Source: Acidimicrobiales bacterium
GTDB taxonomy: Bacteria; Actinomycetota; Acidimicrobiia; Acidimicrobiales; JAJPHD01
Assembly: GCA_039583695.1 (NCBI GenBank)
Contig: JAVKSL010000001.1
Span: forward strand, 10,926-74,925
Direction: 5' to 3'
Length of the DNA: 64,000 nucleotides
Part shown: piece after piece, positions 1 through 64,000 of the stretch
Layout of the letters: every line of letters begins with the position of its first letter
Numbering within the stretch: position 1 is the first letter of the stretch
Notes under the pieces: generated by a model
The model's database searches: none
Seen by the model: the letters and a program-made list of their open reading frames with translations, nothing else
What the model was told of the DNA's origin: nothing
Made by a program: the position numbers and the translations under genes

Positions 1-1815
1 TTCTGGGGATTCATCGCCCTGGCATTCACCATCGTCGAGGTCTACGGCGACCTGTTCCAGGCCAACTTCGCCATCCCGGGCATCGGAACCGCCAAGGCGC
101 TCGGTTTCACCGAGGACCTCTTTGCCACCGCCATCCTGGGTGCCATCGTCGTGTTCGCCGTGATCCGCCTCCGCCACCCCCCGAGCAACCGGCAATCGCG
201 CTTCTACGGCTCCCACAACGCCGCCGCCTGGGCGGTGCTGGGGCTCATCGCAGCGGTGATCGCCACCCTGCTCGTCTACCGCGGCGCCCAGATCGACACC
301 GGCAACTTCCCCTACGGCGACACGTGGTGGACCTTCGCCTCCCGCCTGGTCGGCGACGCCCTGTCCCCGCTCGGGCGCCCCGCCAACGCCGACATCGCGA
401 CCGCCTTCGTCCTGGCCCAGATCGGCCTCCTGTGGGGGTTCTTCGTCGTCGTGGTGCGCTCCAAGCACCTCCACATCTTCGTGGCCGAGGCAAACGTGGC
501 TCTCTCCCGCCAGCCACGAGCGCTCGGCGCGCTCGCCACCACCCCCGATCTCGGCCTCTCCGGTGACGGCCCCGGCCCGGCCGAGGACGCCGTGCTGGGC
601 GCGGGGCGCATCGGCCAGCTCTCCTGGAAGCAGCTCCTCGACCTGTGCTCCTGCACAGAGTGCGGCCGCTGCCAGGACGCCTGCCCCGCCTGGGCGACGG
701 ACAAGCCGCTCTCCCCCAAGCTGTTGATCATGGACCTGCGCGACCACCTCCTTGCCAGCGCGCCCGCTCTCCTCGGCAAGGATTGCGCCACGGCCACAGA
801 CCTGGTCCCCTCCGTCGTCGCGCCCGACGTGCTGTGGTCCTGCACCACCTGCGGCGCCTGCGTCGAGGAGTGCCCGGTCGACATCGAGCACGTGGACACC
901 ATCGTCGACATCCGCCGCTACGAGGTCATGATGGAGTCCCGCTTCCCCGCAGAAGCCACCTCCATGCTCCGCAACATGGAAAACCGCGGAGACCCCTGGG
1001 GACTGGGGAAGGCTCACCGCCTCGACTGGACCGCCGGCCTCGACTTCGAGGTCCCCGTGGTCGGCGACACCCTCGACGACGACACGGAATACCTCCTCTG
1101 GGTGGGTTGCGCAGGGGCGCTGGACCAGCGCGCCCGCGCCGCCACCAGGGCGCTCGCCCGGGTCCTGCACTACGCGGGAGTGTCCTTCGCGGTGCTCGGC
1201 CCCCGTGAGTCCTGCACCGGCGACCCGGCGCGCCGCATGGGAAACGAGTACCTGTTCCAGACCCAGGCCACCGAGAACATCGCCGCCCTGAATGGCATCG
1301 GGGCACGCAAGGTCGTGGCCTCCTGCCCCCACTGCTTCAACACCATCGCCAACGAGTACCCAGCCCTGGGCGGCCGATTCGAGGTGGTCCACCACACCAC
1401 CCTGCTCGCCAGCCTGCTCGCCGGGGGCCGCCTCACCCCCACCGTGGCGCTCGACCAGACGGTCACTTACCACGACCCCTGCTACCTGGCCCGCCACAAC
1501 GACATCGTCGCCGCCCCCCGCTCGGTGCTCGACTCGATACCAGCACTCACCAGCGTCGAGATGCACCGCCACGCCAAGCGCACCTTCTGCTGCGGGGCCG
1601 GCGGCTCACGCATGTGGATGGAGGAGCGCACCGGCACCCGCATCAACGTCCGACGCACCGACGAGGCCCTCGCCACCGGCGCGAGCGCGATCGCCGTCGC
1701 CTGCCCCTATTGCATGATCATGCTCGACGACGGTCTCAAGGACCGCCAGAGCCAGGCAAAGGTGATGGACGTCTCCCAGCTGCTCGAAGCCTCGCTCCCG
1801 CCAAAAGATTCATAG
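1..1815 (+). CDS. Membrane-anchored iron-sulfur oxidoreductase, HdrD/GlcF-like (5' end lies outside the window)
   Basis: Frame 1 is open from nt 1 (FWGFIALAFTIVEV...) into tracked ORF 151..1815. Hydrophobic N-terminal segments. Two CxxCxxCxxxCP motifs (CTECGRCQDACP, CTTCGACVEECP). Cysteine-rich CCG-type motifs (CPHCFN, CCGAGG, CPYCMIM). Confidence 0.8.
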   Translation, partial: FWGFIALAFTIVEVYGDLFQANFAIPGIGTAKALGFTEDLFATAILGAIVVFAVIRLRHPPSNRQSRFYGSHNAAAWAVLGLIAAVIATLLVYRGAQIDTGNFPYGDTWWTFASRLVGDALSPLGRPANADIATAFVLAQIGLLWGFFVVVVRSKHLHIFVAEANVALSRQPRALGALATTPDLGLSGDGPGPAEDAVLGAGRIGQLSWKQLLDLCSCTECGRCQDACPAWATDKPLSPKLLIMDLRDHLLASAPALLGKDCATATDLVPSVVAPDVLWSCTTCGACVEECPVDIEHVDTIVDIRRYEVMMESRFPAEATSMLRNMENRGDPWGLGKAHRLDWTAGLDFEVPVVGDTLDDDTEYLLWVGCAGALDQRARAATRALARVLHYAGVSFAVLGPRESCTGDPARRMGNEYLFQTQATENIAALNGIGARKVVASCPHCFNTIANEYPALGGRFEVVHHTTLLASLLAGGRLTPTVALDQTVTYHDPCYLARHNDIVAAPRSVLDSIPALTSVEMHRHAKRTFCCGAGGSRMWMEERTGTRINVRRTDEALATGASAIAVACPYCMIMLDDGLKDRQSQAKVMDVSQLLEASLPPKDS

Positions 1816-2033
1816 AATTTGGGCGCAGCCTGCCACCCTGAAGTGCCCACTCACCAAAGAACCACGCGAGAGGGCCTGGTTGCTTCGCCGCCGTGACTTA
1901 TGCGCCGGCCAAGCTTTCTTGGCGATGCAGGGCGCGCCCGGTTGCCGTTCTTGTCGCGATCGTGACCACTTTTTGGCTCTAAGCGCGACAGCTCAGCCGT
2001 ACGGGCGTGGCGCCCCTCACTTGCTGCGACACA

Positions 2034-2717
2034 TCAGCCCAGCTCGGATCGCGACGTCACCCCGAGGTGCTGGTCGAGCTCGTAGACCATGAGGACGCCG
2101 GTGAGGATCTCCAGCGCAGGGATCTCCTCGTCGGAGATCGACTCGAGGTGCTTGACCAGGGCCCGCAAGCTGTTGCCGTGGGCCACGACCAGCACCACCG
2201 AGCCGGCTCGCAGGTCCGGGACCACCGCGTCGTGCCAGTAGGGCAGGATCCGGGCGATCACGTCGGCCAGGGACTCCCCCGCCGGCACCACATCGGGCGC
2301 CAGGGCGGCGTAGCGAGGGTCATGTCGGGGGTGTCTCGGGTCGTCGAGGTCGAGCTGGGGCGGGCGCACGTCGAAGCTACGCCGCCAGGTCAGGACCTGC
2401 TCGGGGCTGTGACGCTGGGTCATCTCGGCGTGGGTGTGGCCCTCCAGGGCGCCATAGCTGCGCTCGTTGAGCCGCCAGTGCCGCCGGACCGGGATCCACG
2501 ACCGTCCCGCCTCCGCCAGGGCCAGCTCGGCGCTGGCGATCGCCCGAGCCTGCACCGAAGTGTGAACCACGTCCACGCCGAGGCCGGCCATGGCCCTGCC
2601 CGCCGCCCGGGCCTCCTCGACACCCAGCGCGGTGAGGGGAACGTCAGTCCAGCCGGTGAATCGCTTGTCCAGGTTGAAGGTGCTCTGGCCGTGGCGGAGC
2701 AGCACGAGTGTGGGCAC
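2034..2717 (-). CDS. gpmA: 2,3-bisphosphoglycerate-dependent phosphoglycerate mutase
   Basis: [26 protein letters not shown]... histidine-phosphatase signature (RHGxS) and C-terminal [11 protein letters not shown]. Start placed at GTG 2717 ([10 protein letters not shown]); the upstream part of tracked ORF 2034..3047 is non-homologous extension. Confidence 0.85.
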
Positions 2718-2768
2718 GGCAGGCAAGGCTAGCGCCGCGAGACGCACCAGTCGAGGGTGGGCACGAGA

Positions 2769-2801
2769 CTTGACAGGGATAGACTCATATTTCGATATAC
2801 T
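2769..2801 (+). promoter_or_regulatory. dnaK promoter region with a HAIR-like HspR operator candidate and TATACT -10 box
   Basis: CTTGACA-GGGATAG-ACTCATA (2769-2789) matches the HAIR consensus CTTGAGT-N7-ACTCAAG at 5/7 + 5/7. TTGACA (2770-2775) and TATACT (2796-2801) lie in an AT-rich patch 38 nt before the dnaK ATG. hspR ends the operon. Confidence 0.35.
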
Positions 2802-2838
2802 GCTCGTAGTCACTACACAAGATCGGGAGGCAACATCC

Positions 2839-4719
2839 ATGCCCAAGGCAGTCGGCATCGACCTCGGCACCACCAACTCAGTCGTCAGCGTACTAGAAGC
2901 CGGCGAGCCGGCCGTGATCCCCAACGCGGAGGGATCGCGCACCACGCCGTCCGTGGTGGCGTTCTCCAAGTCGGGCGAGGTCCTGGTCGGCGAGGTCGCC
3001 AAGCGCCAGGCCATCACCAACCCAGACCGCACGATCCGCTCGGTCAAGCGTCACATGGGAGAGTCCAGCTGGGGGATCAACATCGACGGCAAGCGCTACA
3101 ACGCCCAGGAGATCAGCGCCCGGATCCTGCAGAAGCTCAAGCGGGATGCCGAGAGCTACCTGGGTGACACCGTCGCCCAGGCCGTCATCACGGTCCCGGC
3201 GTACTTCGACGACGCACAGCGCACAGCCACCAAGGAGGCCGGCCAGATCGCCGGGCTGGAGGTGCTGCGGATCATCAACGAGCCGACCGCCGCGGCTCTC
3301 GCCTACGGGCTGGACAAGGAGGGCGCCGACCAGACCGTGTTGGTGTTCGACCTGGGCGGCGGGACCTTCGACGTGTCGGTGCTGGACATCGGCGAGGGAG
3401 TGTTCGAGGTCAAATCGACCAGCGGCAACACGCATCTGGGTGGAGACGACTGGGACCAGCGGATCATCAACTGGTTGGTCAAGGAGTTCAAGAATACCGA
3501 AGGGGTCGACCTGTCGGTGGACAAGATGGCCCTCCAGCGCCTCCAGGAGGCTGCCGAGAAGGCCAAGATCGAGCTGTCGGCGGTGCAGGAGACTCAGGTC
3601 AACCTGGCGTTCATCACCGCCACCTCCGAAGGCCCCAAGCACCTGGACATCAAGCTCACCCGGGCCAAGTTCCAAGAGCTCACCGCGGATTTGGTGGATG
3701 CCTGCAGGGGTCCGTTCGAGCAGGCCATCAAGGACGCCGGGCTGACCAAGGACAAGATCGACCACGTCATCATGGTTGGTGGGTCGACCAGGATGCCGGC
3801 GATCTACGACCTGGTTCAGGGCCTCACCGGCAAGGAGCCCCACAAGGGGGTCAACCCCGACGAGGTCGTCGCCGTGGGCGCCGCCATCCAGGCCGGGGTG
3901 CTCAAGGGAGAGGTCAAGGATGTCCTTTTGCTCGACGTGACCCCGCTGTCGCTGGGCATCGAGACCAAGGGAGGGATCATGACCCGCCTGATCGAGCGCA
4001 ACACCACGATCCCAACCAAACGCACCGAGGTGTTCACCACGGCCGAGGACTCCCAGCCAAGCGTGGAGATCCACGTGCTCCAGGGCGAGCGGGAGATGGC
4101 CAGCTACAACAAGACCCTGGGCAAGTTCCAGCTCGTCGACCTGCCGCCGGCGCCGCGGGGAATCCCGCAGATCGAGGTGACTTTCGACATCGACGCCAAC
4201 GGGATCGTGCACGTGTCCGCCAAGGACCGGGCAACCAACAAGGAGCAGTCGATGACCATCACCGGCCAGTCGGCGCACTCCAAGGACGACATCGCGGCGA
4301 TGATCCGCGACGCCGAGGCGCATGCCGATGAGGACCGGCGCCGGCGGGAGGAGGCCGAGGTTCGCAACAGCGCCGACACCTTGGTGTACCAGACTGAGAA
4401 GCTGCTGCGCGAGCAGGGCGACAAGATCTCCGGCGATGAGAAGACCAAGGTGGAGGAGGGCCTCAAGGCCCTGAAGGGGGCTGTAGGGGGCTCGGACGTC
4501 GACGCTATCCGCCAGGCCACTGAGACCCTGGTCACTGCCAGCCAGGACTTTGCCCAGCGCCTTTACGAGCAGGCCGCCCAAACCGCCAGCTCCGCCGGTG
4601 GGCCCGGCGCCGATGGCACAGGATCAGGGACAACCGGCTCGGCCTCCGGTTCCGGCGGCGCTGGGCCGGACGAGGAGATAGTGGACGCCGAGATCGTCGA
4701 CGACCCCCCGGCGAAGTGA
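2839..4719 (+). CDS. dnaK: Chaperone DnaK (Hsp70)
   Basis: [20 protein letters not shown]..., [10 protein letters not shown] and VGGSTRMP Hsp70 signatures. ATG 2839 is preceded by GGGAGG. Confidence 0.97.
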
Positions 4720-5507
4720 CGAGCCAACGCCAGGCAAAGGGCGAAGGGGCCCGGCAGCCCGGGCGCGGCTCCGACCAGCGCTCCATGGGCGAGCCCGACC
4801 AGCGCTCCATGGGCGAGCCCGACCAGCGTTCCATGGGCGAGCCCGACCAGCGTTCCATCCCGGGTCAACCGGAGCCAACCTCCCCCATCAACGTCGAGGT
4901 CGAGGAGCGCACGGCGGCTGAGGCGGGGACACGGGGGCCCGAGGGGAGCCGCCCGATCGGTCCCGCACCCGGCGACATTTTGCCGTCGTCGGGGGCGGAG
5001 ACCGGTTCGGGCGGCCCTCAAGCTCCTCACCCGCCGGATGCCCTGACCGTTGCGCTCTCCCAGCGCGACGAGTACCTCGACTCCCTCCGCCACCTGCAGG
5101 CCGACTTCGAGAACTACCGCAAGCGAATGGCCAAGAGCCAGGGCGAGCAGGCCGAGCGCGCCGCGACAGATCTGGTCACCAAGCTGCTGCCGGTCCTCGA
5201 CACCTTGGACATGGCCCTTGCGCATCTAACAGGGACTACCTGCGAAGGCGAGCCCGCGGGGGTCGCCTCCGGCGCCGAAGCGGCCAGCCTCGCCCAAGTG
5301 GGCACGGCCTTGACCGAGGTGCTCACCCGGGCCGGGCTGGAGAGGATCGACCCCCGGGGCCAGGCATTCGACCCCACCGAGCACGACGCAGTCGTGCTCG
5401 ACGCCGACAGCGATGGGGCCGAGCACGAGGTGACCGAGGTGCTCCGAGCCGGCTACCGCTGGAAGGGTCGGGTCCTGCGCCCGGCCATGGTCAAGGTCAG
5501 GGGCTGA
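4716..5507 (+). CDS. grpE: Nucleotide exchange factor GrpE with a long low-complexity N-terminus
   Basis: Core [23 protein letters not shown] ... [19 protein letters not shown] 4716 overlaps the dnaK stop (GTGA). The true start within the low-complexity N-terminus is uncertain. Confidence 0.88.
4771..4858 (+). repeat. 24-bp in-frame tandem repeat (about 3.6 copies) inside grpE
   Basis: CCGACCAGCGCTCCATGGGCGAGC repeated at 4771, 4795, 4819 and partially at 4843. It encodes (DQRSMGEP)n. Confidence 0.9.
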
Positions 5508-5514
5508 GCGCCAG

Positions 5515-6657
5515 ATGGCCCCGCAACGGGAGTGGTTCGAGAAGGACTATTACAAAGCCCTTGGGGTCGCCAAGGGTGCCACCGACAAGGAGGTCACCCG
5601 CGCCTACCGCAAGCTTGCCAAGCAGTATCACCCTGACGCCAACCCCGGCGGCGAGGAGCGCTTCAAGGAGGTCTCGGCCGCCTACGAGGTGCTGGGCGAC
5701 CCGGCCAAGCGCAAGGAGTACGACGACGTCCGGGCACTTGGTCCGGTAGGCAACCCATTTGGGGGCACCGGACCCTTCGCCCGGGCGCCGGGCGGCCCTG
5801 GCGGAGCCCCAGGGGGGGCCAGCTTCCGCGTCGACGATCTAGGCGACCTGCTTGGCGGGATATTCAACCGCGGGCGCCAGCGCCCGGCCACCTCAGGACC
5901 CCAGCGGGGCACAGATCTGGAGACCGAGCTGCACCTGTCCTTCGTCGAGGCGGTCGAGGGGGTCACCACGGTGGTCAACGTCATCAGCGATGCCAGTTGC
6001 TCCACCTGTGGCGGGACCGGTGCCGCGCCTGGCACCTCGCCGATCGTGTGCCCCAACTGCGGGGGGCGGGGCGTGGTGGACGACAACCAGGGACTTTTTT
6101 CTTTCAGCATGCCCTGCGCAGAGTGCGCTGGCCGGGGCCTGGTGGTGGAGCATCCCTGTCCCACCTGCCACGGCACGGGAGTGGAGCGCAGAGCCCGCAA
6201 GGTGCGGGTCAGGATCCCGGCCGGGGTGCAGGACAACCAGCGCATCCGGCTGAAGGCAAGGGGGAGCGCGGGGCGCTCCGGCGGGCCACCCGGTGATCTG
6301 TACGTGGTGGTGAAGGTGGGCGCGCACCCAGTCTTCGGTCGAAGGGGCCGCAACCTCACCGTGACCGTCCCGATCACCTTCCCCGAGGCAACGCTCGGTG
6401 CCACCATCACCGTGCCCACCCTGCACGAGCCGGTCTCGCTGCGGATACCTTCGGGCACGCCCAGCGGGAAGACGTTCCGGGTGAGGGGTCGGGGAGTACC
6501 ATCGGGGGATGCCAAGGGGAGCGCTCCAGGGGACCTGCTGGTCACCGTGCAGGTGAACGTGCCGACGCATATGTCACCCGAGCAACGAGCGGCTGTCGAG
6601 GCGCTGGCTGGGACGCTCAACGAGTCCCTCCGCCGCCAGACCGAGCCAGTCGCATGA
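5515..6657 (+). CDS. dnaJ: Co-chaperone DnaJ
   Basis: J domain (DYYKALGV...KLAKQYHPD), G-rich linker, and four CxxCxG zinc-finger repeats (CSTCGGTG, CPNCGGRG, CAECAGRG, CPTCHGTG). Confidence 0.95.
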   Translation: MAPQREWFEKDYYKALGVAKGATDKEVTRAYRKLAKQYHPDANPGGEERFKEVSAAYEVLGDPAKRKEYDDVRALGPVGNPFGGTGPFARAPGGPGGAPGGASFRVDDLGDLLGGIFNRGRQRPATSGPQRGTDLETELHLSFVEAVEGVTTVVNVISDASCSTCGGTGAAPGTSPIVCPNCGGRGVVDDNQGLFSFSMPCAECAGRGLVVEHPCPTCHGTGVERRARKVRVRIPAGVQDNQRIRLKARGSAGRSGGPPGDLYVVVKVGAHPVFGRRGRNLTVTVPITFPEATLGATITVPTLHEPVSLRIPSGTPSGKTFRVRGRGVPSGDAKGSAPGDLLVTVQVNVPTHMSPEQRAAVEALAGTLNESLRRQTEPVA

Positions 6658-6678
6658 CCGGGCCAGTCGCATGACGCC
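6645..6678 (+). repeat. 17-bp tandem duplication at the dnaJ stop / hspR start junction
   Basis: GCCAGTCGCATGACCGG followed by GCCAGTCGCATGACGCC (15/17 identical). The first copy carries the dnaJ TGA and the second carries the hspR ATG. Confidence 0.8.
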
Positions 6679-7045
6679 GGCGGCGAACCGTGCGGTCTAC
6701 GTCATCTCGGTGGCCGCCGAGCTGGCCGGGGTGCACCCCCAGACCCTTCGCATCTACGAGCGCAAAGGCCTGGTGGACCCGGCCCGCACTCTCGGCGGCA
6801 GCCGGCGGTACAGCGATCGCGACATCGCCCGGCTCCAGCGGATACTGGACCTCACCGCGGCTGGGCTCAACCTGGAAGGTGTCCGCCAGGTGATTGCCCT
6901 GGAGGACGAGGTGGAGCGCCTGCGCGCCGAACTGGTCGAGGCCCGCCGCACCGCCGCGGAGGCGGTCGCCGCGACACATCGCCAATACCGCCGCGACCTG
7001 GTGCCCCTCAACCAGTCCCCCGTCCCCTGGCGCGGGAGGCGCTGA
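6671..7045 (+). CDS. hspR: MerR-family heat-shock repressor HspR
   Basis: YVISVAAELAGVHPQTLRIYERKGLVDPARTLGGSRRYSDRDIARLQRI MerR-type HTH. It is the last gene of the dnaK operon, as in other actinobacteria. Confidence 0.9.
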   Translation: MTPAANRAVYVISVAAELAGVHPQTLRIYERKGLVDPARTLGGSRRYSDRDIARLQRILDLTAAGLNLEGVRQVIALEDEVERLRAELVEARRTAAEAVAATHRQYRRDLVPLNQSPVPWRGRR

Positions 7046-7199
7046 CAGCCACAAAGATACGAACGCCTGGTGAGGGCGACCCGGAAACCAGGGATAATCC
7101 TGGGGATTTCCCCAGCACCTCGAAGATGGCGACCGGCAATACTGGCTTCCATGAGCAAGCCAGCCGGGCGCCGAGGTCAGACCCTTCTGGGGGAGGGAG

Positions 7200-7490
7200 A
7201 TGAGAGGGATGCGGTTTGCGGTGGACATCAAACGGGATCCGAACGGCCACTACGAGGGGGCACTGGCCTGGGACGCCCGGGACGAGCCTTTCGAGTTCTC
7301 GGGCCTCTTGGAGCTTCTCTCGGTGATCGAACGAGAGCTCACCGCCGAGGTCAGCCAGGCCGGCCAGGGTGGCACGCCCACCCCCCGAGTGTCTGGGACC
7401 CCGAGACCTGGGATTCCGACGACTGGCGCTGATCTCCCGGATGCCAAGGACCCTGCCAAGGGCCTAATGAGCCAAGCAGCACACCTCTAG
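7200..7490 (+). CDS. Small hypothetical protein (structured N-terminal ~50 aa, Pro/Gly-rich tail)
   Basis: ATG preceded by GGGAGGGAGA. High third-position GC. No recognisable domain. Sits directly upstream of the LuxR-family gene. Confidence 0.4.
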   Translation: MRGMRFAVDIKRDPNGHYEGALAWDARDEPFEFSGLLELLSVIERELTAEVSQAGQGGTPTPRVSGTPRPGIPTTGADLPDAKDPAKGLMSQAAHL

Positions 7491-7586
7491 GTAGCGGGAA
7501 CAGCCAGCAATCCGGTCGGGGGCGGCGAGAACCCCCGACCGGATTGCGGGCACTGGTGGGGCGCGCGTCCGGCGAGGCGACCTAGC

Positions 7587-10397
7587 ATGGGTACCCCGGC
7601 GCTCAGCGCAGATCGGACCATGACCCCTCTCCCCCCCCACGAGGTGTTCGTAGGTAGGCAAGCAGAGTTGGAGCAGCTCTGCTGGCAGCTCGCCGCGGTC
7701 CGGATGGGTCGGTCCCGCCTGGTGGTGGTCGAGGGCGAGGCGGGCATCGGCAAGTCGGCCCTGCTCCGGCGGCTTCTCCGCGATGCTCCGGACCTGCGCG
7801 TGATCACCGCCAGCGGTGACGAGGCCGAAGCCTCCCTACCCTACGGCATGATCTCCCAGGTGCTTGGCAGCGCGGACCCGGCTTGCCTCGAGGCGTTTCC
7901 CCTGCTGAGCGACGGCCCACCCCCGACTGCCGACCCCCTGGCTGTGGGTGCAGCGCTGCTCGGCCTGCTTGGTGACATGCAGGATAGCGGACCGGTGGCC
8001 ATGCTGATCGAGGACCTGCAGTGGATCGACAAACCGTCCGCTCAGGCCCTGTTGTTCGCCTTTCGCCGCCTGATCGCCGATCGGGTGCTGGTCCTAATCT
8101 CCGCTCGGCCCCCAGTTCTTCGAGACATCGGCGAATCCTGGAACCGGCTGCTCACCACCGATCCACGCTCGCTGCGCATGCGACTGGGCGGGCTGAGCGC
8201 AGCCGAGGTGGCGGAGATGTCGAGGGCGATAGGAACCGGGCCGCTTTCGAACCGCGGCGCGCACCGTCTCGTCGAGCACACTGGTGGCAACGCCTTGTTC
8301 AGCCTGGCACTCCTGGAGGAGCTGCCGCCCGGTGCCCTCGACGGTCGATGTGAAGACCCGCTGCCTGCCCCGGAGTCCCTGGCTGCGATCATCCTACCCC
8401 GCTTGCTGGCACTTTCCGCCGACGCCCTCAAGCTGGTCAGCGCCGCCGCAATCCTCGGGGTTCGCACCACTCTCGAGGCGGCCGGGGCGGTAGCTGACGT
8501 CGCCGACCCCACGGAAGCGTTGGAGGAGGCGCTCACCGCCCGCATTCTCGCTGAGCCGGAGGGCTCTGACGATGCCATCTCGTTCACCCACCACCTGGTG
8601 CGCCAAGCCGTCCTCGACAACCTGGGCCTCGCCCAGCGCCGCAACCTACACATAGCCGCCTCAGGCGTGGTCGAGCCCAGCGCCGCCCTTGCCCACCGCG
8701 TCGCCGCGGCCAAAGGCCCGGACCCGATCCTGGCTCGTGATCTCCGGGCCGCAGCCGATGCCGCTCATCGGGTGAGAGCGCACAGCAGGGCGGGCGAGCT
8801 GTATCTCCAGGCGGCGCGGGTGAGCGAAGCCGAGGTCGCTCGGGAGGACCTCCTGCTCTCCAGCATCGAGGCCTTCCTGCGAGTGGGAGAGGTGGCGTCC
8901 GCAGAGATCGTGAGGCCCCTCGTCGAGGAGCTCGGGCCCTCGGCGCGCCGCGATGCTGCCCTGGGGCACCTGGCCCTGGTCTCGGCACGCTCCGCGGACG
9001 CCGAGGCCCTGCTGCTGTCGGCCTGGGCCACCCACGAGGAGTGCGGGCAGCCTGGGGCCGGAGCGGACGCCGCCCTCTTGCTCGGGACTCTCTACGTCCT
9101 CAGCCGCTCGGGCCAGGCGCTCACCTGGACCGAGACGGCACTGGCCACACCGAGCCTCGATGAGCAGTGGACCGCGATCGCCTGCTACACAGGGGGCATC
9201 GCCCGCGCGCTGGTCGAGACCCCCTGGGTCGCCTTGGAGACGTTCGCCCAGCTTCCCGAGGCTCCGTGGCTGGTTCCACCGTCCCAGACCGATGCGCTGA
9301 CCGGTCGGGGAATGGTGAAGCTGTGGTGCGAGGACATCGTCGGCGCCGTAGAGGACCTCTCTGTGGCGGCAACACGGGTTCGAGAAGGGAGCCAGGTCCA
9401 TTATCCAGGACAGCCGCTGGCTTTTCTGGCCGAGGCGGAGATCGCGCTGGGGCGCTGGGACGATGCGGCCCTGCACGCCGAGCTGGCCGTGTCGCTGGGC
9501 CACGACGCCGACAGGCGTTGGGACTACCCGTTCACGCACGCCATAGCGGCCAAGGTCCCGGCACTGCGGGGGGACTGGGACCAGGCGCTGGCCCACGTCC
9601 GGGCGTCGGAGGAGGCTGCCGCTCGGTTCGGGGCCAGGACAGCGCTGATATTCGCGGCAGAAGCGCGCTGTACGCTGGGCTTCGCCAGGAATGATCCAGC
9701 CGAGGTGCTCAGGGGGGCAGCCGTTGCCCTGGGGTCGGGCGGCGGGTCGGGGACCGGCGACCGGGAACCGGTGCTACTTGGTCGGGGCTGGAGGCCTCTG
9801 CACATCTGGGCGCTGATCCGCCTGGGGCGCCTCGACGAGGCCGCCTCGACGCTCGCGGACTTCTCAGCCATGGCAATGCGTCAGCAGATCCCCTCCGGAT
9901 CTCTCCGGATTGGGCGCCTGGCCGGGATGTTGGCCGATGCCCGCGGCGACTTCGAGGCTGCCAACCGCGCCTTCGCCGATGCGCGGCAGGCATCGTCGGC
10001 AGTGAACGTGCCGTTCTACCGCGCCCTGATAGACCTCGACTGGGGACGATCACTTCGCAAGAGCGGAAAGCACAAGGCGGCCCTGGACACACTCTTGGTC
10101 GCGCGAGCGGCCCTCGACGAGCTCGGCGCCCGACCGTTTGTTGCGGCCTGCGACGCCGACCTGGAGGCCATGGGGAGGCCGGCACCGGCCAGCTCGGGCC
10201 TGGTTGCTCGCCTCACCCATCAGGAAGCGGCCGTCGCTCGCCTGGTTGCCCAGGGCATGTCAAACCGGGAGGCTGCTGCGGAGCTGTACGTGAGCCCCAA
10301 GACCATCGAGTTCCACCTTGGGAACGCGTATGCCAAGCTGGGGGTCCGCGGCCGGGGCAAGCTCGCAGGGGCACTTCGGGCCGACCCGCCCACCTGA
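7587..10397 (+). CDS. Large ATP-binding LuxR-family regulator (LAL/MalT-like: AAA/P-loop + helical repeats + LuxR HTH)
   Basis: Walker A GEAGIGKSALL near the N-terminus, a long Ala/Leu-rich repeat region, and a C-terminal LTHQEAAVARLVAQGMSNREAAAELYVSPKTIEFHLGNAYAKLGV LuxR-type HTH. Confidence 0.85.
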   Translation: MGTPALSADRTMTPLPPHEVFVGRQAELEQLCWQLAAVRMGRSRLVVVEGEAGIGKSALLRRLLRDAPDLRVITASGDEAEASLPYGMISQVLGSADPACLEAFPLLSDGPPPTADPLAVGAALLGLLGDMQDSGPVAMLIEDLQWIDKPSAQALLFAFRRLIADRVLVLISARPPVLRDIGESWNRLLTTDPRSLRMRLGGLSAAEVAEMSRAIGTGPLSNRGAHRLVEHTGGNALFSLALLEELPPGALDGRCEDPLPAPESLAAIILPRLLALSADALKLVSAAAILGVRTTLEAAGAVADVADPTEALEEALTARILAEPEGSDDAISFTHHLVRQAVLDNLGLAQRRNLHIAASGVVEPSAALAHRVAAAKGPDPILARDLRAAADAAHRVRAHSRAGELYLQAARVSEAEVAREDLLLSSIEAFLRVGEVASAEIVRPLVEELGPSARRDAALGHLALVSARSADAEALLLSAWATHEECGQPGAGADAALLLGTLYVLSRSGQALTWTETALATPSLDEQWTAIACYTGGIARALVETPWVALETFAQLPEAPWLVPPSQTDALTGRGMVKLWCEDIVGAVEDLSVAATRVREGSQVHYPGQPLAFLAEAEIALGRWDDAALHAELAVSLGHDADRRWDYPFTHAIAAKVPALRGDWDQALAHVRASEEAAARFGARTALIFAAEARCTLGFARNDPAEVLRGAAVALGSGGGSGTGDREPVLLGRGWRPLHIWALIRLGRLDEAASTLADFSAMAMRQQIPSGSLRIGRLAGMLADARGDFEAANRAFADARQASSAVNVPFYRALIDLDWGRSLRKSGKHKAALDTLLVARAALDELGARPFVAACDADLEAMGRPAPASSGLVARLTHQEAAVARLVAQGMSNREAAAELYVSPKTIEFHLGNAYAKLGVRGRGKLAGALRADPPT

Positions 10398-10570
10398 GCT
10401 GGATCGACCGATTCACCTGAGCATGTAGGGCGAATGGCCACCGAGGTAGCGCCCCAGGTCTTGGGTCGAATCAAGGTCCTGCTCGCCCAAGCAAACCTTC
10501 CAGGACTAGACCTGATATACTTGCTATCAACTTTATTGTATGTTACCCTGACCGATTTGAGGTGCGCCCC

Positions 10571-13063
<2,493 letters not shown>

Positions 13064-13116
13064 GCGGTTCCTCGGAGGGATACAGCTCGGTTTCGCCAGC
13101 CCGCCGTGCCCACGGG

Positions 13117-13223
13117 CTTAGGGTCCGCTGCGCAACTACTCGCGCGGCCGCTTCACATTCGGCCTTGGTGTTGCTACATGTTCGGCCTCTGGCCGCACAA
13201 GTAGTTGCTGCGCGGTCCCTAAG
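13117..13223. repeat. 107-nt palindromic element, copy 1 (33-nt arms, 41-nt loop) between convergent clpB and ligase
   Basis: The left arm is CTTAGGGTCCGCTGCGCAACTACTCGCGCGGCC (13117-13149). The right arm is GGCCGCACAAGTAGTTGCTGCGCGGTCCCTAAG (13191-13223). 27/33 positions are complementary. The ligase stop codon starts 2 nt after the right arm. Confidence 0.7.
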
Positions 13224-13224
13224 C

Positions 13225-14343
13225 CTAAGCGCCGAACACCTCCGACAGCAGCTCGGGCGTGACCACCTCCAGCTGGTCGTAGCTACAGCTCTCGGCATTG
13301 CGATCGGGACGCCAGCGCCGGAACGTCGTGGCGTGGCGGAAGCGCTGGCCCTGCAAGTGGTCGTAGGCCACCTCGCACACCAGCTCGGGCGCCAGCGGCT
13401 CCCACGACAGGTCCTTGCCGGCGCTCCACCGGCTCTGCCCCCCCGGGCGCCGACCGGCGGGAACGGCATGTCCAGGGGGCTCTGCCGCCGTCGGTGCGTC
13501 GGGCGCTGGTGCGCCGGCCCCGGGCATCTGGGCCCACGGGTGACCCGCCAGCTCGAGAAGCCGGTGGGGGGCCAGCTCGTCCACCAGGGCCCGCCGGCGC
13601 TGATCGGTGAACGAAGCAGTCACCCCCACGTGGTGCAGGGTGCGCCCGGCGTCGTAGAGGCCGAGCAGCAGGGACCCCACCCCGACTCCACCGCGATGCC
13701 ACCGAAATCCCCCCACCACACAGTCCGCCGTCCTCTCGTGCTTCACCTTTACCCACGACCGGACCCCCTCCAGGTAGGCAGCGCCCGCCGCCTTGGCCAC
13801 GACGCCATCCAGGCCGGCACCCTCGAAACGCTCGAACCACTCGACCGCCCGATCCCGATCGGTGGTTGCCGGGGTGAGATGAACCGGTGCAGTGACTCCA
13901 CCGAGCACCTTCTCCAAAGCTGCCCGCCTCTGAGCCAACGGCAATGGCCTCAGGTCGAGGTCGCCCAGGGCCAGCAGGTCAAACGCCACGAACGATGCCG
14001 GTGTCTGCGATGCCAGCCGGGCCACCCTCGACGCCGCCGGATGGATGCGCTGCAGCAGCGAGTCGAAGTCCAGCCCGGCCGGACCGGCGATCACGATCTC
14101 GCCGTCCAGGACGCAGCGCTCGGGCAGGGCGGATAGAAGCGCATCGACCAGCTCGGGGAAGTACCGGGTGAGCGGCCGCTCGTTGCGACTGCCCAGCTCC
14201 AGCTCCGCCCCGTCCCGGAACACCACGCTGCGGAACCCGTCCCACTTGGGCTCATAGATCCAGCTGGTTGGCGGGCCGGTTGGCAGCTCCCTAGCTGCCG
14301 TGGCCAGCATCGGCGCGACCGGGGGCGTCACGGGGAGGTCCAC
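13225..14343 (-). CDS. ligC: ATP-dependent DNA ligase, LigC-like
   Basis: VDLPVTPPVAPMLATA...YEPKWDGFRSVVFRDGAELELGSRNERPLTRYFPELV contains the KxDG adenylation motif, and GLDGVVAK is also present. Start placed at GTG 14343 (VDLPV) by analogy with mycobacterial LigC N-termini; the tracked ORF extends to 14418. Confidence 0.85.
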   Translation of the reverse strand: MDLPVTPPVAPMLATAARELPTGPPTSWIYEPKWDGFRSVVFRDGAELELGSRNERPLTRYFPELVDALLSALPERCVLDGEIVIAGPAGLDFDSLLQRIHPAASRVARLASQTPASFVAFDLLALGDLDLRPLPLAQRRAALEKVLGGVTAPVHLTPATTDRDRAVEWFERFEGAGLDGVVAKAAGAAYLEGVRSWVKVKHERTADCVVGGFRWHRGGVGVGSLLLGLYDAGRTLHHVGVTASFTDQRRRALVDELAPHRLLELAGHPWAQMPGAGAPAPDAPTAAEPPGHAVPAGRRPGGQSRWSAGKDLSWEPLAPELVCEVAYDHLQGQRFRHATTFRRWRPDRNAESCSYDQLEVVTPELLSEVFGA

Positions 14344-14457
14344 GCCCACATCCTGGCACTTCCGGAGGGCGCCTCCCGTATCAGGACCTCCACCTGGCCG
14401 CCGCCGCATAGACAACATTTTGTCGATGGAGGAGCCTCAAGCACCTAGCGTTGCGCC

Positions 14458-14991
14458 GTGAACGACACCGACATCGCCCTGGCCGGAATCGTCCTGCCAG
14501 ACGCCCGCAACGGCCAGCTGGTGGACCTTGGTGCAGGGCCGGCGCTGGGGTTGCTCATCCTCATCCGCCACCGCTACTGACTGCCCTGCCAAGAGCACCT
14601 GGTCGAGGTGCGCGCGCGAACCGAGGAGCTGGACGAGCTGGGAGCGGAGCCGATTGCGGTCGGCTTCAGCCCGGTCGAGCCCCTAGGCGCTCTGGCCGAG
14701 TACCTCAGGTGGCCCTGGCCGTTCCTCTCGGACACCGAGCGGGTCCTGTATCAGCGGCTGGGCCTGCCCCGGGCCAAGCTGCGCGACGTCTGGACACCAG
14801 GGACCAAGGGTGTCTACCGCAGGGCCAAGGCCAGGGGCGAGCCCGTCCATGCTCCCGTCGAGGACCCCCTCCAGCTGGGTGGCGACGCGATCGTCCGTGC
14901 AGGAGTGGTCACCACCCTGTGGAGACCTGCCAGTCCCGACGACCGTCCCCCCGTCGATGATGTGATGTCTGCCCTCCAGGGTCACGCTTAG
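14458..14991 (+). CDS. PRX_like2 / SelL-related thioredoxin-fold protein with an in-frame TGA at the first Cys of the CxxC motif. It is either a candidate selenoprotein (UxxC) or a nonsense-mutated pseudogene.
   Basis: The same frame as tracked ORF 14608..14991 is open from GTG 14458. It reads ...LLILIRHRY-TGA(14578-14580)-LPCQEHLVEVRARTEELDELGAEPIAVGFSP...FLSDTERVLYQRLGL...QLGGDAIV...DDRPPVDDVMSAL. Third-position G/C is 36/40 upstream of the TGA. Confidence 0.55.
14593..14613 (+). promoter_or_regulatory. SECIS-like hairpin 12-14 nt downstream of the in-frame UGA
   Basis: The stem is GCACC / GGUGC (14595-14599 / 14607-14611) with loop UGGUCGA, which contains GGUC. An additional outer G-C pair (14593/14613) is possible. 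Confidence 0.35.
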
Positions 14992-15004
14992 GCTTAGGGC
15001 TGAG

Positions 15005-15022
15005 CGTCAGGCCAGCCTGACG
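15005..15022. terminator. Hairpin between the convergent PRX-like gene and uppP
   Basis: CGTCAGG-CCAG-CCTGACG (7-bp stem, 4-nt loop). No U-tract. Confidence 0.35.
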
Positions 15023-15108
15023 GGCACCGGCGGGCGCAGGCGGGGCAGCGCGGCACTCCCCGGCACGGGCCGCCCAGCGAGCGCCGATCCTCCAGCGGCG
15101 GCACGGAC

Positions 15109-16146
15109 TTAGAGCACCGCGAACCGGATGATCGAGGCCACTCCGAACAGGATCGAGTAGGCGGCAAACGGCCGAAGCGTGCGGGTCTTGAAGTACTTGG
15201 ACAGGAAGATCACCGCCAGCAACGAGGTCACCAATGCCGCCAGGCTCCCGGCGACCACCTGGCCCCGGATCCCGTTGCCCAGCGGCCCGAGCAGGTCGGG
15301 CACCTTGAGCACCCCGGCTGCCAGGATCACCGGCGTGGATAGCAGGAAGGAGAACCGCAGGGCGTTCTCGTTGGTGAGGCCGCGATACAGGCCTCCGACC
15401 ATCGCCACTCCCTCGCGGCTGATGCCCGCCAGCAACGCCAGGGTCTGGGCCAGACCTATGAAGAAGGCGCTGACCACCCCGATGCGTGACAGCTGCCGCT
15501 CGGCTTCCCCGTCGAACGGTACGATCCGCTCGTCGCGAAAGCTCGATGCCGGCAGGACAGGGCCGTACCCCCGGACCCGTCGTTCGGCGGCGGCCTCCCG
15601 CTCGGAGACAGGCGCAGGCCCGGGCACAGGCTCGAGGGCCGGTGCCTGGGCGGCCCGCCGGCGGTAGGCCTCCCCAGCCAGCAGGATGAACCCGTTGATC
15701 GTGAGGAATATCGCTGCCGCGGCGGGCTTGGCGAACAGGACCCGAAACTCGTGCTCCAGCGCGATGCCCAGGAGCCCCACCGGGATGGTGGCGATGACGA
15801 TGAGCCAGGCCAAGCGCTCTGAGTCCGTCTCGATACGCCAGCGGACGATGCTGCGCACGAACCCGATGATCACCCGGATCCACTCCCGGATGTAGAAGCC
15901 GATGAGCACCACGGCCGTAGCCAGGTGCAGCCCCACTATGAACGCCAGGTAAGGACTGGACTTCAGGGACTCCTGGCGTACCAGCGTCGCCCAGGTTCCC
16001 CCGATCCACGACGGGATCAGCACGGTGTGGCCCAGGCTGGAGATCGGGAACAGCTCGGTGAGCCCCTGGATCAAGCCGATCACGATGGCCTGGAAGTAGT
16101 TCATGTGGTACAGCGCGGGAGCTACTGCTGGCAAGGGCACGGGCAT
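15109..16146 (-). CDS. uppP: Undecaprenyl-diphosphate phosphatase (BacA/UppP) with an internal insertion
   Basis: GLTELFPISSLGH and ...LAGISREG... UppP motifs in a polytopic membrane protein. An alternative start is MNYFQAIV at 16104. Confidence 0.85.
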   Translation of the reverse strand: MPVPLPAVAPALYHMNYFQAIVIGLIQGLTELFPISSLGHTVLIPSWIGGTWATLVRQESLKSSPYLAFIVGLHLATAVVLIGFYIREWIRVIIGFVRSIVRWRIETDSERLAWLIVIATIPVGLLGIALEHEFRVLFAKPAAAAIFLTINGFILLAGEAYRRRAAQAPALEPVPGPAPVSEREAAAERRVRGYGPVLPASSFRDERIVPFDGEAERQLSRIGVVSAFFIGLAQTLALLAGISREGVAMVGGLYRGLTNENALRFSFLLSTPVILAAGVLKVPDLLGPLGNGIRGQVVAGSLAALVTSLLAVIFLSKYFKTRTLRPFAAYSILFGVASIIRFAVL

Positions 16147-16195
16147 CTCGTCTCTTTTTTAGTAGGCCGGACCGCCGGGGTAGCTGAAAAGGTTC

Positions 16196-17827
16196 TCAGC
16201 TCGGGGGAATACTCTGGCCAAAACGAAAGACGTCGTCGGGATCGTAGGCCGCCTTCACCCGCCTCAACCTGGCGTAGTTGGCCCCGTAATACGCCTCCTG
16301 CCAGTCCACCAGGGTTGGGTCCATGTAGTTCTGATACGCCTGGAGGCTAACATACGGCTGCATTTTGGTCCAAGCGTGGGACAGCCAGGACCGGTTGGCC
16401 GCCACCACCCCGGCCGTCGCCCCGGTGTCCCATCCCACGTTGTATTCCATGAGGAACTCAGTGTCGCGGTGCACGAAGGCGGTGGCATCGGCCGGGACTG
16501 CGTTGATCGCGCCCCCGGTCGTGGAGACCACGATGCCGCCCGAGCCGGGCACCGAGAGGCCCTGCCGGTCGTCCAGGAGGCCAACCGCCGCCCTCACCCC
16601 GGCATCGGACAGCACCGAGGTCAAGAAGCTCGACTTGGTGGCGAAGGCAGACCTGCTCAGCACCCCGGCCGGGTTCTCGCTCGGCAGGTGACACCCTGCC
16701 ACGCCGTCGCCCTCACAGCCCGCCTCGATCATCATCGCCCGCATGAACGGCTCCGGGCCCACGAAGCTGTAGGTCGGAGCGGTCCCCACGGCCCGCAGCA
16801 GCGGGTCCAGGGCCCCGGAGAGCGCTGTGACGCTCCCCACCCACACACCGGTGACTTTCAAGCCGGGCGCCGACTGCCCAGGCGCCCCCATCTGGCAGTT
16901 GGCCCAGATGGCCTGCGGGGCGGCCCGCGCCCACGCCAACCACGCCCCCACCACATCGACAGCAGCCGCCCAAGGCCACTCCAGCGTGAACAGGGCCAGC
17001 TCGTCAACGGGGTGCACCAGGAAGCGAAAGGCGGTGGCGACCCCGAAGCTGCCCCCGCCTCCCCCCTGGCTGGCCCAGTACAGATCGGGGTCGGAGCCCT
17101 GGTCACAGGTGAGCAGCCGGCTGTCGGCGGTCACGATGTCGGCCGAGCTGAGCGCGTCGCAAGTCAGCCCGTGGGTGCGGTCGACAACCCCCATCCCGCC
17201 CCCGAGCGTGAGGCCGGCAATGCCCACGGTCGGGCACGAGCCGCCCGCCAGCGCCACGCCCTGGGCAGATAGGGAGGAATAGAGATCGATGAGCCGCGCA
17301 CCCGCGCCCACTTGCGCCGTCGAACCCCCCTCCCCGACCCCCACCGTGCTCATTGTGCTCACGTCGACCACCAGGCCCCGCCCGGTGGAGTACCCGGCGA
17401 AGCTGTGCCCACCCGAGCGGGTCGCAAGCTGAACGCCGTGGGCTCGGGCGAACTCGATCGAGCGCTGCACGTCAGACGCTGAGGCACAATAGGCGACCGC
17501 GGCGGGGTGAACCGAGTCGAAGATCGGGTTGAACAGCTGCGTAGCGCCTGGATAGGCGGATTGTCCAGGCAGGACGAGCCTCCCGGTGAGGGACTTGGCC
17601 AGCGCGGCCCAGCCAGGCGGGCCGGTGTCGACAGTCGTCTCGGTGACCGTAGGGACAGTCGCGGGGGTCGTCGGGCCGGTGATCTTCGGGCTTGATCCAC
17701 CAGCGGGTGGTCTCGGATGGGTCGCCCCGCACCCCGCCAGCTCGCCCATGGCCGTGCCCCCGAGCGAAAACACGGCCAGCCCGGCAGCAACCCGACCCGC
17801 CGAGCGCAGGAACTCCCGCCGGTCCAT
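16196..17827 (-). CDS. Tat-exported FAD-linked oxidase with C-terminal BBE (berberine-bridge) domain
   Basis: MDRREFLRSAGRVAAGLAV twin-arginine signal, an FAD_binding_4-type core, and C-terminal YQNYMDP...YGANYARLRRVKAAYDPDDVFRFGQSI. Confidence 0.85.
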   Translation of the reverse strand: MDRREFLRSAGRVAAGLAVFSLGGTAMGELAGCGATHPRPPAGGSSPKITGPTTPATVPTVTETTVDTGPPGWAALAKSLTGRLVLPGQSAYPGATQLFNPIFDSVHPAAVAYCASASDVQRSIEFARAHGVQLATRSGGHSFAGYSTGRGLVVDVSTMSTVGVGEGGSTAQVGAGARLIDLYSSLSAQGVALAGGSCPTVGIAGLTLGGGMGVVDRTHGLTCDALSSADIVTADSRLLTCDQGSDPDLYWASQGGGGGSFGVATAFRFLVHPVDELALFTLEWPWAAAVDVVGAWLAWARAAPQAIWANCQMGAPGQSAPGLKVTGVWVGSVTALSGALDPLLRAVGTAPTYSFVGPEPFMRAMMIEAGCEGDGVAGCHLPSENPAGVLSRSAFATKSSFLTSVLSDAGVRAAVGLLDDRQGLSVPGSGGIVVSTTGGAINAVPADATAFVHRDTEFLMEYNVGWDTGATAGVVAANRSWLSHAWTKMQPYVSLQAYQNYMDPTLVDWQEAYYGANYARLRRVKAAYDPDDVFRFGQSIPPS

Positions 17828-18001
17828 CGCGGCTTGACCGAGTCCGTCGTCGAGCACCACCGGCTCACCGTAGCGCTCCCAGCCAATGCGCAGTGGCCGG
17901 GGCCTGGGCTAAGCTCGCCAGGGCGAGCATAAAAGCGGGTGTTGCAGGGAACCAGAAGGGGGGCTCACGGGTCCAGTGAGCATGAGCATTCAGACCGGGC
18001 G

Positions 18002-18970
18002 ATGAGCAAGCCCAAGTGGCTGGGCCGTCGGCAGGGCCGTGGTGGCCCGTACGGCCTGGGTGGCCTCGGAGGCTACAGCGGGCCCAGCGGCCCGAGCGGG
18101 CCCAGCGGCCCTGGATGGCCCACCGGACCTGGTGATCCCGTCATCAGCCGGCGCACCGTGTTGATGCTCGTGGGAGGCGTCGTATCGGTTGCTGCGCTTG
18201 GCGGCGGCGCCACCGAGCTGATCCTCAACAGCGGTTCCAAAGGCACGACCCAGCAACTCACGACCGATGCGAGCGACTCCGCCGCGCTGCGGGCCTTGCA
18301 GGCAAAAACCGCTCCGCGAGCGGTGTCCCCGTCTCACTCCCCCACCACCACCCAGAGCACCGAGAACCCCGCGCAGCTGGCGACCCAAGTCGACAGTGGT
18401 GTCGTGCCGGCGTCGACCACATTCTTTGGGCCATCGGCTGACCGCCACGTGTACATAACCATCGACGACGGCTGGTTTCCCGACAGACGGGTGATCGACC
18501 TCATCCGCTCCGAGAAGGTGCCGATCACCACTTTCTTGATAACCCAGGCTGCGTCCGAGCACCTCCGCTTCTGGAAGGCGTTCATCGCCGCCGGTGGGCA
18601 GATCCAAAATCACACCTATTCCCACCCGGACCTCACCAGATTGACTCAAGGCGGCGCCGAGAGCCAGTGGGCCCGGACCAACCAGCACTTTGCCAGCTGG
18701 TTCGGAGCCGCCCCGACGATCGGACGGCCCCCCTACGGAGCCATCGACAACAAGGTGGCCGTAGCCGCTCGCGAGGCGGGGCTCGACTCAATGATCATGT
18801 GGAGCTCCCTCGACGACGGCTTGGGAATCAAGACGTGGAACAATGGACCCATCATGCCCGGATCGATAATCCTTCTTCATTGGGATCCGGGCCTTTACGC
18901 CGAATTGCTTCAGGTGCTTCAGTTCGTGGACGACCATCACCTGGTGCCAGCCTTCTTGACCACCGCCTGA
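18002..18970 (+). CDS. Polysaccharide deacetylase (NodB homology domain), secreted or membrane-anchored
   Basis: VYITIDDGWFPD..., HTYSHPDL and RPPYGA NodB motifs. The N-terminus has a GPSGPSGPSGPG repeat followed by a hydrophobic anchor. Confidence 0.8.
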   Translation: MSKPKWLGRRQGRGGPYGLGGLGGYSGPSGPSGPSGPGWPTGPGDPVISRRTVLMLVGGVVSVAALGGGATELILNSGSKGTTQQLTTDASDSAALRALQAKTAPRAVSPSHSPTTTQSTENPAQLATQVDSGVVPASTTFFGPSADRHVYITIDDGWFPDRRVIDLIRSEKVPITTFLITQAASEHLRFWKAFIAAGGQIQNHTYSHPDLTRLTQGGAESQWARTNQHFASWFGAAPTIGRPPYGAIDNKVAVAAREAGLDSMIMWSSLDDGLGIKTWNNGPIMPGSIILLHWDPGLYAELLQVLQFVDDHHLVPAFLTTA

Positions 18971-18978
18971 GCCGCGTG

Positions 18979-19746
18979 ATGCAGGCGGTGGTGTTCGACG
19001 TCGACGGAACCCTCGTGGACAGTGAGCAAGAGGGGCACCGGGTTGCTTTCAACTGGGCCTTTGCCGAGCTTGGCCTGGGATGCAGCTGGGACCGGGACAC
19101 TTACCGGGCGCTTCTTGGCATACCCGGAGGAGTGCCCCGCCTGCGCCACTACCTCGATTCGGTTGGAATCGAGGTAGGCTCTGCCGAGGCCCTCGCTTCC
19201 CGGCTTCATGTCCTCAAGACCGCCCGCCTCGCCGAGATGATCGCACAAGGGCTGCTACCCCTGCGACCAGGAGTCCGCGAGCTGGTGGATGACCTGCGCC
19301 AGGCGGGCGTCCGGCTGGCCGTGGCCACGACCGGCTCGCGCCGGTGGGTGGAGCCGTTGCTGGCGAAGCTGTGTCCGGGGGCATTCGAGGTGATAGTGGC
19401 CGGATCGGACGTGCCCGCCATCAAGCCGGACCCCGCCTGCTACCAGTTGGCGCTGGCCAAGCTGGACCTGGAGCCGGCTGATGCGCTGGCGGTGGAAGAC
19501 TCCCCCTCGGGTTGTGCCGCGGCCCTCCGAGCCGGGCTGGCTTGCCTGGTGGTGACCAACGAGGACACGGCCACGGCGCGCTTTCCTGGCGCCGCGCTGG
19601 TGGTGAGCGGGTTCGGCGGCCCGCCCCGGGACAAGGTGGTCTCGGACCCCCTGGGCGTCGCGCCCCAGCTGCCTCTTCGTGCGTCCGAGCTTGCGGGGCT
19701 CCTCGCCGCGGCCAGCCGAGCTGGCGCCCCGGTGCATGTCCCGTGA
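18979..19746 (+). CDS. HAD-superfamily hydrolase (CbbY/phosphatase-like)
   Basis: MQAVVFDVDGTLVDSE (DxDGT motif I) and ...ALAVEDSPSGCAAALRAGL. ATG 18979 comes just after the upstream stop. Confidence 0.85.
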   Translation: MQAVVFDVDGTLVDSEQEGHRVAFNWAFAELGLGCSWDRDTYRALLGIPGGVPRLRHYLDSVGIEVGSAEALASRLHVLKTARLAEMIAQGLLPLRPGVRELVDDLRQAGVRLAVATTGSRRWVEPLLAKLCPGAFEVIVAGSDVPAIKPDPACYQLALAKLDLEPADALAVEDSPSGCAAALRAGLACLVVTNEDTATARFPGAALVVSGFGGPPRDKVVSDPLGVAPQLPLRASELAGLLAAASRAGAPVHVP

Positions 19747-20765
19747 GGGTGCTGATCACCGGAGCCAGCGGATTCCTCGCCCGCCATGTCGTGCCGGCCG
19801 CCCTCGCCAGCGGCGCCGAGGTCCGAGCCAGCGCCCGGGGGCCGCGGCCTGGGTGGCTGGAGGATGCAGTCGACTTCTGCCCGGCAGACCTCACCTTCCC
19901 AGCATCGGGAGAGCTGCTCGAAGGCGTGACCCACGTGATCCACCTCGCTGGCGCGTCCAGCTCGCGCTCCTCAGAACAACAGATGCACCAGGTCAACGTG
20001 ACCGGCACGGCGAACCTCGCCGCCGCCATGCTCCGCCACGCTCCCCTGGCCCGGCTGGTCCACGTCAGCTCGACCTCTGTGTACGGCGAGGAGGTCCAGC
20101 TGGCCCTGCCGGTGCGTGAGGACGGTCCCCTGTCGCCCAGCCGCGCCTACGGCAAGACCAAGCTCGAGGCCGAAAAGGTGGTGCTCCACGCGATCGGCGA
20201 GGGCCTCAAGGCGCTGGTCGTGCGCCCGGTAACGGTGTTCGGCCCCTACAACACCAAGCTGCTTGCCAGCGCCATCCTGGACGCGTCCCTGGAGCGGGCT
20301 GCCGGCCTCGGGACCCTGGACCTCAGCGCCCCGCCGGTCGAGCTCCGCCTGGTGCACGCGCAAGACGCGGCGCGCGCCCTGTTGCACCTCGGGATGCGAT
20401 GCGGGAGCGAGGTGCTGGGTCGGGCCTTCAACCTGAGCCTGCCTGAGTTCCCCACCAGCCACGAGGTGGGCAGGGCGGTGGCGGGGGCACTGGGAATGGC
20501 ACATCGGATCGTCCCGGAGGGATCCCCAGGGCTGTCCCTGGCGGAGCGCCAGGCCACGTGGGAGCGAGTCCAGCGCAGCGCCGGGCTGATTCCGAAGATC
20601 ATCCTGAGCCCACGGCGGCTTCAGTTCCTCACCCGTCCCAACCCCAACAACGCCCTGAGCCTGGACGCGCTCTTGGGGACCGGATTCCGCTTCGAGCGCA
20701 CGGACCTGGCCGCCGAGATCGCGGCGGTGACTGCCTGGTACGCCGAGCAGGCCTGGATCGTCTGA
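19743..20765 (+). CDS. NAD-dependent epimerase/dehydratase family protein
   Basis: VRVLITGASGFLARHV Rossmann GxxGxxG motif and YGKTK (YxxxK). GTG 19743 overlaps the upstream TGA. Confidence 0.85.
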   Translation: MRVLITGASGFLARHVVPAALASGAEVRASARGPRPGWLEDAVDFCPADLTFPASGELLEGVTHVIHLAGASSSRSSEQQMHQVNVTGTANLAAAMLRHAPLARLVHVSSTSVYGEEVQLALPVREDGPLSPSRAYGKTKLEAEKVVLHAIGEGLKALVVRPVTVFGPYNTKLLASAILDASLERAAGLGTLDLSAPPVELRLVHAQDAARALLHLGMRCGSEVLGRAFNLSLPEFPTSHEVGRAVAGALGMAHRIVPEGSPGLSLAERQATWERVQRSAGLIPKIILSPRRLQFLTRPNPNNALSLDALLGTGFRFERTDLAAEIAAVTAWYAEQAWIV

Positions 20766-20852
20766 TTCCGGTGCCGGGCCTCGGGCCAGGCCCCGCTACA
20801 TCCTATTTTTTGACCGGTACTTCGTGGGCCAGTGGTGGCTTCTTTGACCCGT

Positions 20853-22919
20853 TCATCCGAGGGCCACCACCGCCGCCAGGAGGGCAACCAGGGCCACCAG
20901 CATGTAGGCGATGTAGGCGTCGAGGCGTCCCGACTGCAGGCGCCTGGCCCAACGCGCTGCCCACAGGGCCACCACCCGGCCTGGTCTATATATGTAGGCC
21001 TCGATCGGCTCGACAGCCGTCGCTTGGTACTCGACGTGGGTGGGACCCGGGATCCCTTCGGCAGGTAGGCCACCCTTGACGACCACTACCTCGCGGCGTG
21101 ATCCGAGCACGTTCGCGAGGACATGGCGCAACACATTGGCGTAGGCGTACGCCCCGTAGCTGTCGGGGCCGGCCACCCCGGCAGTCGCCGAATGCCAGGC
21201 TGGCACCCGACGGACCCGCAGCACTCGAGTCCGGCTCAGCCCGACCGCAGCCAGGGCGACGGTCACCATCCCCACCGGTATCACCACGAAGAGCCAGGTG
21301 GGGGACAGGATGGAGAACCCACCGAACACAGGTTGGAGGACCCAGGGCGATTTGAGCGCCTGGTCGACCACCGCCGTGGGCACGATGGGGCCCAGGCCGG
21401 CAGCGATGTAGCGGATGCACCACGGAGCCGCCGCGGCCAACCAGAGGCAGCCCGAGCCCAAGAGGAGAAGGCCGGTCCGCCCCGATGCGCCGCGGTCACC
21501 CCGCCTGGGCAGGGCTCCGTTGGGCGGCGGCTGACCAAGCACGGCGAAAGCAAGCAGGCGGACGAACACCAGGGCAGCCACCCCGGCGCTGAGCGCCACC
21601 AAGGCCCCCCCACCTGCCATGGAGAGTCGCAAAGCCAAGCCGTGCACCCGAAACTGCTGCATCAGGGCTTCGAGGATGAACCACTCCGAGACGAAGCCGA
21701 TGGTCGGGGGCAGCCCAGCAAGCGTGAGAGCACCCGCCGCAAGGGTGGCCGAGCTCCAGGGGTGGGAGTGAGCTGCCCCTACTACCTCGGAAAAGCTCGA
21801 GCCTCCTCGGTCGGCCTCCACGTTGGCGACAGCCACGAACAGGCAGGACTTGGCGACTGCGTGAGCAACCGCCTGGAGGGTGGCGGCCAAGAGGCCCACG
21901 GCCAGCAATGACGGCTGACCCAGGGCCATGCCCACCATTGCCACCCCATAGCCAACCATGATTATGCCGCCGTTCTCCACGCTGGAGAAAGCGATCACTC
22001 GATTGAGGTCGGACTGCACCGCAGCAAAGACGACACCAAGGAGCGCCGTGAGACCGCCGAGGAGAAGCACCAAGGCAATCAGCCAGGTCGGCGGTGAACC
22101 CAGCACTCCGAGCATCCGCCATAGGCCGTAGAAGCCGACGTTCACCGCCAACCCGGCCATGGCGGCCCGCATGGGACCCGTAGCGGCGGGATAGCCGCGC
22201 GGCATCCACACCTGGAGGGGGACCAGGCCCACCTTGGCACCGAAACCTGCCACGATGAGCGCGTAACTTGCTGCGTGGAGGACGCCGTGCGGCACGGCGT
22301 GCCAGGATGCGATCGTGAAGCTACCGACATTGCCGGCGAGGAGGAGAAAGGCGAACGTCAGGCAGGCGCCACTGGACTTGGAGAAGCAGAGCGTGACCCA
22401 GCTGGCCCTGGCTTGGCCCACGCTCGATCGGCGTACGCCCGAGAGCACGTAGAAAGCAACCGTGAGCGACTCCCACGCAAAAAGGAAGGTGAAGGCGTCG
22501 CCGGCGACGATGATCACCGTGACCGCTCCCAGCAGCAGCATGTACCCGGCGCCGAGGCCGTGACCATGCACCCTGGGCCCTTGTGCCGTGGGCCCTTGTG
22601 CCGTGGGTCCTTGTCTGACCCACGTGACCATGCAGGCTGAGATCCCTATGCCCAGGCCAGAGGTGAGGGTGAGGAACAGCCCAGCCAGGCCGTCCAGGCG
22701 CAGGGACGTGCGACCGACACCGAGCAGGCTCCCCAGGTCGACGTTGACCGGGTGACCACCCACCATCTGGATCGCCGCGGCCAGCACGCAGGCACTGCCG
22801 AGGAGGCCGGCCAGGTAGGGGATGGGCCGGACCCGGCGGCTGCTGGCACCGAGGGTCAGGTCGATGGCGGCGCCGACGAACCAGACGACCAGGCCAGCCA
22901 GCAGCAGCTCTGCCCTCAC
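20853..22919 (-). CDS. NuoL/HyfB/MrpA-like proton-conducting antiporter subunit (last gene of the Ehr-like operon)
   Basis: A 688-aa polytopic protein of the NuoL/M/N family type. GTG 22919 overlaps the upstream TGA (GTGA). Confidence 0.85.
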   Translation of the reverse strand: MRAELLLAGLVVWFVGAAIDLTLGASSRRVRPIPYLAGLLGSACVLAAAIQMVGGHPVNVDLGSLLGVGRTSLRLDGLAGLFLTLTSGLGIGISACMVTWVRQGPTAQGPTAQGPRVHGHGLGAGYMLLLGAVTVIIVAGDAFTFLFAWESLTVAFYVLSGVRRSSVGQARASWVTLCFSKSSGACLTFAFLLLAGNVGSFTIASWHAVPHGVLHAASYALIVAGFGAKVGLVPLQVWMPRGYPAATGPMRAAMAGLAVNVGFYGLWRMLGVLGSPPTWLIALVLLLGGLTALLGVVFAAVQSDLNRVIAFSSVENGGIIMVGYGVAMVGMALGQPSLLAVGLLAATLQAVAHAVAKSCLFVAVANVEADRGGSSFSEVVGAAHSHPWSSATLAAGALTLAGLPPTIGFVSEWFILEALMQQFRVHGLALRLSMAGGGALVALSAGVAALVFVRLLAFAVLGQPPPNGALPRRGDRGASGRTGLLLLGSGCLWLAAAAPWCIRYIAAGLGPIVPTAVVDQALKSPWVLQPVFGGFSILSPTWLFVVIPVGMVTVALAAVGLSRTRVLRVRRVPAWHSATAGVAGPDSYGAYAYANVLRHVLANVLGSRREVVVVKGGLPAEGIPGPTHVEYQATAVEPIEAYIYRPGRVVALWAARWARRLQSGRLDAYIAYMLVALVALLAAVVALG
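22575..22619 (-). repeat. 15-bp in-frame tandem repeat in the NuoL-like gene
   Basis: GGGCCCTTGTGCCGT occurs twice, followed by a degenerate third copy. It encodes the GPTAQGPTAQGPRV loop. Confidence 0.8.
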
Positions 22920-23764
22920 AGGGCCCTGCCCCCCTCGGGGTTCCCCGACCTACCCCGCTCCGTGACCAGGCCGAGCGCCAAGAGGATCCCATGGAGCAGG
23001 CTGAACGGGCTCGGAGGCGAGCCCGGGACCCATACGTCTACAGGCAACAGGTCCCCGATGCCCCCGCTGGTGGCGTAGGTCCGGTGCACAAGACCACCAC
23101 TGGTGGCGTCGGTGCCAGCCGCGATCACGACCTTGGGGTCGGGCATGGACTCGTAGGTCCGCCGGAGGGGGCCCACCATTCCGGCGCTGCCCACACCAGT
23201 GGCCAGCAGGATGTCGGCGTGCCGGGGGCTGGCGGTGAAGAAGATCCCCAGACGATGGATGTCGTACACCGGGTTGCCCAGCGCCTTTACCTCCCACTCG
23301 TCGGATCCGTCGGAGCCGACGTCCACATGGCGGATGTGAACCGAGCGTCGCAGGCCGCGGGTACGCCTGGCCAGCTCGGCGCGTACCTGGGCGAGGGCTC
23401 CCTCGTCCTCCTGCACATCGGCGCCCAGGACCAGCCCCTGGCGGTGGATGCTGGCCACCTCGGGGGATGGGTCGAATCGGAACAGGTCTGGCCTTGCCTC
23501 CACGCAGCGGCCGCAGAGTATGCACCGCCCCCGGTCCAGGTGCAGCCGAGCCTTCGTCGTCCCGATAGCTCCTGTCGGGCAAAGGGCCGCGAGGTCCGCT
23601 GCCGAGCTCGTGCCGTCGCTCTCAACCTGGTCGGGCACCGCTGGCCCGCGGCGCTGCTCGACCAGACTGACCGCTCCCCGCCAGAGCTCTCCGTAGTCGT
23701 CGGGCCGAGCTGGATAACGGGTGGTGACCACCCCCTCGCTCAAGCCCCTCGTGATCCAGGGCAC
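22916..23764 (-). CDS. Fusion of a NuoI/HycF-like ferredoxin domain and a Cys-less NuoB/HycG-like domain
   Basis: The N-terminal half has LCPTGAI and CILCGRCVEARP. The C-terminal half (HIRHVDVGSDGSDEWE...SPRHADILLATG...AAGTDATSGG...VPGSPPSP) matches the NuoB/HycG fold but contains no cysteine at all. Confidence 0.8.
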   Translation of the reverse strand: MPWITRGLSEGVVTTRYPARPDDYGELWRGAVSLVEQRRGPAVPDQVESDGTSSAADLAALCPTGAIGTTKARLHLDRGRCILCGRCVEARPDLFRFDPSPEVASIHRQGLVLGADVQEDEGALAQVRAELARRTRGLRRSVHIRHVDVGSDGSDEWEVKALGNPVYDIHRLGIFFTASPRHADILLATGVGSAGMVGPLRRTYESMPDPKVVIAAGTDATSGGLVHRTYATSGGIGDLLPVDVWVPGSPPSPFSLLHGILLALGLVTERGRSGNPEGGRAL

Positions 23765-25258
23765 CTAGGTTGACGCTCCCGCGACCGAGAGACCAAAGCT
23801 CGCCTCGATGAAGACAAAGTCGGTGAAGATGTCGGTGCCAAAGGCGCTCGGAAAGAGCGCCAGATTGTGGAACGAGGCGGACCGGGGCTTTGCCCTTGCC
23901 ACCCGTCCGTCCTCGATCTCCACGAGGTACAGGATCTCGCCCTGCGGGGCCTCGGCCCAACCCAGGGCCAGGCCGTCGGCCTTTGGCACCCGGACCCGGA
24001 ACTGGGCGTTGTCCATGCCGGCCAGCAGCTCGAGCGCACCGCGAGCCAATCCCAGCGATGTCCCTATCTCTGCAAGGCGCACGTACTGGCGGGCAAGAGC
24101 GTCTCCCTCGTCGCGCGAAGCGGGCAGATCCAGGCTGAGCAGGTCGAGGTAGGCACCGTAGGGGCGGGTGCAGCGAGCGTCTTCGGTGGAGCCCGAGGCC
24201 CGCCCCACGGGACCCAGGGCACCATGGGCGGCAGCCAACGCGGGCTTGATCACACCAGTTCCCCGCAGCCGGTCGAGGAACGACGGTGTGGCCATCAGGA
24301 GATTGGCGTCTGCCCTGATGCCATGCTCCAGCTGAGCCAGCAGGCCGAGGGCCTGCGCAGGCGATATTCGAAGCGCGCCAGACACACCGCCGGGCACGAC
24401 GACCCCCCTGGCGAAGCGGTGACCGCAGAGCTGGGCTTGCAGGCGCAAGACCCGTTCTTTGTGCAAGGTCATCCGGGTATAGGCCACCGCCTGGCCGGCA
24501 CCCTCGGTGTGATGGACCACGGAGTCAAGATGGTTGGCCACACGCTCCAGCTCGGCGTGGAGGAGCCGCACAAGAGCCGCAGGCGCGGGCAGCACCACCT
24601 GTGCCAGCTGCTCCACCGCCTGGCAGAACGCCAGAGCATGAGCAACCGAGGCCACCCCCTCGACTCGCTCGCCGAGCAGGACCCCATCCTCGATGGAGAG
24701 ACCCTCGAAGCGGGCCTGGATGCCACGGTGCTTGTGATATACCCGGGTCCGTACGTGAGGGATGTCCTCTCCTGGCGTCTCGAGCAGGTACTCGATGGCT
24801 TCGTAGACGCCGGACCGCACCGGTCCGTAGGGGATCGTGAGCAACCCCTCACCCCTGGCGCGAACGGCCAACGCCCGATCGTCCAGCTCGACCTCCTCCC
24901 AGGTGACCGGAATCCTGATCTCGCCGGCTTCCCGCGGACGATGGAGCGGCAGGACCAGAGGGTCGAGCTCGGGATGGCCCAGCGGCTCGATGCCCACCAA
25001 GTCGTGAATCTCGCGCTCGTACCACGAGGCGGCCGGCACCTGGGCGGTCACGGCAGGGTAGGACCTCGCTCCTGGAGGAAGAGCTGCTTCGATCACCTCC
25101 ATCCGGTCCGGCCAGGCGAGCACGGCACGGAGGAATATCTGGTCTCCGATTGGGAAGGCGAACAGGCCAGCCAAACGCGCGGCCCCTGACCGCACGGCCT
25201 GGCCGATCACTCCAGCCAACGCGCTGCCCTCGAGCCTGGTCGTCGGGGCGAGGCTCAC
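23765..25258 (-). CDS. NuoC-NuoD / HycE-like large subunit lacking the NiFe-binding cysteines
   Basis: NuoC-like N-terminus (WYEREIHDLVGI) and NuoD/HycE-like body. At the L1 position, RxCGxCxxxH reads RVEGVASVAH. The C-terminal DPCxxC position reads EASFGL. GTG 25258 overlaps the upstream TGA. Confidence 0.85.
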   Translation of the reverse strand: MSLAPTTRLEGSALAGVIGQAVRSGAARLAGLFAFPIGDQIFLRAVLAWPDRMEVIEAALPPGARSYPAVTAQVPAASWYEREIHDLVGIEPLGHPELDPLVLPLHRPREAGEIRIPVTWEEVELDDRALAVRARGEGLLTIPYGPVRSGVYEAIEYLLETPGEDIPHVRTRVYHKHRGIQARFEGLSIEDGVLLGERVEGVASVAHALAFCQAVEQLAQVVLPAPAALVRLLHAELERVANHLDSVVHHTEGAGQAVAYTRMTLHKERVLRLQAQLCGHRFARGVVVPGGVSGALRISPAQALGLLAQLEHGIRADANLLMATPSFLDRLRGTGVIKPALAAAHGALGPVGRASGSTEDARCTRPYGAYLDLLSLDLPASRDEGDALARQYVRLAEIGTSLGLARGALELLAGMDNAQFRVRVPKADGLALGWAEAPQGEILYLVEIEDGRVARAKPRSASFHNLALFPSAFGTDIFTDFVFIEASFGLSVAGAST

Positions 25259-26793
25259 CGCGGAGGCCCCAGCTCCGCGGCAGCCCGCGCGAGGAGGTGG
25301 TCCAGCTGGGCGGGCGGATGGATGCCAAGCATGGCCAAGGCGATCAACCCCACCAGCATCGCGGCGACGATCCATCCACTGGTCTCACCCCTGATCGCCC
25401 CCTCGGGGGCAGGAGTGACCATGGCCTGGGTGCCATACCACGACAGACCGAAGAAGGCCATGGTCACTCCTGCCACCAGGATCGCAACGGCCACGTCTTG
25501 GGGATCGGACAGGCCACCGTACACGATCAGGAACTCGCTGCGAAATATCCCGAAGGGGGGGGCCGCAGACAGTCCCAAGATGGCCAGGACCAGCATCGGG
25601 CCGCTCCAAGGCAGGAGCCCGATGCCACCTCGGATCTGGGTCATGTCCTTGGTTCCCAACCTGCGCATGACGCTTCCCGCACCGAAGAAGGCGGTGGCCT
25701 TGGCGGCAGCGTGCGCCAGCACGTGGATCAGCACACCCACCACGGCGATGGTCACCCCGAAGCTCATTCCGATCATCAAGATCCCCATGTGCTCGATGCT
25801 GGAGTAGGCGAAAAGGCGTTTTAGATCGCGCTGGCTGAGCAGGTAAAGGGCAGCCAGCACCAGCGAGGCGATGCCGAACGCCAGCAGGACCTCGCGAGGG
25901 AAGGCAACCCCCACGGAGCGGATGGCGATCTGATAGTAGCGCAGTATCGCGTAGAACGCAATGGTGAGAAGTGATCCCGAAAGGAGCGCCGAGACGGGTG
26001 TGGGTGCCTCCGAATGCGCGTCCGGAAGCCAGGTGTGCACCGGGAACAGACCCATCTTGGTGCCGTAGCCAAGGACGGCGAGCACGAAGGCCAGCCGGAC
26101 GATGCCTGGGGGGAAGCGGGGGGCAGCTCGCAGCAACGGATCGAAGAACAGCTCGTAGCCCGAGCCAAGCACGGTGGAACCGGCATAGTAGATGACGATC
26201 GTCGCCACCAGGGCGATGCCCAGTCCCATGGACGCGATCAACACGTACTTCCACGAAGCCTCCGTGGCTCCCTCCGTGTTGTCGATCGCCACCAGCAGGG
26301 CCGATATGACTGTGGTGATCTCGATCGCCACCCACAACAGGGCCAGGCTGTTGACGATCGGGGCAACCGCCATGGACCAGGCAAAAAAGTTCAGGCCTGC
26401 CCAGAATCGCTGGCTGTACAGGAGAGTCCCTGGCTCAGCGGGTGTGGAGAATGTGATCAGGTTGAGCGGGCCGCCGAGCCTTCGAGAGCCGTCCAGCACC
26501 TCCCGCGGCTCTCGCTTCGGTCCGTGCAGGTACCCAACAGCGAATATGGAGGTGACGGCATAAAGGAAAGCGGTGGCTACCAGGAACACCACGGAGAGCG
26601 CGTCGGCCCGCAACCAGGAGTCGAGAGCAAGGACCGAATGAGACCCGACCCCGGGCACGAGGGCCAGGGCCAGCCCAAATGTTGCGACGCCAGCCGAGAC
26701 GGTCAGGCCTCCAGCGAGCGCTGGCGAGCTGCGCCACGCCACCAGGCCGACCACGACCGGCATCACCAGGATCACGACCAGGATCGCGCCCAC
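25255..26793 (-). CDS. NuoN/HyfF/MrpD-like antiporter subunit
   Basis: A 512-aa polytopic protein with NuoM/N-family blocks (WLPDAHSEAPTPVSALLSG...). Confidence 0.85.
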   Translation of the reverse strand: MGAILVVILVMPVVVGLVAWRSSPALAGGLTVSAGVATFGLALALVPGVGSHSVLALDSWLRADALSVVFLVATAFLYAVTSIFAVGYLHGPKREPREVLDGSRRLGGPLNLITFSTPAEPGTLLYSQRFWAGLNFFAWSMAVAPIVNSLALLWVAIEITTVISALLVAIDNTEGATEASWKYVLIASMGLGIALVATIVIYYAGSTVLGSGYELFFDPLLRAAPRFPPGIVRLAFVLAVLGYGTKMGLFPVHTWLPDAHSEAPTPVSALLSGSLLTIAFYAILRYYQIAIRSVGVAFPREVLLAFGIASLVLAALYLLSQRDLKRLFAYSSIEHMGILMIGMSFGVTIAVVGVLIHVLAHAAAKATAFFGAGSVMRRLGTKDMTQIRGGIGLLPWSGPMLVLAILGLSAAPPFGIFRSEFLIVYGGLSDPQDVAVAILVAGVTMAFFGLSWYGTQAMVTPAPEGAIRGETSGWIVAAMLVGLIALAMLGIHPPAQLDHLLARAAAELGPPR

Positions 26794-26796
26794 TAC

Positions 26797-27468
26797 CTAG
26801 CCCTTCAACCTATCGAGGACGTCTGTGGACAAGGTGTCGGCCTTCATGTGGTGGACCCGCATCAGCACCCCGAACACCACGACGGCCACCAGCAAGTCGA
26901 CCAGGAATGCCACCTCGACGATAAAGGGCAGCCCGGCAGCCACCACCAGGCTGGCGACGGACACCCCGTTCTCCAGGGAGAAGAAGCCCACGGCCTGGGA
27001 TACCACGTCCCCTCGCAGGATTATGACCACGAAGGAGACCAGCACCACCGCAACGGCCGTACCGAGGGCCGGAGTGGGCAACGTCGCCGAGTGGATGTCG
27101 AGGCCTTCCACCGCCAGGAAGCCGAAGACCGAGACGGAGATGCCTATGAAGATCATGGTGGCCACGTTCAGCCGGTGGCTGCCCGCCAAGTCCACCTTTG
27201 ACCCCCGCATGACCCGAAAGATGATCCCTGGGATCAGGATTACCTTGAGAACCAAGGTCAGTCCGGCCAGGATGAAGAGATCGGGTATCCCCCGCGCCGC
27301 CGCCACTGCTGAAGCGAGAGCGGCAACCACCAGAGATTGGAACGAGTAGAGCCGGACCTGCGAGCGCAGCATCGCGGAGCGAAGCATCGCGAACTCGGTC
27401 AACAGGATCAGGGCGGCCAAGCCTTCCGTGATCCCCGAGAACGTGCCGGGGTCTGGGGTCGGGTGCAT
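26797..27468 (-). CDS. HyfE/HycP-like small membrane subunit (NuoK-related)
   Basis: Start at ATG 27468 (MHPTPD...), sharing one nt with the upstream TGA. About 223 aa and hydrophobic, with its position matching hyfE/hycP. Confidence 0.75.
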   Translation of the reverse strand: MHPTPDPGTFSGITEGLAALILLTEFAMLRSAMLRSQVRLYSFQSLVVAALASAVAAARGIPDLFILAGLTLVLKVILIPGIIFRVMRGSKVDLAGSHRLNVATMIFIGISVSVFGFLAVEGLDIHSATLPTPALGTAVAVVLVSFVVIILRGDVVSQAVGFFSLENGVSVASLVVAAGLPFIVEVAFLVDLLVAVVVFGVLMRVHHMKADTLSTDVLDRLKG

Positions 27469-28421
27469 CAGGCGTACCCCACGTAGAGGGTCAGGATTGC
27501 CAGCACCGCCAAGAGGAAGGCGGCAGCCATGAACTCGGTGAGCTTGAACAGGCGCAGCTTCGAGAAGGTGTTGTCGCTCAGCGTCAGGACAGCCCCCACA
27601 CCGACTGCCTTTCCAAGCAGGATGGGTATTGCCAGGAGGACCGAGCCGGCGGCCAAGGAGCCAGCCAATCCCCACGGAGCTGCGAACACGTCCAGGAGGA
27701 TCACGTACAAGATGACCTGTTTCATGTTGGAGCCCCACTTGAGCAGGGCGAATGGGGGCCCGGACCACTCGAGCGTGCGTCCCTCGTCGATCATGCCGAG
27801 CTCGGTGGTGCTGGCGTGGGTCTCCACCGGGATGCGACCGGTGTCGGAGATGACCACCAAGAAGAAGGCGATGGCGGCCAGGAGGTGGGCCGGAAGGATG
27901 GCCTGGCTGAGCGAGGAGCGCGCCGCAGCCGCCTCGACGAAGGGGAGGTCGGTGCTGGTGACGATGCCGACCACGAAGGTGATGAACAGGATCGACGGCT
28001 CGATCAGCGCCCCGAAGGTCATGGCCCGGCTGCTGCCCAGCTGGGCGTAGGGGGCCCCGGTCTCGGCTGCCGCCAGGGATACGGAGAATCCCGCAAGGGC
28101 AAGTATGAAGGCCCCGCCCAAGATGTCCGCCGTGTAGGACAGCGGCAGCCCGAAGTTGGTCAGCTCAGGAATCAGCAGGGGGACTATCAGGTAGCAGGTG
28201 AAGGCCACCACCGGGGCCGCCAGGAAGACCCAGCTGGACTCCTCGGGCATGAGCGTCTCCTTCCTGAACAGCTTGGCCAGGTCGTAGTAGGGCTGGAGCA
28301 CGCGAGGCCCCCGCCTTCCCTGTAGCCGCGCCTCGATCTTGGCGATCACCCCACTCACCAACGGAGCGCCGAGCGCGACAGTGAGCACCTGCAGCACCTG
28401 AGCCAGCCACGCTGGTAACAC
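27468..28421 (-). CDS. NuoH/HycD-like membrane subunit (first gene of the Ehr-like operon)
   Basis: ...GAPLVSGVIAKIEARLQGRRGPRVLQPYYDLAKLFRKE is typical of HycD/NuoH. Start placed at GTG 28421, which follows GGACGGAGGA; the tracked ORF begins at TTG 28466. Confidence 0.85.
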   Translation of the reverse strand: MLPAWLAQVLQVLTVALGAPLVSGVIAKIEARLQGRRGPRVLQPYYDLAKLFRKETLMPEESSWVFLAAPVVAFTCYLIVPLLIPELTNFGLPLSYTADILGGAFILALAGFSVSLAAAETGAPYAQLGSSRAMTFGALIEPSILFITFVVGIVTSTDLPFVEAAAARSSLSQAILPAHLLAAIAFFLVVISDTGRIPVETHASTTELGMIDEGRTLEWSGPPFALLKWGSNMKQVILYVILLDVFAAPWGLAGSLAAGSVLLAIPILLGKAVGVGAVLTLSDNTFSKLRLFKLTEFMAAAFLLAVLAILTLYVGYA

Positions 28422-28656
28422 AAGAATCCTCCGTCCTCGTCGTGCCAAGTAGTCCTGCTTCAGCAAAGTTCCGCTGAGCAGAAGCCATCAGCTCCAAGGA
28501 GCAGTTCGGGTCGTGGCCCGCCGGAGCTTCATCCGACACGGGCATGGTAGCAGTCGGGCGCCCATCGCGCGTAGATCGGCGAACAGAGTACCTTTGACCC
28601 CACATGACACGCCCACGCATCTACCGGGAGCGACTCGCTACGCTCGGGGGGACGGG

Positions 28657-30120
28657 GTGAGCAGGCGCCAGGTGCGCCCCACATCGACGAGCAACTTCGG
28701 GGTGGGCGCTCGCGAGGCTCACGACGCCTCTGCTTTCTACGCTCGCTTCAGCCCCAAGGATGTAACCACCGACGAGGAGCTCGCCGAGCCGTTCGAGCTG
28801 GCCCAACCGCTCGTCTGCGGCGACTCGCGGGCTCTCGACCTGCCGGATAGATCCGTGGCCCTGGTGGTCACCTCACCCCCGTACTTCGCCGGCAAGGAGT
28901 ACGAGGAGGCACTGGGCCAAGGAGTTATCCCCGCCACCTACGTCGAGTACCTCACTCTACTGAGCCAGGTCTTCGCCGAGTGCCTGCGGGTCCTCGAGCC
29001 CGGAGGGCGGATCGCGGTCAATGTCGCCAACCTCGGCCGGCGACCGTACCGGTCGCTGTCCGCTGACGTAGTGCGCATCCTCGACGACGATCTGGGCATG
29101 CTGCTTCGCGGCGAGATAATCTGGAAGAAGGCCGACGGTGCAGCTGGGTCCTGTGCCTGGGGCTCGTACCGCTCGCCGGCCAATCCGGTCTTGCGCGACA
29201 TCAGCGAGCGGGTGATCGTCGCCTCCAAGGGGCGCTTTGACCGAGCCGTCGATATCGACGAGCGTCGTGCGCAGGGTCGCCCGCACCTGTCGTCGATCTC
29301 GGCCGACGAGTTCCTGGAGGCCACCCTCGACGTTTGGGACATCCGTCCGGAGTCCGCCAGACGGGTTGGGCACCCCGCTCCCTTCCCGGTCGAGCTGCCA
29401 CAACGACTCATCGAGCTTTACACCTTCAGAGACGACCTGATCCTCGACCCGTTCCTCGGGTCCGGCACGACAGCGGTCGCGGCGGTGCGCACCGGGCGGC
29501 GTTACGTGGGCTACGAGACCGATCCCGCCTACGTGAGCATCGCCCGGCAGCGAGTGGCCAAGGAGCAGATGCTGCTGGCGGCCAAGGTGGCACCGCAGGC
29601 GAGCTTGCCGATCTACCCCTCGCAGTCCCCCGCCACGTCTCGCTTGATTGAGCAGGGTAAGGCAGCGCAGGCGTTGGCCGTCGACATCGTGACCGAGGCC
29701 GGTTTCGAGATGCTCGAAGCCGATCACCGGATCCCAGGTGTCGGGATCCTCGTCAGTCTCGTCGCCCGCGACGCCGACTGCGCCGAATGGTATTTCGACG
29801 TGACCGGGGCCTTCACCTCGACCCGGAGCGGCCTTGTGCGCACCGACGCACTCTGGAAGTGCCTGGGACGAGCAAGCGTCCTCAAGGCTCGTGGCATCCA
29901 ACCGGTTGTGTTGCTCTCGTCCCACCTCCCACCGCAGCGCAGCACGGGAGACCAAGCGCTGCGTAGCGTCGGACCTAGCGGTATCCACGATGTCATGAGC
30001 ATGCTCAACGGCGCCGATCGTCAGCGCCTCGCGACCTACGCCGCTGGCGGCCATCGCAGCCGGCCCCTACCCGGCTTCTGGAGAGCGGCTGACCTCGGCC
30101 CAGCCCGCCCCCAGCCTTAG
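28657..30120 (+). CDS. Solitary beta-class (N4-C / N6-A) DNA methyltransferase with a ~170-aa C-terminal domain of unknown function
   Basis: Motif IV VVTSPPYF precedes motif I ILDPFLGSGTT, which is the beta-class order. Start placed at GTG 28657, which follows GGGGGGA; the tracked ORF begins at 28513. No endonuclease gene is adjacent. Confidence 0.85.
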   Translation: MSRRQVRPTSTSNFGVGAREAHDASAFYARFSPKDVTTDEELAEPFELAQPLVCGDSRALDLPDRSVALVVTSPPYFAGKEYEEALGQGVIPATYVEYLTLLSQVFAECLRVLEPGGRIAVNVANLGRRPYRSLSADVVRILDDDLGMLLRGEIIWKKADGAAGSCAWGSYRSPANPVLRDISERVIVASKGRFDRAVDIDERRAQGRPHLSSISADEFLEATLDVWDIRPESARRVGHPAPFPVELPQRLIELYTFRDDLILDPFLGSGTTAVAAVRTGRRYVGYETDPAYVSIARQRVAKEQMLLAAKVAPQASLPIYPSQSPATSRLIEQGKAAQALAVDIVTEAGFEMLEADHRIPGVGILVSLVARDADCAEWYFDVTGAFTSTRSGLVRTDALWKCLGRASVLKARGIQPVVLLSSHLPPQRSTGDQALRSVGPSGIHDVMSMLNGADRQRLATYAAGGHRSRPLPGFWRAADLGPARPQP

Positions 30121-30222
30121 GGCCTGGCAGAGAACAACCTGGGCGGCGGGCACAGCTATAGCCCTGATGAGGACCGCATTGAGCAGCGTCGCCGCCCAGG
30201 TTGTTCTCGTACAGGCCCTTAG
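30116..30222. repeat. 107-nt palindromic element, copy 2 (33-nt arms, 41-nt loop) between the convergent methyltransferase and hemD-regulator genes
   Basis: The left arm is CTTAGGGCCTGGCAGAGAACAACCTGGGCGGCG (30116-30148). The right arm is CGCCGCCCAGGTTGTTCTCGTACAGGCCCTTAG (30190-30222). 29/33 positions are complementary. Both flanking stop codons (TAG 30118-30120; TAA complement 30219-30221) lie in the arm tips. Confidence 0.8.
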
Positions 30223-31340
30223 CGAGGCTGCTGGTCGTCCAGGCAGAACCGGTAGCCCCGACCGGAGACGGCCTGCAACCCGCCACCTGCGGGACCAAGC
30301 CGGCGCCGGAGGCGGCTAACGGCTACCTCGAGGAGGTGGGGATCGGTGTTGGCGCATCCCCAGACCCCGGCGAGCAAGACCTCCCGGCCTACAACCGCGC
30401 CTGGCTTGCGGGTCAGCATGCCCAGGATCGTCCGCTCCTTCGGCGTCAGCTGCTCGACGGCACCGTCGAACTCTATCGCCCCGCCTTGGACGACCATCTC
30501 GTGGCCGGAGAGCCGGTAGGAGCGCCGGCTCTGGCTCAAGTGGTCGCCGAGAGCGCGCACGAGCAACCCCAGCCGGCCGAGCGGGGGTGTCAGCGGGTCC
30601 TCGATGCCCTCGGCCCGTGCCCCTCCGGCGCAGACCGGCCCCACGCAGGCGGCCAGCACGGAGCCACCATTGAATGCATCCCGGAGCTGTGCCGCCTCGT
30701 GCTGGGCCATCGCGAACAGATTGTGCACCGCCGGAGCGCTGGTGAAGGTGATCGCGTCGAGGCGACCAGCACACGCAGCCTTCACCAGGCGAAGGGCGGG
30801 CTCGGTGTCAGTGGGGAGACGCCACCGGTACACGGGCACGGACACGACCTCGGCTCCGGCATCGCTCAGGACCTTCACCAGCTCCGGGCTCTCCATGCCG
30901 TACTCCTGCACCGCCACCCGTCGATCCCGGAGTGGCTCAGCCAGGAGGATCTCGACCAGCGCGTCCATCCGCTCGGTCGGGGAGCTCTGCCACACGCCGA
31001 TACCCCCGATATGCAGGGCGGCGGCGGACTTGGGCCCGCGAGCAACGGTACGGGCCTGCCCGAGCGCAGCGACCAGCTGGGCACCGAGGCCCCACGTCGT
31101 CGCAGTGTCCAACCACGCCCGTACCCCGATTCCGGTCGTGGCGACCAGGTAGTCCGGGGGCGCCTCGATGATCGCCAGCGTCGCACGGCGCAGGTTCTCG
31201 TCCGAGGCCAGGTAAGAAGTGGTGATGCTGGCGCCGTGAACGATCGAGGCCCCCCGGCGTGACAGCAACTCGGCCTGCTCCTCCCAACGACGGTCGGCGG
31301 TGATCCCGATCACGAAGCCGTCGAGCGGACGCAGCGACAT
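30219..31340 (-). CDS. Uroporphyrinogen-III synthase (HemD) domain fused to an OmpR/PhoB-type winged-helix DNA-binding domain
   Basis: An N-terminal HemD-like two-lobe domain. C-terminal ...VEQLTPKERTILGMLTRKPGAVVGREVLLAGVWG...EVAVSRLRRRLG...VSGRGYRF Trans_reg_C signature. Confidence 0.85.
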   Translation of the reverse strand: MSLRPLDGFVIGITADRRWEEQAELLSRRGASIVHGASITTSYLASDENLRRATLAIIEAPPDYLVATTGIGVRAWLDTATTWGLGAQLVAALGQARTVARGPKSAAALHIGGIGVWQSSPTERMDALVEILLAEPLRDRRVAVQEYGMESPELVKVLSDAGAEVVSVPVYRWRLPTDTEPALRLVKAACAGRLDAITFTSAPAVHNLFAMAQHEAAQLRDAFNGGSVLAACVGPVCAGGARAEGIEDPLTPPLGRLGLLVRALGDHLSQSRRSYRLSGHEMVVQGGAIEFDGAVEQLTPKERTILGMLTRKPGAVVGREVLLAGVWGCANTDPHLLEVAVSRLRRRLGPAGGGLQAVSGRGYRFCLDDQQPR

Positions 31341-31464
31341 TGTCCGGTCGACTCTAGGGGGCCAGCTGTGACCGGCGAGTTTCGTAGGGATTGCGACTTG
31401 GAGAAATTAGTCCTGAGCGGAGCCCGACCACCGCCATCTCCGGCCGGCGGAAGGCTTGTAAGAC

Positions 31465-31492
31465 CTCACATTGCCTCTCCCGCCATTGTGAG
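31465..31492. promoter_or_regulatory. Inverted repeat in the divergent hemD-regulator / narK intergenic region (candidate operator)
   Basis: CTCACATTG-N10-CATTGTGAG (8/9 complementary), about 70 nt upstream of narK. Confidence 0.3.
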
Positions 31493-31559
31493 CGACCTGA
31501 CCACCAGGGTTCATGGCCCGGCAATGACTCGAACACATTGACAGGCTTGGCTTTCGGCC

Positions 31560-33137
31560 ATGAGCACAACGGTCGACCGCCAGAGCCCCCTCAGCGTCTC
31601 GGACCGGCTGGAGCCCCCGCCCGTCGGGCGCCGGCATGGTTCGCGTGGTCACTGGATCGATCACTGGGATCCCGACGACCAGGCCTTCTGGGAGAGCCAG
31701 GGCAGGAGGATCGCCCGCAGGAACCTCGCCCTTTCCATGTTCACCGACCACGTCGGCTTCTCGATCTGGGTAGTGTGGACGATCGTCGTCCTCAACCTGG
31801 CCGACGTTGGCATAGCGCTCCCGGTATCCCAGCTGTTCGTGCTGACCCTCGTCCCCAACCTGATCGGCTCGATCCTGAGAGTTCCCTACACCTTCGCCAT
31901 CCCCCGCTTCGGCGGTCGGGCGTGGACCACCATGAGCGGAGTTCTGTTGTTGCTCCCGGCCCTGCTGCTCGCATTCTTGGTGCCTAGCGGCTGGCTGGCC
32001 GGCCAGGGCCACAGCGCCCAGGATTGGATACTGTTCGGCTGCGCCGCCACCGCTGGCGTCGGGGGCGGGAACTTCGCTTCTTCGATGGCCAACATCTCGT
32101 TCTTCTACCCCGAGAGCAAGAAGGGCTGGGCGCTAGGACTCAACGCGGCTGGCGGGAACCTGGGCGTGGCAAGCGCTCAGCTGCTCGTGCCGCTGGTGGT
32201 GATCATCGGCATCCCCGCAGCCACGATCAGGCTCGCTAAGCACCCGGTGCATCTCTCCTACGCCGGCCTGGTGTTCCTTCCCTTCATCATCTTGGCGGCC
32301 ATCGGTGCGTGGGCATGCATGGACAGCCTCACCCAGGCCAAGGCCGATACCAGCGCCTACAAGGCCGCCCTGCGGTACTCCCAGACCTGGGTCATATCAC
32401 TTCTGTACATCGGGACCTTCGGCTCGTTCATCGGCTTTTCCTTCGCGCTGCCGCTGGTGATCAAGAACACGTTCCCCGAATTCCTGGCGCACCACGTGTT
32501 CATCGCCACCTACCTGGGTGGTCTCGGGTTCATAGGGGCGCTGGTCGGGTCGCTGTCCCGCCCGGTGGGTGGCCGCCTGGCCGACCGGGTCGGCGGGTCC
32601 CGGGTCACTCTCGCTATGTTCGCCGGGATGGCGATTGCCACCCTCAGCGCCATCGTGGGGGTCGAGAACCGCAACTTCGGCCTATTCTTCGCTTCCTACA
32701 TGGCGGTCTTCCTGCTCGCTGGGATGGGCAACGGCTCCACCTACAAGATGATCCCGTCCATCTTCGCCGCGCTCGGCAAGGCCGAGGGCAAAGCCGAGGG
32801 CGCCGACGCCCGGGTCACCTCCGTTGAGTACAAGCGCCGGGCTGCGTCGGTCATCGGCATTGCCGGCGCTATCGGCGCCTTTGGAGGGGTGCTGATCCAG
32901 CTTGCGTTCCACCAGTCGAGCCTGGGCATCTCCGCATTGGAGGCAGCCGCCAAAACCCCCGCCGCGAAGGTGGCCGTTGCCGCCGCCCACTCCAACTGGT
33001 CGGTTCCCGCTCTGTGGGCGTTCATCGCCACCTATGTCATCCTCGCCGGCCTCACCTGGGCCGTGTACATCCGTCGCCAGTCGTCCCTCGCCGGCAGCGA
33101 CCTCGAGGGCGTCGTCGCCCCGCTGGGGGCCTCGTAG
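31560..33137 (+). CDS. narK: MFS nitrate/nitrite transporter (NNP family, NarK/NasA-like)
   Basis: GGGNFASSMANISFFYPESKKGWALGLNAAGGNLGVA NNP signature in a 12+ TM MFS layout. Confidence 0.9.
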   Translation: MSTTVDRQSPLSVSDRLEPPPVGRRHGSRGHWIDHWDPDDQAFWESQGRRIARRNLALSMFTDHVGFSIWVVWTIVVLNLADVGIALPVSQLFVLTLVPNLIGSILRVPYTFAIPRFGGRAWTTMSGVLLLLPALLLAFLVPSGWLAGQGHSAQDWILFGCAATAGVGGGNFASSMANISFFYPESKKGWALGLNAAGGNLGVASAQLLVPLVVIIGIPAATIRLAKHPVHLSYAGLVFLPFIILAAIGAWACMDSLTQAKADTSAYKAALRYSQTWVISLLYIGTFGSFIGFSFALPLVIKNTFPEFLAHHVFIATYLGGLGFIGALVGSLSRPVGGRLADRVGGSRVTLAMFAGMAIATLSAIVGVENRNFGLFFASYMAVFLLAGMGNGSTYKMIPSIFAALGKAEGKAEGADARVTSVEYKRRAASVIGIAGAIGAFGGVLIQLAFHQSSLGISALEAAAKTPAAKVAVAAAHSNWSVPALWAFIATYVILAGLTWAVYIRRQSSLAGSDLEGVVAPLGAS

Positions 33138-33146
33138 CGCAGGCCC

Positions 33147-33356
33147 TTAGTGGTCCGGGTTGTAAATTCGATTACGTATCTTCGAGGCCCGTGCACTACG
33201 GCCCGTCAGGCCGCGTGCGGGTAGTCCGGCTTCTCGGCGAACGATCTTGGCCCAGACGACCTCTCGATACGGCGACGTATAGCGCCGAGCCCTGGCCTCC
33301 AGTACTCGACGTTGATCGGCGGTGAGAACCAGCACGTACGGGCTCTTCCTGGGCAT
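33147..33356 (-). mobile_element. Remnant of an IS630-like transposase 5' end (about 35 conserved codons, then divergence)
   Basis: MPRKSPYVLVLTADQRRVLEARARRYTSPYREVVWAKIV matches the HTH-containing N-terminus seen in actinobacterial IS630-type transposases. No catalytic part is present. Confidence 0.45.
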
Positions 33357-34055
33357 AGGTTCCCCTCTCTGGGGGAACCTGACGTCCTGGGCGGCCCAGA
33401 GCGTACGGAAGCTCTCGCTGCGGGTGGAGAGCTCTCCGATGAGGTCGGTGAGGGCCTTGTTGTACGGATCTCGCCCGGCTTCGGTGCGCAGAAGCGCGAC
33501 GGTGGTGTGGGCGGACTCGTCGAAGTCGGGGTAGAGCTGGTGGGCGGCGGGATCGAGGAACCGGAACCGGGCCAGGTTCACCGGGCGGGCCGAGCGGGCG
33601 AACGCCGGTGCGTAGAGGGCTTCGCCGAGCGGGTTGATGGCGAGGATGTCGAGTCGGCCGTTTCGGACGAAGGCGGGGGTGTTGGCCATGCCGTCGAGGA
33701 TGAGTTGCACGGCGGGCCGGACCTGGTGCGCCACGCGGCGTCTGGCCCGGGTCGGGCTGGTGTTGGCGGCGGTGGCCAGGTTGGCCAGGTACAGGCGTTC
33801 GGCCTCGTCGAGTTGCAGGGCGGCGGCGATGGCGTCGAGGACGCTGTCGGAGACACCGGTGAGGTTCCCCTTTTCCAGGCGGGTGTAGTAGTCGACGCTG
33901 ACCCCAGCGAGCATGGCGGTCTCTTCGCGGCGTAGGCCGGGGACGCGGCGGTTGGCGCCGTAGATCGTCAAGCCGGCCTGGGCGGGGGTGATCTTGGCCC
34001 GTCGGCTGACGAGGAAGTCGCGGACCTCGCTGCGGTTGCTGGTCACGCCCCCCAT
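33147..34055 (-). pseudogene. XRE-HTH / MmyB-like regulator whose C-terminus is replaced by a transposase N-terminal fragment
   Basis: The HTH (RREETAMLAGVSVDYYTRLEKG) and MmyB-like domain run up to ...RTLWAAQDVRF. The frame then continues into MPRKSPYVLVLTADQRRVLEARARRYTSPYREVV..., typical of IS630-type orfA N-termini. Confidence 0.55.
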
Positions 34056-34139
34056 GCTATGGACCGACGGGGCGCCCTGGGAGGTTCTGTCGTAACCCGG
34101 AACAACGTGACCTGCCGCCTCGCCGGGAGAAGGGGTTGA

Positions 34140-35233
34140 ATGGCTGGCGTGACCACTTCGACCGCGACGGCCAGCCTCGTGACGGCAGAGCGCTCGGGCC
34201 CGGGCCCGGGGTGGTCGCTCGCTGCGGCGCTGCTGGGGTTCTTCGTGGTGACCCTGGACGCGGTGATCGTCAACGTGGCCCTTCCGCGCATCAGCACCGA
34301 CCTGCACAGCTCGATGAGCGGCCTGCAGTGGGTGGTCGACAGCTACACCTTGATGTTCGCGGCCTTGCTGCTGTCGTCGGGCTCGCTGTCGGACCGGGTC
34401 GGGGCCCGCCGGGCCTTCGGCGCCGGGATGGCCGTCACGCGGCCCCGTTCGATTGGTCAGGCCAAGTCTTCGCCGTGTTGGGCATTGGCGGCCTCACCTA
34501 CGGCGCCATCGAGACCGGCGCAGCGGGGATCGGTTCCCCCCGGGTGCTCGCCGCGTTCGGGGTTGCCCTCGTCGCCTTGGCCGGGTTCTTCGCCCTCCAA
34601 GCCCGGGGACGGCACCCGATGATGCCGCTCGACCTCTTCCGGTCCCGGACGGTCAGCGTGGCAGTGGCCACCGGGTTCGCGTTCATGGTCGGCTACTACG
34701 GCCTTCCGTTTGTCATGAGCCTGTACCTCCAGCAGCTGCGGGGCCTCTCCGCCTTGGAGACCGGGGTGGCGTTCCTGCCGATGATGCTGATCGGTGCGCT
34801 ACTCACCCCCTTCGTCGCCCGGCTCGCTGAGCGCTTCGGCGCCCGCACCCTGATCACCACCGGTCTGGTGGCCATGACCGCCGGACTCGCAGTGATCGCG
34901 GTGATGCCAGCCGCCACCCCGGTGGTCTGCCTTGCCCTCCTCATGGTTCTGGTCGGGCTGGCCGGACCGTTCGTGATGCCGCCAATCATGGGCCTGCTCC
35001 TCCAAGCCGTCCCGAACCGGCGTGCCGGCGTGGCCAGCGGGGTATTCAACAGCGGCCGCCAGGTCGGCGGGGCCCTTGCCGTCGCCGTGTTCGGAGCCTT
35101 CCTGGCGCACCGGGCGACGTTCCTCCACGGGCTGCGGGCGAGCTTGCTCATCGCCGCTGCCGTCTCGCTCGCCACCGCCGGAGTGAGCCTGCTGATCAAG
35201 CCCCCGACCCCTGAAGGAGCAGCCAAACGATGA
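34140..35233 (+). pseudogene. DHA2-family MFS transporter with an internal deletion and frame change
   Basis: The N-terminal ~97 aa (LDAVIVNVALPRISTDLHSSMSGLQWVVDSYTLMFAALLLSSGSLSDRVGARRAF) are in the frame of ORF 34140. The C-terminal ~258 aa (VFAVLGIGGLTYGAIE...) are in the frame of ORF 34136..35233. About TM3-TM6 are missing. Confidence 0.65.
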
Positions 35234-35606
35234 CGGCTTGGACAGCCGTTGAGCTCGACGCCATTGGTTCGACCGGTGAGGTGACCATCACGCCCCGCCG
35301 TGCCGACGGCTCTCTCCGCTCCGCGGTGCCGATCTGGGTTGTGCGGGTCGGAGACGACATCTACGTCCGCTCCTACCGGGGCCGGGACGGGGCATGGTAT
35401 CGGTACGCCGTTGCGCAGGGGAGCGCGCATATTCGGGCTGGCGGCGTCGAACGCGACGTCACCGTGACCCCGACCGGCCCGTCGACGCGAGCGGCGGTCG
35501 ACGACGCCTACCGAGACAAGTGCCGCACTCTGGCCGCACCTACGTGGAGCCGATGGTCGCCGACGCCGCAGCCGGGGCCACCCTCCGCCTCACCCCCACC
35601 GACTGA
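35230..35606 (+). pseudogene. DUF2255-family protein, frameshifted near 35520
   Basis: WVVRVGDDIYVRSYRGRDGAWYRYA...DDAYRDK is in one frame. The conserved C-terminus YVEPMVADAAAGATLRLTPTD is in the frame of ORF 35394..35606. Confidence 0.6.
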
Positions 35607-35618
35607 AAGGAAAAAGCC

Positions 35619-35978
35619 ATGGCACAGTCCCAAGACCCGAAGCCCGATCAGACCAAGGGGTCCTCGGGTGCCCAGAAGATGTTCGGTGACTTCGCCCCCA
35701 CGCTGGTGGAACTCACCGACGAGACGCTGTTCGGGAAGGTCTGGACCCGCAGTGAGCTGTCACCCAAGGAGCGCAGCCTGGTGACCGTCGCGGCGCTCAC
35801 CACCGCTGGGAACACCGAGCAACTGGTCTACCACCTCGGTCTGGCCAAACAGAACGGCAACACCGAGACCGAGCTGATCGAGGCCATCACCCACCTGGCG
35901 TTCTACGCCGGATGGCCCAAGGCCATGTCGGCCATGGCCGTCGCCAAGCAGGTCTTCACCGAAAAGGAGAGCTCATGA
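35619..35978 (+). CDS. Carboxymuconolactone decarboxylase (AhpD-like) family protein
   Basis: FGKVWTRSELSPKERSLVTVAALTTAGNTEQLVYHL...HLAFYAGWPKAMSA. Confidence 0.85.
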   Translation: MAQSQDPKPDQTKGSSGAQKMFGDFAPTLVELTDETLFGKVWTRSELSPKERSLVTVAALTTAGNTEQLVYHLGLAKQNGNTETELIEAITHLAFYAGWPKAMSAMAVAKQVFTEKESS

Positions 35979-36394
35979 ACATCGAACCCAAGCACCCCAC
36001 GGTCAAGGGCCCGGCGGCCTGGTTCACCGGGGACGTGTACATCGACCCCGTCCACACCCGCAAAGCCGAGCCTTCCCGGATGGCCTGTGGCTGCATGCAC
36101 TTCACCCCCGGCGCCCGCACCGCCTGGCACTCCCACGCCGTCGGCCAGACCCTCCTCATCACCGAAGGCGTCGCGCTGCTCGGCACCCGTGACGGGACCG
36201 TGATCGTGGCACGCCCCGGCCAGGTCGTCTACACCCCACCGGGCGAGGAGCACTGGCACGGCGCCGCCCCCGAGAGCTTCATGGTGCACCTCGCCCTCTA
36301 CGAGGGCACCGCCGACGGCGACGGCGCCAGCTGGCTCGAACACGTCACCGACGAGCAGTACAACGCCGCCGCGGCGGCGGTCACCGCTGCCTGA
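35975..36394 (+). CDS. Cupin-domain protein
   Basis: MNIEPKHP...FTPGARTAWHSHAVGQTLLITEG...PPGEEHWHGA cupin motifs. ATG 35975 overlaps the upstream TGA. Confidence 0.8.
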   Translation: MNIEPKHPTVKGPAAWFTGDVYIDPVHTRKAEPSRMACGCMHFTPGARTAWHSHAVGQTLLITEGVALLGTRDGTVIVARPGQVVYTPPGEEHWHGAAPESFMVHLALYEGTADGDGASWLEHVTDEQYNAAAAAVTAA

Positions 36395-36408
36395 AAGGAG
36401 CAACCATC

Positions 36409-37431
36409 ATGCGCGGAGCAGTCATGTACGCCCCCGGCGACGTCCGATTCGAGGAGCGCCCGGACCCGAAGATCATCCACCCGACCGACGCCATCATCTC
36501 CATGACCGCCACTTGTGTTTGCGGGTCGGACCTGTGGCCCTGGCGGGGCACCGACACCGTCACCGAGCCGACCCCGATGGGCCATGAGTACGTCGGCATC
36601 GTCGAAGAAGTCGGCGCCAAGGTCACCACCATCAAGCCCGGCCAGTTCGTCATCGGCTCGTTCATGGCGTCGGACAACACCTGCCCGATCTGCCAGGCCG
36701 GCTACCAGAGCCGCTGCGCCCACGTCGAGTACGTCGGCGCCGGAGGAGCGCAATCGGAGTACTTGCGGGTCCCCCTGGCCGACGGCACCCTCGTCGCCAC
36801 CACCGAGGCGCCCTCCGACGACCTGGTGCCTGACCTACTCGCCGCTTCTGACGTGCTGGGCACCGGCTGGTTCGCCGCCGTCGCCGCCGAGGTGGCGCCC
36901 GGCAAGACCGTGGCCGTCGTCGGTGACGGCGCGGTGGGCCTGCTCGCCATCCTCGCCGCCAAGCAGCTCGGTGCCGAGCGGATCATCGCCATGAGCCGCC
37001 ACGAGGCCCGCCAGGAGCTGGCCCGGGGGTTCGGGGCGACCGACATCGTGGTCGAGCGCGGCGACGAAGGCGTCGCCCGGATCAAGGAGCTCACCGGCGG
37101 GCTCGGCGCCCACAGCGTCATCGAGGCCGTCGGCACGCAAGAGTCGATGATGCAGGCGATCCGTTCCGCCCGCCCGGGTGGCCACGTCGGTTTCGTCGGC
37201 GTCGCCCACGGCGTGACGTTGCCCGGCCAAGAGCTCTTCTACGCCGAGGTCCACCTGCTCGGCGGACCCGCCCCTGTGCGGCGGTTCCTCCCACAGCTCG
37301 TCGACCTCATCGAGCAGCGCCAGATCAACCCCGGCAAAGTCTTCGACCTCGATCTGCCCCTCGACAAGGTCGCCGAGGGGTACCGGGCCATGGACGAGCG
37401 CCGGGCGATCAAGACGCTCCTACGACCTTGA
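36409..37431 (+). CDS. Zinc-dependent alcohol dehydrogenase (MDR) family oxidoreductase
   Basis: CVCGSDLW..., GHEYVGIVEEVG, structural-zinc CPICQAGYQSRC, and GDGAVGLLA Rossmann motif. Confidence 0.9.
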   Translation: MRGAVMYAPGDVRFEERPDPKIIHPTDAIISMTATCVCGSDLWPWRGTDTVTEPTPMGHEYVGIVEEVGAKVTTIKPGQFVIGSFMASDNTCPICQAGYQSRCAHVEYVGAGGAQSEYLRVPLADGTLVATTEAPSDDLVPDLLAASDVLGTGWFAAVAAEVAPGKTVAVVGDGAVGLLAILAAKQLGAERIIAMSRHEARQELARGFGATDIVVERGDEGVARIKELTGGLGAHSVIEAVGTQESMMQAIRSARPGGHVGFVGVAHGVTLPGQELFYAEVHLLGGPAPVRRFLPQLVDLIEQRQINPGKVFDLDLPLDKVAEGYRAMDERRAIKTLLRP

Positions 37432-37488
37432 AGACTCCTCATGGTCCGCGGCCAGGACAGCTCATTTCCCTCCACGGAGGAGACCATC

Positions 37489-38340
37489 GTGAGTGAGACC
37501 AAGGTGTGGTTCATCACCGGGGCCAGCAGTGGCATGGGCGCCGAGCTCGCCAAAGCGGCGCTGGCGGTCGGCGAGCGGGCCGTCGCCACCGGCCGCGACC
37601 CCGACGCCGTGACCAGCGCAGTCGGCGCAGCCGACAACCTGCTGGCTTCCGAGCTCGATGTCACCGAGTCGAGTGACGCCACGACAGCGGTCGCAGCCGC
37701 CGTCGAACGCTTCGGGCGGATCGACGTGCTCGTCAACAACGCCGGCCGCTCCTTCAAAGGGTTCTTCGAGGAGATGACCGCACACCAGGTCGACCAGCAA
37801 CTCGCTGTGAACCTGCTCGGCCCGATGAACGTCACCCGGGAGATCCTCCCGGTCATGCGACGGCAGCGCTGCGGGCACGTCATCTCGATTTCCTCGGGAG
37901 CCGGGCTGGTCGGGTTCGCCTACTCGTCGGTCTACGCGGCCTCCAAGTTCGGGCTCGAAGGCTGGATGGGAGCCCTCGCCCAAGAGGTCGAACCGTTCGG
38001 TATCCACACCACCATCGTGAACCCCGGATGGTTCCGCACCGACCTCATTCGTACCGACCCGGCGCTCTGGCCGCAACAGTCGATCGACGACTACGCGGAG
38101 CGAAGCGCCGCCCAGCGGGAATGGTGGGAAGCCCAAGACGGGCACCAAACCGGGGATCCGGCCAAGCTCGCCCAGGCATTGCTCGTCATCGCCGCCGAAG
38201 ACCCGCCGCCCCGGCGTTTCATTGCCGGCGCCGACGCGATCAGCCTGGCCGAACGAAAAATAGCCGAGCTACGCGAACAGATCGACGCCCACCGCGATCT
38301 GTCCACCTCGCTCGACAGCGACGACACCCAGGCGGATTAG
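37489..38340 (+). CDS. SDR-family oxidoreductase
   Basis: VWFITGASSGMGAEL (TGxxxGxG), NNAG and YAASKFGLEG (YxxxK). GTG 37489 follows ACGGAGGAG. Confidence 0.88.
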   Translation: MSETKVWFITGASSGMGAELAKAALAVGERAVATGRDPDAVTSAVGAADNLLASELDVTESSDATTAVAAAVERFGRIDVLVNNAGRSFKGFFEEMTAHQVDQQLAVNLLGPMNVTREILPVMRRQRCGHVISISSGAGLVGFAYSSVYAASKFGLEGWMGALAQEVEPFGIHTTIVNPGWFRTDLIRTDPALWPQQSIDDYAERSAAQREWWEAQDGHQTGDPAKLAQALLVIAAEDPPPRRFIAGADAISLAERKIAELREQIDAHRDLSTSLDSDDTQAD

Positions 38341-38566
38341 CTCGGATCCGCTATCGCCCCAGCGTGCCGAAAGGCGACCGTAGAACGACGGCGCTCAGCT
38401 CAGGGCCGCTGCCTCACTGGGGACCGGCCTCACTGCTCGGGCCAATGGGCGGGACGAGCCTCCAAGAAACCCAGGGCGGATCACTCGGAGGCAGCCCAGT
38501 GCTTCGGGTACCCGGACCCGAGCGTTGAAGTCCATGCGCGCCCCCCGTGGTCGCGGCAGCGTCGCG

Positions 38567-39277
38567 TCATTGGGGCTTCTCTGCTGGTCCCCGTTGGTTG
38601 TCGGAGCACGCGGTCAGGAGCCGGAGGGCGCTGTCGGCGAACCATGTGCCGAAGCGTTCTGGGGTCCATCCGCGGTCGGTGATGAGCCGGTCGAACACGG
38701 CAGGCTCCATAAGCAGCCAGACGACGTCGACGGCGTGCGTGCGGTCGATCCCGGAGCGGAGGGGCACGCGGGCGGACAGCCCGTCGACGATCCAGGCGGC
38801 GGTGACGGCCCGCTGGGTCTTCAACTGGTCGGCGATCGGCCCGAGGCGTTCGTCGCTGCGAGCAGCCTCGAAGGCAGCGAGGACGAGGGGATCCGAGCGC
38901 TGGGCTGCGGTGACCAGGATCTCGGCGACGACGCCAAGGAACTCCTCGGGAGTAACAGCTGCCTGCGCTCGGGTGGCCCAGGGGCGTTCGAGCACCGGGA
39001 CCGGCTCGTCGTCACCGGCTATGGCGACGTCGATCGCCGCCTTGAGCAACGCCGCCTTGGTCCCGAAGGCGAGCTCGACCGCAGGGACCGAGACGCCGGC
39101 GGCGGCCGCGACCGCAGCCATGGTGGTGCCGGCATAGCCGCCGACACGAAACAGCTCGCAGGCGGCCGCAAGGATCCGCTCCCGGGTGCGACGGGCTTGG
39201 GCCTGGCGCTTGGGTGACCGGTAGGGGCGGGATCGCAGCGGCGATGCCTCCGGGCTTGCGTCCGAGACCATATTCAC
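38567..39277 (-). CDS. TetR-family transcriptional regulator
   Basis: RTRERILAAACELFRVGGYAGTTMAAVAAAAGVSVPAVELAFGTKAALL N-terminal HTH. Confidence 0.9.
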   Translation of the reverse strand: MNMVSDASPEASPLRSRPYRSPKRQAQARRTRERILAAACELFRVGGYAGTTMAAVAAAAGVSVPAVELAFGTKAALLKAAIDVAIAGDDEPVPVLERPWATRAQAAVTPEEFLGVVAEILVTAAQRSDPLVLAAFEAARSDERLGPIADQLKTQRAVTAAWIVDGLSARVPLRSGIDRTHAVDVVWLLMEPAVFDRLITDRGWTPERFGTWFADSALRLLTACSDNQRGPAEKPQ

Positions 39278-39324
39278 TATGCTAGGGTCCTACCAAACCT
39301 CTCGAGAACGGGAACAGCTGGAAG

Positions 39325-39837
39325 ATGCCGGCGCACGAGGACAGCCACCCGACGGTCTGCCCGCACCTGCGCTACCGGGACCCTGCCGCCGCGGTGGCGT
39401 GGCTCGGCCGGTTGTTCGGGTTCACCGAGCGGATGCGCTTCGACCGTGGCGACCGCGACCTGACGGCCCGCCTACAGGGTCCCGACGGTGGGACGGTGAT
39501 GGTCTCTGGCCTCGGCGAGGAGTTCAAGGAGTGGATGGGTGAGCGGGCGCCGCGCTTCGAGGAGGCGAGCGGAGCGGGCTGGCCGCTGCTGACGCATGCC
39601 GTCACGGTCGTCGTCGACCAGGTGGACGCCCATTACCGGCGGGCCGAGCAGGCAGGCGCCATCATCTTGAGCGTCCCGACGGACCAGCCGTGGGGGCTGC
39701 GCAGCTACGCCGCCCTCGACCCGGAGGGCCACCAGTGGGAGTTCGCCACGATCGCCTCCGATCGTGCGAACTCAGGCGGTGCAGCCAGCGCTATGGACCG
39801 CCCCGGCTCTGGGGAGGCACCTGGTGGCCGGGCCTGA
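39325..39837 (+). CDS. VOC (glyoxalase/bleomycin-resistance) family protein
   Basis: ...LRYRDPAAAVAWLGRLFGF...VVDQVDAHYRRAEQAGAIILSVPTDQPWGLRSYAALDPEGHQWEF. Confidence 0.8.
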   Translation: MPAHEDSHPTVCPHLRYRDPAAAVAWLGRLFGFTERMRFDRGDRDLTARLQGPDGGTVMVSGLGEEFKEWMGERAPRFEEASGAGWPLLTHAVTVVVDQVDAHYRRAEQAGAIILSVPTDQPWGLRSYAALDPEGHQWEFATIASDRANSGGAASAMDRPGSGEAPGGRA

Positions 39838-40267
39838 GCCGGCTCCGCCGGGGGTCCAGGTACAGCTGTCGGTGCGGCGCGGCCGGGAGGCGGTCGGGTT
39901 CTACCAGCAGGCGTTCGGCGCCGAGGAGGTGTTCCGTGTCGGGGGCGACGCAGAGAACGAGGAGGTCGTCGCCCAGCTGGCCGTCGGCGACACCCGGTTC
40001 TGGGTGGAGGACGAGTCGCCCGAGCACCACAACTTCAGCCCCGAGAGCCTCGGCGGGGCGAGCGAGCGGATGCTGTTCGTGGTCGAGGACCCGGTGGTGG
40101 TCATGGAGCGTGCCATAGCGGCGGGAGCCGAGGAGGTCTACCCCGTCGAGGAGGCTCACGGATGGCTGCTCGGCCGGGTGGTCGACCCGTACGGTCATCA
40201 CTGGGAGATCGGAAAGCCGCTATCGGCGTGGCCACCGCCGACGACTCCAGAAGACACGCCGAGATGA
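39824..40267 (+). CDS. VOC family protein (PhnB-like)
   Basis: VQLSVRRGREAVGFYQQAFGAEEV...HGWLLGRVVDPYGHHWEIGKP. The start (GTG 39824) is uncertain. Confidence 0.7.
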   Translation: MAGPEPAPPGVQVQLSVRRGREAVGFYQQAFGAEEVFRVGGDAENEEVVAQLAVGDTRFWVEDESPEHHNFSPESLGGASERMLFVVEDPVVVMERAIAAGAEEVYPVEEAHGWLLGRVVDPYGHHWEIGKPLSAWPPPTTPEDTPR

Positions 40268-40707
40268 GGCGCAACCGGTCGGTCCCGCCGGCCACCGTCG
40301 TCCCGGTCCTCGTCTACCCGGACGTGCGGGCCGCGGTGGAGTGGCTGACAACCACGTTTGGCTTCGTCGAGCGCACCCGGATCGGCGAGAGCCACCGCGC
40401 CCAGATGGCCATCGGCGCCGAGGGGGCGATGATCGTGTCCGACGTCGCAGGTGAGCGCCGACCACCGCAGGCTGGCGTCGTGACGCACGAGGTGAGGGTG
40501 CGGGTCGAGGACATCGACTCCCACTTCGAGCGGGCCCGTGCTCGGGGGGCCCGGGTGCTGGAGCCGCCAACCGACCGGGAGTACGGCGAGCGGGACTGCA
40601 CCTTCGAGGATCTCGCCGGACATCGATGGCAGTTCTGCGAGACGGTGCGAGACGTCGCACCCGAGGAGTACGGGTGCGAGACGGTATCGCCCTGGCCCGA
40701 ACGGTGA
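40264..40707 (+). CDS. VOC family protein
   Basis: VVPVLVYPDVRAAVEWLTTTFGF...VEDIDSHFERARARGARVLEPPTDREYGERDCTFEDLAGHRWQF. ATG 40264 overlaps the upstream TGA. Confidence 0.8.
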   Translation: MRRNRSVPPATVVPVLVYPDVRAAVEWLTTTFGFVERTRIGESHRAQMAIGAEGAMIVSDVAGERRPPQAGVVTHEVRVRVEDIDSHFERARARGARVLEPPTDREYGERDCTFEDLAGHRWQFCETVRDVAPEEYGCETVSPWPER

Positions 40708-40778
40708 CGGTCGAACGACCGATCGCATCTCCGATAGTCGACCTTCGGGTCACGGACCAGAAGATCAGGGTCGATTCG

Positions 40779-40853
40779 CCCCTCGGCTGTCGTTTCTGGG
40801 GACTTCTGCGGGAGGACAACGACATTGAGTAGTGCAGCGCCTGGGCGGCTGCA
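40779..40853. repeat. Intergenic repeat R1 (upstream of brnTA)
   Basis: CCCCTCGGCTGTCG-TTTCTGGGGACTT...ATTGAGTAGTGCAGCGCCTGGGCGGCTGCA aligns with R2. Confidence 0.6.
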
Positions 40854-41021
40854 CATACACAGCCCTGTAGGGCCCAAGAACTCGATGTGCACTGTGAGCT
40901 GGGTAGAGGTGCGGGCGATTCGAGAGCTTCTCACTGACGGTAGCATCAGGCCAATGGCGCCCCCGAGCCCACTCGGTGTCCACAATGACGCCTCAGAGCC
41001 GACCAGCGGCTCCGCGGCAGC

Positions 41022-41038
41022 GGTATAGTTTCTATACC
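41022..41038. promoter_or_regulatory. Perfect palindrome immediately upstream of brnT (candidate BrnA operator / -10 region)
   Basis: GGTATAG-TTT-CTATACC, ending 4 nt before the brnT GTG. It contains TATAGT. Confidence 0.4.
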
Positions 41039-41042
41039 ATGG

Positions 41043-41318
41043 GTGCTCGTGGAGTTCGAGTTCGACACCGAGAAGAGCACGGCGAACCGGGCCAAGCACG
41101 GGACAGACTTCGTGGAGGCGCAGGCGCTGTGGGACGACCCGGATCGCGTCGAGGTGCCGGCTCGCACGGTGGGCGAGTCGAGGGCGCTCGTGATCGGCCG
41201 CATCGGCGCCCAGCACTGGTCGGCGGTGGTCACCTACCGGGATGGACGGGTCCGGATCATCTCGGTTCGGCGCTCACGGACAGAGGAGGTGAGGATTTTT
41301 GGAGAAGATGAGAGCTGA
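41043..41318 (+). CDS. brnT: BrnT-family (DUF497) type II toxin
   Basis: VEFEFDTEKSTANRAKHGTDFVEAQALWDDP...IISVRRSRTEE matches the BrnT pattern (FEWDxxKxxxNxxKHGxxFxEA). Confidence 0.8.
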   Translation: MLVEFEFDTEKSTANRAKHGTDFVEAQALWDDPDRVEVPARTVGESRALVIGRIGAQHWSAVVTYRDGRVRIISVRRSRTEEVRIFGEDES

Positions 41319-41544
41319 GGAGTTCGACGAGCGCTTCGATGCGGGCGAGGACATGACGTCGTTGCTCGACCTTCAAGCTGCCCGGCGTCCGGGACTCGAG
41401 CAGCGACGGGTGAACGTCGACTTTCCCTCTTGGATGATCGCGGCACTCGACCGAGAGGCCAAGCGTCTCGGCGTCACCCGCCAGTCGATCATCAAGGTGT
41501 GGATCGCCGATCGACTTGAGCGTCGACCCGAGAGCGCGGCATGA
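41299..41544 (+). CDS. brnA: BrnA-like / CopG ribbon-helix-helix antitoxin
   Basis: ...RRVNVDFPSWMIAALDREAKRLGVTRQSIIKVWIADRLE. It overlaps the brnT 3' end. Starts at TTG 41299 or ATG 41308. Confidence 0.75.
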   Translation: MEKMRAEEFDERFDAGEDMTSLLDLQAARRPGLEQRRVNVDFPSWMIAALDREAKRLGVTRQSIIKVWIADRLERRPESAA

Positions 41545-41556
41545 GCATCGCCGAAC

Positions 41557-41645
41557 CCCTCGTTGTCGGCAGGAGGTTGCGAGTTTCTCGGGACTTGGGC
41601 GGCCGTTGTCGCAAAATTGAGTAGGGCAGCGCCCGGGTGGCTGCA
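41557..41645. repeat. Intergenic repeat R2 (downstream of brnTA)
   Basis: CCCCTCGTTGTCGG...GCGAGTTTCTCGGGACTTGGG...ATTGAGTAGGGCAGCGCCCGGGTGGCTGCA. It shares the GCAGC-N9-GCTGC hairpin with R1. Confidence 0.6.
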
Positions 41646-41799
41646 TAGGGCAAGCCCGGTGACCAGCGACTTCATCAGGCGCCTAACCCGATGGTCGTGT
41701 GCTGGTCCTGAACCCCCGCTACTACGACCGCTTGTCAGGCGCGCACCTCGTGCAGGGGCGCAAGCGCCTGACCAGCGGTTTCTCGTTCCGGCGTGCGTC

Positions 41800-41826
41800 G
41801 GAGATGCGAGTTTCTCGGGGAAGTTT
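41800..41826. repeat. Partial repeat R3
   Basis: GGAGATGCGAGTTTCTCGGGGAAGTTT matches the R2 core GGAGGTTGCGAGTTTCTCGGGACTT. Confidence 0.5.
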
Positions 41827-42018
41827 CAAAGGGCGTCACCGGCTCGAATGAACAGGTTGCGGGCCTGCTGAACACCTACCACGCGTCCCAGCCATCCCTA
41901 ACCGGCGGGAGAAGATCATCTCCGAACGCCCGGTTCGGGAGCGCAGAGAATACCGACCGCGGACGTACCCCGATAGCCCCGCTCGCCCGAGACTGGGAAG
42001 TTGTTGTTACGCCAGCCC

Positions 42019-42357
42019 TTATGCACTGCGCTTGGTGGCCGGGGCGTCGGTGGCGGTGAGAGGGATGCGCTTGCCATCGACAACAGCATTGATCTCAAGG
42101 TGGCCGCCCAGCGCTTCGACGTAAGCGGCGAGCGTCGAGAGCAGCATGTCACCTTCGCGCTCGATCCGAGAGATCGTCGACTGGGGCCGCTGCATCGTGC
42201 GGGAGAGTTCCACCTGGGTGAGCTGACGGACGCGGCGCAATTCGCCCAGGGCGTCGCGTACCTGCTCGGCGACAACCTTGGCCCGCTCGCGCTCGACCCG
42301 CTCCCGGCGGGAAGCGTCCGCCATCACTTCGGCTTCTAGCTCTTCGAAGCGCTTCAT
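42019..42357 (-). CDS. XRE-family HTH antitoxin (HigA-like)
   Basis: MKRFEELEAEV...LRRVRQLTQVELSRTMQRPQSTISRIEREGDMLLSTLAAYVEALGG. ATG 42357 overlaps the toxin TGA. Confidence 0.8.
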   Translation of the reverse strand: MKRFEELEAEVMADASRRERVERERAKVVAEQVRDALGELRRVRQLTQVELSRTMQRPQSTISRIEREGDMLLSTLAAYVEALGGHLEINAVVDGKRIPLTATDAPATKRSA

Positions 42358-42713
42358 CGTTTGCTCCTCTTCATGGTCTCGACGTGCTGGGCGTACAGGC
42401 GCTCCGCTTCGGGAATGGCCCGGCGGTACCAGGACTGCCACTGCCCGGCCTTGCTGCCGCCGACGAGCAGGACCGCCCGACGTGACGGGTCGAAAACGAA
42501 CAGCACTCGCAGGTGCGCCCGACCGATTGAAGCCCGGAGCTCTTTCAAGTTGGCGATCCTGCTGGCCTGGATGGTGTCGACCGTGGGCCTCCCGAGCGCT
42601 GGACCGTGGTCACGTAGCATGGCGATCCGGGCCGTGAGCGCTTCCTGATGCTCGTCTGGAAGAGTCCGCCACCACCGCTCGAACTCATCGGTGACGAGAA
42701 CCTCCCACGGCAC
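42354..42713 (-). CDS. RelE/ParE-superfamily toxin (HigB / Gp49-like), encoded upstream of its antitoxin
   Basis: VTDEFERWWRTLPDEHQEALTARIAMLRDHGPALGRPTVDTIQASRIANLKELR...HLRVLFVFDPSRRAVLLVGGSKAG. Confidence 0.75.
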   Translation of the reverse strand: MPWEVLVTDEFERWWRTLPDEHQEALTARIAMLRDHGPALGRPTVDTIQASRIANLKELRASIGRAHLRVLFVFDPSRRAVLLVGGSKAGQWQSWYRRAIPEAERLYAQHVETMKRSKR

Positions 42714-42864
42714 ACCCCGAGTATAGCGCCGAAAGGTTATACCGTCAACAGGTTTGCCCGAGAGCAGCCGGGCACGGTATCGCGACGGCGTGCCGGCTAC
42801 GGCTGGTTAGAAGGCTCCGATCCTGAGCCCGCGTAATCCAGTTGCGGGTTGATCAAGTAGATGC

Positions 42865-43218
42865 TTGAATCAGGACGTGGTCGCAATCGCCGATCGACAG
42901 CCGGACGCGATTTTCGCGGCGCTCGCCGACGCCACCCGCCGCGACATTGTGGCCCGGTTGGCGAAGGGTGAGGCGACCGTCAAGCAGCTGGCGGCCCCGT
43001 ACTCGATGACCTTGCAGGCCGTCTCACAGCACATCGCCGTGCTCGAACGATGCAGGCTGATCAGTCGGGGCCGGTACCGCCAGACCCGCCCCTGCCGGCT
43101 CGAACCAGACGCCCTTGAGGTGGCGGCGTCGTGGATCGAGGACAGCCGGCGAGCGTGGGCGGAGCGCATGGACCGGCTGGAGGCGCATCTGGCCCATCTC
43201 CAGGAACACCAGTCGTGA
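42865..43218 (+). CDS. ArsR/SmtB-family transcriptional regulator
   Basis: IFAALADATRRDIVARLAKGEATVKQLAAPYSMTLQAVSQHIAVLERCRLI winged HTH. Confidence 0.88.
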   Translation: MNQDVVAIADRQPDAIFAALADATRRDIVARLAKGEATVKQLAAPYSMTLQAVSQHIAVLERCRLISRGRYRQTRPCRLEPDALEVAASWIEDSRRAWAERMDRLEAHLAHLQEHQS

Positions 43219-43654
43219 GTGACGACGAACTGATCTACCGACGCACCTTCCTCGCGCCGCGCGAGCTCGTGTGGCGCTGCCTGACCGAGCCGGCAGAGCT
43301 CTCCGAGTATTGGGGTCCGCGTGGCGTGACCACCCCCTTGGAGGGGATAGTCGTCGAGCTGCGCGTCGGGGGGCGGTTCGAGACTCTGATGGTCGGCGAC
43401 CATGGCAGCGACCGGATGGCCGCCACCTTCACCGAGGTCGTCCCGCCTGAACGGTTGCCTGGGTCGACTCGGCCAGCGGGATGCACACCACCGGCACCTT
43501 GCGCGACCTCGGCGAAGGCGGCACCGAGGTAGTCATCTGCCAGCGGAGCGTGCCCGAGCCCCTGCGCTCGCCCGACGCTCGTGCCGGCTTCATCACCTCG
43601 CTCGACAAGCTCGACGACCACCTCGCCCGCATGATCCCGAAGGAGCCACCATGA
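43215..43654 (+). pseudogene. SRPBCC (Aha1-like) family protein, frameshifted near 43455
   Basis: VSDDELIYRRTFLAPRELVWRCLTEPAELSEYWGPRG...TEVVPPERL is in one frame. The conserved C-terminus WVDSASGMHTTGTLRDLGEGGTEVVICQRSVPE...GFITSLDKLDDHLARM is in another frame and ends at TGA 43652-43654. Confidence 0.6.
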
Positions 43655-43811
43655 CACCGTCTGTGTCAACCCCTAATCAAGAAATATTGCATTTGGTTGT
43701 TCCTCGTTTCGCTGGTTCAGCCGGCGCTGAGCTCTTGGCGGCAGGAGTCGGAGCATCAGCGCTGGCGGCCAGTGGGGGTGAAGAGCCAACCGCAGCAGGG
43801 GCAGGGGATCG

Positions 43812-44660
43812 TTACGGGGTCGTTACGCGACGGGGATCCGATGGGCATACAGGCCGCCTCCTGGTCGATCCTGGCTTCGCTGTTGGCGGGGGCGGCCTGG
43901 GCGGCGAGCCGTCGTAGGCGATGCCGTCTTGCCAGCACCGCCAGATGACCCGGATCCAGGCGCGGGCCAGGACGCGGATGGCGTGGGGGTGGTCGCAGCC
44001 TCTGGCCCGGGCGCGCCGGTAGATGTCGGCGGCCCAGGGACTTTGGTGGCGGGAGTTGTCGGCGAAGCTGCACATGGCCGCCCGGAAGCCTTTGTTGCAC
44101 GCCCAGCGGAACTGGACCGGCTCGTACTTGTCCGAGCGCTTGGTCACCGGAGTCTGGCCGGCGAGCGCGGCGACGGCTTCGGGGGTGTCGTAGGCTTGGC
44201 GGCAGTCGCCCAGCAGGCGAGCATCTGGGCTGCGTTGAGGCGACCCGACCGTGGCAGGGAGGTGAAGGTCTCGCCGTCCGGGTGCTCACCGAGGTGGGCG
44301 GCGACCGAGCGATCGAGGCTCTTGATGGAGGTGTTGAGCGCCCGGATGACCCGTACGTAGCCCAAAACGGCGTCTCTGCGGGCTTCGGCCTCGGGGCCGT
44401 CGCCGATGCCTTGGGGGGCGGAGCGCAGCCGCTCGACCAGCACGGCGGCGGGCTGGCGGCCGGAGTAGCCGTGCTTGGTCCAAAAGGCGGCCATCCGCTT
44501 CTCGCCCAGGGCCCGGGCCGATCCCGGGGTCGGGTAGCGGGCCAAGAAGGCCAGGGCGATCTCGCTGGCGGTATCCGCGAAGAGCGCCTTGGCGCCAGAC
44601 CAGAAGGCGTCCAGGCACGCTTCGAGCTGGTTGTGGGCGGCGACACGCTGGCAGACGATT
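43812..44660 (-). mobile_element. IS110-family transposase remnant (N-terminal catalytic domain missing, one internal frameshift)
   Basis: Two minus-strand frames read RVAAHNQLEACLDAFWSGAKALF...FTSLPRSGRLNAAQMLA and then (V)TKRSDKYEPVQFRWACNKGFRAAM...PWAADIYRRARARGCDHPHAIRVLARAWIRVIWRCWQDGIAYD. This is the Transposase_20-type C-terminal part. Confidence 0.7.
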
Positions 44661-45685
44661 ATGTGACCGGGGGCCTGGCGCTGGCTCGCACAACGGGGTC
44701 GACCTATCACCTAAATGGGGCGGATCCGGCATCCTTCGAGCGTCACCCGATCGTCGACGGCGACGTTGTGGAGGTCTCGGCGTCCATTTCGGTGCGGGCC
44801 GTGGCGACGCCTGGACACACCTTCAACCATCTGTCCTATGTCCTGCTCGTCGACGGCGCGCCACTTGGGATGTTCAGCGGCGGGCCCCTGTGCGGCTCGA
44901 CCGGTCGAACCGACCTGCTTGGCGCCGACGTCACGGACCTCCTGGCGCACGCGCAGTACCACTCGGCGCACCACCTGGCGCAGGAGTTGGCAGATGACAC
45001 CCCGATCTTCCCAACGCACGGCTTCGGCAGCTTCTGCTCGGCGAGCGAGACCGTGGGAACCATGTCCACGATCGGAGCCGAGAAGCGGGCCAACCCGGCT
45101 CTGACCCAAACCGAGGACCGATTGGTATCCGAGCTGCTCGCTGGCCTGGATGCCTATCCGGCGTATTACGCCCACATGGGCGCAGCGAACCTCGCAGCGC
45201 CCGATAGCCCGCCTGACCTGTCCCCGGTGCGGCGGGCGGATCCGGTCGAGCTGCAGGTCAGGATCGACGCAGGGGAGTGGGTGGTCGATCTGCGCAACCG
45301 CACGGCGTTCGCCGACGGGCACATGGCCGGAACGCTGAACTTTGGCTTGGATGGCTCCTTCGCCACATACCTGGGCTGGCTGATCCCCTGGGGAACCCCC
45401 CTCAGCTTGTTGGGCGAGAGCTCCGAGCAGATACTCGAAGCCCAACGAGAGCTGGTTCGCATCGGCATCGACCGACCTGTGGCCGGGGTGGACGGAGCGC
45501 CCGAGTTGGTCGAGCGAATGGGTGAGATTCCCCCCGGGCGGATCTGGGTGCACCGTCGCACGGGCTATCGGGCTTCGCTGGCCGCGTCGCTGCTGGCCGC
45601 AGGTGGTCGCGAAGTTGTCCTGATCGACGACCACTTCGACCATGTCGGCGCCGAGCTCATCGACCCGGCCAGGGTGGCGGCGTGA
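44657..45685 (+). pseudogene. MBL-fold hydrolase / rhodanese fusion (persulfide-dioxygenase-like), 5'-truncated at the IS110 remnant
   Basis: Homology starts abruptly at DYVTGGLALARTTGSTY...ATPGHTFNHLSYVL...PTHGFGSFC. The HxHxDH metal motif and everything upstream are missing. A rhodanese-like C-terminal domain follows. Confidence 0.6.
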
Positions 45686-46053
45686 GGCTTGCCGGGTCGC
45701 TAAGGTCGATTTTCACCAAGCCCTACGAATCGATCAGCGCCACCGAGGTCCACGAGCGGATCAGTCAGGGCGCGGTTCTAGTCGACGTGCGCGAGCCCGG
45801 GGAGTGGCAGGCCGGGCACGCGCCGGGTGCTCGTCACATTCCCCTCGCCCAGCTGGCCGTCAGGGCCAGCCAGCTACCGACCGACACAGAGCTGATAACA
45901 GTGTGTCGCAGCGGGGGGCGCTCTGCGCAGGCGGCGGTGCTGCTCACCGGTATCGGCCACAAGGTGGCGAACCTGGCCGGGGGCATGAGCGCCTGGGCTC
46001 ACGAGGGCCTGCCCGTCATCACCAACGGTGCCCGCCCCGGTCGGATCGCCTGA
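45682..46053 (+). CDS. Single-domain rhodanese-like sulfurtransferase
   Basis: VLVDVREPGEWQAGHAPGARHIPL...ITVCRSGGRSAQAA active-site loop (CRSGGRS). GTG 45682 overlaps the upstream TGA. Confidence 0.88.
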   Translation: MRLAGSLRSIFTKPYESISATEVHERISQGAVLVDVREPGEWQAGHAPGARHIPLAQLAVRASQLPTDTELITVCRSGGRSAQAAVLLTGIGHKVANLAGGMSAWAHEGLPVITNGARPGRIA

Positions 46054-46206
46054 AGTGACGGGGGCCTTTTTTGAGCAGCAAGCTGCACTTGCTCGAAGCC
46101 ATCACGGCTGGTCGGCATCCGGAGGACCGGGCATGAGGGACGAGACCGGGAAGACGGACGGCGAATCGGGCGTTGAGCCAGGGGAACAATCCCAAGGAGG
46201 GTCCTT

Positions 46207-46833
46207 GTGACTAGCACGCTTGAGAATCTTGACCGCAGCCCGGTCGACTTCTGGTTCGATCCGATCTGCCCGTGGGCCTGGATGGCGTCTCGCTGGATGA
46301 TCGAGGTCGAGAAGGTGCGCCCGGTCACCACCCGCTGGCACGTGATGTCCCTCGCCATGCTCAACGAGGATCGCCGTGCCCTCCCCGAAGGGCTCCAGAC
46401 TTTGATGCAGGAGGCCTGGGGTCCGGTCCGCGTCTGCATCGCCGCCAGCCAAGAGTGCGGCGAGGAGACGCTGCTTTCGCTGTACAGCGCGTTCGGCGAA
46501 CGGATTCACATCCAGGGCCGTCGGGATCCCGAGATCATCAGGGAAGCTCTCGCGGAGGCCGGGTTGCCTGTCGAGCTGGCCGAGGCGGCCCAGAGCACGG
46601 ACCATGACGACGCTCTGCGCAAGTCCCACCACGCCGGCATGGATCCGGTGGGCTATGACGTGGGCACGCCGGTCATTCACGTTGACGGAGTAGCGTTCTT
46701 CGGCCCTGTCATTTCCCCGGCTCCCAAGGGTGAGGCGGCCGGTCGACTGTGGGACGGGGTCAAACTTGTAGCTGGTACCGACGGCTTCTACGAGCTCAAG
46801 CGCACCCGCGACCGGGATCCGATCTTCGACTGA
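46207..46833 (+). CDS. DsbA-like thioredoxin-fold protein (Rv2466c-like layout) with a monothiol CPWA motif
   Basis: VDFWFDPICPWAWMASRWMIEVEK. The second Cys of the expected CPxC is Ala. GTG 46207 follows AAGGAGGG. Confidence 0.75.
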   Translation: MTSTLENLDRSPVDFWFDPICPWAWMASRWMIEVEKVRPVTTRWHVMSLAMLNEDRRALPEGLQTLMQEAWGPVRVCIAASQECGEETLLSLYSAFGERIHIQGRRDPEIIREALAEAGLPVELAEAAQSTDHDDALRKSHHAGMDPVGYDVGTPVIHVDGVAFFGPVISPAPKGEAAGRLWDGVKLVAGTDGFYELKRTRDRDPIFD

Positions 46834-46901
46834 TCCAAGTCGTACACTGGTATCACGACACCGGTGTGAGCGCCAGCCGGGCCTAGTCACATGAGCCTGT
46901 A

Positions 46902-48482
46902 TCAGGCCTTCGGTAGGGATGGACGTACCCGTAGGGCGGAGTTCCGGGATCCCCGGTTGGCCACGAAGGGAAACGAGTCGGGTCCACCGGGCGGTAGTTG
47001 GCGCACGAGGTGGCGGTAGGACCAGCCCAGCCAGTAGGGCACGGCCACGCACACCGCAGCCGACAGCACGAATGCCCACAGTGCCACCGGCATCGGTAAA
47101 GGGCCATAGGTGAGCTCGACCGCCGCCCCAGCTGCCACCAGAAGGACGGACCTCTGGCTGGGGCAGGTTGTAGCCAGGATCACCAAACCCCAGGACAGAT
47201 ACCATTGGCGTGTCCCTGGCGCCATGATCGCCACCGCGAGCAGGCATATGCCGATGCTCCTCGTCCAGCCGAGGATCACAGCCCGACGCAGGACACCCAC
47301 GCAGAACAGCGCTGCCCCCACCAGGCCCACGAGTTCCGCGCCATTCACTAAGACCAGCGTGTCGACGTGCGAGCCGGCGTCACGCAGGATTCCGCCCAGG
47401 AGCAGTCCGACCGCATTAGAGGGCGTCGTGACCGTCACGACACGCGAAGGCCCGCCGAGAATCCCCGGATTGAGCCAACCCCACCCCAATCCCGCGACGA
47501 GCGATGTTCCTGCCATGACCAGGCCCGTCACCAGGCCCGCCTCCAAGCCACGCCACAACCGGGACCGCCAGCCATGCGCCTTGCCGATCCACGCCAGGGC
47601 TACGAACCCGAGGGCCAGTGCAGCCGGCGCCTTTACCATGACGCTCAGCGCGCAAAGGGCTACGGCGAGGACCGGCCTGCCCTCTTTTCGCATCACCAGA
47701 GCGGCCAGCACGAGCGCGATCATGACGATGTCGTTGTGGCCCGCCATGACGAACTCCACGAGCATGAATGGGCTGGCAACCGCCAGCCAGGTGGCCCGTA
47801 CCGGGTCCGCACGCAGTGCCACGGCGAGGCGGGGGACATAGCGCGCCACTACGACCAGCCCGCCTACGGCGAGCAGCCGCATCCCGAGGACGCCGGTCGC
47901 AATGTGCGACCCGGTCGCGGCCCCGATGATCGCGGCGAGCGCGAGGAACAAGGGCCCGTAGTCGGCTGGGGCGTCTCTCCAGGGCGGAGGCACCGAAGCG
48001 ACCAGCCTGCTGTGGCCGAGCACGGCCGGACCGAATCGATATGGGTTGAGTCCGGCATGGATCACCGCTGCCTGAGACAGGTAGGCGTACAAGTCGGTGC
48101 TGCCCAACGCAGGCCCGACGACGAGGGGCACCGACCAGATGGCAGCGGCTGCCCAAAGGGCGTGCAGGTCGGGTCGATGCCTGGGCCGGAGCGACCTGCC
48201 GAGCACCAGCCAGGCACCGGTGAGCAGGGCCAGGCCCCCGTAATAGCAGGCTTCGAGAGCCGAGTTGTGATGAGTTGACCACCCCACCGGCAGGGCGAAG
48301 AACCACGGCAGCGGTGTTGACGTGCCGGAGATGCGGGTGAGCCCTGCACCGGCGAGAGCCATCGTGGTCGAGCCCAGGAGTCCAAGGGCCACCGGCCAGC
48401 GAGGCAGCCTCCCCAGCTCGACCTCGCTCGGCTCAGCGGGGAGGAGGTCGGGCCCGGGCGCCAGGTTCAGGGCAGTGCTCAT
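46902..48482 (-). CDS. GT-C polyprenyl-phosphate-mannose-dependent mannosyltransferase (MptB / DUF2029-like)
   Basis: A polytopic membrane protein with STDLYAYLSQAAVIHAGLNPYRFGP...WRDAPADYGPLFL, the D-x-Y...NPY...YGP loop typical of MptA/MptB-type enzymes. Confidence 0.7.
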   Translation of the reverse strand: MSTALNLAPGPDLLPAEPSEVELGRLPRWPVALGLLGSTTMALAGAGLTRISGTSTPLPWFFALPVGWSTHHNSALEACYYGGLALLTGAWLVLGRSLRPRHRPDLHALWAAAAIWSVPLVVGPALGSTDLYAYLSQAAVIHAGLNPYRFGPAVLGHSRLVASVPPPWRDAPADYGPLFLALAAIIGAATGSHIATGVLGMRLLAVGGLVVVARYVPRLAVALRADPVRATWLAVASPFMLVEFVMAGHNDIVMIALVLAALVMRKEGRPVLAVALCALSVMVKAPAALALGFVALAWIGKAHGWRSRLWRGLEAGLVTGLVMAGTSLVAGLGWGWLNPGILGGPSRVVTVTTPSNAVGLLLGGILRDAGSHVDTLVLVNGAELVGLVGAALFCVGVLRRAVILGWTRSIGICLLAVAIMAPGTRQWYLSWGLVILATTCPSQRSVLLVAAGAAVELTYGPLPMPVALWAFVLSAAVCVAVPYWLGWSYRHLVRQLPPGGPDSFPFVANRGSRNSALRVRPSLPKA

Positions 48483-48518
48483 TCCCTCAAGAGCCGACGC
48501 CGCGACGGAAGCTGAGCC

Positions 48519-49295
48519 TCATGTCATCACAGGCAGCATGTCCGCAGGTACGGGCGCAGTGGACCCGGGAGATGTGCGATTCAGCCGGTGCGGGGAACGG
48601 CGCAGTCGCCAGACCGCGAGCATGGCCTCGATCCCGATGCCTGCGTTCATCTTGGAGGTTCCGTAAACCCGGTCGACGAAGGTGATAGGGATCTCTGTGA
48701 ACCTGAGGCCACGATCACGGGCGATTGTAGCCATCTCCACCATAAAGCCGTAGCCGAGCGTCGCGGTGGCATCCGGCTCGGTGGCGGCGAGAGCCGCCCA
48801 GCTCCAGGCGCGGAAGGCTCCGGTGACGTCCCGCTGGTCCAAGCCGAGCAATGTGCGAGCGTAAAGGTTGGCAAAGCGTGAAAGCATCAGTCTCCGCCAC
48901 GGCCAGCCCTGGGTACGGCCGCCAGCCACGTAGCGTGATCCGACAACCACATCGACACGTCCACTCCCGATCAGGTCGAGCATGACCGGGATCTGATCCG
49001 AAGGGTGAGACCCGTCGGCGTCCATCTGCACGATCACCTGATAGCGGTGCTCCAGTGCCCAGGCGAATCCCGCTCGGTAAGCCGCTCCAAGGCCAGATTT
49101 GTGGGTCCGATCCATCACGTGAACACGTCCGGGGTACTTGGTCGCTGCCTCGTAGGCGATCCTCGCAGTGCCGTCGGGGCTCGCGTCGTCGACGACAAGG
49201 ACTTCGACGGATGGGCCAAGGCGCATCAGCGAGTCGAGCATGAAGTCGATGTTGTCAATCTCGTTGTAGGTGGGGAGCACAACGACCAAAGACAT
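48519..49295 (-). CDS. ppm1: Polyprenol-phosphate mannose synthase (GT2, Ppm1/Dpm1-like)
   Basis: VVLPTYNEIDNI...VLVVDDASPDGT...KSGLGAAYRAGF...VQMDADGSH. Start is ambiguous (ATG 49295, 49382 or 49403; the tracked ORF runs to 49556). Confidence 0.85.
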   Translation of the reverse strand: MSLVVVLPTYNEIDNIDFMLDSLMRLGPSVEVLVVDDASPDGTARIAYEAATKYPGRVHVMDRTHKSGLGAAYRAGFAWALEHRYQVIVQMDADGSHPSDQIPVMLDLIGSGRVDVVVGSRYVAGGRTQGWPWRRLMLSRFANLYARTLLGLDQRDVTGAFRAWSWAALAATEPDATATLGYGFMVEMATIARDRGLRFTEIPITFVDRVYGTSKMNAGIGIEAMLAVWRLRRSPHRLNRTSPGSTAPVPADMLPVMT

Positions 49296-49617
49296 GGCGT
49301 GCGCGCTCACACCGACTAGCGGAGCTTGTTGGGGGCTCGAACCATCCGGCCGGGTATCGGGTCCTTGGCCAGCTTCCGCCATGACGTTCAGGTTCGAGGC
49401 CATCCCCCAGATATCGGCAGGCCAGATCCTGAAGTTGAGGGGAATCCAGCGGTTGAGGACAAATCCATCGAGCGGATCACAGCCGCCAGGTCGGCGGGTG
49501 AGGTCCTCGCTACAGCCTGGTCGGTCGGATACCGATGACTGGGTAGCAGTCCTCACCGCAGACCGGCAACACGAACGGGGAAACCGCCATGCCGAACCTG
49601 ATTGAACCGGTCGAGAG

Positions 49618-51711
49618 GTGTCGCGGATGTCTCTCGACTTGAGGCGCCGCGCCGCCGAGGAGGAGAAGACGAGCAGGCGTGACCTGGCGCCGACCAGTGA
49701 CGCTCCCCCTGGTCTGGCCGGGCTTCCTCTGGATCACCTCGCGGAACGAGCTGGGTGGTCCGGCGCGTGCATGGTCCTGCTCACTCTCGCAGTAGTTGGA
49801 ACGGCCCCTGTGGACATTGCCATCGTGGCTGTCGGCCTTTGGGGCGGCTATCGCTGCTGGAGCTCTGCGGCAGGGCCCTCGCGCAGGCTTCAGGCCCTGA
49901 TACTCGCAACGATCGTCGCTTCGATCGGGGTCAGCGTCGCTGCTCAGGGCAGTGGCATTCACTATGGCACGGACGAGCTGGCGTTCGGGCAGTACGCGGC
50001 GACCCTGGTCCTACGGGGTGTCAATCCATTCACCCACAGCCTGGCCCCGTCGCTTGCCCTCTATCACGTCCCGGCCAGCTTTCTGACCCACTACCTAAAC
50101 GGATCGACCATAACCACCTCGACGTACCCGGCGGGCTCCTTCCTGGTTTACCTGCCCGCCCTTGCTATCGGCCTGGGTACACAGGCGTCCATCGCGACCG
50201 ATGTGGTGTTCTGGATCGTGTCGATGATCTTGATGTGGGCGCTGCTGCCAAGGAGCGTCAGCTGGCTGGCGGCGCTGTTCCTCGCCAGCAGTGTCTACAT
50301 CTCTTACGCGATCGGTGGGGTCACGGACAGCCTCTACCTACCTTTCGCGATCCTCGCCCTGTGGCGTTGGGACCGCTTCGGTGACATGACCGAGCGCACC
50401 ATCGCTCGCTGGATTGGCCCGATCGCCCTCGGTGTGGCCATGTCGGTCAAACAGACACCGTGGTTCCTCCTGCCTTTCCTGCTCGTCGGCGTGGCTTTCG
50501 AAGCCCGCGCCCAGGGCCGGTCATGGCTGCGCAGCTCTGCCCTCTACCTGGCCATCTGTGCGGGCGTGTTCGTTGTGATCAATGCACCTTGGATCATCGC
50601 GAGTCCCAGTGCCTGGTTCGACGGGAGCATCCTCCCGTTGTTTGGGTCCTTCGTACCGATTGGCCAAGGATTGGTAAACCTGACGCTGATCGGGCGGATC
50701 GGCGGCGGTGACCTGATGCTCTACACCCTGGCTGGGGCAGCGTGGCTGGTCCTGGCGCTGTTGCTCCTGGCACTGCGGTACGAGAAGACCAAGCGAGCCT
50801 GGGTGTTCGTTGTCATAGCTTCATTCTTCTTCGTCCCCCGAAGCATGGCTACTTATCTGCTGATGCTGATACCCGCAGCGATCATCGCCGCCCTCAGCGT
50901 CCAGGGGGCGACCCACGACGGGCCACTGGATGGGATTCCTCTTGTACGCAGGTGGGACCGTGGCGTCCTGGCGATCTCAATGTTGGCCGTCGTCGCTGCG
51001 GTGGTGGGGGCGGTCGCCGCGCCCCCGCCGCTCGACATGACCGTGACGGGTGTCAGCACCAATGGGCGCCAGGGTCTGGTCACCGGGGCCACTCTGCAGG
51101 TCCACAACAACACGGCCAGGGTGCTCCATCCGACCTTCACGATCGTGAACGCCGGGTATGTCACCAACTTCTGGACACCCGCCGGGGCTGGCGCCGCTCC
51201 AGTCACCATCGGGCCGCACCAGAGCGAGGTCCTCACTCTCCAGGCGCCCGATGAGCCGTCCATGCCCAACGCGCTGACGCCGTTCCGGATGTTCGCCTAC
51301 ACTACCGGGCCGGCGGCGGTCAGCTCGACCCAGGCCTACATGGCCTCCGCTCAGTCGACATACCTCACGCCCGATGCCATCGAGTCCCCCGTTCGGCTCG
51401 GCAAGGCGAGGCTCTTCACGGTGCAGGTCGATCAGGGCCAGGGTGCCGCCGGTGGGGTGCGGGTCGATCTCGGGCAGGTCATCTACGGCCAGAACGGCAA
51501 CCTCAAAGGAGTTGCGTCGATCGACGGGCTACCCGGGGGCGCCTCGCCGGCCTCGGCGATCACCAACGCTGCCGGGGTGGCGACCTTCACCGTGACTGGT
51601 GTGCAGACCAGCACTGATCCGGACTACTTCCAGGCGTGGATCGCACCGCTAGGAAAGCACACCCCACCTACCGGCTACTCCGAGATCGTCGCAGTGAGGT
51701 TTGCGCCCTGA
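49618..51711 (+). CDS. Large polytopic membrane protein (putative GT-C-type glycosyltransferase) with a C-terminal extracytoplasmic beta-sandwich/Ig-like region
   Basis: Many TM segments, then a Thr/Ala/Gly-rich region with a Big-like segment (ITNAAGVATFTVTG). Divergent from the ppm1/mptB-like genes. Function is inferred only. Confidence 0.5.
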   Translation: MSRMSLDLRRRAAEEEKTSRRDLAPTSDAPPGLAGLPLDHLAERAGWSGACMVLLTLAVVGTAPVDIAIVAVGLWGGYRCWSSAAGPSRRLQALILATIVASIGVSVAAQGSGIHYGTDELAFGQYAATLVLRGVNPFTHSLAPSLALYHVPASFLTHYLNGSTITTSTYPAGSFLVYLPALAIGLGTQASIATDVVFWIVSMILMWALLPRSVSWLAALFLASSVYISYAIGGVTDSLYLPFAILALWRWDRFGDMTERTIARWIGPIALGVAMSVKQTPWFLLPFLLVGVAFEARAQGRSWLRSSALYLAICAGVFVVINAPWIIASPSAWFDGSILPLFGSFVPIGQGLVNLTLIGRIGGGDLMLYTLAGAAWLVLALLLLALRYEKTKRAWVFVVIASFFFVPRSMATYLLMLIPAAIIAALSVQGATHDGPLDGIPLVRRWDRGVLAISMLAVVAAVVGAVAAPPPLDMTVTGVSTNGRQGLVTGATLQVHNNTARVLHPTFTIVNAGYVTNFWTPAGAGAAPVTIGPHQSEVLTLQAPDEPSMPNALTPFRMFAYTTGPAAVSSTQAYMASAQSTYLTPDAIESPVRLGKARLFTVQVDQGQGAAGGVRVDLGQVIYGQNGNLKGVASIDGLPGGASPASAITNAAGVATFTVTGVQTSTDPDYFQAWIAPLGKHTPPTGYSEIVAVRFAP

Positions 51712-52065
51712 CAAAACGTGCTCCTGGGGCGACGGGGCTTGATCGTGGCGTCGCCGGAGGTGGCCGTGATATGGGTTCTATAGCAACCCGAATCACTACC
51801 ACCCTGGCGCGTCCCGCCACCGCCCGAGACGGATCCCGTCTCGCGCCAGTAGCGACCGGCTTGCCAACGCCCCGGACCGATAGCCGGATCCATGTGGCTT
51901 TCACATGAACGACCTCTGGCTCACTGACAACTAACTGCTTGTGCGGGGTGCCGCGGCACCAAACAGGCCGCGCCCTGCTCACCATTGTGGCCGAGAAGGG
52001 AGCAGGGAGCCCGTCAACGCCAGGCTTCCTGACGGCCTCCGCTGGGCCCCCTCGATGGGTGGCGT

Positions 52066-52833
52066 CTACAGCGCCTCGAGGGGCCCTCGATCTCCATGGC
52101 GGACGAACCACTCGTACCCGTAGACCGCCGCGAATGCCTCAGTGGGTAGGCGCATCGCCGACGCCGTCTCGGGGATCTGGCTTTGATGCGCGGCCATTGC
52201 CGCCCGCTTGACCTCGAGCCTGGACCGCACGTCCACAGTGGTGTCGATCAGCACCGTGGGCATGCCGATGTGCGAGGCGACCAGCCCTAAGCCACCCACA
52301 TCTGAGCCGACCTCGACCACCAGATGGGTCTCCACGAAATGAAGGTACTCCCTGTCCACCGTGGCCTCGTACAGGGCGCTCACACCCGCCATCTCGCCAG
52401 CAAGCGTCCCTGCCTGATGCACCTTGACGTGATCGGGATGGCCGTAGATGCCGGTCTGGTCGTATACCACCAACGCCGCTGCGTCCTCCTCGTCGAGCAC
52501 GGCAGCGACCCGCCGGGCCACCTCGCCCGTATCGGCGGACCAGAACGCGCCAGGAGAGACATTGGCGGGGTCGCCGAGCATGCCCGAGTCGTGATAGCCG
52601 AGCCACTCGATACGGCTGACGCCCAGGATCTCCGCCGAGCGTCGAGTCTCATCCACCCGCCGGGAGGCCACCAGCTCTCCTGGGGCCCGAGGTAGCCCCA
52701 GCTCCCCCTGTGTGGCCACGACCAACGTCACCCGCCATCCAGCCCCGGCCAGCAGGGAGATGGTCCCCCCGGTGAAGATTGCCTCGTCATCGGGGTGGGC
52801 GTGGAAGAACACCACGGTGCGCTGCGGAGGCAT
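52066..52833 (-). CDS. PIG-L (LmbE/MshB-like) family deacetylase
   Basis: VVFFHAHPDDEAIFTGGTI...VATQGELG (AHPDDE motif), and HPDH later. Confidence 0.88.
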   Translation of the reverse strand: MPPQRTVVFFHAHPDDEAIFTGGTISLLAGAGWRVTLVVATQGELGLPRAPGELVASRRVDETRRSAEILGVSRIEWLGYHDSGMLGDPANVSPGAFWSADTGEVARRVAAVLDEEDAAALVVYDQTGIYGHPDHVKVHQAGTLAGEMAGVSALYEATVDREYLHFVETHLVVEVGSDVGGLGLVASHIGMPTVLIDTTVDVRSRLEVKRAAMAAHQSQIPETASAMRLPTEAFAAVYGYEWFVRHGDRGPLEAL

Positions 52834-52933
52834 GCCATCAGTATGGCGCGTCTCCCAGCTCTCCCACAGGGTTGTTCCAGCTTCATCCCAGGATAGGCCA
52901 ACTAGATTGAGGTACCTAGATGGAGGACCAACT

Positions 52934-53209
52934 ATGGGAATAATCAGCTACATCATCAGCCTCGTGATCGTGGGGCTCGTCATCGGCGCCTTGGGCCGCC
53001 TCGTCGTGCCCGGCCCCAACCCGATCGGCCTCGGTGCGACCGTGGTCGTCGGAATGGCCGGCGCGATCTTGGGGGCCATCGTGGGCGGGCTGCTGGGCCT
53101 CGGCGTGATCAGCATCGTGTTCGAGGTGGCCATATCCGCAGGCTTGGTGTACGTCGTGAGCGGCGGCAGGTGGCGCCACAGGGCGCTGAGCTCGCGCTCG
53201 CGCTGGTAG
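52934..53209 (+). CDS. GlsB/YeaQ/YmgE (transglycosylase-associated) family small membrane protein
   Basis: MGIISYIISLVIVGLVIGALGRLVVPGPNPIGLGATVVVGMAGAILGAIVGG. ATG follows GGAGGA. Confidence 0.85.
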   Translation: MGIISYIISLVIVGLVIGALGRLVVPGPNPIGLGATVVVGMAGAILGAIVGGLLGLGVISIVFEVAISAGLVYVVSGGRWRHRALSSRSRW

Positions 53210-53339
53210 CTCGCCGGTCCCGAGGCCAGGCAGCGTCTCGGAAATGGGCACGGTGGGCCCCCGGCCGCCATGCCCACCCAAGCCCTGCAATCGCGGCGGC
53301 TCTGTGAGACCTTCCGGTTGGTGAGGATGTGAACGCGAG

Positions 53340-53372
53340 CCAGGGGCGGCACCCGGAGGGTGCCGCCCCTGG
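53340..53372. terminator. 15-bp perfect GC-rich hairpin between convergent glsB-like and flp genes
   Basis: CCAGGGGCGGCACCC-GGA-GGGTGCCGCCCCTGG. No clear U-tract on either strand. Confidence 0.6.
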
Positions 53373-53399
53373 CGGGGGGTTCGTGGTGTCGGTGCTGGG

Positions 53400-53627
53400 T
53401 TAGGGGGTTGCCGCATTGTTGCAGCCGCTCGCACCGCTCGCGGTGGCGGAGTTACAAACCTGCTTGGCCACGCCGCCGAACAGGTTGCTGATGCTGGTGC
53501 CCAGGAAGGTCAGGATGACGATGCACACGGCGGCGATGAGGGCCACCAGGAGGGCGTACTCCACCATCGAGGCGCCCGACTCCTCGCGGTTGAGGCGGTG
53601 CTGAATGAAGCCGATGGTGTTGGTCAT
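53400..53627 (-). CDS. flp: Flp-family type IVb pilin
   Basis: ...REESGASMVEYALLVALIAAVCIVIL, with the Flp processing motif G/ASMVEY followed by a hydrophobic helix. Start at MTNTIG (53627). Confidence 0.85.
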   Translation of the reverse strand: MTNTIGFIQHRLNREESGASMVEYALLVALIAAVCIVILTFLGTSISNLFGGVAKQVCNSATASGASGCNNAATP

Positions 53628-53809
53628 GGCGGTGACGAGGAACATTTTCCGGCACTCTCCCTTTCGATCTTGGCGGGCGGGTCGCCGCCACTGAACACAG
53701 TGTCGGCAGGTTCGCCGGGGGAGCTGTATAGGTCAAAAGGACCATTTCGCGCGGGCTCGCGGCCGAGCCCAGAAGGCCTGTAAAGGTCGGCCCACCGCCT
53801 GCCGATGGG

Positions 53810-54274
53810 ATGAGCGTGGACAGACCCAGACCTCTGCGGGGCCAGGACGGCGCGTCGATGGTGGAGTTTGCCATCGTGTTGCCCCTCCTGTTGCTCCTTA
53901 TCTACGGCATCATCAGCTTCGGTGCCCAGTTCCTGGTGCTCCAGACGATCAAGCAGGCCGCCTCCGATGGCGCCCGAGCGGCGATCGCCGGGACCACTCC
54001 AACTGAGGAGCAGGCCCTCGCCTCAACCACGGCAACGGCAGACTTGAGCTATCTGAACCAGAGCGACCTCAGCGTGACTCCCACGATCTATGCAGCCGGC
54101 AGCAGCGAGTGCGGCTCCAGCTCCGGGGAGCCTTGCATCCAGGTGAGCGTCGTCTACAACGGCCCTCAGATCGTCCCTGCGTTCCCTGGCCTGCCCACCC
54201 TGCCGGATAGCACGTTCACAACGGTGCTGTTGAACCAGCCCCCGCCCACCACCACGACCACCGTGGCCAGTTAG
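53810..54274 (+). CDS. tadE: TadE-family pilus assembly (pseudopilin) protein
   Basis: GQDGASMVEFAIVLPLLLLLIYGIISFG TadE N-terminal motif. Confidence 0.8.
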   Translation: MSVDRPRPLRGQDGASMVEFAIVLPLLLLLIYGIISFGAQFLVLQTIKQAASDGARAAIAGTTPTEEQALASTTATADLSYLNQSDLSVTPTIYAAGSSECGSSSGEPCIQVSVVYNGPQIVPAFPGLPTLPDSTFTTVLLNQPPPTTTTTVAS

Positions 54275-54276
54275 CG

Positions 54277-55956
54277 ATGGCCTGGCCCGGAATCCGGGTG
54301 GTCGGGCCGCCCCGCCGGCCCCGCGCTGGCGACGAGCGTGGGTCGGTCCTCGTCTTCACGGCAGTGTCCCTTGTGGTCCTGCTTGGCGCGGCGGCGCTGT
54401 CGGTGGACATCGGGAACCTGAGCTTCACCAAGCGCAACTTGCAGTCGATAGCGGACGCCGCGGCGATGGACGCCCGCTTCGCGCTCGACCAGGGAGCCAA
54501 CTCCTGCGCGCAGGCGGTGGCCCTGGCCGACCAGAGCGCGGCAAATAACAACTTCGACCTCGCCATGTCCGGTAATACTCTCACAGTCACCCTTGGAAGC
54601 ACCGGGGTGGTCAACAACGTCGAGACCTTTGTCCCCGACCCGGCCACCTGCACGGTCCCGGGCGCCGATACCGCTCAGGCCGCCGCCACCGCGGTGCAGG
54701 TCCAAACCACCGGCAACGTGGCCTACTTCTTCGCTCCCGTAGTTTCCGGTATCGCTTCGGGCACGCCCTCTGCCACCGCTTTCTGGACGGGCGGCCCAGC
54801 TGAGACGGGCGTCTCCATCGGCACCACCCTGGCGAGCTTCAATACCGCCAACTCCGCGCTGTTGGACCCACTGTTCAGTGGCCTGCTAGGCGGGAACGTG
54901 GACCTCACCGCGGTCGGCTACCAGGGCCTGACCGGTGCCCACGTCACTCTTGGGCAGCTGGCGGCAGCGCTCAATATCGGTTCAGTCTCCCAACTCCTGA
55001 CGACGCAGATCACCTTTGGCCAGCTACTCACCGCAGAGGCGTATGCCCTTGGCACCGGACCTCAGGGAGCAACTGTGACGGCCGAGATCGCGGCACTCAA
55101 CGGTCTGGTTGGCACAGCCACCAGCAGCTCCTTCCCAACCACGTTCAGCCTGGGTCAGTTGATCAATGTTGCCGACCCGGGTGCCGCCTCGGCGGCCGAC
55201 GTCAGCAGCAACGTGCTGGGCCTGATCACTGCCGGCGCCGAGATTGCCGAAGGCACCGGAGCGAACGCCAAGGCGATCAATATTCCCAACGTGAGCCTCG
55301 GCTTGGCGGGCTTGACGACGACCAATGTCACCGCCAGCGTCATCCAAGCGCCGCAGGTGGCTTATGGTCCGGTGGGCACCTCGGCGACCACCTCGCAGGT
55401 GCAGGTGGCCCTCACCATGACAGTTGATGTGCCCTTGGTCGCTACGGTGACGATCCCACTCACGGTCACTGCGGCCTCAGGCAGGGCGACCATCGCTCAG
55501 ATAACCTGCCCCGGCACCACCCCTCCCGAGTTCAGCGTGAACACCCAAGCGCTCACCCTCAACCTGGGAACCCAAACGAATCCGCTGGTCATAGCGCCGC
55601 TGGACTCATCGCTCGGAAACATCAGCGCCTACGGTCCCATCGGCGTCGGTTCGTACGGACCTGTGCTCCTCCCTGGTCCCTATCCAGAGCAGATCCCGGG
55701 ACAGCCCACCCAGGTCGTGTCGCTCTCCCAGCTTCAAGGCTTGACTGTCGAAGGCGGCGGCCTCCTGGGCGGCGTCGGAGGGCTTCTCGCACCGGTCGTG
55801 GGCGCAGTCCTGCCTGCTCTGGTGCAGCCGCTCGACACAGTGGTCGTGTCCTTGGTTGACCCCATCCTGGGAGCGCTGGGGGCCGGTATCGACTCTGGCT
55901 TCGTGGGCAACCCCGGACCGACGATCTGCGGCACCGCCAGCGGGTCCCTCTACTGA
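54277..55956 (+). CDS. TadG-like / Tad_N-domain protein, large Ala/Gly/Thr-rich extracellular part
   Basis: ERGSVLVFTAVSLVVLLGAAALSVDIGNLSFTKRNLQSIADAAAMDA (putative Flp pilus-assembly TadE/G-like N-terminus). Confidence 0.7.
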   Translation: MAWPGIRVVGPPRRPRAGDERGSVLVFTAVSLVVLLGAAALSVDIGNLSFTKRNLQSIADAAAMDARFALDQGANSCAQAVALADQSAANNNFDLAMSGNTLTVTLGSTGVVNNVETFVPDPATCTVPGADTAQAAATAVQVQTTGNVAYFFAPVVSGIASGTPSATAFWTGGPAETGVSIGTTLASFNTANSALLDPLFSGLLGGNVDLTAVGYQGLTGAHVTLGQLAAALNIGSVSQLLTTQITFGQLLTAEAYALGTGPQGATVTAEIAALNGLVGTATSSSFPTTFSLGQLINVADPGAASAADVSSNVLGLITAGAEIAEGTGANAKAINIPNVSLGLAGLTTTNVTASVIQAPQVAYGPVGTSATTSQVQVALTMTVDVPLVATVTIPLTVTAASGRATIAQITCPGTTPPEFSVNTQALTLNLGTQTNPLVIAPLDSSLGNISAYGPIGVGSYGPVLLPGPYPEQIPGQPTQVVSLSQLQGLTVEGGGLLGGVGGLLAPVVGAVLPALVQPLDTVVVSLVDPILGALGAGIDSGFVGNPGPTICGTASGSLY

Positions 55957-56108
55957 TCTTGGACCCATGCTTGTGGACATGCCGCGCCTCAGATTCGCTT
56001 GGGTGGTAGCGCTCGCAGCGGCACCTCCCAGCTTGCCTGGGTCAACAAATCCGACGACTTCTCATTGAGCCGGCGGACCTGCGGGAGCTGTTGGATGACG
56101 CGGTTGAC

Positions 56109-56285
56109 TCCGGCCGCATCGGGCTCGATGAGGCCTATGACGCGGCTCTTGCCGACGTAGTCGGTCACGGAAGGCGCAAGACGGAACTGAGCTCACCAGC
56201 GCGCCTGTCGACCTCGAGGCCGGACGCATCGGGCTCGACGAGGCGTACGGGAGGGAGGACCAACCCAGCGCGCCTGGCAGAATTG
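56109..56285. repeat. Degenerate direct repeat in the tadG-like / oxidoreductase intergenic region
   Basis: CCGGCCGCATCGGGCTCGATGAGGCCTATGAC...CACCAGCGCGCCTGTC is repeated as CCGGACGCATCGGGCTCGACGAGGCGTACGGG...CCCAGCGCGCCTGGC. The second unit is ~40 nt shorter. Confidence 0.6.
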
Positions 56286-56290
56286 CCGCC

Positions 56291-57682
56291 ATGAAGCGAT
56301 TCGAGGTGATTGTGCTTGGTGGCGGCTCAGCCGGAGAGTACGTGGCAACGGGGCTGGCCAGGGCCGGCCGGGGCGTAGCGCTGGTGGAGGCCTCCCGGGT
56401 GGGAGGCGAGTGTCCCTATGTGGCCTGCATGCCCAGCAAGGCGCTCCTGGCGTCTGCGGCCGCCCGGCATCGCGCACTGCGGGCCCACACACTCGGCGGC
56501 ACGGCGGGGCCGCTGAGCCTGGACGATCCGGCGGCGGCTTGGGCCGCGGCCGTTGCTCACCGCGACCTGGTTGCCGCGTTTCGCGACGACAGTGCCTCGG
56601 CTCGCTCCGTGGTCGAGGCGGGTGTGACCCTGGTCCGGGGCTTTGGCAGCATCGCCGGCCCCGGCCACCTGGAGATCTATGGGGAGGACCACGTGTGGGA
56701 CGACCTGGTGATCGCCACGGGGAGCGCGGCGATGATCCCACCGATCGAAGGCTTGGCCGACGTGGGCTTCTGGACGAGCGACCAGGCCCTGTCAGCCGAC
56801 ATGCTGCCCGACTCGCTCGGCGTGATCGGTGGGGGTCCCGTCGGATGCGAGCTGGCCCAGGTGTACGCCCGATTTGGCGTGTCGGTGACCTTGATCGAGC
56901 TCGCCGACCGGCTCGTAGCGGCCGAGGAGCCTGCGGTGTCGGAGCTGATGGCTGACGCCCTTGGTTCCGACGGTGTGACCCTCGAGCTTGGATGTCGAGT
57001 CCGGACTGCCGTCTCCACGCCCGAGGGAATTGCCCTCACCCTTGAAGGTGCGCGTCACGGCCAGGTCGTGGTCAGCCAGCTTCTGGTAGTAGCCGGACGT
57101 AGGCCGGCTGTCGAGGACCTGGGTCTGGAGACCCTCGGCATCGAGGCGGGCACGAAGGGCCTCCAAGTGGACAGCCACTGTCGGGTAGTCGGGCAGGATC
57201 ACGTGTGGGCTGCTGGTGATGTAACTGGGGTTGCGCCGTTCACGCATACGGCCAACTACCAGGCCCGGGTGTGCATCACCAACTTGTCAGGCGGCGATGC
57301 CAGCGCCGATTATCGGGCGATCCCCCGCTGCGTGTACACCGACCCCGCCCTTGCATCTGTCGGTCTGACAGTCTCAGGCGCAGTGGCGTCCGGGGTTGAC
57401 ATAGCTGTGACCAGCGCGCACGTCGAGCAGACGGCCAGGGCATCCAGCGATGGACCGCCCGGGGGCCTGTTGATGCTGGTGGCGGACCGCGATCGACAGG
57501 TGCTGGTGGGGGCCTCCGCGATCGGCCCCCACGCGGATGAGTGGATCGGCGAGGCTGTCCTTGCCATCCGCGCCGAGATACCGTTGGCCGTCCTGGCCGA
57601 GGTGGTCCACCCGTTTCCCACCTTCAGCGAGGTCTATGAGCCTGCGCTGCGCGAACTGGCACGAAGCGCCGGCAAGGTATGA
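56291..57682 (+). CDS. FAD-dependent pyridine nucleotide-disulfide oxidoreductase (class I, Lpd/mercuric/mycothione-reductase-like)
   Basis: VIVLGGGSAGEY, GGECPYVACMPSK (CxxxxC redox pair), a second Rossmann motif GVIGGGPVGCELA, and C-terminal HPFPTFSE. Confidence 0.88.
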   Translation: MKRFEVIVLGGGSAGEYVATGLARAGRGVALVEASRVGGECPYVACMPSKALLASAAARHRALRAHTLGGTAGPLSLDDPAAAWAAAVAHRDLVAAFRDDSASARSVVEAGVTLVRGFGSIAGPGHLEIYGEDHVWDDLVIATGSAAMIPPIEGLADVGFWTSDQALSADMLPDSLGVIGGGPVGCELAQVYARFGVSVTLIELADRLVAAEEPAVSELMADALGSDGVTLELGCRVRTAVSTPEGIALTLEGARHGQVVVSQLLVVAGRRPAVEDLGLETLGIEAGTKGLQVDSHCRVVGQDHVWAAGDVTGVAPFTHTANYQARVCITNLSGGDASADYRAIPRCVYTDPALASVGLTVSGAVASGVDIAVTSAHVEQTARASSDGPPGGLLMLVADRDRQVLVGASAIGPHADEWIGEAVLAIRAEIPLAVLAEVVHPFPTFSEVYEPALRELARSAGKV

Positions 57683-57788
57683 GTTCGGGTTGGCCATCCG
57701 CCTGAGGGGCCCGTTCCTCACTGTGATGGCGGCATACCGGCGTTGTGGCTGCAGCACCGGCGGTTCGTCTGCAGGAGCGACGACGGCC

Positions 57789-59150
57789 TCAGCCCCCGCG
57801 CAGCAGCTCGGCGACCCTGAAGGCGAGGTCGAGGGACTGGCTGGCGTTGAGGCGGGGGTCGCAGGTGGTGGTGTAGCGAAGGGCGAGGTCGTCCTCGGCG
57901 ACCTCGTGAGCGCCACCCAGGCACTCCGTGACGTCGTCACCGGTGAGCTCCACGTGCACGCCGCCCGGCCAGGTCCCGACCTCGGCGTGGGCAGCGAAGA
58001 ATCCCCTGATCTCCTCCAAGATGTCCTCGAAGCGCCTGGTCTTGCGCCCGTCCCCAGAGAAGAAGGTGTTCCCGTGCATCGGGTCGCACGCCCACACGAC
58101 GGGGTGCCCCGACTCGACGACCGCTCGGAGCAAAGCTGGCAAGACCGACCGAACCCTGCCGGCGCCCATCCGGGACACCAGGGTGAGCCGCCCAGGGGTC
58201 CTGCCGGGGTCCAAGACATCGCACAGGGCCACCAGCTCGGCCGGTGTCGTGGTCGGGCCGATCTTGGCACCCAGCGGGTTGTGGATCCCCCGCAGGAACT
58301 CCACGTGCGCGCCGTCCAGCAACCGGGTCCGCTCGCCCACCCACACCAGGTGCGCCGAGCAGTCGTAGAAATCGCCCGTGAGGCTATCACGTCGGGTCAA
58401 CGCCTCTTCCCAGGCCAGCAACAACGCCTCGTGGCTGGTCCAGAACTCCACCTGGTGCAGGTTGGTGGCCCGATCCGGGTCGATCCGGCAGGCCCGCATG
58501 AAACGCAACGCCCTCTCGATCTCAGCCGCGATGACCTCGTAGCGCTGGCCCTCGGGGCTGCGGGCCACGAACTCCTGGTTCCACACATGCACCTGGGAGA
58601 GATCGGCGAATCCGCCCCGGGTGAAGGCACGCAACAGGTTGAGGGTCGAGGCCGCCTGGTGGTATGCGTCCAGCAGGCGTGACGGGTCAGGAATCCGTCC
58701 CTCGACGGTGGGAACGTCGTCGTGAACGATGTGACCCCGGAATGCCGGCAGCTCCACCCCATCCACCGATTCGGTTTCCGCAGAGCGGGGCTTGGCGAAC
58801 TGTCCGGCGATCCGGCCCAGCTTGATCACGGGCACGCCTGCCCCATAGGTGAGAACCACCGCCATCTGCAGGATCACCTTCAGCTTGTCGCGGATCGCGT
58901 CGGCGCTCCAATCCGCGAAGGACTCGGCGCAGTCGCCAGCTTGGAGGAGGAACGCCTGCCCGGCGGCTACCTCGGCCAGCGCGCCCTGGAGCTGGCGGGC
59001 CTCGCCGGCGAAGACCAGGGGCGGCATCGACCCCAGCGTCTTGAGAGCGCCGGCAAGGGCGGCCTCGTCGGGCCAGGTCGGCTGCTGTGCCGCAAGCCGT
59101 TCACGCCAGCTTCCCGGGCGCCAGGGAGTGAGGGTCATGGCCCGGCCCAT
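57789..59150 (-). CDS. aroG: Class II 3-deoxy-7-phosphoheptulonate (DAHP) synthase
   Basis: QQPTWPD...[36 protein letters not shown]...ACDPMHGN...HVELTG are class II AroG signatures. Confidence 0.92.
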
Positions 59151-59235
59151 GCTAGCGCGACGCCGCCGCGACGATCATTTGCCCCGCCACCAAATTCACC
59201 GCCATATTTGGCGCAAAAGAAATGTTGTAAGCCAG

Positions 59236-61818
59236 TTGGTTCTTTTCGGAGTATGTATCTCCGAAAGCGGTCACGGGCCATCGTCCGGGCCGCCAGATAC
59301 CCACCGGCACTCTGTAGCATCACTCGGCATCGAGCCCATCTACGACTTTCGCGCGGTGGAGAGGCGCTGGCAGGAGCGCTGGATTGCCGAGGGGACCTGG
59401 GAGGTCGACGCCGACGACCCCCGGCCGCCGTATTACGTGCTGTGCATGTACCCCTACCCGAGCGGGCCGGCGCACCAGGGCCACGTGCGCAACTACACCT
59501 TCGGGGACCTCAACGTTCGCTGGAGGACGATGCTGGGTTACGCCGTGCTGTCGCCGATCGGGTTCGACTCCTTCGGGCTGCCCGCGGAGAACGCGGCCAT
59601 CGCCACCGGGGTGCATCCCCGGGTCTTCACGGAGGCTCGCATAGCCGAGCTGCGTGCCAGCCTGGTGCGCCTGGGAGCGGCGTATGACTGGCGGCGAGAG
59701 GTGCGCAGCCACGATCCGGAGTACATGCGCTGGAACCAGGTGTTCTTTGTCCGGATGCTCGAGGCCGGGCTGGCCTACCGGGCCAGTGCGCCGGTGAACT
59801 GGTGCCCTGGTTGCCGCACAGTCCTGGCGAACGAGCAGGTGCTGGCCGACGGGACCTGCGACCGCAGCGGGGACCTGGTGGAGCGCCGGCAGCTGGAGCA
59901 GTGGTTTCTCCGGATCACGGCTTATGCCGATGAGCTGCTAGAGGCTCTTCCGGCCCTCGATTGGCCCGAGCGGGTCAAGGTGATGCAGCGCAACTGGATC
60001 GGGCGGTCCGAGGGGGCCGAGCTATCCCTGGCTGTGCAGGGTCGCCCCGAGCTGAGCGTGGAGGTGTTCACGACCCGACCGGACACCCTGGGCGGGGTCA
60101 CCTACGCCGTTCTCGCGCCCGAGCACCCGCTGGTGGGGTCGCTGACGGCCCCGGCACAGCGGGCCGAGGTGGAGGCGCTTGTCAAGTCGGTGGCTCGGCT
60201 CTCGGACATCGAACGCCAGGCGGGGGCGGGGACCGACCGCGTCGCGTTGGCCAAGCGGGGGGCGTTCACTGGGGCCCACGTCATCAACCCGCTCACCGGA
60301 GCCCCGGTGCCGGTCTATGTGGCCGACTACGTGCTCATGGGGTACGGAACCGGCGCCATCATGGCCGTGCCGGCCGAGGACCAGCGGGACTGGGACTTTG
60401 CGGCCGCCTATGACCTGCCGGTCGTGCGGACCGTGGCACCGCCACAAGCTTGGGAGGGGGAGGCATACATCGGCGACGGCGTGAAGATCAATAGCTCGTT
60501 CATGGACGGCATGACCGTGACGGAGGCCAGGGCGGAGGCGATCGAGTGGCTGGAGCGCACCGGATTCGGGACCCGCAAGGTCAACTACCGCCTGAGGGAC
60601 TGGCTGATCAGCCGCCAGCGCTACTGGGGATGCCCGATTCCCGTCGTGTACTGCGAGCGTTGTGGTGTCGTCCCCGTGCCCGAGGACGAGCTGCCGGTCA
60701 TGTTGCCTGACGACGTGGAGTTCGCCCCGACGGGGGAGCCGCCCCTCGCCAGCTGCCCGGAGTTCGTAAAGGCGCTGTGTCCACGCTGTGGCGGGCCGGC
60801 GAGGCGCGAGACCGACACCATGGATACCTTCGTGGACTCGTCGTGGTACTTCCTTCGAATGTGCGACCTACCCCAGGGCGCCCCCGCGCCCCCAACTGCT
60901 CCTTTTGACCCCGCAGCTGTCGCTCGCTGGATGCCCGTGGACACCTACATCGGAGGTGTCACCCATGCCATCATGCACCTGCTGTACGCCAGATTCTTCA
61001 CTCGGGTCCTGGGGGACCTGGACTTTGCCCCCGCAGCACTGCGTGAGCCCTTCGGGAGGCTGTTCACCCAGGGAATGATCCGTATGGGAGGGCGGGCCAT
61101 GTCCAAGTCCAAGGGGAACGTCGTTGCCCCGGAGCGCTACTTCGACAGCGTTGGCGCTGACGCCCTCCGGGTGTTTCACCTGTCGGTCGGCCCGCCCGCC
61201 GACGATGTGGACTGGACCTCCCAGACCGATGAGCTGATCGAGGGCTGCGCCCGCTGGTTGGGCAGGGTCTGGCGCCTGGCGGTTGGAGTGAGCGCGGCGG
61301 ACGAGACCTCTGACCGGGCGGGCGCAGCGCCTGACCTGGCGCTGAGAAGGGTGACCCATCGGGCGATCCAGGCCGTGACCCGGGACTTCGAGCGCTGGTC
61401 CTACAACACCGCGGTCGCGCGTCTTCGGGAGCTGACGAACGCCATCCATGCCTACCTGGGATGCCCTGAGGGACCGCAGACTGCCACGCTCACCGAGGCT
61501 GTCGACACACTGCTCTTGCTGCTGAACCCAATGGCCCCCCACCTGGTCGCGGAGTGCTGGGAGCGCCGCCACGGCGGCGAAGTGAGCACGCAGCCCTGGC
61601 CAGTCGCCGACCCCGACCTGGTGCGCGACGACACTACGACCCTGGTGGTCCAGCTCAACGGCAAGGTTCGCGACCGGCTGGAGGTCGATCCGGGGATCAG
61701 CGAATCCGAAGCTGCGGCGCTGGCACTGGCGTCACCCAAGGTCGTCGAGCGCCTCGCTGGCGTCGAGCCCCGCCGCGTCGTGGTCCGGCCTCCGAACCTG
61801 GTGAACATCGTCGTTTGA
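59236..61818 (+). CDS. leuS: Leucine--tRNA ligase (start codon uncertain)
   Basis: [14 protein letters not shown]..., [14 protein letters not shown] (HIGH-type), KMSKSKGN (here AMSKSKGN) and a CP1 editing domain. The only canonical in-frame starts near the conserved N-terminus are TTG 59236 and GTG 59356. Confidence 0.9.
59242..59267 (+). promoter_or_regulatory. Hairpin in the leuS leader / 5' region
   Basis: TTTCGGAG-TATGTAT-CTCCGAAA (8-bp perfect stem) in an AT-rich patch. Confidence 0.3.
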
Positions 61819-61845
61819 GGGGCCGCGGCCGGCGACATCGGCCCC
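61819..61845 (+). terminator. GC-rich hairpin right after the leuS stop
   Basis: GGGGCCG-N13-CGGCCCC begins 1 nt after TGA 61816-61818. A weak T-run follows (GGTTTC). Confidence 0.4.
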
Positions 61846-61854
61846 CAGACGGTT

Positions 61855-61899
61855 TCATGTGGCTGAATGAGCCAGTGGCTGGCACTTATAGCCACATGA
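61855..61899. repeat. Nested palindrome downstream of leuS
   Basis: TCATGTGGCT-N25-AGCCACATGA (10-bp perfect), enclosing GCCAG-TGG-CTGGC. Confidence 0.6.
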
Positions 61900-62050
61900 A
61901 CGATTGAGGGAGCTCGTGCCGAGCCGCCGAACCCGAGCCGCCGAACCCGAGACCAACGGAAGCCCGAGCCCAACAAGAGCACATCCCGGTCGAACCCTGC
62001 TTGCAGGCATTGTCACCAACCTGTCAGACTGGGTGGACCAGGAGGAAAGA

Positions 62051-62902
62051 GTGCCCCAAGTCGAAGACCCCAGCTGGTCGCCCCTCGTCGGCGAGGATGC
62101 GATCGTCGAGGTGTTCGACGAGCTCATGCGCACGACCCGTGTGCTTCATGCCGCCGTGGGGGTAAGGGCCATGCTGCAGGCCATAGTTGACCTGGCCGTG
62201 GAAACCGTCGAGGCTTGCGACGCTTCCAGCATCTTTGTCCTTGACCAAGCTGGATCGGTGCACGTTCCGGCCTTCTCGGGGCCGTTGCTCGAAGCGATCC
62301 AAACCAGGATCCGCGAGGGGCCCTGCATCGATGCCATCGTCACCAAGAAAGTCCATTATGCCGCTGACCTGGCTAATGACGAGCGCTGGCCATGCTTCGG
62401 GGCCCTCGCTGCCGCTGCGGGGATCCGCTGCCTGCTCGCCCTGCCCCTGGGTGACGATGGCACGCTCGGCGCCCTGAACCTGTATGCGGCCTACCCCAAC
62501 GCCTTCGGGATCATCGACCGGGCCAAGGCGTCGGTCCTTGTAACCCTGGCCGGTCCGGCGGTGGCCAGCACCAGGGCCCACGAGATCCAGGAGCGCCGGG
62601 CCGAGAACTTGCAGGCGGCCCTGGAGACAAGGGAGCTCATCGGCCAGGCGCAGGGCATCCTCATGGAGCGCGAGTGGATAAGCGCCGATCAAGCGTTTGT
62701 CATCTTGCGCAAGGGTTCCCAAGACCTCAACATCAAGCTGTGTGAGGTGGCCAAACGCCTGGTGGAGACAGGCGAGCAGCCCCGCACGAACCCTCAGAGA
62801 GCCAAGGCCCGGCAGCGCCCGCCCGAGACGGGACCCAAGATCCTGGCCCAAGGCCCCGGCCCAGACCCGGAATCGACTCCTGACGAATCAGGACTCGGCT
62901 GA
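62051..62902 (+). CDS. GAF-ANTAR RNA-binding antitermination-type regulator
   Basis: A GAF-like sensor followed by the ANTAR motif [52 protein letters not shown] 62051 follows GGAGGAAAGA; the tracked ORF begins at 61904. Confidence 0.85.
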
Positions 62903-63160
62903 GCCGAGCGCGGCAACCCGGCGCATGAGGGCCGACTTGCGGTTGGAGGCCTGGTTGGCGTGGATGATCCCCTTCGCTGCGGCCATGTCCAAGCGCTTGC
63001 AGGCCATTCGCAAGGCCTCGGCGGACTCCGGCGCACCCGCCTCGGCTGTGGCGACAGCGGTCTTGATCCGCGTCTTTACCTCGGAACGCACACCCTTGTT
63101 CCGCACCCGTAGGCGTTCGTTCTGGCGGTTGCGCTTGATCTGGCTCTTGATGTTTGCCAC
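62888..63160 (-). CDS. rpsT: 30S ribosomal protein S20
   Basis: [33 protein letters not shown]... Confidence 0.95.
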
Positions 63161-63261
63161 GGCGCATCACCCTAGCACCCGACGCACCCGACGCACCCCG
63201 CGGGCGCACCCGATATGAGTGGGCACGGGTGCGGCCGGACGCGGGGGCATATTCCGTAAAG

Positions 63262-64000
63262 ATGGCTGGCACAGTGACCCTGCGCTCCCAAACACCGCCC
63301 GCCCTGATACGCAACCTGTCGGTCATCGCTCACATCGACCACGGCAAGTCGACCCTGTCGGACCGAATCCTGGAGCTCACCGGGGCCGTCGACCCCCGGG
63401 AGATGCGGGAGCAGTACCTCGACACCATGGACATCGAGCGGGAGCGGGGCATCACCATCAAGGCGCAGAACGTGAGGGTCGGATGGCGCGGCCACGTCCT
63501 GCACCTGATCGACACGCCGGGCCACGTGGACTTCGCGTACGAGGTGAGCAGGTCGCTGGTCGCGTGTGAGGGGGCAGTCCTGCTGGTCGACGCCTCCCAG
63601 GGGATCGAGGCCCAGACCCTCGCCACCTGCTACCAGGCCCTGGAGCACGACCTGGAGATCGTCGCGGTGCTCAACAAGATCGACTTGGCCGCCGCCGAGC
63701 CTGACCGCTGCGCGGAGGAGATCGAGCGGGTCCTGGGGATCGACGCGGCCGGCATCCTGCGGATCTCGGCCAAGACCGGCGAGGGTGTCCCCGCCCTGCT
63801 GGACGCGGTGGTCGAGCGCATCCCCCCGCCGAGCGGCGACCCCGACGCGCCGCTGCGGGCGCTCATATTCGACTCCTACTACGACCGCTACCGGGGCGTG
63901 GTGAGCGCGGTGCGGGTGGTGGACGGGCGACTCGCCCCCCCCCAGCGCGTGCGCTTCATGCAGACCGGGGTGGTGCACGAGGCCGAGGAGGTGGGGGTGC
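63262..64000 (+). CDS. lepA: Elongation factor 4 (LepA), 3' end outside the window
   Basis: Absent from the ORF track because there is no stop in the window. ATG 63262 reads [41 protein letters not shown]...DTPGHVDF...LNKIDL GTPase motifs. Confidence 0.92.

What the first reader, a model, noticed from the sequence alone, without database searches (positions are those of the whole stretch)
30116..30222. 107-nt palindromic element whose arm tips contain the stop codons of both convergent genes
The arms are 33 nt with 29/33 complementary positions (CTTAGGGCCTGGCAGAGAACAACCTGGGCGGCG / CGCCGCCCAGGTTGTTCTCGTACAGGCCCTTAG), and the loop is 41 nt. The element exactly fills the gap between the methyltransferase (+) and the hemD-regulator (-). 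The methyltransferase TAG (30118-30120) and the regulator TAA (complement of 30219-30221) sit inside the outermost 5 nt of the arms (CTTAG / CTAAG-type ends). This is much longer than an ordinary terminator stem. It could be a bidirectional terminator, a REP/MITE-like element that supplies stop codons, or a structured 3'-UTR RNA.
Basis: seen in the sequence. Interest (0 to 1): 0.6.

Follow-up and report, generated by a model that had tools for sequence, protein, structure and literature searches.

The report
Small mobile palindrome on two stop codons
The 107-base palindrome is one copy of a 100-base non-coding jumping element (a MITE, apparently derived from ISAzo13-type insertion sequences) that inserts at TTA/TAA and duplicates those three bases, which is why both neighbouring genes' stop codons sit in its tips; it is real but ordinary selfish DNA.

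Summary
In detail: 33-nt arms with 29/33 complementary positions, a 41-nt loop, and both stop codons in the tips.

It is not a locus-specific signal. The same 100-bp sequence occurs about 21 times full-length, plus fragments, in this 3.2-Mb, 68% GC Acidimicrobiales MAG. Mean identity to the consensus is 97%. Each copy is flanked by a 3-bp direct repeat that is either TTA/TTA or TAA/TAA. That is a target-site duplication (TSD), so the element is a MITE.

A sister family with the same geometry lies at window 13118-13222. A diverged family occurs in a congeneric genome.

The element ends (GGGCCTG...) match the ends of ISAzo13-family insertion sequences of the same order at 19-21 of 28 bases. IS5 ends match at only 4-12 of 26. 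ISAzo13 elements are flanked by TTA/TAA, and three fragments of one lie in this genome.

Here the element landed on TTAG, where the two convergent stop codons (TAG on +, TAA on -) overlapped. Removing it in silico changes neither protein.

Six of 21 copies sit exactly on a TAA stop, against about 8.5% expected. This is a modest excess that survival bias can explain.

This scan has already found the same kind of element on other DNA.

The parts
30117..30119 (.). Left target-site duplication, TTA. Its TA plus the first G of the element forms the methyltransferase stop TAG (30118-30120).
   Evidence: The 3-bp flanks are identical within a copy (TTA/TTA in 9 copies, TAA/TAA in 5) in 14 of 21 family-A copies.
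30120..30148 (.). Left terminal inverted repeat, GGGCCTGGCAGAGAACAACCTGGGCGGCG.
   Evidence: It matches the right ends (IRR) of ISAzo13-family insertion sequences at 21/28.
30149..30189 (.). 41-nt central region (the loop). It is family-specific and non-coding, and is the most variable part among copies.
   Evidence: It is unrelated to the loop of the congeneric family A'. No Rfam family reached threshold.
30190..30218 (.). Right terminal inverted repeat, CGCCGCCCAGGTTGTTCTCGTACAGGCCC.
   Evidence: It matches the IRR of the intact ISAzo13-family insertion sequence of congener G001 at 20/28.
30219..30221 (.). Right target-site duplication, TTA. On the minus strand it is the TAA stop of the regulator gene.
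28672..30120 (+). N6/N4 DNA methyltransferase gene. It is 482 aa from the start shared with homologues; the longest ORF starts at 28513.
   Evidence: Pfam N6_N4_Mtase, E = 1e-39. Homologues are 82-83% identical and 484-489 aa long. Most close homologues end ...GPAR*; this gene runs three codons further (PQP) to the TAG.
30219..31340 (-). HemD (uroporphyrinogen-III synthase) plus OmpR-type winged-helix regulator gene, 373 aa.
   Evidence: Pfam HEM4 and Trans_reg_C. The orthologue in congener G002 is 75% identical.
13118..13222 (.). Copy of the sister MITE family B (TTA|GGGTCCGCTGCGCAACTACT...AGTAGTTGCTGCGCGGTCCC|TAA). It has the same 99-100 bp size and the same arm/loop geometry.
   Evidence: pair I1. 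There are five copies in the genome. Its right end matches an ISAzo13 IRR at 21/28.

Best explanation
The palindrome is one copy of a 100-bp non-autonomous transposon (a MITE, here called family A). It has 29-nt terminal inverted repeats around a 41-nt non-coding core.

It is, or recently was, moved in trans by a DDE transposase of the ISAzo13 family. That transposase binds the GGG(C/T)C... ends, cuts the element out, and inserts it at a TWA trinucleotide (TTA or TAA). Repair of the staggered cuts duplicates the three bases.

In this 68% GC genome TWA sites are rare. A sizeable share of the harmless ones are TAA stop codons, so surviving copies often abut stop codons.

At this locus the target was the TTA of a TTAG where the stops of two convergent genes overlapped (TAG on +, TAA on -). 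After insertion each gene keeps its stop at one tip of the element, and no amino acid changes.

Shown:
- the copy number;
- the terminal repeats and the co-varying 3-bp flanks;
- absence of the element at orthologous sites in relatives;
- similarity of the ends to ISAzo13 insertion sequences, and TWA flanks on those sequences;
- ISAzo13 fragments in this genome.

Inferred:
- which transposase actually moved the element;
- whether it is still mobile;
- any effect of the hairpin on transcription.
For: Copy number and age:
- The own genome holds about 21 full-length copies at 89-100% identity, plus about 6 fragments.
- The consensus is 100 nt, mean identity to it is 97.2%, and three copies are identical to it.

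Target-site duplication:
- Flanking triplets are TTA/TTA in 9 copies, TAA/TAA in 5 and TTA/TAA in 1; 6 are degenerate.
- The middle base co-varies between the two sides of a copy, so the triplet is duplicated target, not part of the element.

Genomic context:
- No copy lies inside a called gene. Nine sit between convergent genes, 13 between tandem genes and 2 between divergent genes.
- The orthologous convergent spacer of copy C50:8682 lacks the element in G002-G005. The C6:27219 site lacks it in G001.

Parent family:
- Pfam PF07592 (DDE_Tnp_ISAZ013) hits three fragments in the own genome; the best has E = 4.8e-100.
- The ends of those fragments are TAA|GGGCTGACGCACAAATAACTT and ...CAAGTAGTTTTGCGGAGGGCCC|TAA.
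- 18 of 201 genomes of the order carry the family, including an intact 402-aa copy in congener G001.
- Where both ends were readable, 9-10 of 12 insertion sequences have identical TTA or TAA on both sides.
- MITE ends match these insertion-sequence ends at 19-21 of 28 positions. Shuffles give a mean of about 13, with P <= 0.001.
- The literature states that ISAzo13 and its eukaryotic relative Zator make 3-bp TSDs (PMC10045372).

This locus:
- The reconstructed empty site ...CAGCC TTA GCGAGG... keeps both stops.
Against: - No intact ISAzo13 transposase gene is assembled in this genome. Only three truncated fragments are present, so current mobility is unproven.
- End similarity to known ISAzo13 elements is 68-75%, not near-identity. 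The true parent was not found, and scans of genome and metagenome collections with the end pattern gave only chance hits inside coding sequences.
- The 'empty sites' are in other species with diverged spacers. They show absence of the element but not a base-exact pre-insertion sequence.
- Two full insertion sequences (L107, L109) and one family-A copy have TAA on one side and TTA on the other.
Confidence: 0.85

Rival explanations
1. The element is a MITE of the IS5 / PIF-Harbinger lineage (IS427/IS1031/ISL2-type), which also duplicates TNA/TWA triplets.
For: - IS5_3-type (NF033580) insertion sequences occur in 18 of 201 genomes of the order.
- At least two of them (L044, L045) are flanked by TTA/TTA and start GAGG/GGGG.
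- This was my working idea until.
Against: - No IS5-type or Harbinger-type transposase was found in the own genome: PF13340 and PF13359 gave no hit, and NF033580 and NF033581 gave only sub-threshold hits to IS1634/IS1182-like genes.
- MITE ends match the IS5-type ends at only 4-12 of 26 positions, against 19-21 of 28 for ISAzo13 ends.
Confidence: 0.07
2. The hairpin is primarily a host-selected RNA or DNA signal: a bidirectional terminator, insulator or structured 3'-UTR between convergent genes. Its repetition would reflect functional recruitment.
For: - The fold is very stable on both strands.
- Gene 3' ends are over-represented: 9 convergent contexts against 2 divergent.
- At this locus the element is the only spacer between two convergent genes.
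Against: - There is no U-tract and no terminator-like call, and no Rfam family matches.
- Thirteen copies sit in tandem contexts or upstream of genes.
- At C50 the element sits next to what looks like an intact native GC-rich hairpin, and relatives have their own short hairpins in the same spacer instead of the element.
- Between families the arms are conserved while the loop is replaced, as expected for transposase-binding ends.
- The TSD and the similarity of the ends to insertion sequences explain the origin without invoking a function.
Confidence: 0.05
3. The element is a REP/BIME-type element moved by a RAYT, or a palindrome-associated element of an IS200/IS605 Y1 transposase.
For: Three Y1_Tnp (PF01797) genes exist in the genome, and the element is an intergenic palindrome.
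Against: - Y1-transposase elements make no target-site duplication and have no terminal inverted repeats. Here the 3-bp flanks co-vary.
- No family A or B copy lies on the contigs that carry Y1 genes.
- The element is 100 bp long, whereas REP units are about 20-40 nt (from the literature, not tested here).
Confidence: 0.02

Closest known systems
ISAzo13-family insertion sequences (Pfam PF07592 DDE_Tnp_ISAZ013; eukaryotic counterpart Zator)
   Same: - 3-bp target duplication (PMC10045372). In this order it is specifically TTA/TAA.
- Ends begin GGG(C/T)C and carry an AAC(T/A)AC..TG block.
- Identity to the MITE ends is 68-75%.
- Fragments are present in the same genome, and an intact copy is present in a congener.
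   Different: - The element has no transposase gene and is 100 bp long, against about 1.26 kb.
- Its two arms are near-perfect copies of each other, and both look like the right end (IRR). The insertion sequences' own two ends are only loosely alike.
- The exact parent was not found.
Classical bacterial MITEs such as Correia/NEMIS of Neisseria and RUP of Streptococcus pneumoniae (review PMC10969869)
   Same: - Small, non-coding and intergenic.
- Terminal inverted repeats that fold into a long hairpin.
- Fixed short A/T-rich target duplication.
- Dozens of copies, moved in trans.
   Different: - Those elements duplicate TA and are linked to IS630-type or unknown transposases (from my own knowledge, not tested here).
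- This element duplicates TWA and matches ISAzo13 ends.
- The host lineage is different (Acidimicrobiia).
Plant Tourist MITEs / PIF-Harbinger, and bacterial IS5-family (IS1031/IS427-group) derivatives
   Same: 3-bp TWA/TNA duplication, so the same tendency to sit on TAA stops.
   Different: The transposase family was tested and not supported here.
Intrinsic (Rho-independent) terminators and SPRITE-like terminator repeats
   Same: A GC-rich hairpin directly after stop codons, symmetric for both convergent genes.
   Different: - The stem is about 30 bp and the loop 41 nt, against typically 5-15 bp stems with short loops.
- There is no U-tract.
- The element is repeated, with a TSD.

Membership tests
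MITE (miniature inverted-repeat transposable element) | Small (under about 600 bp), with no coding capacity | tested here: met
   The consensus is 100 nt. The element is too short to encode a transposase.
MITE (miniature inverted-repeat transposable element) | Terminal inverted repeats | tested here: met
   29-nt arms, conserved across copies.
MITE (miniature inverted-repeat transposable element) | Target-site duplication of fixed length | tested here: met
   3-bp TWA. 14 of 21 copies have identical flanks, and TTA or TAA co-varies between the two sides.
MITE (miniature inverted-repeat transposable element) | Multiple dispersed copies of high identity | tested here: met
   About 21 full copies plus fragments on 15 or more contigs; 97% mean identity to the consensus.
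MITE (miniature inverted-repeat transposable element) | Presence/absence at orthologous sites (mobility) | tested here: inconclusive
   The element is absent at two orthologous loci in related species, but the spacers are diverged. Two other assemblies of the same population carry the copy at this locus. No within-population polymorphism was seen.
ISAzo13-derived element | 3-bp target duplication | tested here: met
   for the MITE, for full insertion sequences in the order, and PMC10045372 for the family.
ISAzo13-derived element | Ends homologous to those of an ISAzo13-family insertion sequence | tested here: met
   19-21 of 28 identical to insertion-sequence ends, P <= 0.001 by shuffling. The match is not near-identical, so the actual parent is unknown.
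ISAzo13-derived element | A cognate transposase available in the host | tested here: inconclusive
   Only three truncated PF07592 fragments are in the 96.7%-complete draft. An intact copy is in congener G001.
IS5 / PIF-Harbinger-derived MITE | Ends homologous to an IS5-type insertion sequence, and an IS5-type transposase in the host | tested here: not met
   no transposase; ends match at 4-12 of 26.
Intrinsic terminator | Short GC-rich hairpin followed by a U-tract | tested here: not met
   The scan found none in 29800-30500. The tails after the stem are CCCTTAGCGAGG and CCCTAAGGCTGG.
Intrinsic terminator | Transcript 3' ends map to the hairpin | not testable with these tools
REP/BIME (RAYT-mobilised) | No TSD; 20-40 nt palindromes; association with a RAYT gene | tested here: not met
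   A TSD is present. The element is 100 bp long. No copy lies on the contigs that carry Y1_Tnp genes.
Any Rfam RNA family (including hammerhead, because of the CUGAUGAG in the loop) | Covariance-model score at or above the gathering threshold | tested here: not met
   The best hit was a generic miRNA-hairpin model at 33.6 bits, against a gathering score of 79. There was no ribozyme hit.

The most novel reading that the evidence does not exclude
The ISAzo13-type transposase may actively prefer TTAG/CTAA, the tetranucleotide in which a stop codon can be read on both strands. These MITEs would then home to stop codons, and especially to overlapping stops of convergent genes, as a 'safe haven'. 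At zero-spacer junctions such as this one, the host may then use the inserted hairpin as its only bidirectional transcription barrier.

The hints are weak:
- 6 of 21 copies lie exactly on TAA stops, against about 8.5% expected (P about 0.007 with my rough gene calls; weaker with fuller calls).
- Two copies lie on double stops.
- G follows TTA in 10 of 17 targets.
Probability: 0.15. Interest if true: 0.5.

Novelty: new member of a known kind. Interest (0 to 1): 0.25.

Why it matters
Mainly for annotation.
- These 100-bp palindromes break MAG assemblies. In another sample, contigs end exactly at the element.
- They can be mistaken for terminators or small RNAs.
- They explain why stop codons sit inside 'arms'.

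I found no paper describing MITEs derived from ISAzo13-family elements, or any MITE in Acidimicrobiia, in the searchable library. The family is therefore a small addition to the catalogue of prokaryotic MITEs. It also gives a handle on a poorly studied transposase family whose eukaryotic relative is Zator.

It does not reveal a new mechanism.

Tried and rejected
- Hammerhead or other known RNA. The loop contains CUGAUGAG, but the Rfam scan at permissive E-values gave only sub-threshold miRNA-hairpin hits.
- IS5/Harbinger parent. This was my first reading and is rejected: no such transposase is in the genome, and the ends are unrelated.
- IS630 parent (TA target). A 2-bp TA duplication does not fit copies flanked by TAA|GGG, and PF13358 gave only a sub-threshold hit.
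- IS1182-like element on C71 as parent. Its ends, GCAGGCTGTAGCGAAACCC, are unrelated.
- Parent search by end pattern in 185,579 species genomes and in JGI metagenomes. Only chance hits inside coding sequences were found.
- Exact empty site at this locus.
  - The G002 orthologue of the regulator has a different neighbour.
  - Close methyltransferase homologues are followed by two co-directional genes that are absent here.
  - Two other assemblies of the same population already carry the element.
- Within-population polymorphism via flanking proteins. One look-up found nothing; the other found a contig that ends at the element.

Full report
**Observation**

The sequence at 30116-30222 is as described. 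The repeat finder reports arms 30116-30148 and 30190-30222, 33 nt each, 88% complementary, with 41 nt between them (pair I2).

The + strand ORF is an N6/N4 DNA methyltransferase (Pfam E = 1e-39). It stops with TAG at 30118-30120. The - strand ORF carries HemD plus an OmpR-type winged helix. It stops with TAA, the complement of 30219-30221.

As RNA, 141 nt around the element fold to -83.9 kcal/mol on the + strand and -88.0 kcal/mol on the - strand. Both have z about -6.6, and none of 200 shuffles folds as well. So the palindrome is real and far beyond chance.

**It is a repeated element**

A search of the window's own genome found the same sequence on many contigs. The genome is 3.24 Mb in 203 contigs, 96.7% complete and 67.7% GC. 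There are about 21 full-length copies at 89-100% identity and about six truncated ones.

The consensus is exactly 100 nt. Mean identity to it is 97.2%, and three copies equal the consensus.

A genome-wide scan for TWA-GGG...CCC-TWA palindromes found only this family (A) and one sister family (B). Family B begins GGGTCCGCTGCGCAACTACT, has five copies, and has the same 99-100 bp size and arm/loop geometry. One B copy lies in the window at 13118-13222.

By the names of close methyltransferase homologues, the organism is an uncultured Acidimicrobiales bacterium.

**Ends and target duplication**

Aligned with their flanks, all copies start GGGCCTGG and end CAGGCCC. The three bases outside are distributed as follows:

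| Flanks | Copies |
|---|---|
| TTA on both sides | 9 |
| TAA on both sides | 5 |
| TTA one side, TAA the other | 1 |
| Degenerate | 6 |

The middle base varies between copies but agrees within a copy. The triplet is therefore duplicated target DNA and not part of the element.

A 2-bp TA duplication does not fit the copies flanked by TAA|GGG. Bases further out are not repeated.

This also explains one of the four arm 'mismatches'.

**Why the stop codons are in the tips**

TTA on one strand is TAA on the other. Removing the element and one TTA gives ...CCC CAG CCT TAG CGA GGC... On the + strand this still reads P-Q-P-stop. On the - strand it still reads ...Q-P-R-stop.

So the element landed in a TTAG where the two convergent stop codons overlapped by two bases. 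It changed neither protein.

Most close methyltransferase homologues end ...GPAR* (a few differ slightly). This gene runs three codons further, so it is not truncated.

**Genome-wide context**

With a rough codon-usage gene caller (about 3,100 genes, 83% coding), no copy lies within a called gene. Nine lie between convergent genes, 13 between tandem genes and 2 between divergent genes.

Six of 21 family-A copies have a TSD that is exactly the TAA stop of a neighbouring gene. A second copy (C13:4226) also has two convergent stops at its tips.

The genome has only 8,014 TWA sites. Of these, 2,496 are non-coding and 233 are TAA stops, so about 8.5% of harmless targets are stops. Six of 21 gives P about 0.007. 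The P value would be weaker with fuller gene calls.

G follows TTA in 10 of 17 intact targets.

I read this as a modest excess that rare targets plus purifying selection can explain. It is not evidence of a purpose-built junction signal.

**Which transposase**

My first idea was the IS5/Harbinger lineage, which also makes TWA duplications. Against it:
- The genome has no such transposase.
- IS5-type elements of the same order do carry TTA duplications, but their ends match the MITE ends at only 4-12 of 26 positions.

That prompted a direct test.

Pfam PF07592 (DDE_Tnp_ISAZ013) hits three places in the own genome; the best has E = 4.8e-100. All three are truncated fragments, but two of them retain ends:
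- TAA|GGGCTGACGCACAAATAACTT, at C19:187;
- ...CAAGTAGTTTTGCGGAGGGCCC|TAA, at C153:2728.

Across 201 genomes of the order, 18 carry the family, including an intact 402-aa copy in the congener G001.

The full elements are about 1.26 kb and start GGG(T/C)C. In 9-10 of the 12 where both ends could be read, they are flanked by identical TTA or TAA.

The MITE ends match these insertion-sequence ends at 19-21 of 28 positions. Composition-preserving shuffles give a mean of about 13, with P <= 0.001. Examples:
- family A left arm against G182 IRR: 21/28;
- family A right arm against G001 IRR: 20/28;
- family B right arm against G114 IRR: 21/28.

Both arms of each MITE mostly resemble the right end (IRR) of the insertion sequences.

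The literature states that ISAzo13 and its eukaryotic relative Zator generate 3-bp duplications (PMC10045372; the pairing is also in PMC5718144).

**Relatives and mobility**

Congener G002 carries a related family (A', 77% identity). Its arms are conserved, with the same change on both arms (GAGAAC to GAAAAC). Its loop is unrelated. That is the pattern expected for transposase-binding ends.

I joined the flanks of eight copies and searched five relatives:
- The convergent spacer orthologous to copy C50:8682 lacks the element in G002-G005. Each of those spacers has its own short GC-rich hairpin.
- In G000 the element sits next to what looks like a native hairpin at that locus.
- The C6:27219 site lacks the element in G001.

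These spacers are diverged, so they show absence rather than a base-exact empty site.

Two other assemblies of the same population carry the element at the locus studied here.

**Function**

No Rfam family reaches threshold, and there is no hammerhead hit despite the CUGAUGAG in the loop. There is no U-tract, terminator-like or promoter-like site.

At this locus the hairpin is the only spacer between the convergent genes, so an incidental barrier effect is possible.

Y1 transposase genes exist in the genome. However, no copy lies on the contigs that carry them, and the TSD argues against a REP- or IS200-type mechanism.

**Verdict**

This is an ordinary MITE, most likely ISAzo13-derived (confidence about 0.85). 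Its TWA target duplication explains the stop codons in its tips.

I found no paper on ISAzo13-derived MITEs or on MITEs in Acidimicrobiia. It is therefore a new member of a known kind. This scan has already met the same phenomenon on other DNA.

Noticed in passing
window 13118-13222: Sister MITE family B lies between convergent genes. It has the same 99-100 bp geometry and five copies in the genome. This copy has TTA on the left and TAA on the right, which is not a direct repeat.
   Followed up: partly
G000 C1:79140-79347 (about 4.2 kb beyond the window's right end): A family-A copy and a family-B copy abut and share one TTA/TAA triplet. One element therefore inserted into the target duplication of the other.
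   Followed up: no
G000 C19:187-1323, C134:65-1072, C153:2728-2925: Three truncated fragments of one ISAzo13-family insertion sequence. Together they cover the left end plus N-terminus, the middle, and the C-terminus plus right end. No intact copy is assembled; one may be hidden in assembly gaps.
   Followed up: partly
window 28672-30120: In 82-83% identical relatives the methyltransferase is followed, 10 nt downstream, by two co-directional genes (108 aa and 329 aa). These are absent here. The sequence diverges immediately after the conserved ...GPAR codons, 8 nt before the target TTA. This suggests an old rearrangement at this junction.
   Followed up: partly
G000 C92:3274-6204: Two family-A copies in inverted orientation bracket about 2.7 kb that holds three or four small genes. 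The arrangement looks like a composite transposon.
   Followed up: no
G000 C19:36851-36950 and C74:12584-12683: A TTG 18 nt inside the element's arm is in frame with the adjacent gene in both copies. Gene callers may therefore extend the N-terminus into the MITE.
   Followed up: no
G000 C32:13353-13456: A family-A copy carries an insertion of about 31 nt inside its right arm, with a repeated CGTAC at the junctions.
   Followed up: no
G000 C71 about 1071-2839 (L037 748-2516): An IS1182-like element, about 1.77 kb, encodes a 521-aa transposase and has ends GCAGGCTGTAGCGAAACCC. It is unrelated to the MITEs.
   Followed up: partly
L139 (SRR25649119 contig) and L089: Contigs of another sample end exactly at or just inside the MITE. 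This shows that these repeats fragment short-read assemblies of this population.
   Followed up: no
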